Source: Podarcis cretensis
Lineage: Eukaryota
Length of the DNA: 64,000 nt
Assembly (NCBI GenBank): GCA_951804945.1
Contig: OX638156.1
Location: forward strand, 50,654,001 to 50,718,000
Reading direction: 5' to 3'
This document shows positions 1-64,000 of the stretch, piece by piece. The notes under the pieces were generated by a model. That model worked only from the letters and a program-made list of their open reading frames with translations, was not told where the DNA came from and did no database searches. Every line of letters starts with the position of its first letter. The first letter of the stretch is position 1. A program made the position numbers and the translations under genes.

Positions 1-323
1 CATTTTTGAAGACGAGAGGAGTAGCAAAGGCTCAGGATCCAAGTCTGTTGTTGAGACCCAGGTTTAAGAGGAGCTTGGCTGCTGGATCACACCAATGGAG
101 ACCTCCTGTTCTTAATAGTGGCCAGCCGTATGCCCTGTGAGGGATGTACACCCGAGGTCAACAGCATGCTGCCTGCCTGGGTTCCCCTGTAAGTGGTATT
201 CAGAGGCTTCATACCGCCTCTGACACGGGAAGCACACAAGGTCCCGGGTGGGATCAGCCCACCATCTAACCAGCCAGCCAGGTGCCCCACACCCTTGTCC
301 TGGGCTTCTCTTTTCATCTGTCT

Positions 324-648
324 CAGGGGTCGGCAAAGTTTTGTGGCTTGGGCCGGTTCACAGTCCCGCAGATGCCTCAGTGGGCCAGAGTGTTCACGCA
401 CATGCAAACACTATTTCTGGTGCTCCTTCCAGTGCGGAGGAGGTGTGCGCAGCTTCCCATTGGCTGCAGGAGCTTCCTGCAACCAATGGGAAGCTGGCCA
501 GCATCGCGGAAGGCGGTCCCCACTCTGCTCCGCGCCAGTTCAGCGCGGTGCATGGGAGCTGACCGAGCGGGCAGCGGGGGTCCGTGGGCTGGTTAAATGA
601 TCCCCATGGGCCGCTTGTGGCCCATGGGCCTTAGGTTGCTGACCCCTG
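324..648. mobile_element. Non-autonomous hAT-type DNA transposon (MITE)
   Basis: Terminal inverted repeats CAGGGGTCGGCAA / TTGCTGACCCCTG; flanking 8-mers atctgtct / atctatct (8-bp TSD, 1 mismatch). Confidence 0.8.
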
Positions 649-715
649 ATCTATCTCTTTCCACACAATGGTGAAATCCCCAAGCAGACAGAAGTACACT
701 TTCCTCACCCTTCAG

Positions 716-3150
716 CAAGTTGTGATCCTGTGAGCAGGCCCTTGAAGGCCTTCCTTGTGTGCTTTGGCCCAGAAGCAACAGTTGCCCATGGCAGACATGA
801 AAGTGCTCCCTGTGCCCCTGTGGTGCCAAGCGGGGCCCACCGAGCCAACAACTCAGGGTGGGACTGCCCAGAGCAAACAGAGCAGCAGCAACCTCTCAGA
901 CCAAGGCCAAGTCAGGGGACTCCCTCTTGCCTAGGTTAGATACCACCCCACTTGCCCAATATGCTTGCTAAGTGCCAACAGGGGAACCCCTTCTAGTAGA
1001 AAAGAAGAGGCCCAGATTGGGGTTGACTGGGGATGTGAAGAGCACTCAAGGTCAGGCAATGAGTGAACCACACAGGCTCCATCCTCCCAAGAGGACACGC
1101 CAGGGAGCGATGGCACAAGCCAGCAGCAGCACACCTGAGGATGAAGTTCACAGGTCTGTGCCTGGCATGGCAAGCACAGGGCACCTGGCAGTTGCCACCT
1201 GATACACCCACGTCTTTCCTTAAGGCTGGTGGTGTGTTAAGAACTCAGAGGCAATGTGGTCTGTGCCCTGGAGGTGCAGTTCCAACCGAGGGATGCGGTT
1301 CTTTGGGGTGGGGAGGGCCGGCCCCCTGCTCCCTCCCCACGCTTTGTTGGCATCTGGGAAGATGTGAGCCGTTGTTGTTTTCTCGCCGCATGTCAGTCTT
1401 CATTAAATCATGAAGGAGCAGAGCAGAGCCAGCTTTTGTCCCAGCCAGAACGTGGCAGCTGTTTAATTTCAATTAACACAGCCTTGAAAAGAATAACATG
1501 AAGGCAGCAATTAAAGGGAGGCGGCATTTCCTCGGTGGCTTCTTGCCGTTGCCTGAGTCGCTCCACAGCAAGGGGGGTGGGTGGGACGTGCCTCTCGCTT
1601 AGCGCTGCAGGCTCCTCCAGGTGCCTCCTGCTTTCAGCATCCTTCTCCACAAGGTGCAGCGGCAGTGCTTCCAGGTGACACACCAGCCTCACACAACATT
1701 GCCTGTCCTTTACCTTGGACTGGTCCAGCCATACAAAGCATGAGAACCAGGGAATAAGATGCCTGGGGCTTGGAGCCCTCCCTGTGGAAGGACGTGATGA
1801 GGAGGATGTTGTTCTGCCTCTTCCTGAGTAGGCTTAGCTACCCATCCCACATGCTGCAGTTCGGAAAAGTCCAGAAGATGAAGTAACTCTTGCAGCTCTC
1901 AGGAGCACTCTGGACTCAGGATCTGGCCCAGAAATGAGACCTCATGTCTCTTTGGACCCGCTGGGTCTGAAGCAGCCAGGACTTGCGCTGTGATTCCCAG
2001 TGGGCGCATATGGCCAGCAACCACTCCTTGCCTTTGGGCATCCCAATCAGCCCAAAGGCGCCGGTTCTTTGACGCTTGTTCTTTCGTGCGTGGAGGGAGG
2101 GGAAAAGGAGGGGAAAGGCTGCTATTGATCGGGTGCTTTAGGAGGGAAAGGGATCTCCTTGGCTGTCTAAACACTATTGATCCTCTGCTGGGCCTGCAGC
2201 TGGCAAGGAGGAAGGGATTAAAACCTCACTGCCGACAACTTCTTCTTTGGTGGCTGAGCAGAGAGAGCAGGAGGGCCACAAAAGGGGAGCCAAGGCAGCT
2301 TCCTCCTCTGCTTCTGGAGTGGCAGAGGAGCAGGGAGGGCCCCGGTGGAAAGCGGTCGGCCTGTCTTGCATCTGGCAAAGAAGGTTAGTGCTTCCAAGAG
2401 CCACAACAGGTCCATTTCCTCTAAAGGCTCTTTGGATTGCATCTGTTCTAGCCACCTCCCAGGCAGACCAAGAGGCTTCTGCCAGGACAGGTGGTCCTCC
2501 GACCGCTGAAAGTGGGTGGCCTCCATCTGCATTTCTGGCCTTTGCCCAGGAGATTGCCATCATCCCTGCCTTCTCGGCCCCTATGGCCTCCTCGCCCTTC
2601 CTCCAGAATGACTGTATTCATTTTGCACAGGAGTTCATGGCTGACCCAAGCCTCCTCTACCTGTAGGTCATGAGAACTGCCCCCGAGAGGCATGTGTGTG
2701 AATGCAAGAGTGACTGTGGGCTGTGTGGGCTGGGAGTAGCTTCCCTGCTTCCTCATTGATGCTCCCAATTAAGGCGAGGAAGCATCCCCATCAAGAGGTC
2801 TGTGCTTCTTTCCAGTGGGGTTGCCTCTCACTGACCTTCATTTGAATATTGCACTGAGATACGCAGTCAGAGTTCCCAGCACTTCATGAGTGAGGAGGTG
2901 GCTCTTCAGAACAGAAACAATAACATCATTTTTTAAAATGCTAGGTTGAGACCAGCTTGATGGTGTGCTGGGCTAATTTTTTTAAAAAGGTCTCTGCTTG
3001 GCACCAGAAAGACATCAGATGTGGCCCCAGGCAAGGTTCCCTGCAGAGGGCGTTCTGCAAGTGGGCGCCCCTTTCTCCTCTAGCCCCTCCACATCTGAGT
3101 CCAATTTCTGTTTGAAGAGGCAGTCCTGCATTGACCTGGAAGGGTGCCAG
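716..3150 (+). CDS. Candidate upstream coding exons of PMFBP1 (716-934, 1860-1964, 2200-2662, 3084-3150)
   Basis: Four AG...GT-bounded segments with mutually compatible phases that splice stop-free into exon 3261; no recognisable homology and some donors are weak. Confidence 0.3.
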
Positions 3151-3260
3151 GTTTGCCCAGTGAAGTAGTCAGGTTCAGGGCTGAGGCAGGGAGCTCCTAG
3201 CCCTGCCAAAGACCCAGAGGGAGTGGGAGGAGGCCCTCATGCCATTGTGTTCCCTTCCAG

Positions 3261-6200
3261 GCTGCGGAGCAGAGCGAGGCACTGCACAGACTCCAGGAGA
3301 CCCACAGCGCCCTCCAGCAGCAAATGACCGAACAGGAAGGCCTCATCTGCCAGCTGGAGATCCAAGTCCAGGAGCAGCAGGAGGACCTGCAGGGAACCAG
3401 GGAGCAGGTATAGAGTGCTGGACCACCTGGACAGGGGGGTGCATGGGAGTCCCCCCCATCCCAAGAATGAAGGACTTGGGGGCAGGCAGAAACCTGGTAG
3501 AGTGGCAGGCAGTGGGAGCCACAGAGCTTGTTTTATTGCCCTGTGAGCTGCCATCCCATCCCACAGAGCCATGCTGGGGGCCTCACCCAAGCCTACACTC
3601 CTTGCCCACAGGCATCTGAACGCAGGCAGGCTGTGCAAGAGTTGGAAATGTAGCAAGCCCTAGTGGAGGAGGCAGGCCTGGTGCTAGAGAGAGCAGAGAG
3701 CCAAGTGAGCAGGACAGAAGGCTTGGAAAGACCTCCTGGGAGCCCATTGATGGCTTCTGGCATTCACACCTTGCTTTCCCTGTCTGAAAACCCTCATGAC
3801 TGGCTGGCCTGCCTGAGGATCCCCTGAGCTAGATGCTCACTTTCAGGCCATGGCTGCCACGAAAGAGCCACAGGTGCCCAATTTGTCTTCCAGATCTGGC
3901 AGCAAAAGCAGCAAATGGCGAAGCTGGCAAGAGCAGCAGCTGACAGCCAAGCAGCAGAGCAGCAGGTACCTTGTGCCCCTCTCCTGGCCCTAGTCCAGGG
4001 GTCTGCAACCTTTAAGACAAAAAGAGCCACTTGGACCCGTTTCCGAAGGAAAAAAAACCGGGAGCCGCAAAACTCGTCATTATAAAAATAACTTTTTTGT
4101 CACTTTTTATTATTTCTTTGTTTGACCCCTCAGAATTACTCCTCCTCATAGAAATAAATGTTAAATTAACAAGTTACCTTTTTGTGTGTGTGTGTGTGTT
4201 CTTCACTCCCCTTCAAAACAGTGACCAGCGTACATGCCCCTTACAATGTAGCGGGTGGGCGGGCGGGAAGGTGACGTCGGGACGGTGCGTGACTAACGCA
4301 CGGACTGCCCCCATGCGACGTCACAGCCAGTGCAGCGCCCGCCACAGTGGGGAGTGTCGGGGCGCACAATGCGCCTCCTCCCCTCGCTAGTATCCGCCCC
4401 GGAGCCGCGGCAAAGGTGTAAAAGAGCCACATGCGGCTCCGGAGCCGCGGGTTGCAGACCCCTGCCCTAGTCCAAGGTGCTTGAGGGAAGGAGGTTTGTC
4501 CCAAGAGGACCACGTGCCCTTCTCTTCCCTGCAGTCTCTGGGCATTTGGGCTCTTTTGATTTCTTTTAAATGCTTCCATCCCTGGGTTCCTCCCAGAGGC
4601 TCCCAGTGATAACGATGTAATGCTAGAAGCCTCTGAGACAAGATGGATAAGTTGGAGCTCTTTGTCTTAGAGGCGAGCATAGATATTGTGGGCAAAACCG
4701 AAAGCTGGTGGAAGGGAAAGATCCAGAGGGAAACTGTTGTCTCCACATACACACTCTAGGAAGGACAAAGATGGCTGTATTCTGGCCTCAGAATTAGTAA
4801 AACTTCTGGATCCCAGTTGCTGGGAATCACAAGTGAGGAGCGAAGCTAATGTATTCTCGCCCTGCTTGTGGGCTTCCCTCTGGGGGCATCTGGTTGGCCA
4901 CTGAGGACCAGATGGGGCTGGGCTGGGCAAGGCCATATGCTTTTGTATGCTCGGGTGACACAGGTTCAATTCCTGGTGGAATCACTAGGTGGAGCCGGGA
5001 GAGATTGCCTACTGGTTGCTGCCAGTCTGTGTCAATCTTGAGCTAGATGGACCATTGACCTTACTCATTACAATGGTACCTCGGGTTACAAATGCTTCGG
5101 GTTACAAACACTTCAGGTTACAAACTTCGCTAACATGGAAGTAGTTACCTCGGGTTGCGAACTTTGCCCCAGGATGAGAACGGAAATCGCAACGCAGGAG
5201 GCCCCATTAGCGAAAGCGCACCTCAGGTTAAGAACGGTTTCGAGTTAAGAACGGACCTCTGGAACGAATTAAGTTTGTAACCTGAGGTACCACTGTATAA
5301 GGTAGCTTTTTAGTGGGGCTGATCCAGCAGGACCCTTCTGACCTTATTAGCAAACAATAATAACCCATTAAATAATTTTAAAGCCAGGAAATCAAGAAAA
5401 GCAATGCCTGTTAAACAACAACAACAAAAGGCTCAGTAATTCCCCAATACCCTCCAAAACCTTCATCTAAAAACTGATATGGGGTGGGGGCGAGAACGGC
5501 AGGTCTCAAATCCTTTGCCACTGCTACTTTTTGGAGGAGGGGCAATTCTGGGGTTAACTGAGCAGCAAAGCCGCTTTGCAGGGTTCTTCTGTGCTTACCT
5601 TGTTTCAAACGCTGTTGCCATGGCAGGTGCAGCAGTACAAGGACATTATCCACCAGCTGCAGGGAAATTTGGCAGCCTCTCGGGCTTCCCAGGCTGCCTC
5701 CGAGTCCAGAGTCCGCAGCAGGGAGGAGGAGATCCAGGAGCTTCAGCAGAAAGAGTCCTTGGCACGTCACCAGCTGAGGATGCTGCAGAGTGAGGTACAG
5801 CCCAGTGTGAATTGGGAGGGGCCAGAGAAACCCACCCACTCAGGAGCTAAGGATGTTTTTTTGGCCTGGCCCTTTTTCCCTGGGACCAGGTGGGTCAGCA
5901 GAAGGAGCTGCTGAGCACACAGCAGCACGCGTCCCACATCCTCTGCAGACAGGAGGAGCTGCAGACAGACAGACCAGGAGCTAAGTGCCCTGCAGAAGGT
6001 TGTGTGTGAGCAAGACGCACACTGGAGGGAGATGGCTGGGCAATTGAAGCTCAAAGTCCCTGCCAAGTGCTCAGGGGATTGAGGCCTCGGCTCAGCCCTT
6101 CTCTCTCTTTCTTGCCAGGCCCAGAGGACCAAGGAGCAGCTGGCTTCCTTGCAAGAGCAGCTTTCCACCTGCCAGACTCAGGTGAGCCTTCCTCTTCCTC

Positions 6201-9200
6201 CTCCTGCTCCTCTCTCACTCCAAGCCCAGAGAAACTCTGTTCCAAATCCCAGCCCAGCTTGCCCCAGTTTCTTCCACCTCCAAACTGGGACTTCTGTGTG
6301 TGGTGGGACCTCCCCCTGGTGCGCCTCTCTGCGGCCTCCTTCCCTCCACATCCTCTCACGTGGTGCTTTGCCTGGCCTTGGATGCAGCTGCAGCAGAGCG
6401 AAGAGCGGGCGGAGCGGAAGGAGGCTGACTTCCAAGCAGCACAGGACGAGCTCTCCCGATGCCAGGAGCGGCTGTCTAACGCCCACGCAGTGCACCAACA
6501 ACTGGCCCAGAGCATGGCAGCGCTGGTGGAGCAGCAGGAAGCCTCCAAGCGAGAGGTAGGCTGGCTAGCTGCTGCAGGCCTCCCAGGCAAGACTCTTCCT
6601 GGCCCAGCAGCCTCCTGTTGCTCTTTCTGCCAGAGGGAGAAGGTTGCTGCAGCAGCACCCAAGGAAGGTTCCAAGTTCTAGGCATTGTCTCTGGAATCCC
6701 CCCCTCAAGCTGCCAGTTCTTAGTCAGGCCCTTCTTCCCCTAGGTTGATCTCCGTGACCAGACGATTGTGAAACTTCAGGGATGTCTGAAAGCAGCTGAG
6801 GAGGAGCGGGTGCAAGGGAAGGATGAGGTGACATTTTGGGGACGGAGAGCCTCCTTGTCGCAGTCTTGAAAAAGTAGCCCACAAAGGGTGGAGCTCCCAA
6901 GGTGACCAGCAGCCAGGCCCCCCTCCATCCCTCCCCAGTGTTCTCTGAGCAGGGGAAGAGTCCCAAGGACAGCAGACTGTCCCCCCGCAGAGGATGAATC
7001 ACCAAAGGGCAGGTCACAGGAGGGGCTTGTGTGTCCTCAGCAGGTTGTTTGGAAACAAGCAGGCAAATTGCAGGGCAATGCACAGTGAAGTTCTCTGGGC
7101 TCTCATCTGTTCCAGAAGCTGGATTGACTATAAGTCGGCAGCTCAGGATCTATCTTGACAAGCAGCAGTTGGGGTCGTAGTGCATGAGGGTCCGGAGGGC
7201 TTTGCCTCACATAGCGCAGAGGAAAAGAGCCAGGCCAGGGGAGGGAGAGAAGGGGCAGGATGAATGGTCTGAATGTGTGGATTGCCCGGCAGCCTCCTGA
7301 GGATGCTCATCTGTCCCCTGGCACTGCCAGCTTGCAGGTAAAGAGGCCGAAGTGAACCACCTCAGGGGGCAGCTCCACCACCTGCAGGATGAGCTGAGGA
7401 GCCTGCAAGACTCTTGCACTGAGCAGGAGAAGGCAATAGTGGAGCAGACTCGGCTCATCTGCCAGCTCCAGCACGAGAAGGAGTCCTCCCTCAGCAAGGT
7501 CCGTGCCCTCTGGCGGGGGGTGGGGGTGGGGAGTGGTTGCAAACTCAGTTAGGCCCCCATTTCCCTACCAGCTGATCTCAGTTTCCTGCCACCCCCTAAA
7601 GTTTGAATCCCTTCCCTTCAACGGTCTTCAGCCTCTCTGCATCCTTGTGGGCTGCCTCTCCTCCAGGTGCACACCCAGAACCCCTGACTGCAGGGGGAAG
7701 GAGCCAATTTGGGGCCAGATCCATTCCTTGCTGCGTGGGGAAGAGAGGAGACCAAGCTCCAAGGCACCCCTCCTCTTACTCACGTGACAACCCCCCCCCC
7801 CCGGCTGTGCTGTTTGCAGAGCCAGAGCAAGGCCGCCGCCCTGGAGCAGCTGCGGGGTGAACAGCTCTCTGCCCGGCAGGACCACCAGGCCAACATGGAC
7901 CAGCTGCAAGACAAGCTGCAGCGCCTGCAGCAGGAGCTGGATATCTGCAAGGGGCGCAACCAGGAGAACCTCAGCAAGCTGCAGTCCCGCGAGTGCCGGA
8001 TCGAGAAGCAGACGCTGGACCTGGATATGCTGCTTCAGCAGTGCCAGGTCCTCAAGGAGCAGGTGAGTCCAGCCAGCTGGCTGCACCCCACACCCCACTC
8101 CTACCCTCCCACCCAGAGTTGCCTACCTCCCTTTCCCCCCGCAGCTCCTTTACTACGAGGAAGTGACCCAGAAGCAGGAGCGGGAGCTGTCCTGCCAGAG
8201 CGAGCGAGAGCGGCACCTGCACGAGCAGCTGGGTCAGGTGGAGAGCAGTAGCACCCTCCTGGAGGGCAGCCTGGAGCTCTACAAGAAGAAGTTCCAGGCC
8301 TCACTGAGCAGAGCTGGGGAGCTGGAGTGCCAGTTGCAGCGCCTGGAGGAGGAGGCCGCCTGCCAGGTAGGGGCCCCGGTTCAGAGGGGAAGGCGGTGGC
8401 AATGGGGGCCTGGCTGCTTTCCTGGCCCTAAGCTGCGCTTGCCCTGTTGCCGCAGGCCAAGGAAAAGGACGAGGCCCTCTATAGGTTGCAAGCGGAGCAG
8501 CAGATCCTGCAGGAGGAGCTGAAGGGCAAATGCTGGCAGGCCAGCAGGGCGGAAGACACCGCTGAGCAGCTGATGCGGGAGTTGCGCGACACCCAGGTGG
8601 AGCTGGCCCAGAGCCGGCAGCTCGCCTGCCATTCTGAAGAGACCATCCAGGCACTGCAGGATCAGTTGGCAGCCAACCGTGTCCAGGTGAGCCTGGCCTT
8701 GGCCCCCAACCCCACGGGCAGCGGAAGAGGGAGCCACCTCTGACTGACTGCTGTGTGCTCTTCAGCTCCTAGACCAAGAGGCGGCGCTGGCCACGTTGCA
8801 CAGGGACTTCGCTTCTTACAAAGCAACTCACAGCTGCTCCAACGGCAGCTATGAAAGCCAGATAGTCGCTGCAGAGACCCTCAGGCAGGTAGGCCCTGCT
8901 CTCGGGCCACAACACTTGTTGGCGGGTGCTGGGGGGAGCCCTGGAGATGTAGGGCTCCAGGCTGAGTTGCGGTTCTCTTTGTTCTGAGCAGAAGCTGCTG
9001 AAAGAGGAAGAGGAGAGCTCTAAGCACCAGCGGCAGGCTGAGGAGTACCAGGGCCTGGTGCAGGATTTAAAACTGGAGCTGGTGAGGGTCACTGAGCAGA
9101 AGAGCAGCGCTCTGAACGGTAGGAATGAGTGGAAGTAGCAAGGACATAGGCCAGGTCCCACTCTTGGCCTGAGCAGACGTCGGGCTGGGCTCAGCTAGTG

Positions 9201-12200
9201 CTGAGCAAGAGGCCACCTTTTTTTCCAGACTTGGCTCACCTGGAGCTGAACTTGCAAAGCCTGTATGAGGAGGCAGCAGCTGAGAGGGACAAGCAGCAGC
9301 AGCAGGTCCAGCAGCTGCAGATGGAGCTCAAGCAAAGCCGCAAGCTGGTTGCTCAAAGGGAGCAGGTGAGCACCTCTGCCTGCCTTTGCTGGGATGCTTG
9401 CTGGGGTGTGTGGGTCCTTGTCTGTGGCTGACTCCCTCTCTGCACTCCCTCCCTCCCACAGGCCATCCAGAAGCGAGATGCAATCCTGCGGAAGTCCCAG
9501 GCGGAGATGGTGCACGCCTGCAGCACCCTGCAGGAGAAGGGGCAGGAAGTGGAGCAGCAGCGTGCCCGTGCCCATCACCTGGAGGCCAGCCTGCAGAAGG
9601 CCCAGCGGGAGCTGGAGCACAGCAGAGCAGAGTGTGCCACATTGTGCGCCGAGGCACAGGCCCTGCGGCGGAGCTTGCACGAGAGCCAGGAGCAGCACCA
9701 GAAAACTGGTGAGTGGGGCCAGGACATATGAGGCTGGAGGCCAGAAATTCCCGTCAGTAACATTGAGACTAGATTACTGGGCAGTGGCAACAGTTGGAGC
9801 AAAGCAGCAAAGGTGGGAGTGAGAAGCAAGCCGAGGACCCATCCCCTCTCCCACCTCCCCAGAGCCTTGTGGGATGCTTCAGCCAGCCCACCTGCTGGTT
9901 TCTTCTGCTCCCCTTTGGGGCTCCTGCCAGCATCTCAGACCCTCCCTCCACCCCACAGCCCAGGAGCTGGTGCAGCAGGAAGAGCAGGTGCTGCTGGCCC
10001 AGAGCAGCCTGCACAATGCCCAGGAGCAGCTGAGTGAGCGGCTCACAGAGCTCACACATCAGACACAGGCTGGCCGCCGGCTGGAGGCAGAGCTCCGGGT
10101 TCTCAACGAAAGGCTCTCCGTTGCTGAAGCAGAGCTGGAGCAGAAAAGGTAGCAGCTGCAGTGGCAAATGGCAGGGGGTGGGGGTCTCCTTAGGCCCTGA
10201 CATGAGTCTCTCTGGGGGGAAAGGGTTGCAGAAGGGGAGGGGCACCTTCCGTGGCTACTAGTTGTGAAGGATCAAAGAGGGGTGGGAAGGGAGCTGTTGT
10301 CCTCAGGTCCTGCTTGGGGCTTCTCTTGAGGCATCGTGATGGGCTGCCTGCTGTCAGCAAGAGGAGGCTGGTCTAGATGGGACCACTTTGACCCAGAGTT
10401 TTTATTCTTGCTGCTGATTCTGCCTCCCTCAGAGAGCTGTTGGAGCAACTGATGGGAGAGCTGAGTCAGTCAAAGCAGCAGCACCAGGCAGCCATGCAAG
10501 AGTCCCAGCAGCACCAGAAGGAGGCATCTCGGTTGCAGCAGAAGCTACAGAGCAGCCGGGAAGGGCTGAAGAGCCTGCAGCTGAAGGTGGGGAAGGGGAA
10601 AGTGGGAGGGCTTGAAGGGCAACTGCCATCTCAGCCAAGCCAATTGCTTCTGCCTGCGGGAGAGCTCAGCTGGTGGCAGCCTGAAGCCTTCTGGTATGTG
10701 CCGCCCACAGGTGCAAGGGAACCAGTCGGTGCTGGATGAGTTGCAGGCAGAGCTGGGCCAGCAGAAGCGCCAGGAGGAGGAGCTGCAGCGGCAGCTGCGA
10801 AGGGCCAAGGAGCAGGAGAGCCAGCTGGTACAGCAGTGCAAGGAGCTGCAGCATCAGCTCCAGAGCAGCCAGTGCAGGGTGAGCCACTGGGCAGGGCTGC
10901 AGGGAGGAGGCGTGTCCCAAGTCTCCCAGGAGCTGACAGCCCCCTGGCCTTGCAGTTGCAGGAGGAAGAGTGGAAAGCCCAGAGCCTGCACACCTGCGCC
11001 ACAGAGCGGGAGACAGAGAGCCGTGTTCTGCGTGAGCAGCTGAAGCAGCAGAAGACGGAGCTGGAGGTGCTCCGCAGAAAGTATGAACACGCCCAGTTGC
11101 AGCTGCAGCAGGAGACAGCAGAGGTGAGTGCTGCCATTGCCACCTTCCCCCGCCCTCGCCTGCCTTCCTGTAGGTTGACCAGGCTTGCGTCGCCCACCCC
11201 ACTCCACAGGTGTTGCGCCAGGAGGCCACCCTCTCCCAGCTCCACACTGAGCTGCACACTGCCCAGGAGAAGGAGCGCCAGAGCAACCAGTCCCTGGCTG
11301 CAGCCAAGAACATTGCCCAGGACCTCCGGCTGCAGGCCACGTCCTGCCAGGCCAGCCAAAGGGAGGCGGTGGAGCAGGTAAGGCCAAGCCAAACCTGGGC
11401 ACCTTTTGGAGGCCAGCCAGCCAGGGAAATGACCTCTACCCTCCCTTCTTGGCAGCTGGAGCAGAGAACCCGGGAGGTGTCCTGCCTGCAGGCGGAGCTG
11501 CAGCTTGCCCAGCACAGGGCAGACCATCTGGAGGAAGAACTGAGCGGCTCCCGAGAGCAGCTGCAGCAGCTGCTGGCCATGCAGAGGGAGAGGGAGCAGG
11601 AGGTGAGCATCCCTGGCCCAGGGAGGGAGGGCTGGAGGGGCCTTCTTGCTCAGCCCAAGCTCACCCAGTGGGCAACTCCTCTGTCTTCACAGGCCTGTGC
11701 CTCCGAGGAGCGGCTGAGCGCCCTGGGCAGCCAAGTGCAGCACTGGCAGCAGGAGCACCGGGCGGCCGAGCGGGCTCTGGCCGAAAAGGACGAGGAGCTG
11801 GTGGTGATGAAGGTGGAGCTGGCCTCGCTGGAGGAGAAATGTCACCAGGCGACAGAGGAGGTGACGAGGGGCTCCCTGCAGGGTGGAGGGATACACAGCC
11901 AAGTCCTCCTCAGGTGGCTGATGCTTTTCCTTTGGTCCTCTCCTGGGGCTGCTTTGGCAGAGAGAAGAGCTGCAGAACGAAGTCAACGTCCTCCGGCAGA
12001 AGTTTGTGGTTTCCAGCCGGGACGTAAGTAAAGCTTGGGGAGGAGACTCATCCCCCGGACTCCCCAGGGGCACCATTCCCCTCTGCTGCCCCTAGGAAGA
12101 AAGCAGATCCCGTCATTGGGGAAGAAGGCCCCAAGCGAAGCATCCAAAGAGAGTCCTCATGGCTTCTGGGTGGCACATTCACAAGCTGAGGTGACAACAA

Positions 12201-15200
12201 AGGTCACAACAGGCTGGCCTGGCTGCCTCAGGGAGTTGTGAAAGCAACAAGCCTGTCTAGCCTCAAAGCCAGAGCTGGTTGCACCCCATGCACTGAGGTT
12301 GCCCAGCAAATACTCTCCCTCCCCTCCCCACCCTTCAGCCCCTATAAGCCTTGGTTTGTTCTTCTCTCCAGAGTTGGAGCTCAGCTGATCTCGTTCTTTC
12401 TCTCCTTTCCTTCTCTTTGTTGCTCAGCTTCCTCCAGCTTTGTCTTGTCCCTTCCTTCACCTGCTGCTGCTCTCCTCCAGCCTTTCCTCAGGGCCGGTTG
12501 CCCTGCCAAGTTCTTGAGCATCTCTGATACTCTCCTTTGCATCCTCTTCCACTTGTCCACATCCTCTCTAAGGTCTGGTGCTGTCCTCAAGTGGAACTTG
12601 TCCAAGGTTGAGGTTTTGCTGGTGGCACAGAGAGACCACCCACTGAGATTCAGGGGCAAGCAAATGAATTTGCGGAAGACCAAAGAAGGTTCCTTTTCAC
12701 ACAGCGTAGAACTCGTTGATAGCACCCACTGCCACAGGGTGTGCCGACGGCTGCCAATTAGAATGGTTTAAATGGGGGAGTAGATAACCTCAAGACAAAG
12801 AGATGTGCCAATAGGTGTTGGCCATGGTAGCTCTGTGGAACCTCCTTGTCCAGAGGCAATCTACCTGTGAATACCAGGCACTGGGGAACATTCTAGACCT
12901 GATCCTCTGCCTTTGGGTTTCCTGGCAGCACCTGGTTTGGATCCCCAGATGCCACACCAGATGGAGCTCTGAGCCTGCTGCAGCAGGGCTCTTGGTCTGT
13001 GGCTCACCAGAGACCTTGTGGTTGCCATTTGGGAGTCTTGTTTGCATCTGGCTCTTCTCTTCATTCTTTGGCCCTTTCAGAATAGTTTAGGGGCAAGAGA
13101 GCGGAGGGGCCAGTGGAGGTTGCTTTGCGCTTCTGGAACCATGCCAGGGTGGCCTTCCTAGACTGCCCTCTTCTTACCTGGCAGGTGGAATCCCTGCAGA
13201 CCTCCCTGGAGACAGCACGGGCCGACAGCTACCGCCTGCATCATGAGAGTGAGTTGGTGGTGGCCAACGTCAGCCAGTGGGTGAAGGAGCAGAAGTGAGT
13301 TTGTGCCACCTGGCTGTGGCAGCCTCCTCCTCCTCCTGGGGTGGGTGGGAATGGGCTCTAGCAGTGCTGCTTACCACCTTTCCTTGCCCCTTGTTACTTC
13401 CTCCCAACTGGTGTCTCGTTGCAGGCAGGTGAACGAGAAGTTGGGCGACAAGATCCGGGACCAGATCAAGCAAATTGCTCAGCTGACGGGCGAGAGGGAG
13501 TAAGTGCAGCAGGCTGACACGGGCGGGGGGGGGGGGGTCCCTCCTCCAGGCCTCCCACACTTCTGCTCTTCCTCAAGGGGTGGGCAGTAGGCTCACCTGC
13601 TGGTCCCAACTTCCCCTGCCTCCACCCCATATCTCCAAATACTGTGCAGAACAAGAGGTGTTTTTAAAATTCAGGCGCTCCTCCTTTCCTTGTCCTGTTA
13701 TCCTCATGTGTAAGTCCAAAGGCTGCTGCATGGCTGTTTGTTCCCCTTTGTTAAGGCAGCTTCTTTCCACAGCCACCTCCATGGGCTAATGGAGAGACTC
13801 CAGCAAGAGAATAAACGCTTGAAAAGTGAAGTGGATGAGCGGCGTATTGAGTGTGAGCGCCTCAAGGTGAGTGGAAGGCTCGGTAGTGAAGGGCCAATAA
13901 TCCCAGGGGTCCAGATGGCACTCTCAGTAGGCTGCCTCCATTTCCCAACAGGGAAGGTAATGAGTGAGTGGCAAGGTGTTCTGTTAGCCTGCAAGGCAGG
14001 CATTTATTATTTAAAGTAAAGTACTTCTGGAACCCTAAACCCACAAATGCAGAGTGGGCCAATATTGCCATAACAGGAGACGTGGCAGAAGATGGGACAG
14101 CCCCAAGGATTCCCCAGACCACCCACATCATTTAATGAGAAGGCATTGAACAAGTGCTGTTGTGGAAGCTTTTGCAGTTCTGCAGCAAGAGCACAGAGAA
14201 GTAGGCTTCCAGCATCCAACCCACAAGGAGTGCCTGGTAGTGACCACAGAGCCTGTGTGTTGGGCAAATCCACTCCTTGAAAACACAGATCCTCAGACTG
14301 CAGGAGGAGGAACGGCGGGTGGTTCACCAAAAGAGATGATTACGTAGTGATTCATAATAGCCAAAGCCATAAATCTTAGCTACTGAATTTATTTTGGGAA
14401 AATAGTGTGAATAAGAAAAGCTGCTTTCCATGTCTGGAGACTGAGCAGCTGAGAACCCAGATGGAGGTGAGTGACTTAGAGAAGAATTTTCATCCTGCCC
14501 TGCCCCCAAACCATATAACAGCCCTCAGGGCATAAGGTCAGCAAAGCCTCCCTTTCTCTAATGACCTTCAAGACTGCTATAAATTACAACTAAGAGGTTC
14601 TCTGTCTGCCAGTTGAAATTTACATCTGGTGTGTGAGCTACCTTCTTAAGAAGAGTTTATCATTTAACGATCAAGGGTGTTCGGTTAGAAATCTTTTATT
14701 TTTAATTCTGTTTTTTTGACAAAAGTGTTGATTTCAAACTGAAAGTATGTGGTTTGATAAGGAATGCTCTGAAGACCTTAAGGTCTTAAGTTTTTAAGAT
14801 GCATATTGAACTGTTAATAAGATTAAGAACACTCAGTATGGCAAATACATTGTTGGACACTCCATTGAATGTTGGCATATTACAGCAAATATTGCATGAG
14901 CAGTTAAGAGAGATCAGAGCTGAGATTTATGAAATGGTGAATGAAAATGGACCAGAGAAGGATGAAATGGAAAATGGTATTAAAGAGAGCACAGAGACTT
15001 TGGAGAACAATATCAAAAAAGGATTTCCAGAACAGGAGAGTGAAATGGTAGAATTGGAGGTAGCAGATAATGAAATGGAGAAGTCCTTCGCACCAGTGTC
15101 TAGAGGAATGAAACACCCAAATGGCATGAGTTATGATGTTGAAGGAATGGAATGAAGCCATGGACATCCTGAGTTGGCAGAGACAGAAAATCGGAAGTCC

Positions 15201-15479
15201 CTTTCACATCTCTTTTCCTTTTATATTCCTTCCTCTTTTTTCCTTTTGTTTTCCTTGTTGTCCTCTACTCTGAGACATTATTGGGATTATTCTTTCTCTT
15301 TTCGTTTTTGTTCATTTTGTATTGTATTGTATTACAAAAAAAAAGCCTTAATGAAATCTTAAGGGAAATAACACACACACAAAGTCTCCTCTTTCTCGTT
15401 GCAGGCTTTCCACAGCAGTGATTTGGACCCAGGTGCTGTACTACCACAGCCTTGGCCTACGTTCCCGGCAGATGAGTAA
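3261..15479 (+). CDS. PMFBP1: Polyamine-modulated factor 1-binding protein 1 (sperm head-tail coupling coiled-coil protein); 27 exons traced, 5' end not defined, apparent frameshift in exon 5890-5998
   Basis: Exons 3261-3407, 3894-3965, 5627-5794, 5890-5998, 6119-6181, 6388-6555, 6744-6827, 7331-7498, 7820-8062, 8145-8366, 8456-8686, 8766-8888, 8992-9118, 9229-9365, 9462-9708, 9959-10148, 10433-10586, 10711-10878, 10956-11123, 11210-11377, 11456-11602, 11693-11860, 11961-12023, 13185-13294, 13425-13499, 13773-13866, 15405-15479, all GT-AG. Motifs LEGSLELYKKKFQASLS, LHRDFASYKATH, EEYQGLVQDLKLEL and QWVKEQKQVNEKLGDKIRDQIKQIAQLTGER match mammalian PMFBP1 as recalled; tail-to-tail with DHX38 as in human. 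Confidence 0.9.
3996..4464. mobile_element. Young non-autonomous hAT transposon (MITE) in PMFBP1 intron
   Basis: Perfect 15-bp TIR CAGGGGTCTGCAACC / GGTTGCAGACCCCTG; perfect 8-bp TSD CCCTAGTC (3988-3995, 4465-4472); CpGs retained. Confidence 0.92.
4615..4785 (+). mobile_element. Degenerate CR1-type LINE endonuclease (APE) fragment
   Basis: Translates with disablements as NARSL..KMDKLELFVLEASIDIVGKTESWW...RKDKDG, the start of CR1 ORF2. Confidence 0.7.
4925..5068 (+). mobile_element. Squam3-like tRNA-derived SINE, degraded
   Basis: B-box-like GGTTCAATTCC followed by GCTGCCAGTCTGTGTCAAT..TGAGCTAGATGGACCA tail shared with other copies in the window. Confidence 0.6.
5071..5295. mobile_element. 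Tc1/mariner (Tigger/pogo-like) MITE
   Basis: Ends CA(A)TGGTACCTC / GAGGTACCACTG flanked by TA; same family as 50565-50779. Confidence 0.88.
12490..12965. mobile_element. Old CR1 LINE 3' fragments in both orientations
   Basis: Minus-strand LREDVDKWKRMQRRVSEMLKNL resembles the CR1 RT C-terminal motif; plus-strand CR1-like 3' sequence from about 12640. Confidence 0.55.
14560..15380 (+). mobile_element. Probable internally deleted L1-like element (ORF1-like remnant plus 3' tail) in last PMFBP1 intron
   Basis: Abrupt AT-rich block; 118-aa acidic coiled-coil ORF 14799-15155; pyrimidine-rich tract and A-rich tail; possible degenerate TSD caaagcctccctttctc / caaagtctcctctttctc. Confidence 0.5.
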
Positions 15480-17008
15480 GTGCTTCTGTTCTCCCCCACT
15501 CCTCTCCTTGGACAATGCCAGCACCAAGGAGCTTCCCTGCCTTCAGGGGACTTGCTGACTCACAACCTCCTTCAGTGACGTGAGTTAACTTCCAAGCCAG
15601 GGACCGCCTGGACCAATCTTTTGAGGCAATTTAGAATGCTTCTGATGGCAGGAAGGCACTTTGCACAAGCTTGGCTTAAAAAGTTATTTTCTCGGCTCAC
15701 ACATGCAGGCTGGGGCATCATAGCACCCTACACAAAGCACCAGAAACCCCTGAAAAGACTGCAAAAGCACAGTGTGGTGAAGCCTCTGTAAGGAACTGCC
15801 TGGTATAGCAGACTATGGGGTTCTGTTATACAGCAATCTTTTTCCAGCAGCCAGTGAGATGGGCCCTGGGCAAATACCCCCCCTGCCACCCCACAGCTTT
15901 CCTGCAAGGGTGGGGAGCTTGTAGCCCTCTGGCTATTGTGAAGTTCTGGCTCCCCTCACTCCTGGCAATAGTGGCTGGGGCACATGGAATCTATCATCAT
16001 CCAGAGGGCCACATGCTTAAAGCCAGGGGCCGGTAGCAGACCAGGCCACAATTCCCCAACCGACCTCTAATGGAGTTGCATAACAATATTGGGAGGGTAA
16101 AGTATTTATATAAACTCTTTATCCAACATTATGTCTTGAATTGACTTTAGTCCTTGGGTGTACAGAAGCCATTTCCACTCCCTTTCAATCATTTATGGTG
16201 GGTGCAAACATGCCCTTTCTTAAGAGGACCAATGCTGTGTACAATAGTCTAAAATGAAGTAATAGCATTCAAATAGATGCCATCTTATTTTCAGTCTCCT
16301 GTAGAGATTCCCTGAGCAAACTGATTGTTAGTCAAGTCAAGCAGCATGGATGTAGAAAGCCATTCCTGCTATACCTCCCCCACCCACCCCAAATCATCAT
16401 CATTATTACCATTTGCAGCTCTCACTGCTTGAGCCGGAAACAAAGCAAAGTGCTGCCTACAAAGTGGAACCTGTCCTAGCCCCGCCATGGCTGCTGGATA
16501 CCTACTCTTCGCCACACACGCTGGCCCCCTCCCTGCCCAGCAGAGGACACACCTTGGTGCCTGCCGCGCCAGGCTCCAGTGAATATTTGGACAGGGACCG
16601 GCCGATCGACTAATCATGTGACTTCTTACACAGAAGAAGAAAGAAAGAAAAAAAGAACTTGTGCAGATACTAAGCTAATAAATGGGGAAGTGCTGAGCCA
16701 CTTTCCCCAAAAAACCACATGTTGTGCTGTGAGCATGTATAAGGCAAAAGGGAGGCAGGTGGCAGAAAGCAGGATGGGCCGAGAGAGGACAGGGCTCCCC
16801 ACAGGTACACCCCAAACACACCTTGCTCCAGCCTCACCCCCAACCTTGCACCAAGGAAGAGGCCAAACAAAAGCAACTGCTCAAAATTGGGTCAGGAAGC
16901 AGCAACATTTATATAAACAATAAAATTATTTTTTCCATGTCCATCCAGGGTGGGCTCTGCCCAACTAAGCACAGCAGGGTCTTCTGTACAGAGCTGGGAG
17001 GGCAGGGG

Positions 17009-28450
<11,442 letters not shown>

Positions 28451-28461
28451 TGCAGGGCTCT

Positions 28462-29010
28462 CTGCGGGGAGGCAATGAGGCACGCGAGTCAGCGGGACGG
28501 GGACCGGGCGGCAAGGGGGGTGGCGCCTAACGGCGGCGGGGGAACTCGGGCTGTTGGAGGGGCTGCTCGGCCGTTCAGAGTCCCGCGGGACGCGCTGCCA
28601 CTGGACGACACACCGCGCTGAAAGCGGCAGCGGAAGCAGCAGCAGCAGCGCCGCCCAACCCGCTGGCCCGGCCTCGCTTCGCCTTCGGGACAGAGACGGG
28701 GGCAGAGTCCTGCCCGCCTCAGCCTCACCCTCCGCCGCCGCGCGGCCGCCGCTTCAAGGCCTGACCCTCCGCTTGCCGGGCGCCGCCATTGCCCGCCCCA
28801 CAATGCCCCGCGACGGCAGCTGCGACGGCCTCTCCCCGCGCCATAGAGTCGTTATAGAATGTGCAGCAGCGCGGCTCCTAGACCGACCGACCGAGTCCTT
28901 ATGCGGAGGCGGGATTTCCGGATTGCCGCCGCTCGGAGGAGGGAACGTAAAAGCCGCCCACAGGAAACTGCGCGAAGAGATTCCGGACTTCCGCACAGCT
29001 GGAACGGAAG
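28462..29010 (-). promoter_or_regulatory. DHX38 CpG-island promoter, non-coding exon 1 (donor at 28728) and intron 1
   Basis: High CpG density; GG|GTGAGG donor; acceptor CCCCGCAG 11 nt before the ATG; ETS (CGGAAGT) and YY1-like (AATGGCGG) motifs. Confidence 0.75.
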
Positions 29011-29594
29011 GCGGCAGAACTAGCAGTTTCCCCTCAGAAGAGGAGGGGGGTGCCGCTCCCTCAGACAGCTGGGAAAGCAGTTCGAGATCATGGGCGGGAA
29101 CGGGGCTAATGCAGCGATGGGGAGCTGTGCGAGGACATTCATGGCCCTCCAGGTGCTGTTAGAGACCGCAGCTCCCAGCAGCCAGCGTGGCCAGAGACGA
29201 GGATGGAATTGTAGTCCATCCATCCTCTGCTGGGCCGGAAGTTCCCCAGCCATAGGTCATGGAAAAGTAGAGTCGGAAGGGGCCGCGGGGGTCATCTAGT
29301 CCAAGTGGTGCTGGCCGAGACCCGCTTGTGGGTCATGGCCTGATCCGAGATGGGTTGCAACAGCAGCGCCACTACTGTGCAAATATGTGGTAAACGATTC
29401 CAAGATTGGTCCCCAAATGCATGTTTGGTTAAAGGCGGGTCCAGAGACTGAAAAGGTTGAAGACTGCGGGTCTAGGACACTTGCAGCCCACAGAGGGGCA
29501 AACGCGAGTCCCGCGCTCTCCACCCAAAGCGGCTCGGATTTCAGCCGGATGGGTTTTCAGGAGCCCGAAAATCCCGCGCACCAGAAGGGCCGCT

Positions 29595-29770
29595 CTTACC
29601 CTTTCTTATATCTAGGGTGACATAACCCGTTACCCCGGCAACAGACGAGCCTCTTGGACCGGGGGCGGGGCTTCTCCGGGTCCGTCTCCTCCCACCCTTC
29701 CTACGTCAGAGCCAAATCAGCCCCCGTTCCCGCGGCTGGAGAGTCTGGTGGGGTGATTTGCGCTGTTTGC
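29595..29770. promoter_or_regulatory. Second promoter-like cluster (RFX X-box, GC box, CRE-like site) with minus-strand splice donor
   Basis: GTTACCCCGGCAAC 29629-29642; GGGGGCGGGG 29661-29670; TGACGTAG on minus strand near 29701-29708; AAGG|GTAAGA at 29599. Confidence 0.5.
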
Positions 29771-30319
29771 GCCCTTGCGAGTCACTCCTTGGGCGTTGGG
29801 TTCGTCTGACGCCTTTTGCGTCCTGCTGCCCCCCTTTTATTCTGCATGGGTGCAATTCCTAGGATAACCTCCCAGTCACTGCTGCAAAGCCTGCATTGGG
29901 TGCCAGGGCACAACCCCCTTACCACTGAAATACAAACAAACTGAGTCTTCAAATGTTGCCCCTCTCCCCTCACCAGAGCTCTCAGGACTGTGCAGATTTA
30001 CCCCCGGAGCTGGCACCTCTTCCTCAAGCCACAGGTCCAAGGGCAGCTGCAGGGGCCTTCTCCATGAGAGAACTTCTACCCTTGGGAGATGCCTGTGCCT
30101 GGCCATAGAAGTGAAACAATATGCGCTCCTTTAGATTTACTTTTAATAATTGAAGAGAAATCCCACCCACCATTGGCAATGTTTTTTAACCTTTTGTATG
30201 CTGATCTCCATCATAAAACAAGTGAAATGCACTTGTCATATGGGATTGTAATACCAAATTTAAAAACATAATTAAAAAATATATAAAATAAAAACAAGTT
30301 TAAACAAATAAACAAAAGC

Positions 30320-30325
30320 TTTATT
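30320..30325 (-). terminator. Probable DHODH polyadenylation signal AATAAA
   Basis: AATAAA on minus strand 655 nt after the stop, followed by T/GT-rich downstream sequence. Confidence 0.65.
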
Positions 30326-30979
30326 GAAAGACCACCCAGAAAAAGAGCCACCTCCCGCTGAACGCAAGGCAGGGAATAAAATACCACAGCCCCTCAGAGC
30401 AATGCTGATCGTGCCCCCATCCTCTTCAGCATCCTAAGATCAAGAGTGGGGCTCTGGGATGAAACAGAGAAATTATTTCTGCAATACTCCCATTTTACTT
30501 AATCCCATCTGGGAGGAACTGAATTACACTGCAGACCTGACTCTGTTGGGTCTCAGCAGATGAGGGGAATTCCTTGACTTTGGCTTGGCTGAGGATACAC
30601 ACAGATCCTGGCCCTCTGCGTTGCTTGATAGTTTCTGATGAAATAAGCCAGCCCCAGCCTGGCCTACTTGACTTGTGTCAATGTTTGCTCATCCTGTTCC
30701 AGGGACATTTAGTACCTGCTGGACTGCAAAAGTCTGCATTAAGAAGTACACTGTGAAGCTCTTAAGGGAGGCACTTTTTTGTTCCTTGCTGGAAAAACAA
30801 TCAAGCTGATCTTGATGGAAGCCCCCCTGCCCTCATGTAGGGGAAGACGAGGGGGCCAGCAGGACTACAAGCAGAAACATGCTGGAAACATGCTGGATGC
30901 TACCATGGTGACCTGGGCAAACAAGCATCTCTGTGCCCACAGAGTGCCTGCTGTCACACTAAGCCCATGTCAGGAGTCC

Positions 30980-31996
30980 TCAGAGGCCATGATCTGCACC
31001 CACAGCATCCTGCACGCTCTGGAATCCTTGCTCCCTGCACAAAGGCGAAAACAGCACAGAGTGAGTAGACCAGCTAGCTGTCTCTGGCCCTGCAGTTTTC
31101 TTGGCGCCTAGAAAGATAAAACCTCAACCCAAGCAAAGTCCTTATTTGCTTAAGATACCAGCTCCCCACTTGGGGACCCATCTCCCTCCCCAGCTACAAA
31201 AGGTAACCAGAAAAGCTTATGCTTGTAAGAGCAGATCCTTGTACGTTGTGGGGAGGGGACTTGTGACCTGCAGGCGAGTCACAGGAAACCAAGGAGGTGA
31301 AATACCCACAGGATCAAGACCACTTTATCCTCTACGTAGTACATATTTGATTGTTTGGATAAGACAACAGATGCACAGGTATAAAGAATAGAAAGCAAGG
31401 TCTGTTTTTACTTGTTTTGGGACTACTGTTGTCCCAGACATCAACTGCTGCAAAGCCACCAAGGCTCCACAGACCACAAAATGACACAAAGGAACTGTAG
31501 TGGAGATAAGGTAATTTGTCTTGGTGGAAGTGGAAGGTAATTTGAGACTGGAGATAAGGGACAGGTGGAAGAACAGGCGGCAGCAGGGGCTTCCAAGAGG
31601 AGATGTGCCAGGGGCTAGGAAGCAGATCTGGAGGAAAGGCAGGCTGGCTGGCAAGCAGAATGTGGGAGGAAGAGAAGAAATGGGTGTAAGAGGCAGAGCG
31701 AGAGACACAGAACATCAAGCAAGGAGGACAAGGTACTTGAAGCTGATGTAAAGAGCATCAGGGATCAGCTTCTTGCAGTGTAAATGGAGAGCATACATGC
31801 AGTAAGGAGCCCAGCATGACAACCTAGGTGGGAGACAGACAGTTTTGTGACAGCTCCCTCTACAGCATAATCTCATGCTGGCAGCAATCTCATTCTGCTG
31901 TGCTTTCTAATCAGCAAAACTTTGCTTGAATCTGAAGTAACATCATGATGTATCTGCAACACACAGCTGGATTGGGGGTCCGTTAGGTGCGCCCTT

Positions 31997-32081
<85 letters not shown>

Positions 32082-35000
32082 TTGGGCCATCAAGAAGCTG
32101 GGAGCTGGGCCCAGCCTGGCACTCACCTTAACAGAGCCTCCAGCTCCTGTTTCACAGCACCCACCACAGGTGGCCCACGGTAGGTGAGGGCAGTGTACAT
32201 CTGCACCAAGGAGGCCCCTGCACGGATCTTGTCCAAGGCATCTTGCCCGCTAGAGACTCCACCTACACCTATGATGGGGACCCGTCCTGGGGGGCAAGAA
32301 GAGGCTGCTAGTGGGAGGGATTCTGGAGTCCCTCCCACCTCCACCCCCTCCTCCCTCCCTCCAGCCTCTGTCTCCTTACCTTGGGTGAGAGAGTACATCT
32401 CGCTGACCAGCTGAGTGGAGAGCTCTCGCAGGGGAGCTCCGCTTAGACCCCCTACCTCACCACGAAGAGCTGCACGCAAGGTGCTGGGGCGGCTCACAGT
32501 GGTGTTGGTGACCACCAGTCCATCAACGCCTAACTGGGAAAAAGGGAGCCCAGTCAAGCCTCAGAGCCATAGCCTCCTCCTATGCGCTGCCCTCCTTCCC
32601 ACTGCCCGCGGTGGCCCTGAAAGTCTAGCCCTACCCCAATCTCACTCTTATTTAAAGGAAATTCATAAGACCACTTAATCAAAAATCTATATATCTCCCA
32701 AATAGCGTACAAATATAGCTTAAGCTAAAACACAGCTGAAATCCACAGTTCACTAAAAGCAAAGGTATGTAAAGCCACCTCAATTCAAAACAACGATAAA
32801 TTCAATAAATATTTAAAGCCGATATAGGTGACTAAATTACATGTCTGGGGACGCTTGCCAAATGCAATATGGTGAGGGTGCCTGCCCAGTATCAAGAGGC
32901 AGGGAGTTCCAAGTGCTGCTATGCTCACGAGATTGCTCTTGCGAGGAGTGCAGAGTGGCAGGTGTAAAAGTGCAAGTTTCACAGATGGAAGTGATCAAAG
33001 AGGCCCACGTGGGGCAAGGTGATCTCTTAAGGGAGCTGCTCTAGAACAAGGCATAAAAGGCCAAACCAACGAGGCATAATTGAGGCAGCAGCCAGACAGA
33101 ACCACTCCTGCCCACCCACCCCTGCATCACCTCAGAGACGACACTGGCAATGTCCTTCTTGTCTTGGGCCGTGAGGTCTGGAGCAATTTTCACCAGTACA
33201 GCCGGCTTGTGCTTGCATGCCAAGGCGTCCCTCTCAGCCAGCACCTGCCAAGAAGCACACAGCCATTGGCCAAAGATCACGTTCATACTGCTCAGAAGGG
33301 CATAACTTTCACACTGCCCAGAAGGGCACATGATTACAAGCCATGCAGCGCAGCACAACACGGCTGGGAGAGGGGAACTGCTCCTGCTATGAACTAGGGA
33401 CAGAAGCTGAGCTCTGCAGAGCAGGAGAGGCTCAACAGCAGGATCCAAAGGGCAGGTATGGAAGGAGGGCGAGATAGAAGCAGCCTCCTGTTGGTCCACC
33501 ACCAACATCTGGAGGCAAGGCTGCCGCACTTGTACAAGGTTCTCAATCAGGCATGCATTCAACTCCTGCAGTAGGATTTGTGAACAATGTATCAGCAAAG
33601 CCCTGGCCTTCTTTTGCCAGGCACTGTTCAATAAATGTGAAATGGGAGCAGCAGGCTGCTCCTCCTTTGCTCCAAGCAGCTGCTGCCCTTGGCCCAGAGA
33701 GCAGGCGCTGAAATGTGTGCCAGAGGGCGCCCTGGCTGCTTACTGGAGGGGACCGAGAGGACAGGAAATGTTCTTGGGGCAAGAGACCCACCTTGGCCAA
33801 CAGGAGGCGCAGCTCGGCTTTGCCTTGAAGGGCCCGCAGTCCCGGTGTGTTGGGGCTGGAAACATTCACCACCAGGTAATCAGCCAGTGGGCCCAGCACA
33901 CGCACACCTGCCACGTAGTCGGCTGCTGCATCCACAGAGGCCTTGTTCTTGCCAAGATTTATTCCAAGAGGCATCCCCGCTAGGAAGGGAGAGGATGCAC
34001 AAACAGAAGCCAGTCAGACAGGGAAGGCCAGAGCAAAGATGACTGCTACATGAGGAATCCCTGATGAGGGGGCAGACACATAAGAGATTTCCCCAGGGAG
34101 AGCACAGGGCCATGGTGGACCTGTTAGGGCTGGAACTCGGGCAGGCACTGCTCCTGACCAGAGATGCTCTGGGAAGGGTCCAGGGCAGGATCCAGAAATC
34201 CTCCACTAATCAATTGTAACATTATTTGCTCCTTGCCACTCTTCACGTTCCCTGAAAGCTCCTCTCCAGATCTGACTGCCACAAGCATGTACTAGTACAG
34301 CAGCAATTGGGTGGGGGGAAGAAGGGGGCCGGGATTTTCCATGGCTCATGGGCAGGGAGGACACCTGCCACCTCACCTGAGCTGAGCTGACGCTGAGTTT
34401 CTTGTCGGGCTCGAAGTCTGTGCTCCACCACTGCATGCCCATGGCTGTTGAACCCATACCTAGAAAGTGGTGGACACAGCTCAGGTGAATACAGCTCAGG
34501 TGAATACCACCACCCCTCTCTTCCTCAATACATCACCTCATCCTCCACTGCAGGAGAGGCTTGTCAAAGGCTCACCCTCACCACCCACCTCTGTTCCAGC
34601 CTCCTACCTGTTAATAATGGCCTGGTCCTCTGGCAGCCGGAAGACACGGGGCCTGGGGTTCCCCTCTTGGGGCTCTGGGGTGACACTCCCCACCTCCACA
34701 AAGCCAAATCCCATCTTGTAGAGTCCATCTACAGCCTCTCCATGCTTGTCAAAACCAGCAGCCAGGCCAAGAGGGTTCCGAAACCGGCGCCCAAAGACTT
34801 CCACTGCCTGGGAAGCCAATTAAGCACCTGTTAACCAGCAGAAAGCCTTAGGCAGCAGAAGAGACAGGCAAGGCCCCATCCTGTCCCAGGAGAGAAAGGG
34901 CATGGTGGGCCCACAGGAAGGGATTGGGAGCAGTAGGATGAGAGGCAGGGCCCAAAGCAGGAGCACAGCAGCCTCTACCGCCAGTCACCTGCATAGTTTA

Positions 35001-36414
35001 CGCACCAATGCATCCGAGTCAGCTTGGCTTGAGCAGGGCAGGATCCCCAGAGCCACAAAGCGCACAGCCAGCCTGTGGGCTGTCTCAGGGCCCACCACTC
35101 TCTGCAGGAGTGGCATCAGCTGCGCAGCGTAGAAGTGCTCATCTCCCTTGAACACCAGGTATGAGGTGAAGATCAGGCTGCCCCCACCGAGAATCACTGT
35201 TGCCTCCTTAAAGCGTCGCTGGGAGAGCAAAGAGAGTGAGATACACCCCAAGCCTACAGCCCACCCAACCCCTGGAGAACGGGAGGAGGAAGGTCTACTA
35301 CCCTGCTCCACCCTAACACACCCACAGAACTCTGTCTGGTATATCTAGGTTAAAGCTCCAAGTTGGCTTTGGCTAGACCTGGCCAAGCTACCCTGCCTCA
35401 TCATCCCAGTTGGGATAAATACTGACCCTAAAACTGAGAAAGCAGCTGGTCCGCATGGGGCACTCTGAAAGGGCTAAATGCAGCAGGAATCCTGTTGAAG
35501 AGCTGCTGGTACTACCTGGGATGGCAAATGGGGAGGATTTCAGATGCCAAAACACAAGGAACACATAGCTTCCAATTACTACTGGCTCCTGGCAATGACT
35601 GGCCGGATCTGACAGGAGGCCTTTTGGTAGAGGAATCTGCCTCCAGCTCTTCAGCAGCTGCATGGCAGGCAGGAGGACTATTGCTGCTCAGCAAAAGCTG
35701 CACCCACTCAACCTCTGCTTGCCTTGGCTGTTGCTCCAGCCTACCCCAAAGGAGCAACACACGATTTGCTCTCACAGCTGGCCACTGGAGCCCTCCCAGC
35801 AACTACGTTCAAGCTGCACGGTTCACTCAGGAATGGCAAGAAGCTGCTTCCCGCCGCCCGCCCCCCCCCCGACAGATTTTTGGACCACCTAGGTCAGGCT
35901 GCTTGCTCTCTCGAAGGCATGATACCAGCCCTGCAAACTTCGCTTAGTCCCTTTCAAGCAGTAAGAGGAGTTAAGCGCTTTTATAGGTATCACAGTAGTG
36001 AAGGAGTTGCAACTTTCCCCTTGAATTGGAGGCTGGTATCCTGTTTCTGGGCAACCACAAATGCAAGACTGCATATCGTCCTACAGCGCATCTAGCCCCG
36101 CCTCAAGACAGAAGAATCCACTCCGCATTTCCCCAGTAGTTGCTTCAAACCAGCAACACGGGTGGGTGGGTGTGCCGCGCGCGCAGAGCACTGCGGGAGG
36201 CAAATAATTTGCCCACCGAGTATCGCCTGCTCTGACTGGCAAAGGCGGGCCTCCCTCCGGGTCTCCCCGGCAGAGCAAAGGCACTTTCTTCACAGGGTAC
36301 CTCGACCTGCAAAATGCCTGCTCTGGCACGAAGCTACGGCCCACCCTTGAGCCCAGCGCCCGCCCACTGTGCGACCTTCCTCACCCAGAGCGACGCGCCC
36401 GCAGCTCCCGCCAT
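30980..36414 (-). CDS. DHODH: Dihydroorotate dehydrogenase (quinone), mitochondrial; 9 exons, 398 aa
   Basis: Exons 36385-36414, 35006-35218, 34608-34807, 34377-34459, 33792-33979, 33131-33244, 32380-32533, 32127-32286, 30980-31034 sum to 1197 nt in frame; motifs [36 protein letters not shown]. Confidence 0.98.
31995..32077. repeat. Compound (CT)n(CA)n microsatellite
   Basis: Direct reading, DHODH last intron. Confidence 0.95.
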
Positions 36415-37650
36415 GGCAGCAAAAGGAGGATGCACATGGGCTCCACTTCCGGTAGAGAGCCGGAAACTGAACTACAAAGAAGCCCGCTGCACTATAAACA
36501 CACAAGAGGCAAAACTTCCGTCTTCTTTTATAGTCTCTCAATTCCCGAGTTTAGGGGCAGCCTCGATTACATTCTGCCTTTCCCCCCCCCCAAATGATCC
36601 CAGCAGGGCTGCAGATCTAGCCCTCAGGAGCAGCCGAAAGCCGTGTGCATACCGAGAAGTTGCGTTTTATAGTATTTAAAAACCGCTCGCATTTCCCATG
36701 CAAAATAAAACGCTTTTAATGCAGCTTCACTCCCTTTGGTCTAGTTTGAATAGTTGCCCATTGTTTTTTTCCCCGCAGTTGTGTCGGGTGCTAAGACTTC
36801 GCAGAGTGATATGAAAAGAAAAGGATATCAACAACGGAAGAAAAATTATGGGCAGCCCGAAGAAGTCCTTATGGAGCCCAGCCCCATATGCAACCCGTCT
36901 CCCGACCCAGAAATCGCAGGTGGGGCTTTACCCCACCACCTTCATCTCCAAGTCCCTTCCCTCAGCCAACCAAGCAGGACCGATCTCCGGGACCCCTGTT
37001 CCCCAGGCTGCCCGAGGCAGAGGCGTAGGGCGCCTTCCTGGAAGGGGCGAGGCAGGCCGCACAGGCGTGAAGGGAGATGGCCAGCATGAAACGAGAGAGG
37101 GAGAAACAGCGGCTCCCTTTGATTGGCTGAAGAGGCACAAGAGACAACGCGGGAGCATCTGGCAACTGCTGAAGGTGATCCCACCCCCCAGCCGTCGGGG
37201 CATCTTGATCCCCCCCCCTCTCTGGTGACTTCGCACGTGCAGCGCAGCTGCAGCAGCAGCAGCCATCACCCTGGAAACCCCCTGCCAGAGACAGTGTCCC
37301 GGTCTCGGCCCTCGTGCCCCGTCCTGTATCCTCCCCAAGTCCGATTTCTCTGCCTCTGTCTGTTGGAACCTGCCCGGCTGCCCCCTTGATTTCCCTGGGC
37401 AAGCAGCGCCACGGCGAGGGGCGAGCTGCCCATAGCCTTCCCTTCCACCCTCTGCGCTTTGTGGGCCTCCAGGCAGAGGAGTGAGCAGAGAGAGCCCCGC
37501 TGGGACCGGGACGGTGCTGAGACTACAGGGTCCCAGGCTCTGAGCCAGCGCTGCCCTCCGCGGTCCCCCCTCCTGCCCCGCCCACCGACTACGTCAGGGG
37601 AAGGACCCGTTAAATGTCGTCACTTACGCCAACGCCCCCTTCCCGGCGGG
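36415..37650. promoter_or_regulatory. Divergent CpG-rich promoter region between DHODH and TERF2
   Basis: Start codons 1.24 kb apart and facing away; ETS CACTTCCGG, E-box CACGTG, ACTACA (ZNF143-associated) motifs, GC box. Confidence 0.75.
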
Positions 37651-40600
37651 ATGGCGCGCGGGAGAGGGAAGATGGCGGGCGGCGGCCCTGGAGCGTCTCT
37701 TGCTGCATCGCCCGAAGGAGCCTCGGAGGCTCGCGAAAAGGCCTTGGAGGAGGCGGTGAACCGGTGGGCCATCCTCTTCTACGCCCACCGGGCCCTTCAG
37801 GCTTTCCGGGCCGGCCGCAGCCAGGACTTTCGCCAGCTGCGCGACGTCATATACGGTGAGGAGACCAGTTTGTTTTACGAAAGGGGCATTTGGGGAACAT
37901 TCTCGCTGGGTTAAATAACTGTAAACGTGAGTGTAAACAACTAATAATAATAATTTTATTAGTTATACGCCGCCCATCTGGCTGGGTTTCCTCAGCCACT
38001 CTGGGCGGCTCACAGCACATATCAGAACATACTAAAACATCAAGCATTAAAATATGTCACGTAATAGCCCTGGTTCCACTTATGTCACTGTTACTTATTT
38101 ACATTTATATATTACATTTAATAGTCATTAGGTGTTTTCATTTAAGAAATAATGAACCTAAAGCAACTTAAAATATAATACAGTCTGTGTCCCTGGAACG
38201 TTTGTCATTTGCCTTTAGACATTAAGGGAAATAATAATAAATTTTTATTTATACCCCGCCCTTCCCGGTTCAGAAAACCGGGCTCAGGGTGGCTAACAAA
38301 TTTAAAACAATTGTGATACAACAAAAAACAGCATAAAATACAGTATAAAAGCGTGAATAACAATACATTCAAAGTTCTAAAATCAGTTTTGGGGGAAATT
38401 CATCCAATAATGATTTTTAAAGAAAATGCACAAAGTACAACTAACCAACAGCACAGAACCCAGAAGGAAGGTCTGAAAACAGCCAGCTGTGATTCTCAGG
38501 AAGATGGTTAGGATACATACATCCCCCCTTAAATGAATGCTTCCTAAAGCCCATCACAGATGGTCAGGAGAAGGGTTAGGATCCCCCCCCCCAGGCCGCC
38601 TTTAGCCTCCTAAGTACCTGAAAACTTCAGAGCCTTCGTGAAATCTATTTCAGATTGGAGAATGTTGATGTGTGTATTAAGAGATTGAGTTTAATGAGTT
38701 TTGGGTGTGGCCTGTAGTTGAGTGTGATGGTTTCCAGAAGCCAACCATTAGGAATGGCCTAGCACCTTTGGAGTGTAGTTCTAAGAAACTCAACTACTGT
38801 ACTTTACCATTCATTTTCTTACAGTAATTACTTCCGTGTGTCTATAAATATTTTAATGTTTCAATATTTTAATGTTGTATTTTAATTTTGTTTTTAAGTT
38901 GTAATCATTCAATTTGTTTTTATTATTGCTTATTAGCCACCCTGAGCCTGGCCTTGGCTGGGGAGGGCGGGGTATAAATAAAAAATATTATTATTATTAT
39001 AAATAAAATTTGTACATACTGCATTTCTGCCCCACAAAACTAGAGCTCCAGCAAGATCTCTCACCACAAAGATTAAGACACTAAAAAAAAAAAAGTGTGT
39101 TTGTGTATATATAGATACTAAAAGATATTCAAGATCACACACAAAAAAACAAGAAAATGCAAAGTGACTCCTGGGCCAAAGGGCACGTTGGGATGAAGCT
39201 GTCTGTCTGTATATGGCCAGGGATACAATATATGGGACAGTGCTTTGGTGCCTTACCCAAGCCTCGTTACACCTGGTTTGCTGAACTATCTGATTTTGCT
39301 TAGTGGCTGTTTTGACTGTCTTGTTCTTCTCCAGCTGTGCTTGCAAGGCCCCTAGTGCTAGAGAAATGCATTGGCATTCAGCTGCGGATTATCCAGCTTC
39401 TGTCTAGGATTGAAGAAGATTGGACCATTGATACCAAGACCAAGTTAACACCTCTTGAATATGCCCTTGTTCTTTTGGATAAGATGAAGAATGAATTGGA
39501 CATAGGCATTGATATAATACAAGAAATAAGAAATAAAATAAAGGAAGCAGTAAGTGTTAGCATTTCCTCTTCTGTAGGCACTGATTACTGTTTCTCAGCC
39601 TAGTTAGTATGAGGACAGCTGTCTTGAGTTTCAAAATGCAGTATATTTAGGAAAGGGTTTAATTAAGGTGCTAATTCAATGCCAGGATTAACTCTTGCCT
39701 GTTTTTCTCCATGCTTAAATTGGACTTTTAAATAAGTTCACAAAAATTAATAGAAGCAAGGAGGCACGATTCCTATATGTTGGGATGAAATGAAAGAGAA
39801 ATGTCTCCTCAGAAGTGCCTGAGTTTATTGGAACTCAGCATGTTTTGAAAACCTGTTTCCTTCGGGGGCAATCCAGGAAAAGCTGGCTTCTGGACTTTCC
39901 TGAGGCATACATTATTTCAATGTTGTTAGCCTACAGACTTTTAAGTAACTTGCCTTACTTGATTTTTTTAAAATTCTTTAATAAGTGGTCTAATATTACA
40001 CAATGAAAACACACATTGGGTTGAAAATGTGAAGCAGATCTAGAAAATTGCCAGAGGGATATCTCTCAAACAGTATCTTCTTAGATTAAGAACAGTCCCC
40101 CAAAGTCTTCCTTGCAAACCATTATTTTGTCTTTCTTCTCCAGGCTATTATAACCTGTTTAAAAAACAAAGAATATGAACAAGCCAGCAGGATCTTGAGG
40201 AAACACATGTCAAAGGACCCAAGTTCCCAGGTGAGCTTTCAGCAGGTATGAGTTCATGTCGCTGCTGTTGTTGAAATGTGCCTCTTATAGGGTCATTTCA
40301 CTGCAAAGCAGAGTCATGGTTTGTCCTTCCCACATTCTCCAATTCAGTGAGTGTCTTAAATACTTGAGTTTATTGTCCCCCTTATGCAATGAGAAAAATT
40401 GCATCCACAAGCAGCCCATGTTGCTACAGATTGTGGTCCACATCTCTAGTCATCATTACTTTCATGCATTTTTTTACATTACCTAGATTGCTCTGGTAGT
40501 TTGGCTTGTTTTGTTTAAACTTCTAATGACTGCAAAAATTGCTTTTATCTCTGCCCTGTGCTGCAATTTGCTTGCAAGTACTGAAAAACATTTCCCCTTG

Positions 40601-43600
40601 CTTAGAAAATGAGGTCGATGTTCCAGAGCATCATCCGAGAAAAAAACTTCGCTCATCCAGCCATCTGGAACTTCTCCTATAAAGCTTTCCAGCAGAGAAT
40701 ACTTCTGTATTTAGAAAGCTGCTTGAGTGACTCTGAGCCCTTTCTCTTAGAGGTAAGCAAGGGTATGGAGTGCTGCTTGATTGAGATGTGGGATGTTCTA
40801 GTGGGAGTATAGCTTAGTAGTCGAACATCTACTTTGCATGCAGAAGGTCCCAAGTTCAATCCCTGGCATCTCTAGGTAGGACTGGGAATGTCCCCTACTT
40901 GAAACCCTGGAGAGCCGCTGTCACTCAATGTGTGGTGATAGGAAACTATATGAACCATTGGTCTGGCTTGGCAGAAGGCAGCTTGCTTTCTTCATATATT
41001 TCTGTGTGTTGCTGGAGCATTTCAATATCACCCACATTGCCACAGCAGAACTCTTGCCGTCTAAACACTGTGATCAAAAAAGTACATTCAGCACCTGAGG
41101 CTTAAGACAGAAGCCTCCCTGGCCAAACTATTATGTGTTTGGGAAATATTTTTGTGAAGAGCCAAGTACCCCACAGCAGAACAGCACAGGGCTCCAATGT
41201 CACATTTGACATATATCAAGCTTGTAATCTGACAATGTTTTGGACTAGCAATTCCCAACAGCTCCAGCATCATGAGGCTGTGCTCCAGCATCATGAGGCC
41301 CTACAATTAGGGGATTTGTAGGTAAAGCATCTTCAGGGCACCAGCTTGGGCATGGCTGCTGTATATAACTAGAAAAAATAAAAGTTGAGAAGTGTTCTCT
41401 AGTAACTGTGTTCACATTCTCTGTTTAAGATGGCAAAAAGGGATTCGGATGATCAGATAGAGACCAGGCTCAATCCTTTGGAAATGGCCAGCAAGGAGGA
41501 AATGGTGAAAGAAACCTCAGAGGTGGCAGCAGCAGATAATCCTGAATCTGTGGGAAGATCTGATGAGACTTTGGAAGAGCCCCGGCCTGAGGCAGGGCCT
41601 AGAAATACAGTGGAAGAACAGCCAAAGTCTATGGAGGGAGGCCGTGAGACAGTTGCAAAGCCTTTGATGGAGGCAAAGGGAGCTGTTTTGGAGCTTGCTA
41701 AAGTGGTTGATGAGTGCCAGGCAGCTTCAAAGCCTGAAGAAGAAACCAGTGGAGCTGCAGAGCCTGCTGTGGTTGCTGTTGCCACTGTCTCAGCAGTTTC
41801 CAGTGACTCTGACAGGTTAGCAGCCTATGGCCTCTTACAGTTTTGACTCCCTTTGCCATGCTGGGCAGCTGTTTTGCCATACAACTTCTGGCTCTCAGCA
41901 CTCAGACTCAAATTGCACCTGCTGCCAGGGGAGCAAGGTCTTGGGGGTGAGGTCAGCAACATAAATTGGCAAAACTTGTGGAGCAACCTTCTGATGTTTC
42001 TTTATTTTGCAGATGCTCGCCTAAGAGGATGGGCTCGTATGGGTTTTCTACTCTGAGGGATGCTTTCAAGATCCTGTCCAATTCCCCAGATGCAGATGAA
42101 GAGTTTTCAAAACTGGACAAGTTGGACTGGACTTTCCCCAAGCCATGTTTGGCTTCTGATTTCCACGCAGCCAAGTGCCAAATGGGGAAGAACCGTGCTG
42201 CCTCCAGGCCGCACCCCAGTGAACGCTCAGTGTCCATAAGCACATTGGTTATGGGGTCAGAGAGCTGGGACCCCCCAACTTCCTGCCGAGTTCCATCCAA
42301 GAGGCCTGTGGCAACTTTGGTTGTCCGGCCTGCACAACCCCAAAAACCCACCCAGCCTGATGATACCTCCCGATATCCCAGGTAAGAGGCTATGACTGCT
42401 GTGGGGTCTGCTGGGGAACTGGCACAGCATGAGGCATTTGGTGCAACTTTCACCTTTGCAAGGAATCCATTAGAAGGCCTTAGGCCTCAGCCCAGAAGCT
42501 CCAAGGAAGGCAAAGGTGGTTTGCAGTGGTAGGGTTGCATCGCTGTGCATCTTCTCCCCCAGCTAGTAGAAGCAGATTGCGAGAGAATCTGGTTCACATA
42601 CCTTGTCTTAATTTTTATTACTCAGATTGCAAAGATAGCAGAATTGACAATACGGTCTCTGGCCCCATTAAAGATTGCTAAACAAATTTATTGTGACAGA
42701 AACACCTGTGCCGGACTCTGCTTTGTCAGATGCCTGGAATGTTAGCTTCAGTTGCCAGACAGAAGGTAGAAAATGTTATTTCTCTCCCCCCTCCCTCCTT
42801 CCATCTGTACCAAGGATAAGGGTTTGTGTTTTTGCCACCAGCTATTTGCTCATATTTAAGCTGCCATAGGTCTCTGCAGTGGTGTGTTTGCTGTGACAAA
42901 TTAGCCTCGCTCCTTTTCTGATACTTAACCCAGCATCTCCATAATCCTGGTTGTGTGCGACATTAATTGATGCAGCTCAGTCCCGTCTCATCTCCTTGTG
43001 GGGTAGGTCTTTCCTTACTTGTGTTTCTCTGTTCCATTCAGATTAGCAAAGAGGAGACTAATTTGTTTAAATCGGGATGAAGAAAAGGAGGTCTGGAGTG
43101 ATGAGGATGAACTTTTTGGTAAGCAGCTAGTATCCTGTATACAGTAAGCAGAGGGATTTGGGGGCACAGCTCTTGGATCAGAAAAGTAAAATATTTGGAC
43201 TACCTACTCCCAAGTGCGCAGCAGCAGCACTGACAAAATTACTGCCTTTAGCCTCAGACTGGCTTCTTGTTCTGCATGATGCTCAGTTGTAGCTCCATGC
43301 ACTCTTCTAATTAAAGCAGCTGTGCAGTTTTGATGGCTTCTCACATTGCATTACCCAGTGACATCACAATGACATGGGGAAAAACATTGCCAGCATGGCA
43401 AGCAAAGAGAACTGCGGTCCTTCAGGAGGCTTGCTTAGGCAATGCGCAGACTAGCTAAAAGCAAAACTCTCAAAACCTGGTAAACATCTTGCAAAACAAA
43501 GTGATAAATTTTGTGAACCATGCTAGAATGAGATGGCAACTGTGAGTGAACATGGATGACTGTTTGCCACATAGTTTAGGGTTGCCATATCTTGAAGAGC

Positions 43601-44921
43601 AAAAAAGAGGACAGCCTGAGCCAGGGAAGGAAGTGCACCTACATTCTTCTTTTCTCAGCTTGGGCTGGCGGCAGCAGTGGTGTGTAGAGTTGGCCAAGCA
43701 ATAAATGAATAAATAACCCCTCCCTACAACCCCGGACATTTCCTTTAAAATGTAAAGATCCCCCTGGATGCGCCTGTTGGCCCCCCAAAAGAGGACATGT
43801 CTGGGATGCCCTGGATGTGTGGCAACCCTAACATAGTTCCATCAGTAGTTGACTGTACACATCATGCCAAGGGCTGGGTGGAATTTGACCACTACTGTGG
43901 ATTTCTGATGAGGTGCAGTAGTGGTAAAACCTCCCAACTGCTGAGCCAGTAGCAATAACCAGCTTACCAAGTGGTTCCATGCATCCCATAAAGTTTGTAA
44001 ATGAATTTGTGTTTCAGAATCGAAGGAAGAAAGCAGCAGCAGCATCAACACTTCCCTCTTTGGTTCGAAAAAGAAGGTAACCAAGCCTACACCCAGTCCG
44101 GAGCTGAGCACTCCAGTGGGGAGAAATAGGCCTGCCTTGACAAGACCCCTCTAAATGGAGGCCAGTTGATGAGGACCCCCTCTCCCAAATGAAATAACTG
44201 ATGAAATCCCCATTAATGGGAACATAGGAAGCTGCCATATGCTGAATCCTGGTCCATCTAGCTCGGTATTGTCTGTGCTACAGGGTTTCAGGCCAGGTGT
44301 CTCTTTCGTGGCTCTACCTGGAAATGTCACAGGTTTGAAGCTGGGATCTTCTGCATGTTCAACCACTGGACTAAGGGGCCTCTTCTAATTAATTAAATAA
44401 TCAAGGGTCTTGGATACCCAGGTGTTTCAAAGAAGCCTGGGCAATCTCAGCACATTATATCTACTATATTTGATGGCCTCTTCAACCACACTTTAAGGAG
44501 GCAGAATTTTATTTTTATTACCCACATATTGCAGAAGGAGGACTAAGTGTGCCACCAAGTTGGGTTTAATGTCTTGAAATATGGGCTGGATATTTGCCTG
44601 CTGTGAGTTACTGGGCTACATGTCAGTGGCAATCCTCTGTTAGCAACAGCCATGGAACCATCTCCAGAGGGTGGGGTATCTGTCGTTCTGTCATGGGGAC
44701 AAGGGGCAAGTCTTGCAGCACTTGATGGTTGCTCATGAGAGCCTATGCCCTCTTCTTTCTAGATCTGGACTTCAGAGGAGTCTCAGTGGATTAAGGAAGG
44801 CGTGAAGAAGTTTGGGGAAGGGAGGTGGAAAGCCATTTCCCAGGCATTCCCCTTTAAGAACCGCACTCCTGTGGCGATCAAGGACCGATGGCGGACTATG
44901 AAGAATCTGGGGCTCTTGTGA
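37651..44921 (+). CDS. TERF2: Telomeric repeat-binding factor 2; 9 exons, 567 aa from the first ATG (alternative ATG at 37672)
   Basis: Exons 37651-37855, 39335-39549, 40144-40230, 40606-40752, 41430-41815, 42013-42381, 43042-43118, 44018-44076, 44763-44921 sum to 1704 nt in frame. TRFH ([18 protein letters not shown]), RAP1-binding ([10 protein letters not shown]...FSKLD), TIN2-binding-like (SISTLVM), iDDR-like ([13 protein letters not shown]), Myb/telobox (WTSEES...IKDRWRTMK); adjacent to TMED6-NIP7-COG8 as in human. Confidence 0.96.
40805..40990 (+). mobile_element. Squam3-like SINE
   Basis: tRNA-like head TGCATGCAGAAGGTCCCAAGTTCAATCCCTGGCATCTC and GAAACCCTGGAGAGCCGCTG body; related copies at about 44220-44380 (-), 49950-50135, 52030-52160 and 63830-64000 (-). 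Confidence 0.75.
43577..43830. mobile_element. hAT (Tip100-like) MITE in TERF2 intron
   Basis: TIR TAGGGTTGCCA / TGGCAACCCTA; perfect 8-bp TSD ACATAGTT. Confidence 0.88.
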
Positions 44922-45659
44922 ACCTGGGGGCAAGTGCCTGAGCTCCAACGCTATGTGGACACAGGGTGGGCCAGAGGTACTTTTGCAGTGTATTGCATTG
45001 GGCCAGCAGGCTGATAGCCACAATCTCTTAGCATCACTGGAGGCTTCTCCCTCTGCTTTCTGACATAGGCTCTCCCCCTTCATTTTGTTTCTTTTTTTTC
45101 CCTTTTAGTTTTCAGTACTGAAAATACAGATTCAACCTTGTGTAAACAATTGGTATGGAAAGTGCACGTTTTACAGTATAAAAAAATACGTCATTTCAAT
45201 TTTTTATTTTCTTATAAATGTTATTTTTCACTGTAGGTCTGCTGTGATATTAATAAACTGGTATTATGCCATAATCATCTGGAGTACAAATGCTATAAAT
45301 AAGGTTAAAGTAAAAAGATAGTAGAATAAGATATATTCTATCCACAAACAGGATGACATCATCTTACAGTCTCACGATAGGCAAACATTCTTATTTACTT
45401 GTGGAATCAAGTTACTTCAATTAGTTTTAATAACATACTATATAAAATCCCACCACACTGCTCCAAAATCCATAGGTTATGCCTGAACTTGAATTAATTG
45501 AAAACTAAATGTAATTTTTGCTGAAATTGCAGTGTTGTACATGTTTTTATACCACAAAATATTTCCAGTGTTGGAAAAGTGATGAGTTCTTTAGATAGTA
45601 CATTTTTATTTGTACCTTGGAACATTGTTAAAATAAAAAGCTATGGAGTGAATTCAGTT

Positions 45660-47990
45660 GTTTCCTTTATTAGTGCTGTTAGTTCTATGTGATCCAGGGA
45701 CCAAACAACTTGTATTCAAAAACAAGTCCACCAAAAATGTATATTTGTCCCCTTAGTGTCACATCGATGCCAACATAAGGGGCTTATAGTTGATGTGATG
45801 TTGGGGTGGAGTCCTATACCATCTGTGGAAGATAATGAGTGAAAGTTCTTTAATATTTGCAGACACTGACTTAAAGGGTTTCTTCATGCATATGCCTTTC
45901 TAAATTGAGTCTTCCATTGTTACTTTTACATCATATTCCCATCTTGATTTTAGGCTAGGCAAGTTCCCAAATTAGTTCTGTATTAAGTAACCATAAAATT
46001 TTGATACTACTTCCTTGCCTCCATTACCTAGTGGCACCTTGGATCATTCAAAATTAGTTGCATGTAATTTAACTATCAGATCCTTTAGTAAATGTTTAAT
46101 TTGTAGAATTTGAAGCCTCTTTAAAGTTAATTCCCATTTTTGGTACATTTAAAGTTACTGGTCTTACTCCTGTAAAAAAAAAAAAATCACAGTCTGAAAT
46201 AACCCAATTTTACCCTTTTCTTTATTTTAGCTTTAAAAGTATCAGTATCATCTTTCAGACTGGCATATGTCTGCAGAGAAGTGAGTGGTGAACAACCTGG
46301 GGAGAGTCAACTTCCATTTTTTCCATATCCTCAATTTAGTTTGTAAATATGGGTTATTCATTTGGGTGATAATTTTAAGGTTTTTGAAAGATAAAGCCCA
46401 TAGCAGACCTAGGGCTATTTGTTTTTCTTCCAAATTGATCCATTTCTTACCATCCTTCATAATCATGAAAGCCTGCTGTCTCAATTGGAACGCGTCATGG
46501 TATACCGAGAGGTTTGCTAAACCCCAACAACTTTGATTTAAAAACAAAAAGAAAAGAAGATTTCATGGGCAACCTTGAAGACTTATCTTGAAATATGAAA
46601 CAATTTTAGTTTGCCATTTGGACGTTGGAGAAAAGTAAGGAGGACCTGAAAGAGGGACAGAAAAGGGGAATTAACATGATATGTACTGCTGCAATAGAGC
46701 CTAAAATGGAAAGGTTAAATTTGTTCCATTTTTTAAAGTCCATGTTCATTTTTAAAATAATGGGATAATTCAGTTTAGATTCATGGTTCATGTTTTTTAG
46801 AATTGGCACACCCAAGTCTCCAAATGCAGAGCAGCACATAGGTGTATTAAGAATATGACAAGTGTGTATTTGAATCAGTGGTGGAAGACTGAAAAACATC
46901 ATTGATTTTCCAGTGTTTATTTTTAAGCCTGCCACTTCACAAAAAGATGTTAATTCTTCCTTTAATGCACAGACTGACCCCTTAAGGCCTTTCATCATCA
47001 CAACAATATCATCTGCATACATTGTCAACAGATGCTCTTCGCCCTTTCTCGAATATCCTTTTACATTTGGATTAAGACGTAAGATATTAGCAAATGGTTC
47101 AAAAGAGAAGACGAGGAGCAGTGGCCACAAGGGACAACATTTTTTTGTCCCTCTCCAGATTGCAATTGCTGAGGAGTCCATGTTATTAATTCTTAGAGTA
47201 GCTGAATTATTTGAATAGAGTTTAGCTATTGCAGTAATAAGATGATTGCCTAGTTGGCATGTCTGCAAAATGTTAAGAGATAACACCATTCCAAACCACC
47301 AAAGGCTTTGTAAATTTCTAAGGAACATAAATCCAAGAAGAGCAGTCTTATGTGATCCAAGATATGCCCAAGAGGTATGTTTCGTCTGTATGGATTAAAT
47401 TCCTAATTATTAGATTTAAATGTGCAACTAAAATTGAGAAGAAGATAATCTGGTCCTGATTCAATAAGGTAATTGGCCTGTATGAGCACACCTGTGCTTT
47501 ATCTCTGCCTGGCTTTAGAAGGACAGTTATTCTGGATCAGTGCCTATGTATCAGTGCCTGATTGCTCTTGACAGATGGATAAAGTTGACAAATATAAAGT
47601 GTTAGTAGGTCTCTGTATTTCTTAAAAAATGTGTTGCCAGCCCATCGGGTCAAGGGCTCATATACAGTATTTCAGTTTTTTTAATAGCTTGATCAATTTC
47701 TTCTGCAGAATGTTGTTGTGCTTTCTTTATGAGAGGTTTGATAACACATCTCACTTAATTTTTTTCAGGTAAAGGGTTATTTGGGTTATATAGCTCTTTA
47801 TAAAACTCTATAAACATATTGCTAATCTGATTTTAGTCATGAGTGAAAGTTCCATATTTAAAGTAATTATTTAAATAAATTGATTACTTTTGATAGCCCT
47901 GGCTAGCATTTGGAATGTTTATTACCATGTGAGTCAAAAGTTATATGAACAACGAGCATGGATTTGCCTATTCTCTCCATATATAACACT
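45660..47990 (-). mobile_element. Degenerate L1-clade LINE ORF2 (reverse transcriptase) fragment
   Basis: ORF 46606-47328 has RGTKKCCPLWPLL (from RGTRQGCPLSPLL), YADD and GLKIN motifs; upstream remnants of PGPDG and YRPITLLN motifs; many stops and frameshifts; boundaries approximate. Confidence 0.9.
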
Positions 47991-49419
47991 TCTAATTCTG
48001 ATCTTTTGTGTTCCAATTTTCTAAGGATTTCATTAGAACCTGTTTCAAAGTGTTTCCCCCCCCCAACTTCTGTATTTCATGTTCCTTTAACAGGCGCTGC
48101 TTCCCATGATAATTAAAAGGAATCTCCATCATGCTATTTGGTTTGGCACTAGCATTCCAGGCGTTCTGGGGCAGGACAAAGGTGTTGCTAGTTGTTCTCC
48201 TATTGGGGCAGATTGTTCCTGTCACCACTGCTTTTCCTGTTACTTTTTTTAGCTGGTGGTACTGCTTGAACTTCAAATGTGTTGGAGGACATGCTGGCTT
48301 CTGTGAGTCCAAGAAGCGGTTGATTGTGTAGCGTGGATGGAACCAGACACAAGTGCAAAATGGGTTGTGGCTGTGCTTTCCCTCTGCCTCACCACCAAAA
48401 CTACACAGATCTTGAAAGTGGTTAGCTTTTTTTCCCATGAGCAGATTTTATCCCAGAGGGGCCCTCCTCTCTTATCTCAGCTGCTGGGAAAACTTCTTCC
48501 TGCGATACACACTTTGTCCTTCAAGCACCAGCTGCTACAAGCAAGCAAAGTTTGTGCTTTGGGAGAACTTTTGAGTAACAAGGAGACAAGAAGGATTTGC
48601 GCTGAAGTGGGTGGAATGGAATGCAGCCACACTCTGGGCAAAGAAAAGGGCAAACTAGTTAGGGCAGTTTTTCCCAACAAAGGGCTTTATTGGAAAGAGA
48701 TACTATTTAAATCAAACTGCAGTCTTGGGACTTAAAATGCAGTATGTGTGAGTTGCAGTAATGAAAGTGTGACCTGCTTACCCTCTAGTATAGCAGATTT
48801 GTTTGCTCTGTGCTTTTTGCTGTTGGGTAACCTGCCTTCGTCTGAGACGGAATAGATATGACCATTTCCTGTTGCCTTTTAGCATAAAGGCATCAGAAGA
48901 GCCCTGCAGCAGCTGAATAATCTGGTCAAATAGGGACCCATCTAGTCCAGCACCTGGTTTTCAAAGTGGCCAGCCAAATGCCCCAACAGGAAACCTGCAG
49001 CAAAGAGTACCAGTGTGGTGGTTGAATTAGCCAGAATGTCAGGCTGAGGGACTGGTTCCAGCCAGGTTCAAAGCATTGAGCAGGAAAACTCCCTGGGTCA
49101 GCCTGGTCCAGGCAGCCTCTCAACCTCACAGGGTGGTGGTTATGAAAAAGATGGTGTTGGAGGAACCAGGTATGCCACCTGGAGATCTTAGGAGGAAAGG
49201 TGAGGAATCAATGTTCTGTCTGCCCCTCGGCTGCCTCACCTGTACAGGGCCTAGTGCTCTGCTGCTCAACTGCTGCAAGAGGCTTGTGCTTGAAGGAACA
49301 CTTTACCACAGCCTCCCCTAGCCTCCAGATCTCTTGGACTACAGGTTACATCAGCACAACCATCTGAGACTAGGGCTGATGGGAATTGCAGTCCAAGAAG
49401 TCTGGCAAGCAGCAGGTAG

Positions 49420-53370
<3,951 letters not shown>

Positions 53371-54237
53371 GGCTGCTTCAGAAGGCTATTTATGCCAGGC
53401 TGAAAAGCCAAATTGCTCTCTCCTTGCCACCCTCTTAACACCCAACTGACTAAATACCTGCAAGCAGCAAAGGAGAGCAAGGGCACGTCCACCTGTTGGT
53501 GCGGCTTCTTTTTTGGTGGGGGGAGGGGTGTTGGCTGAAAAATCCAAGTATTCCTCCAGAGGAGCCACAGCGGGTTGGTTGACTTGAAATGAAAACTGCC
53601 CCAAGTTAAAATAAAATGACTCAAAATACGGGAGTCCTGCTGCAACCACAGCATAGGTATGTGAGATTTTTACATTGAGCAAGAGGTACATTAAGGGCAT
53701 AGTTAGTAAATGGGGGTGCGCATGCAGGCACACATGATCTCCACCACCACCAAACACAAGATTCCTTCCTCTTCCTTTAGAGGCAGACAGCTTGGAAGCA
53801 AAGGCAGCTACAGCAGGGAAGGTGGGAGGAAAAGAGAACTTCTAGCTTTTGGTTCTCCATGGCTTTGTGAAACACCTCTGGTTCCCCAGCCCCAAAGCCC
53901 AGGGCAAAATAAAAGAGGCTGTAATGTAACCAGTTCCCTGAACATCAGATGAATCAAGACAATGAAAGGATAAAAATGAAATAGCTTTACTGTGTCAGAA
54001 TTGTAGCTGTGTCCCTAGAACTGCCAGGCCTACAGCTACATCCCAAAGTTTTGTGACTCATCTACAGTCTCACTGTGGCCATCAGAAGGTAGATAGATAT
54101 TTTGCTGGCAGTTTAACAACCTACACAGTTGTGCCTTCCACAGTCTGCATGAAAAGGGGCACAGGCTGGTTGAAAGCCTGCAGCTTCTATCTGAGGAGGG
54201 TGGGAAAGTCAGTCTTTGGGGCTTTCTGCCCTGCCAT

Positions 54238-57069
54238 TTATGTCAGCGTCTCTTCATGCCGTATGTATTCTCCAATATCCGCTTGGTGAAAAACCACGAT
54301 CGCCATGGGGTCCACTTTCCGGCACTCCTGGGTGGACTTGGCTGCCACTCCAAAGCCCTAAGAAGGTCAATTGGAACAAGGAAGGCATTAAGACCTTGGA
54401 GGGGCATTGTCTTAACTTCAAATTCACTCAGGTCCAACCATCCAACCCACCCACCCACCCACCTACCCACTAAGTGTCACTCACCAGGGGGACGTCAGCC
54501 ATGGAATATACCACCACACCCTGGTACTGGGCAGTGCTCTCTGTGATGCGCCCCAAGCCAGACTTCAGTATGTGGTTCCCATAAAGGAAGGACTGCTCTG
54601 CCCCAGGCTTCACCCACACTTTGTACTGCATGAGAAAAAAAATGAGAGATATCCTCTTTGAGTTACATTAAATGTACCACTACACCTGTTCCCTTTCTTG
54701 TCCTCCTTAGATTAGCACAAGGAAAAAAAATACCCTCCTTCCCAATAAACAGCTAGCAGGTCCCCACCCCACACAGCACTACAGGTGTTTTGACATTTTT
54801 GGTAGGCTAGGTAAAGATAAAGGGACCCCTGACGGTTAGGTCCAATTGCAGACGACTCTGGGGTTGCAGTACTCATCTCGCTTTATTGGCCGAGGGAGCC
54901 GGCGTACAGCTTCCGGGTCATGTGGTCAGCATGACTAAGCCACTTCTGGCGAAACCAGAGCAGCGCATGGAAACGCCATTTACAGTAGTGCCTCGCAAGA
55001 CGAAATTAATCCGTTCCGCGAGTCTCTTCGTCTAGCGGTTTCTTCGTCTTGCGAAGCAAGCCCATTGACGGCTTAGCGCTATTAGCGGCTTTGCGGATAA
55101 GCAGATAAGCGGCTTAGAAAAAGGGGGGGAAGGGAAAAAAACCCGCAGGAACTCGCAAGACATTTTCGTCTTGCGAAGCAAGCCCATAGGAAATTTGTTC
55201 TGCGAAGCACCTCCAAAACGGAAAACCCTTTCGTCTAGCGGGTTTTCCGTCTTGCGAGGTATTCGTCTTGCGGGGCACCACTGTACCTTCCCACCAGAGC
55301 GGTACCTATTTTGGTAGGATAGTGCCCCTCAAATAAATGGTCCTCTGTGCCATCTTTACCTTGGCGTAGGGAGCAAGGTAATCGAGGGCAGTGATGTGTA
55401 GTCGGAACTTCTGGCTCTTGGTGAACTTTCCAAAGCAGGTGCCGAGAGACACCAGATTCTCCCGGGGGATGTTTGTAGCAAGCTTCAGAATCTTCTCACT
55501 AAGAAACAGAAAGCAAAGACTTATCATTAGGACTCTGTGTCTCCAGATTCAGAAGCTCCGAAGTCATCATAAGAGCATCACTGAAACATGCTGTGGCCTG
55601 AGGCACACTCCAAGTACCTGCAGCCAGTATTGTGGCTTTTTGGTCATATGCTTCCATAGGGGAGATGGGAAGCTTTAAAGTACCTAAACCAAATCAGGGA
55701 TACTGATGATGGAAAAGGCAGGTTTGGGGATTTAATCCAAGCAACCCTAAAACAAGCAAGACCTCGTAGCCACTCCTCGTCCCCAAATACAATGTGTTGC
55801 ACTTGTGCTGGAAGTGATAAAATGTGCCAAAAGCTGGATCAGACAAGACGGGAGCTCAGAGTTAAATTATGAGACCAAGTCCCTCCTCTCTGTCCTTCAT
55901 TTGCATATGAAAGACTGTCCATGAGTACAGCTTCCCTTAGTTCAGTTCTGCTCCTTTTACATCTTTTGCTCTTCTGCTGCTAAAAACACAAGGGAAACAA
56001 GATCTCTTTCCCAGCACCTTGCAGCTCTGTAGTGAGAACAAGCAGCATCTTACAAAAGAAAACAGGCACTTTCCCCCATAGATGCCTCTACTCTTCTCCC
56101 CACCCACAGAGACGTGGGTACATTCTGGAAGAGGAAGAGAGCCTTACACATGTTCAAAGATCCATCCTTTTATTTTTACTTAATGTGTGTTATGGATGAA
56201 GGTGTTAACATTAATAACATGCCCCAGGGTGTATGTAGGGCCTCCTCACCTGAGGTAATAGACTCGGTCCTTGTGCAGGCGGAAGCAGTAGGCACCATCT
56301 GGCCGGTCAACCAGGAGCTGGATGTTCTCACCAATACTTAAAAAGGTTGGAACAAAGAGACACACTGTCAGCCAATCCCCACAAAACATGAGAACAGCCC
56401 TCTTATGCTAGATTTGACCAAATGCCCAATTAGTTCAGCCTCCTCCTCCTGGCAAAAGCAAGTCAAATGCCTGCAGGGAGCCAGCAAGCAGGGGTGGAGA
56501 ACAGCAGCCATTTCTAAGACATACTACCTCTGTATATGAAGACTTCAATTTTAAACTATTGTACTGACTTCCCTATAACCCCTGTAATTATTTTTCTGCA
56601 TTAAACACGACCCATCTAGTTCTCCTGCTGTTGTCCCCCTGCTAGCGGTATTCCGTGGCAAGAAGATTAAGAAGAGCTATTCCACACTGGTACAGTCTGT
56701 CTGAGAAGGTGGGTGCCCCCTTCCTCACAGCAGAGCATTGGTTGCTGCCTGCCTATAATGTTGTGAGTCTCTACATCCATTGGGGTGAGCTAGAGGACCT
56801 TTGCGGCATCTTCCACCGCTATGGTTCAATGACGCTTCCATTTTACTTTCTGGGCCAACAGCAAGAGACAGACTTCCCCTCCTTCACTGATTTCTCTAAT
56901 TCCCTCTGGAAGTCCATTGGGTGGGGATCCGCATATCTTGTGTCAGTGAGTTCCATGGGTTAATCATAAAGCCTAATGAACCCAGAGAACACAAGTGCCG
57001 CCACCCCGCTTACTATTTGGAGAGTTTCTCGAAGAGCGCGCGCGTTTCTTCCTCCGTGAGGGGCCGCAT
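54238..57069 (-). CDS. NIP7: 60S ribosome subunit biogenesis protein NIP7; 5 exons, 180 aa
   Basis: Exons 57014-57069, 56250-56336, 55360-55498, 54485-54625, 54238-54357 = 543 nt; [50 protein letters not shown]. Confidence 0.98.
54810..55311 (+). mobile_element. Sauria SINE, interrupted by a MITE
   Basis: AAAGGGACCCCTGAC...GCTTCCGGGTCATGTGG..AGCATGACT...GGAAACGCCATTTA, resuming after the MITE as CCTTCCCACCAGAGCGGTACCTATTT; orientation is given as read. Confidence 0.85.
54983..55283. mobile_element. Tigger/pogo-like MITE (third family) nested in Sauria SINE
   Basis: TIR CAGTAGTGCCTCGCAAGACGAA / TTCGTCTTGCGGGGCACCACTG with TA duplication; CpG-rich, so probably young. Confidence 0.9.
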
Positions 57070-57386
57070 CGCACCTCCCGAGACAGACGCCGGAGACCCG
57101 CGTGGTTCCAATTCAGGGAAGCCTCGGATCAAAGACGCGAAGCGGAAGTTGCAACACCAAACTAAGTTCGGGTGTCCTACACTCATAGGCTCCCCTCTCT
57201 AGGCTGACACCCAGAAATATGTCTATGGTCACAATAGAGTGCAAGTGTCGGAGCGTCGTTGCGTGACCTCCCGGCACGTCATACGAACACAGAGGTTTCG
57301 GGCAGAGCGGCACCCGGATCTGCCACGGAGGACTAGCCTCCGGTTGCCATAGCGATCACTTCCTGGTCCACGTCGAGGGAGGCCCG
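57070..57386. promoter_or_regulatory. NIP7/COG8 bidirectional promoter
   Basis: 317 bp between divergent ATGs; CpG-rich; ETS motifs CGGAAGT and CACTTCCT; GTTGCCATAGCGA X-box-like site. Confidence 0.85.
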
Positions 57387-60300
57387 ATGGCGGCCCCGGA
57401 GCCTTCGGCGGACCTAGAGGAAGCGAGCCTGCTGGCATGGCTGTTCCGCGGGGCGACCTCGCCGCTGCCTCCTCCCCTGGCGGCGGGGGACGCGGAGCTG
57501 GCGGCCTACCTGTCGGCGCTGGCGGGGCTGGGCCTGGAGGCCTTGCGGAGGGAACCCGGCCGGTTAGCGGAGGAACGAGCGCAGCTCGGGGCGCAGACGC
57601 GGGCCTTGGCCTTCGCCCACTATAAGACCTTCATCCGCTCCGCCGAATGCACCGCTGAGACGCGTCGCGGCTTCGGTGGCATCGAGCAGGGCCTCGACCG
57701 CCTCTTGGGCCGCCTCCCACCCTTCGCCGAGGCCTGCCGGTGAGCAGGAGGAGTTGGAGGCCAAGGCTGCCGCCACACTCCTTTTGGGGGCAGGAATAAT
57801 TCTGGGGCGCCCCACTGTTATGTTGTAAATAAAAATATGCCCTTTTCCCTTATGGGGTATCCAAGAGCCCTTATAGAGTCCTTACATAGGTTCCCTATTG
57901 GTAGGAGAAAATAACAGAGGCCAACCAGAGAATATTGAGAAGCAAAGCAGCTAGTAAGCTTGATCTTTATTGATCTGTTGCAACGGGGTACTCCCCTCAC
58001 ACTCAGGAGAGGAGGTCGGAGGACCCTGTTGCAACAGATCAATAAAGATCAAGCTTACTAGCTGCTTTGCTTCTCAATATTCTCTGGTTGGCCTCTGTTA
58101 TTTTCTCCTACCAATAGGGAACCTATGTAAGGACTCTATATGGGCTCTTGGATACCCCATAAGGGAAAAGGGCATATTTTTATTTATAACAGTTAACTTA
58201 TGGAACTCACTGCCATTGGAATGGGTGGGTTAGAGGGGGCTTCCCCCTTTGCTTTTCCTGGCCTAACCTGCTTTCTTCTTCTTTTGCTCCTGCCTCCAGG
58301 AACTTCATGCAGGAGGCTGAACAGATTGCTCAGAACCGCCGTATGAACAGCCTGACTCTGAACCTCCACACAGAGATCCTGGAAGTGCTGGAGATCCCCC
58401 AGCTGATGGACACCTGCGTCCGCAACAGTTACTACGAGGAGGCCCTGGAGCTGGTGTCCTATGTCCGCCGCCTGGAGAAGAAGCATGCCACCATCCCTGT
58501 CATCCAGGTGCAGACATGTTCTGAGCCTGGCAGGTGCCAGAGCTGCCTTAAGCCATACGGTGATAGTAGGTCCCAACTATTTGCTACTAGAGTTTCAGGA
58601 CTTGAGCAAAAGCTTAGCAAAGAAAGGCATCTCCAACCTTTTGCATTTGTTTTCTCTGCCATGGCTCACAGAGGCAGAGGTGGTGTGGCTTCTGTGCTGG
58701 TTTCCTAAGTTTGATCCAGGTGATACCCAAGGCCCACAATCCTGGACCATCATGAGCTGTCATGTTCTGTTTGTAGAAGCCAGAATATTTCTGGATCTGA
58801 GGCTTCTTCTCTTGTTGCCTTTTTTCTTGACTAAGTGCTTATGTTGCTTATTGCAGCCAGGGTTTGTGCATGTGCTGTAGGGATCTGTTTCTTTGACTTT
58901 CAACAAGAGCAGGATACAAGCCACTGATCTCTTTAAGTGCAATCTGTAAAGCAGGGATAGATAGAAGGTAGACCACACCCCATCACTGACTAACGACTCT
59001 TGGCTAATGTCTAATTTGCTAGTTGCAGGGATTCTTGTACAGAAAGCTGAGATGAGGCAGGCCCTGTTCTGATCCAATAAAGCCCTTCTTCCATCTGCAA
59101 AGAAGAATGCATTGCTAAGGTCACAGCACTTTATTTATTTACCATGTTTATATCCCACTCTTCCTCCTAAAGGAACTCAGGATGACAGCAAGTTATGCCT
59201 CTTTAAAAGTTCCCAAAAGTACACATCATTATAAAATGCAGTTACCTCATACCAGGTTTGACTTCACTAAGCCCATTATTGTCTACTCTGGCAGCCAGAG
59301 TGTATCTACTATATCAAGCAGGTATATCTACCACTGACCTGTAGACCCTCTCCATAAGTGATCACATGGATGATCCATAAGAACTGTAGTGAAAATAAAA
59401 TAGTTTGTGCAGTATTGAGATCAGCATGGTTTGGGAACCATGGGTAACAGAAGTTGATTTTGTCTCTCTTCTCCTTCCCAGGGCATAGTGGCAGAGGTGC
59501 GCCAGTCCACACAGCTCATGCTTACGCAGCTGATCCAGCAGCTTCGCACCAACATTCAGCTGCCAGCCTGCTTGCGCATCATTGGCTACCTTCGCTGCAT
59601 GGATGTCTTCACTGAGGCTGAGCTACGAATTACTTTCCTGCAGGCACGGGACATCTGGCTACGTTCTATCCTTGCTGCTGTTCCTGGTGACGACCCCTAT
59701 GTGCATATTACCAAGACCATCGAGGCCTGCCGCGTGCACCTCTTTGACATTGTCACGCAGTACCGTGCCATTTTTGCTGACGAGGAGCCGCTGGTGCCTC
59801 CCCCTGGGCAGGACACCCTCAATGAAAGTGCCATCTTCCATGGGTGGGTCCTGCAGAAGGTCTCCCAGTTCCTGCTGGTGCTTGAGCATGACTTGCAGCG
59901 TGGTGTGGGCAGCCGCCTGGACTCCCTGCTGGGCCAGTGCATGTACTTTGGCCTCTCATTCAGCCGTGTTGGAGCAGACTTCCGGGGCCTGCTCATCCCC
60001 ATATTTCAGCGGGTGGCACTGGTCACCTTCAAGAGAGCCATGCAGGAAGCTGTGAACAAATTCCAGGAGGAGATGAACTCCTACACGCTAATCTCTGTGC
60101 CGACTGCCTTGGGCAGCAGCAGCAGCACCATCCCTGTAGCAGTGGCTCCTTCTGCCCAGCCAGGCACCCTGCAGCCCCCCATGGTGCTGCTAGATTTTCC
60201 ACCACTCGCCTGCTTCCTCAACAACATCCTGGTAGCCTTCAACGACCTGCGCCTCTGCTGCCCTGTGGCTCTTGCCCCAGACGTGGCGGCTACCCTGGAG

Positions 60301-61721
60301 GATGCACTTGGCCAGGTGGGGCTCTCTGTTGCTCATGTGCACCAAGAGGCTGGATTAAAAATGCTCCAGATGTCTAGGTGACAGGACAGAAATTGGCTAG
60401 CAGCAGAGTTTTAGCTGCTTGCAGCCTTATCTTTAGTCATACTCCTTGGAGTTTCCTAGCCCTTTTCAGCAACTTGGCAGGTCATGTTTGTGAGTTTATG
60501 CTTGTTCCCTCTCATGTTGCTGCTGTCTGTTTGTTCAGGGATGAGCCTCTGCCTTATTTCAAGAAGCCCTTTGCAAGCAACCAGTTCAGGCATCTGACAA
60601 CAGCAATCAGTCCCTGCTTTGGGTGGGCTGGGAGAGAGAGAGAGAGAGAGGAAGGAGAAAGTGGTTTACCTCACTTGTTTTTGCTACTGAACTTGCTCAC
60701 CACTAACTCTAACCACCCATAGTCAGCAAATGGCCCCTGCTGGATTGCCTGCCAGGAGACTGTGGCACTTGAGAGATCAAAGGTTCTCAGTCCCTGCTCT
60801 ATAAGGTAGTATGTGACATCTTTTCACTCAGCTTCTGGGTGTGTCCCAGACCGATTAGCTGGGCTTTTATTTTGACCATTTTATGAGGCTAGCATGCTGA
60901 GTAGTACTGCAGTCCCTTCCTTCCATTTGGACACCAAACCAAGAAATTCTAGCTTCTCTTTTTCTCTTTGCAGGTGACAAAGGTCATTTTGGTTTTCCAC
61001 CGGGCAGAGGCTGTGGCCTTCAGCAGCCGAGAGCAAGAGCTGTTCATTCACTTCTGCATGGCATTTCTGGAAGACTTGGTGCCCTACCTCAACCGTTGTC
61101 TGCAGCTCCTCTTTCCCCCAGCACAAATTGCACAGACTTTGGGTATGGCTGCTTGAATACTTTTGGTGGGGAAGGAGCTTGCAGCTGAGCCCTGGCCTGT
61201 GGTGGATGAGTGGCTTCTGCTTGTGACTTTGTGAACAGCACATTGGTGGGGTGGGGTTGCTTGGTGGTGGTCCTTGTAGGCCTGCAAGTCATTGAAATCT
61301 GTGCTCAACAGCTCAGGCTACTGCCAGGGGAAGGGAGAGAGAGAGAATTGGCAGTAGTACAAGGAATGTTCTCTAGCTTAGGGTTGATGTAAGATTTTAA
61401 CTTCTCATTTTAATATATTTTCTTTTTTTACTTCTAGGTGTTCCCCCAACACAGCTGCACAAATATGGCAGTCTTGGCTGTGTGGATGAGCAGCTGATTC
61501 AGGAGCTCCTGGCCTCAGTCCTGCCAGAGAAAGAGACTGTCTATCCCTTGTCTGAGGAGAAAAGGCTGACTGAAGAAAGCCTAGCACCTCCTCCATTGGA
61601 CTTGGAACTCCCTGACGCCATGCAGGAAGCAGATCCCAGTTCCCCAGTCCCTGTTCTGGAAGCAGAAGAGAGCAGTGCAGCTTCTGGTGATGCCTTGCTG
61701 CTGAGTGCTCCTCTAGAATAG
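57387..61721 (+). CDS. COG8: Conserved oligomeric Golgi complex subunit 8; 5 exons
   Basis: Exons 57387-57739, 58300-58507, 59482-60315, 60974-61142, 61438-61721; motifs LAFAHYKTFIRSAEC, EIPQLMDTCVRNSYYEEALEL, GQCMYFGLSFSRVGADFRG; AATAAA at 62150-62155. Confidence 0.98.
57821..58191. mobile_element. Foldback (near-perfect palindromic) insertion with TGT...ACA termini and 4-bp TSD
   Basis: 174-bp arms (57821-57994, 58018-58191) with 4 mismatches and a 23-nt spacer; GTTA directly repeated on both flanks. Confidence 0.85.
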
Positions 61722-62383
61722 TTTTCACTGGATTTTGCCTGTTTTCCGGGGTTCCATGATACTTGAACCTGACTGAGGAGAGACTCATTCCTGCCATGGG
61801 CAGGCACAGCTCTTGGTTTTGGGTTCTACTTCAGCACTTCAAGGACAGACTGAGTTGAGCTTTCATTGCTCTGGTGGGAAGGAAGTTGGGTGTGGACACT
61901 GGGAGAAAGGAATTTTGGTGAAGGTGGATCAGGGTTTGAATAAACTTGATTGCTTGTTTGGTTCTCTGTGTTGTACCTCACTATGCTGTACTGTGAAGAG
62001 AGTGGGCCCCTGAATCTTCTCTCCCGAGGCTAGTTGCTTTAGGTATCAGTCAGTACCAGTTTTTTCTGGGCCTTCCCATTCACCAAAAATGCTCGCGTGT
62101 CATCCTTATCTTCCTCTCCTCTGGAATTGCCTGATGCCTTAAGCTGCAGAATAAAATGTGTGTCTGCCAGTTTTCCCTTGATGTCTCAGACTAGGTATGA
62201 ATTTCTTCTTTGGTAAGTCCAACTTGCTGAGTGTGGGAATCCCACTGTTCTTACCAACTGCTTTGGGTTGTAGCTGGCCCTTCAGAAGAGGGTAATTACT
62301 TTAGTTGGTGCTACAGGAAGAGGAAACCTGCTAGCCAAGACCAAGATCATCTGCAGCTGAAGCCCAAGAAATGAGGTTTTTTT

Positions 62384-62398
62384 AATAATAATAATAAC

Positions 62399-62444
<46 letters not shown>

Positions 62445-62640
62445 TTTATTTATACACTGCCCATCTGGCTGGGTTTCCCCAGCCACTCTGGGCAGCTTAT
62501 AGCATATATAAAACATAGTAAAACATCAAACATTAAAAACTTCCCAATACAGGGCTGCTTTCAGATGTCTTCTAAAAGTTCTGTAGTTCTTTTATCTCCT
62601 TGGCATTTGAAGGGAGGGCATTCCACAGGGAGGAGAAGAG
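62384..62640 (-). mobile_element. (AAT)n microsatellite tail plus LINE 3'-end fragment (L2-like)
   Basis: About 19 AAT units then GCCCATCTGGCTGGGTTTCCCCAGCCACTCTGGGC, also seen at about 37940-38050; related tails at about 38230-38300 and 38930-39000. Confidence 0.65.
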
Positions 62641-63179
62641 TTTAGATCCTGGTTTGTCTGAGCTTTAGTAGATGAGAAATAAACAAATTTAATACAACAG
62701 CTCCATCACCAGGGCAAGTTAAAATGGCCCAGGACAGCAAGTGAGTGAGATTTTGAATGCTTCAAAATCCTCCCTTTTTTGGGGGGGGGAAATATTAAGC
62801 AAAGTGGACAGGAGGCAGGGAGAGAAGGGTAGACTGTGGAGTCCTAAAAAGGTAGCAGGTAAGTGTGAGGGAGTCTTAATTGGATTAAGTCTCTGCATAG
62901 AAAAGGATAGAACATTTTTTGTCTAGAGAGGTTGGAAGGATTTCCCCCCCTAGCAGGTAGTTGAGGGGTGCATGTGTGGAAATGCAGCAAGTATTCAGGA
63001 CCAAAACTTGCTGGTGTTGACTTTAGCAGCAGGGCTGAGGTAAAGCAGATGAGCCTGAGGCAGCTGCATCGCTACCAGTGATATGATGGGGAAAACCTGT
63101 CACTTCAAGAGGGATCTTATTCTCCCCTTTGCTACACAACCGCTTCCTCTTGTGGAAAAAGCTGACCTAAAGCGTCTGC

Positions 63180-63335
63180 AGGGACCCCGCCTGCCACGGA
63201 GTGGTGCCGTTCTTTGTTTTGAGAACTACATTTCCCAGCATCCACGAGCACTTCCGGTTTCCTCGCTTCGCGTGGTTTGTCAAGACAGGAAGTTGGGCAG
63301 CCCCATTGAAACTTGAGACTTGGAGTCAGGTAGGG
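63180..63335 (+). promoter_or_regulatory. Housekeeping-type promoter and probable non-coding first exon of the next gene (PDF expected by synteny)
   Basis: ACTACATTTCCCAGCA (ZNF143-associated) 63225-63240; ETS sites CACTTCCGG and CAGGAAGT; local CpGs; CAG|GTAGGG donor at 63330. No coding sequence is visible in the window. Confidence 0.6.
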
Positions 63336-64000
63336 CTGAGGTCCTGGTTGCGGGTGGGGGACCCACATTTTGAAACCCTCCTCGATGTTAAAATAAATTA
63401 GAAGGAGCCTCCCTGCAAGTAGAAGCCCAGCAGCAGAGTTTCGGCCTTTTGCTGGTCAAGAGTGCATTGGGAGAGCTGAGTTCAAGTCCTCCGCTCATTC
63501 CCATGATGCTCACCGGATGACCTTGGACCCTTCATTCTCCCGCAGCATATCCCTACCTCACCGGGTTATTGGGAGAATTAAAATATCGGTGGGAAGGAAC
63601 CATGTGAGCTGCTTGGAGGGAAATAAATAGATGATAATATATACAAGAGAGGTATCCAAAATTTAATTGGAAGGGGTACAGAACATTCCGCCTCCTAATT
63701 TTGCTGCTGCAAATGTGGGCTGAGAGTTTTGGCAGAATCTTAGAACCTTTCTGTATTGCTTTTGCAGAGAAGCCTGCTTTTTCCATCTCTGCAGAGTCAC
63801 AGAAAAATGCCATACAGAGTAGACCGATCCTTTGTCCATCTAGCTCAGTACTGGCTATGCTGATGGGCAGTAGCTCTCCAGGGTTTCCTATCGGGTCTCT
63901 GTGTGTCTCTTCCAGCCCTTATTTGGAGACGCTGCTGGGTGGTGAACCTGGGACCATGCAGAAGCCAAGCGGATGCTCTGCCTGAGCTCCAGCCTCCAGC

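Follow-up and report, generated by a model that had tools for sequence, protein, structure and literature searches.

The second coding exon of TERF2 in a Podarcis-like lacertid lizard is one continuous stretch of 215 nt, and comparison with relatives suggests that it is probably the product of an exact intron loss, separate from and later than a change of the encoded loop that is found throughout the squamates sampled. Two events would have shaped it: initially, in the stem lineage of squamates or of lepidosaurs as a whole (the sample behind this placement comprising squamates, mammals and one turtle, without tuatara), four residues, GENL, were presumably lost and the docking phenylalanine of the TRFH domain was replaced by Ile, Val, Thr or Met; later, intron 2 would have been cleanly removed somewhere on the branch to these lacertids, introns 1 and 3 staying in place.

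The TERF2 gene and its second coding exon

The window, that is, the whole stretch of 64,000 nucleotides that was analysed, contains, judged from its sequence, TERF2 (TRF2) in its syntenic place, the gene being that of a Podarcis-like lacertid. In tblastn searches, TERF2 of Podarcis lilfordi and P. muralis matches most exons with 91-100% identity, lower values being confined to the segments 43040-43204 and 41487-41582. The Rap1-binding motif, which is specific to TRF2 (TERF2_RBM, PF16772), is found at 42014-42382 with 59.7 bits (cut-off 27), and a Myb/SANT telobox domain at the C-terminus (Myb_DNA-binding, PF00249) is found at 44763-44915 with 55.3 bits (cut-off 24.4). When the exons were searched one by one with the Pfam TRF profile (PF08558), the 87-nt exon gave 18.2 bits and the 147-nt exon 15.2 bits, both below the cut-off of 25 and with colinear profile positions, and neither exon 1 nor exon 2 searched singly gave a match; PF08558 is present in the database orthologues that are so closely identical to the window gene. 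The fused exon itself matches human TRF2 TRFH chains (4m7c, 1h6p, 3bua and 3bu8) in a phmmer search of PDB chains with an E-value of about 5e-7. The AF2 model of the P. lilfordi orthologue (P0032) compares with human TRF2 TRFH chains at TM scores of 0.81-0.86 and about 53% identity, and with TRF1 at about 25% identity. Downstream on the same (+) strand lies TMED6 (51673-53367, mapped via the TMED6 part of Sceloporus read-through models), and TMED6 adjoins TERF2 in the human gene order as well. The features of the gene are as follows.

37651..37855, + strand: exon 1, coding part; ATG at 37651, end TACG/gtgagg in phase 1; tblastn 92-95% identity to Podarcis TERF2; joint 37855>39335 in three RNA-like runs
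39335..39549, + strand: fused exon (putative ancestral exons 2 + 3), 215 nt; codes for helix 3 of TRFH, the loop and helix 4; continuous in RNA-like and DNA-like contigs
39418..39419, + strand: putative former exon 2/exon 3 junction, GAA G/AT TGG, within an Asp codon, phase 1; snake and gecko ORF fragments break here
39418..39432, + strand: loop codons D-W-T-I-D; Trp 39421-39423, Ile 39427-39429 at the Phe120 position (alignments and row census)
40144..40230, + strand: next exon, 87 nt; spliced joints in RNA-like contigs
40606..40752, + strand: next exon, 147 nt, ending FLLE; joint 40230>40606 in RNA-like contigs
41430..41815, + strand: probable hinge exon, from splice consensus and tblastn
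42013..42381, + strand: exon with Rap1-binding motif; limits predicted, PF16772 match translated from 42014
44763..44918, + strand: last coding exon, Myb domain; tblastn 100% to Podarcis and Lacerta TERF2; 5′ limit approximate (tblastn)

The fused exon lies between an acceptor ..ccag/CT at 39334/39335 and a donor GCAG/gtaagt at 39549/39550, and its frame from 39337 comprises 71 stop-free codons (VLARPL...KIKEA). Contigs of three RNA-like runs from three studies (X15 and X17 of organism G, X20 of organism H) contain the GT..AG joints 37855>39335, 39549>40144 and 40230>40606, which show that introns 1 and 3 are retained; each of these runs covers 39334-39549 in one piece with no internal joint, and a single record of 671 nt (X20 record 16) spans exons 1 to 4. 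A DNA-like contig of organism B (X5 record 24) runs unbroken through 39307-39585, which places the fused exon, flanked by its two introns, in genomic DNA. The preliminary description of the window had claimed a 215-nt exon without an internal intron, followed by exons of 87 and 147 nt; sequence, RNA-like runs and DNA-like contig agree on the former, the latter two lie at 40144-40230 and 40606-40752, and the continuity of the exon is borne out at the RNA level by spliced contigs linking it with exon 1 on one side and the 87-nt exon on the other. Could a cDNA or a retrocopy have been assembled into the gene? Nothing but the one absent intron speaks for such an artefact, which is hardly credible: introns 1 and 3 are in place, the DNA-like contig spanning intron, exon and intron bears another organism label, and holders of the sequence occur in eight studies.

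A short loop in squamate TRF2

In the phmmer alignment to human TRF2 chains, a single four-residue gap stands opposite g-e-n-l, and D-W-T-I-D stands opposite D-C-S-F-D. The Ile codon at 39427-39429 is opposite human F120, a numbering for which the 1h6p chain was taken, by our own count, to start at residue 43. It had been correctly noticed from the letters of the window that the protein has four residues (GENL) fewer than that of human, a difference that extends to the other mammals and to a turtle, and Ile at the Phe120 position. A search for homologous proteins with a 9-row alignment gave 7 matches. Among the matches listed, GENL together with Phe occurs in none of 58 squamate TERF2 rows, which comprise geckos, skinks, lacertids, a teiid, an amphisbaenian, anguimorphs, iguanians and snakes. 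EEGENLDC[ST]FD is found, again among the matches listed, in all 76 mammal rows, among them platypus and marsupials, and in one turtle row; the largest listing behind this census takes in 120 of 213 matches, and birds, crocodilians, tuatara, amphibians and fishes lie outside it. The short loop is accompanied by Trp in 52 of the 58 squamate rows, two residues ahead of the former Phe position, and this Trp is absent from mammals and the turtle; the remaining rows are one with Phe at the Trp position, one model lacking exon 2 but showing DW, three alternative models of Varanus and one model without the loop. The former Phe position is occupied elsewhere in squamates by Ile, Val, Thr or Met.

Because mammals and one turtle carry GENL, the long loop is the ancestral state, as had been supposed. 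The short loop had been regarded as specific to one lineage; this does not hold, since every squamate row seen is short and Phe-less. A second, canonical TERF2 copy elsewhere in the genome had also been considered, and extra TERF2-like copies do exist in lacertids (P0005 and P0002), but they too have the short loop and are therefore not canonical back-ups. Viperids also have extra TERF2-like copies.

Intron 2 and the order of events

The junction GAAG/ATTGG at 39418/39419 is exact: the 84 nt of 39335-39418 and the 131 nt of 39419-39549 add up to 215. In the second coding exon, ancestral exon 2, of 84 nt in squamates, would be joined without gain or loss to ancestral exon 3, of 131 nt. According to the preliminary description, human TERF2 has an intron at the same place, between exons of 96 and 131 nt. 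The presence of this intron in relatives was read from six short ORF fragments, four of them Logan contigs placed by similarity, and from two annotation oddities. Genomic ORFs containing exon 3 only have unrelated pyrimidine-rich text directly before DW (P0015, P0139 and P0140, snake-like; P0141, gekkonid-like), and the residue preceding D is always L or V, that is, a codon ending in A and then G/AT, corresponding to an acceptor AG. In ORFs containing exon 2 (P0142, snake-like; P0143, Pseudonaja textilis), ..SRLEE continues as GE..., and the residues following EE are always G-E, which corresponds to a G/GTGAG donor. Indirect support for the intron is provided by Varanus, in which Ensembl-type models reading EE-GECGEP-TEQ conflict with a different reading in the NCBI model, and by a Phrynosoma model (P0014), in which exon 1 is joined straight to DWTID by an in-frame skip of 28 codons, or 84 nt. 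These fragments bear out the earlier claim of a missing intron, in that snake-like and gekkonid-like relatives have one at the same position and phase; the genomic evidence covers snakes, a gecko and Podarcis-like lacertids, with teiids, amphisbaenians, skinks and other lacertids outside it.

What, then, was the order of events? The preliminary description had traced the short loop to one imprecise deletion of genomic DNA in the lizard lineage, by which intron 2 and 12 coding nucleotides were lost at once. The exon is indeed fused, and the residues that are missing border on the former exon junction, but the same residues are already gone in intron-bearing snakes and the gecko, exon 2 of relatives is 84 nt (the in-frame skip in P0014), the window junction is an exact concatenation and the short loop is common to all squamate rows; one imprecise deletion is extremely improbable. 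It is likewise very improbable that squamates ancestrally lacked the intron and that it was acquired here by snakes, geckos and varanids. The genomic evidence is confined to squamates, which leaves this idea some room, but at least two independent gains, in Gekkota and in Toxicofera, would be needed at the same nucleotide and in the same phase, Gekkota standing apart from Toxicofera in the tree; moreover, the neighbouring exon borders are both conserved, and the preliminary description gives a human intron at the same place. Since intron-bearing snakes and the gecko are already short-looped, the 12-nt change would have preceded the exact intron loss.

The place of the missing residues, at the very 3′ end of exon 2, suggests two possible origins for the older loop change: the end of the exon may have lost 12 nt of DNA, or the 5′ splice site may have moved 12 nt upstream, onto the Gly-Glu codons. 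The splice-site version can be put forward only tentatively, as a somewhat unlikely course of events: in the stem lineage of squamates, the donor of intron 2 would have slid 12 nt upstream, dropping GENL without any deletion of DNA, and, along with the replacement of Phe by an aliphatic residue and the gain of Trp, the docking site would have been re-specified. If so, lizards and snakes, which number about 11,000 species, would recruit Apollo, PNUTS or other partners by a contact geometry unlike that of mammals and turtles.

The docking site and comparison with known systems

How does the change affect peptide docking? Of the six residues of the Tyr cleft and the Leu pocket named in one report (PMC7672075), E94, L101, R102, R109 and D81 are kept in the window and across squamates, and the position of the sixth, S98, a hydrogen-bond partner of the motif Tyr, has Gly in the window and is variable in other squamates. 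The docking Phe (human F120/F162), which lies in the loop between helices 3 and 4 and stacks on the motif Pro, is replaced by Ile in the window and is found in none of the 58 squamate rows among the matches listed. As the peptide groove is otherwise preserved, squamate TRF2 would still dock Y-x-L-x-P-type partners (Apollo and PNUTS), with a changed contact to the motif proline, and docking at the squamate TRFH domain has thus probably been modified and not abolished; the role of Phe may have passed to the near-universal Trp or to the aliphatic residue.

Docking at this site might instead have been truly lost in squamates, Apollo and PNUTS reaching telomeres otherwise or leading-end processing being different. 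In human TRF2, F120A abolishes peptide binding by ITC and co-immunoprecipitation, according to two reports (PMC4334113; PMC7672075), and the absence of Phe and the lack of conservation at S98 point in the same direction. Nevertheless, E94, L101, R102, R109 and D81 are conserved, Ile, Val or Met would still be able to pack against proline, and the short loop is strongly kept, with its Trp and with Asp/Asn frames from geckos to snakes. This conservation of groove and loop suggests continued selection on the docking site, and a true loss is rather unlikely. The AF2 models, whose comparison is too coarse for placing the loop, have a helix to E95, a loop at 96-107 and a helix from P108 in the lizard, and a helix to G146, a loop at 147-160 and a helix from P161 in the platypus, with moderate loop confidence (block pLDDT 79-81 in the lizard model and 54 in the platypus model).

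In mammals, experiments that uncouple TRF2 from Apollo and other accessory factors have relied on one residue, F120. The census suggests that a whole vertebrate order lacks it and has a shorter loop with a near-universal Trp beside the old position, so that squamate TRF2 is a naturally occurring variant of the docking site for telomere research, testable for co-evolution with the Apollo and PNUTS motifs. A search of a limited literature library found no report of a squamate TRF2 loop change or of a TERF2 intron loss, and the main text of the main comparative paper describes the docking site as present in vertebrates and makes no mention of a squamate exception (PMC8653790). According to the same main text, the motifs of SLX4, NBS1 and MCPH1 are confined to haplorrhines, placental mammals and primates, and those of Apollo and PNUTS alone are said to be amniote-wide (PMC8653790); the loss of docking of SLX4, NBS1 and MCPH1 that had been envisaged for the lizard is therefore beside the point in reptiles. 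The TERF2 intron loss is an ordinary if rare event, its chief use being that of a phylogenetic marker.

The window gene resembles human and mammalian TRF2 in synteny, in domain order (TRFH, RBM and Myb), in fold and in the groove residues listed above, but the loop past helix 3 is four residues shorter, the Pro-stacking Phe is Ile and S98 is not kept, and the Trp of most squamate rows has no counterpart in mammals or the turtle. The complexes in which this site can be viewed are 3bua (Apollo), 4m7c (SLX4), 5wqd (NBS1) and 7c5d (MCPH1). Precise losses of single introns are rare in vertebrate genes and have been explained either by recombination with reverse-transcribed mRNA or by microhomology-mediated deletion. 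The window gene is like such cases in that one intron is gone with an exact junction and the neighbouring introns are kept; however, the lost TERF2 intron lies towards the 5′ end, where the cDNA-recombination model does not favour losses. Exon-end indels caused by a shift of the 5′ splice site, by intron sliding or by fixation of an alternative donor, also form a known class, which the squamate loop resembles in that the four-residue difference falls exactly at the 3′ end of exon 2 and in that the squamate intron begins with GTGAG, at once a consensus donor and the place where outgroups encode Gly-Glu.

The fused TERF2 exon and its gene

In Podarcis cretensis, the ancestral exons 2 and 3 of TERF2, which encode helix 3, the following loop and helix 4 of the TRFH domain, are read as one exon. 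The exons concerned are as follows (a slash marks a splice point).

37651-37855, +: upstream exon, from ATG to TACG/gtgagg
39335-39549, +: fused TERF2 exon, flanked by ccag/ and /gtaagt
40144-40230, +: downstream exon, 87 nt
40606-40752, +: downstream exon, 147 nt

The fused exon is open over 71 codons in the frame from 39337 (VLARPL to KIKEA). The stretch is contained, whole or in part, in 20 of 24 sequencing runs, and contigs of four runs (X5, X15, X17 and X20) were compared against 37600-40800. These are Logan contigs with guessed RNA or DNA labels, the RNA origin of X15 and X17 (organism G) and X20 (organism H) being shown by spliced joints. Spliced contigs of these three RNA-like runs, which belong to three studies, carry the GT..AG joints 37855>39335, 39549>40144 and 40230>40606; 39334-39549 is a single unbroken piece in each run, and exons 1 to 4 all lie within one 671-nt contig (X20, record 16). 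In the DNA-like run X5, which has a different organism label, a contig covering 39307-39585 comprises intron, the entire exon and intron. Thus, the fused exon is genomic and spliced as read. The preliminary description had recognized a single 215-nt exon lacking an internal intron, followed by exons of 87 and 147 nt, and this structure is confirmed.

The identity of the gene has been examined in several ways. Among PDB chains, the 71-residue exon peptide matches human TRF2 TRFH chains (phmmer, E about 5e-7). TERF2 of Podarcis lilfordi and P. muralis aligns to the window (tblastn) with 91-100% identity in most exons and lower identity on two segments, that of Lacerta and Zootoca with identity somewhat below the Podarcis values, so that the gene is that of a Podarcis-like lacertid, although it differs from both Podarcis protein sets. 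In single-exon searches, PF16772 (Rap1-binding motif) scores 59.7 bits and the Myb domain 55.3 bits, both above the Pfam cut-offs; the TRFH pieces, searched exon by exon, are colinear with the profile but under threshold. Database TERF2 proteins stood in for the joined window exons: P0032, the orthologue from P. lilfordi, has an AF2 model (mean pLDDT 59; TRFH blocks mostly 80-92) that superimposes on human TRF2 TRFH structures with TM 0.81-0.86 and about 53% identity, compared with about 25% identity to the TRF1 TRFH. TMED6 follows downstream on the same strand (exons at 51673-53367, +).

Some additional features of the locus have been observed. The N-terminus encoded at 37651-37700 has a short, Gly/Arg-rich start. 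Three segments of intron 1 (37921-38027, 38135-38348 and 38777-38990) have very high summed contig depth in all four runs compared, peaking at about 1.5 million (X5), with many loose ends; they are high-copy interspersed repeats. NCBI models of Sceloporus undulatus (P0004, P0018-P0020) merge TERF2 with TMED6 under the product name TMED6, which is probably read-through annotation.

Distribution of the short loop

In the phmmer alignment to human TRF2 TRFH, the exon peptide has one four-residue gap facing g-e-n-l, and DWTID faces DCSFD. Ile occupies the position of human F120, as numbered by our own count with the 1h6p chain taken to start at residue 43. The absence of GENL and the Ile, both noted from the sequence earlier, are thus borne out. 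When all of 1.84 billion representatives were scanned with the exon peptide, there were 16 matches, the best 15 squamate or squamate-like and the 16th from a turtle; the Tiliqua TRFH, used in a word-index search, had 213 matches, the best 120 of which are squamates, followed by mammals. The loop was tabulated in 137 rows, the squamate ones covering geckos, skinks, a cordylid, lacertids, a teiid, Rhineura, Elgaria, Varanus, iguanians and snakes; the rows among the matches listed include no birds, crocodilians, tuatara, amphibians or fishes.

Loop states in the census (isoforms are included, so rows are not independent species counts)
Squamates, 52/58 rows: short loop with Trp; at the F120 position I 39, T 9 (geckos), V 3, M 1
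Squamates, 1/58 rows: Zootoca TERF2-like copy, Phe at the Trp position
Squamates, 1/58 rows: Phrynosoma model without exon 2, continuing DWTID
Squamates, 3/58 rows: Varanus alternative models
Squamates, 1/58 rows: model without the loop region
Mammals, including platypus and marsupials, 76/76 rows: EEGENLDCSFD
Chelonia mydas (turtle), 1 row: EEGENLDCTFD

GENL plus Phe occurs in 0 of the 58 squamate rows, so the change is squamate-wide and not, as first proposed, confined to a lizard lineage. With GENL kept in every mammal row and in the turtle, parsimony makes the long loop with Phe the ancestral amniote state, as anticipated, and gives the short loop a single origin before crown squamates diverged.

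A second canonical TERF2 copy would have refuted the preliminary description. Extra, fast-evolving TERF2-like copies do exist in Zootoca vivipara (P0005, 439 aa) and in P. lilfordi (P0002, 145 aa), the latter on another chromosome-sized contig. Their N-terminal parts share 64-74% identity with each other and with TERF2, compared with 88-91% among the lacertid orthologues, and in the tree P0002 is a long-branched member of the lacertid clade. Neither is a canonical back-up, since the short loop is present in both. These copies lack the Gly/Arg-rich N-terminus and start with MEDLGC/MEGGGC; P0005 also lacks the exon bearing the Rap1- and TIN2-binding motifs, and its loop Phe replaces Trp. P0002 is a DNA-based copy, since its read-through past KIKEA is nearly identical to the intron text of the window. 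Viperid TERF2 rows form two groups in the tree, each with one Crotalus and one Vipera (P0043 + P0048 versus P0052 + P0054), and vipers, too, may thus have two TERF2 lineages.

Intron loss and the missing 12 nucleotides

A profile search limited to short proteins recovered genomic-ORF fragments of TERF2. Four contain the exon-3 part alone, with unrelated pyrimidine-rich text before it and intron read-through after it; by similarity, P0015, P0139 and P0140 are nearest to viperid/colubrid TERF2 and P0141 to Gekko. Exon 2 is present in two others, which continue beyond ..SRLEE into G-E-... (P0142, snake-like; P0143, Pseudonaja textilis). Leu or Val precedes Asp in 4/4 exon-3 fragments, consistent with an AG acceptor in phase 1 (a codon ending in A, then G/AT); Gly-Glu follows EE in the Varanus alternative models as in 2/2 exon-2 fragments, consistent with G/GTGAG. 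Since both kinds of fragment break at the same point, in snakes and at least one gecko an intron appears to lie precisely between the codons for EE and DW, with the short loop already present. Two irregularities of annotation fit this. In Varanus komodoensis, two annotation pipelines conflict right at the exon 2/3 junction: the Ensembl-type models P0011, P0025 and P0044 read EE-GECGEP-TEQ and the NCBI model P0035 reads a different 12-residue string; such a conflict can arise only from an intron with alternative sites at this point, and the former set probably uses wrong splice sites. In the Phrynosoma model, DWTID follows immediately upon exon 1, so that 28 codons (84 nt) are skipped in frame.

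In the window, 39335-39418 (84 nt) and 39419-39549 (131 nt) meet at GAAG/ATTGG, an exact concatenation of exons 2 and 3, so the intron loss was precise. The preliminary description had ascribed the loss of the intron and of 12 nt to one imprecise deletion. This is not borne out, because the intron-bearing snake and gecko fragments already have the short loop and the window junction is exact: the intron loss is real but is an event separate from the loop change. In the accepted squamate tree, the position of lacertids is between those of geckos and snakes, and the economical reading is thus a single precise loss on the branch of the lacertids.

How did the 12 nt disappear? The four missing residues are precisely the 3′ end of exon 2, and the squamate intron begins with GTGAG at the place where outgroups encode Gly-Glu. 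A donor shift 12 nt upstream, in phase 1, would produce EE/D without DNA deletion; alternatively, a deletion at the exon end would yield the identical protein. The fragments do not separate these two routes, because GTGAG is a consensus donor in any case.

The docking site and its partners

In the MCPH1-TRF2 structure as described in PMC7672075, L101 and R102 form the cleft for the motif Tyr, which is bonded to S98 and E94; helices 2 and 3 bury the Leu between them, F120 is the stacking partner of the Pro, and R109 and D81 provide hydrogen bonds. Binding is abolished in human TRF2 F120A, according to the account in PMC4334113, and loss of docking at the TRFH site in squamates would be one reading of the exchanged Phe, though the less likely one. 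E94, L101, R102, R109 and D81 are kept in the window and across squamates (S98 is not), and the short loop is well conserved order-wide, with a near-universal Trp two residues ahead of the old Phe position. These conserved residues suggest a site under continued selection, probably with a changed contact to the proline, rather than a dead one.

The partners first thought to be affected (Apollo, SLX4, NBS1 and MCPH1) make too wide a set: the main text of PMC8653790 assigns an amniote-wide docking motif to Apollo and PNUTS only, and places that of NBS1 in placentals, of MCPH1 in primates and of SLX4 in haplorrhines. The same main text describes the site as present in vertebrates, with no mention of squamates, and no earlier report of the squamate loop change was found in the limited literature collection searched. 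The loss of the TERF2 intron is ordinary and of a familiar type; the squamate-wide loop is of moderate interest, as a naturally occurring variant of a docking site that is much used.

Follow-up and report, generated by a model that had tools for sequence, protein, structure and literature searches.

We find that the foldback element at positions 57821..58191 of the 64-kb stretch of Podarcis cretensis DNA analyzed here (the window) is an inverted duplication of one end of a long terminal repeat (LTR), inserted in a COG8 intron with an integrase-type U5 end on each side and an exact 4-bp target-site duplication (TSD). The insertion is real and single-copy, and it is a member of a small recurrent class. 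Because precise U5 tips and an exact TSD occur together in three of three cases, we consider it quite likely that integrase acted on DNA with two U5 ends, taking all routes to such DNA together. As for the route itself, we favor on balance, and with modest confidence, a U5-ended LTR piece derived from self-primed, folded minus-strand strong-stop DNA that was opened to a duplex and inserted by integrase.

The architecture given in the preliminary description of this DNA held up. Two 174-nt arms (57821-57994 and 58018-58191) are 98% complementary around a 23-nt spacer, with four mismatches at arm positions 5, 51, 165 and 170; the ends read TGT...ACA, and GTTA stands on either side of the element on the plus strand (57817..57820 and 58192..58195). 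These arms form the longest inverted repeat of the window, at 174 nt, with the runner-up at 48 nt. The placement in COG8 was also correct, as both flanking exons match the Pfam Dor1/COG8 family (E = 4e-15 and 1e-25), and the Dor1 profile positions that they cover, 3-76 and 78-146, are contiguous across the two. The host intron (57740..58299, plus strand, GT..AG) is about 185 nt long minus the insertion. An AATAAA signal of the LTR at 58041..58046 (plus strand) has the same sense as COG8 transcription, and a second AATAAA lies at 57828. Rfam returned no matches in the loci L001 and L002, and ARAGORN found no tRNA in the 64-kb window.

The arm belongs to an LTR family. A search of the genome gave 1821 first-look candidates, of which 40 were scored, and in the 28 other top copies that we fetched the arm sequence continues into a repeat of about 677 bp. 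An exact 4-bp TSD flanks 17 of the 27 copies whose far end was found, a polypurine tract (PPT) adjoins the far end in L007 and L013, and a primer-binding-site (PBS) motif adjoins the arm end in L034, L032 and L072. L034 is a two-LTR element with both PBS and PPT and about 4.9 kb of internal DNA (L034:4332-10000). These TSDs, PPT and PBS motifs and the two-LTR structure of L034 identify the repeat as an LTR whose R-U5 end makes up the arm, as the preliminary description had read it. Its reading of the 4-bp TSD as an integrase signature is likewise upheld, the duplication being that of the family's own integrase. Direct LTRs, TG..CA ends, a PBS after the 5' LTR, a PPT before the 3' LTR and a short TSD were all found in that family.

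The proposed LTR origin had also been expected to lead to gag-pol, and this expectation was borne out in part: the arm matches LTRs and L034 has two of them, but no gag or pol domain was found inside. A Pfam scan of 88 of the 92 long open frames from 15 internal regions, comprising L034/L032 and 14 that were fetched out of 37 leader matches, with L065 left out, together with six X-read frames of L034, returned no gag, pol or env domains. Nor was there an integrase domain in the 88 frames, so that the integrase-only reading frame envisaged beside the arm did not appear. RVT_1 frames in L067 were rejected as the family enzyme since they look like LINE insertions. L034 itself looks non-autonomous, with no recognizable internal coding domains save a short gag-like start. 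The PBS of the family is one that we take to be of the tRNA-Arg type. Judged by this PBS type, the 4-bp TSD and the MGAPQSK start in L034, the parent is likely a class I endogenous retrovirus (ERV) rather than a Gypsy-type element. Five of the 28 LTR copies (L008, L011, L013, L017 and L029) contain a repeat of about 360 bp, presumably a SINE, inserted at differing positions. Six U5-tip motif matches in the same orientation lie within 265 kb at G000:C8:17077917-17342633, possibly reflecting a tandem segmental duplication.

Alignment to the parent LTR confirmed that one LTR end has been duplicated in inverted orientation to give the element. Its first segment (57821..58026) is LTR minus strand that starts at the U5 tip and stops where R is predicted to begin; it covers parent positions 677 to 476 plus a 4-nt insertion and is 95-98% identical to solo LTRs by BLAST. 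It closes with a hairpin inherited from the parent LTR (57986..58026, plus strand), which measures 37 nt in ordinary copies. The ACCC at the 3' end of this hairpin pairs with GGGT, and the hairpin forms the fold-back point. The remainder (58027..58191, plus strand) is a 165-nt inverted copy of the first 165 nt, lying in LTR sense (parent 513-677) and ending in the second U5 integrase end. The spacer is parent LTR sequence with the 4-nt insertion in the loop, an insertion present in no other fetched locus. Like solo LTRs of class I (gamma/epsilon-like) ERVs or related elements, the COG8-intron insertion belongs to the same LTR family and has TG..CA ends and a 4-bp TSD. The solo and proviral LTR copies and the element share the layout of TATA and AATAAA given in PMC3601003, with PBS and PPT in the proviral copies. 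Unlike solo LTRs, the element lacks U3 and the U3 end, is inverted rather than direct and did not come from LTR-LTR recombination. With no PBS, PPT or promoter, it is predicted to be immobile, and probably is.

The turning point coincides with two features of the parent. Ordinary copies run on into U3 after ACCC, whereas the element turns there and copies the first 165 nt back; the last four bases of the 37-nt hairpin pair with GGGT, and the inverted copy begins exactly at the next template base. The 63-nt parent segment folds as DNA at -11.3 kcal/mol (z = -2.8), with the minus-strand 3' end of the hairpin paired in 42 of 63 copies. Read in LTR sense, the hairpin opens with GGG. The distance between its first G and the first T of a TATA-like box is 29 nt in 48 of the 63 copies and 27-30 nt in all 63. 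Spacing from the TATA box predicts the cap site of such promoters. The GGG 29 nt after the TATA-like box (58024-58026 of the window, minus strand) is, from this spacing, the predicted cap site and RNA 5' end. The element strand thus spans from the U5 tip to this GGG, the extent predicted for minus-strand strong-stop DNA. Since hairpin and predicted cap site coincide, the breakpoint alone cannot separate reverse transcription from a template switch at a host replication fork.

The mismatches between the arms carry information of their own. That at arm position 170 goes back to the parent LTR, whose hairpin is imperfect. The arm as copied therefore comprises 165 nt with three true substitutions. 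These remaining three are private to one or the other arm among close copies and amount to about 1.8% between arms. Owing to a private base near the right tip, the right end is the reverse complement of the left flank over 7 nt (57816-57825, 58187-58194). The change may therefore have been templated inside the hairpin and not be random.

We found the same junction nowhere else, either by four gap-pattern searches, which covered 40-105 nt around the poly(A) motif and 90-150 nt around a neighboring motif, or by BLAST of the junction against the genome. One extra match, L112, was dismissed as chance because it has no foldback: a LINE-like fragment there adjoins an R-U5 piece. At this locus (L112:1143-1750) the LINE-like fragment is joined directly to an LTR piece beginning near the predicted R start. 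A census by the exact U5-tip motif counted 114 young ends, of which 112 were covered (100 plus 12 through a longer motif). Among the 100 matches listed, seven pairs of outward-facing U5 ends lie within 6 kb of each other, and the 12 further ends gave no pair. All three pairs closer than 600 bp carry an exact 4-bp TSD: GTTA in the window, CAGT at L113 and ACGC at L117. Uniform placement of ends would yield 0.0013 such close pairs, or 5e-6 with a TSD; because LTRs cluster, the TSD is the stronger argument of the two. Compact foldbacks occur only at these three loci among all those fetched.

In the assembly, L113 (G000:C1:137796034-137796325) is a 292-bp U5-U5 element in which parent positions 677-537 are joined to 515-677, with the junction at a 12-bp palindrome in R. 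In one arm, 11 nt have been lost between short direct repeats. Its arms share a substitution that is absent from every other fetched locus and so come from one template or one provirus. L117 (G000:C14:54979482-54979991) is a 510-bp U5-U5 element joining parent 677 to about 236 with 612-677; the long arm reaches about 230 nt into U3 and the short arm measures 66 nt. Junction microhomology at both loci is just 1-2 nt. The three elements therefore range from 292 to 510 bp, and the short arm always lies within R-U5. Because the junctions differ, L113 and L117 are independent events of one recurrent error rather than copies of an element.

The other four pairs are best read as neighboring insertions. 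Each LTR of L115 has its own TSD; the second LTR of L118 has its own TSD; and L116 has no outer TSD, its opposite-strand neighbor being a separate insertion. L114, with two full LTRs 88% alike and 543 bp of other DNA between them, is probably also a pair of neighbors, although its outer flanks are one mismatch short of a TSD. No compact U5-U5 element was found in 100 of 328 older-subfamily ends, which counts against generality, with L124 ambiguous. At that locus (L124:586-2412) a complete LTR with 4 extra nucleotides is fused to 64 nt of U5 tip in inverted orientation, and the junction falls almost where that of L117 does. Another U5 tip, degenerate, is found 770 bp beyond; the whole is enclosed by ACAC and contains LINE and other DNA. 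A fourth U5-U5 case at L124 is possible. No U3-U3 element with a TSD was seen among all 39 strict and 100 of 694 loose U3 ends, and another eight close pairs, drawn from the lists of U3 and of older U5 ends, included no clean case. The asymmetry between U5-U5 and U3-U3 forms is not significant (3/100 versus 0/100, p = 0.25); a Fisher test on ends (p = 0.005) was discarded as it counts both ends of each element.

How could DNA with two U5 ends arise? According to the fold-back route that we favor, reverse transcriptase would start at the tRNA primer and reach the RNA 5' end, the minus-strand 3' CCC would pair with GGG 37 nt back, and self-primed synthesis would copy 165 nt up to the U5 tip. The resulting hairpin could become a two-ended duplex by re-priming at the copied PBS with strand displacement or, alternatively, two hairpins could share one intasome and be opened and joined by host repair, a joining that could account for the 4-nt insertion. 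The family integrase would then insert the duplex into the COG8 intron. The precise ends and the TSD in all three cases suggest that reverse transcriptase made this DNA before integration. Against this route, the L117 long arm extends into U3 and is not plain strong-stop DNA, so that fold-back after strand transfer would be needed there, and the L113 and L117 junctions fit less neatly, their microhomology being weak.

The proposed first steps have a biochemical counterpart. HIV-1 minus strong-stop DNA self-primes at cTAR according to section 5.1 of PMC6088434, which describes the products as dead ends for strand transfer that were undetected in endogenous reactions with HIV-1 particles. Similarly, in PMC4668388, the 3' CCC anneals to an internal GGG and is extended to the primer end, giving abortive products. 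Both the HIV-1 DNA and the COG8-intron element have a hairpin at the 5' end of R that starts with GGG, and a 3' CCC that pairs back and is extended toward the primer end. However, the HIV-1 case is a test-tube product suppressed by nucleocapsid, whereas the equivalent here is a sequence of the germ-line genome that has a U5 end on either side and is flanked by an exact TSD, and its origin by reverse transcription is inferred.

An alternative that keeps the two-ended integrase substrate is that two full-length viral DNAs shared an intasome by their U5 ends, and that the break was closed by resection and joining at a short inverted repeat. This would explain the two U5 ends with an exact TSD, the varied junctions with weak microhomology and the reach of L117 into U3, but elements of 292-510 bp would require near-total loss of two multi-kb molecules each time. 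Further, the COG8-intron junction falls exactly on the predicted RNA 5' end, and U3-U3 and long-armed forms, which joining of this kind predicts, were not seen in our small sample. We regard it as unlikely.

We give similarly low credence to a host origin, in which a solo LTR left by an ordinary integrated provirus would have undergone a replication-fork template switch at the R hairpin, with an inverted R-U5 replacing U3 and the copy returning at the terminal ACA. The R hairpin supplies a switch point, no unusual substrate for integrase is needed to explain the TSD, and mutation by short template switches that give rise to inverted repeats is documented in PMC7954356. As in the four-point model of that source, an inverted copy arises here at a pre-existing short inverted repeat. 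However, in three of three cases the copying would have to end precisely at the U5 tip and rejoin precisely at the border between U3 and TSD; the LTR minus strand has 18 ACA sites, yet the return is at the terminal one. The copies of 165, about 141 and 66 nt are also mostly longer than the ape template switches reported in the same paper (median 12, maximum 128), and they return exactly at integrase ends in all three. Lastly, the host route predicts U3-U3 forms as frequent as U5-U5 forms, and compact foldbacks occurred at no fetched locus beyond the three.

Data from other organisms bear on whether the palindrome is genuine. In the related organisms C and D (study P2), Logan contigs pass from one flank to the other, leaving out exactly 375 bp with an ambiguity of 4 letters and retaining one copy of GTTA, which provides the empty site that the preliminary description had called for. 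Organisms A (study P1) and B (study P2) have contigs that carry the right junction over 35 element letters with no differences, including the private base near the tip; two studies are involved, and the source of the assembly may be one of the runs of organisms A or B. An assembly foldback artefact is very improbable: no contig listed from the four runs bridges the element center, and the left junction is carried in organisms A and B by only 28 element letters, under our 31-letter bridging rule, but the arms differ at three private positions, the TSD is exact, and the right junction recurs in two organisms from two studies while two others have the empty site. No RNA data sets among those listed contain the element.

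Equally hard to sustain is the suggestion of a Ginger-type MITE or another multicopy foldback family mobilized as DNA. Ginger termini, as given in PMC2836005, are inverted repeats of 40-270 bp that start with TGT and have a 4-bp TSD, ranges into which the 174-bp arms, TGT ends and 4-bp TSD of the COG8-intron element fall. However, what forms its arm is the U5 end of an LTR that occurs in direct repeats, with a PBS beside this end and a PPT at the far one, none of the 28 other top copies is palindromic, and the junction, single-copy in the gap-pattern and BLAST searches, fails the copy-number expectation for the mobile, possibly undescribed non-autonomous family that had been proposed. Although it resembles Ginger1, Ginger2 and their non-autonomous copies in its inverted termini and TSD length, the element has no transposase and no target preference: GTTA, CAGT, ACGC and the varied TSDs of solo copies correspond neither to CCGG/CCGT (Ginger1) nor to RTATAY (Ginger2). 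The element represents a recurrent error preserved as a fossil rather than a family, with a single copy per junction and arms from an LTR element.

We found no published description of integrated U5-U5 fold-back LTR pieces in the sources available, among which subscription and older virology literature is thinly represented; PMC5210030 describes one fish ERV with an inverted 5' LTR of a different layout. More tentatively than for the COG8-intron element itself, we propose that self-primed minus-strand DNA may have been repeatedly completed and integrated in the germ line of this vertebrate, at about 3 per 110 young LTR ends, leaving U5-U5 palindromes from which the RNA start sites and R hairpins of extinct retroelements could be read. 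An LTR end would thereby become a unit bounded by terminal inverted repeats (TIRs) in one step, a possible route to Ginger-like ends. The TIRs of Ginger1 have been suggested, in PMC2836005, to derive from two oppositely oriented LTRs, and U5-U5 elements would show a one-step route to Ginger1-like ends from oppositely oriented LTR ends. De novo MITE finders would misfile such palindromes as DNA transposons. For the host, U5-U5 insertions are a one-step source of long perfect hairpins in transcripts: in a computed fold the element would fold most of the short COG8 intron (MFE -405 kcal/mol, z = -35), and the intron also gains a predicted sense AATAAA signal from the insertion. If the reverse-transcription route is true, these elements would be in vivo fossils of a step called a dead end in HIV-1 biochemistry, integrase would be able to insert two-U5-ended DNA in the germ line, and U5-U5 elements would mark the cap sites of ERV families without RNA data.
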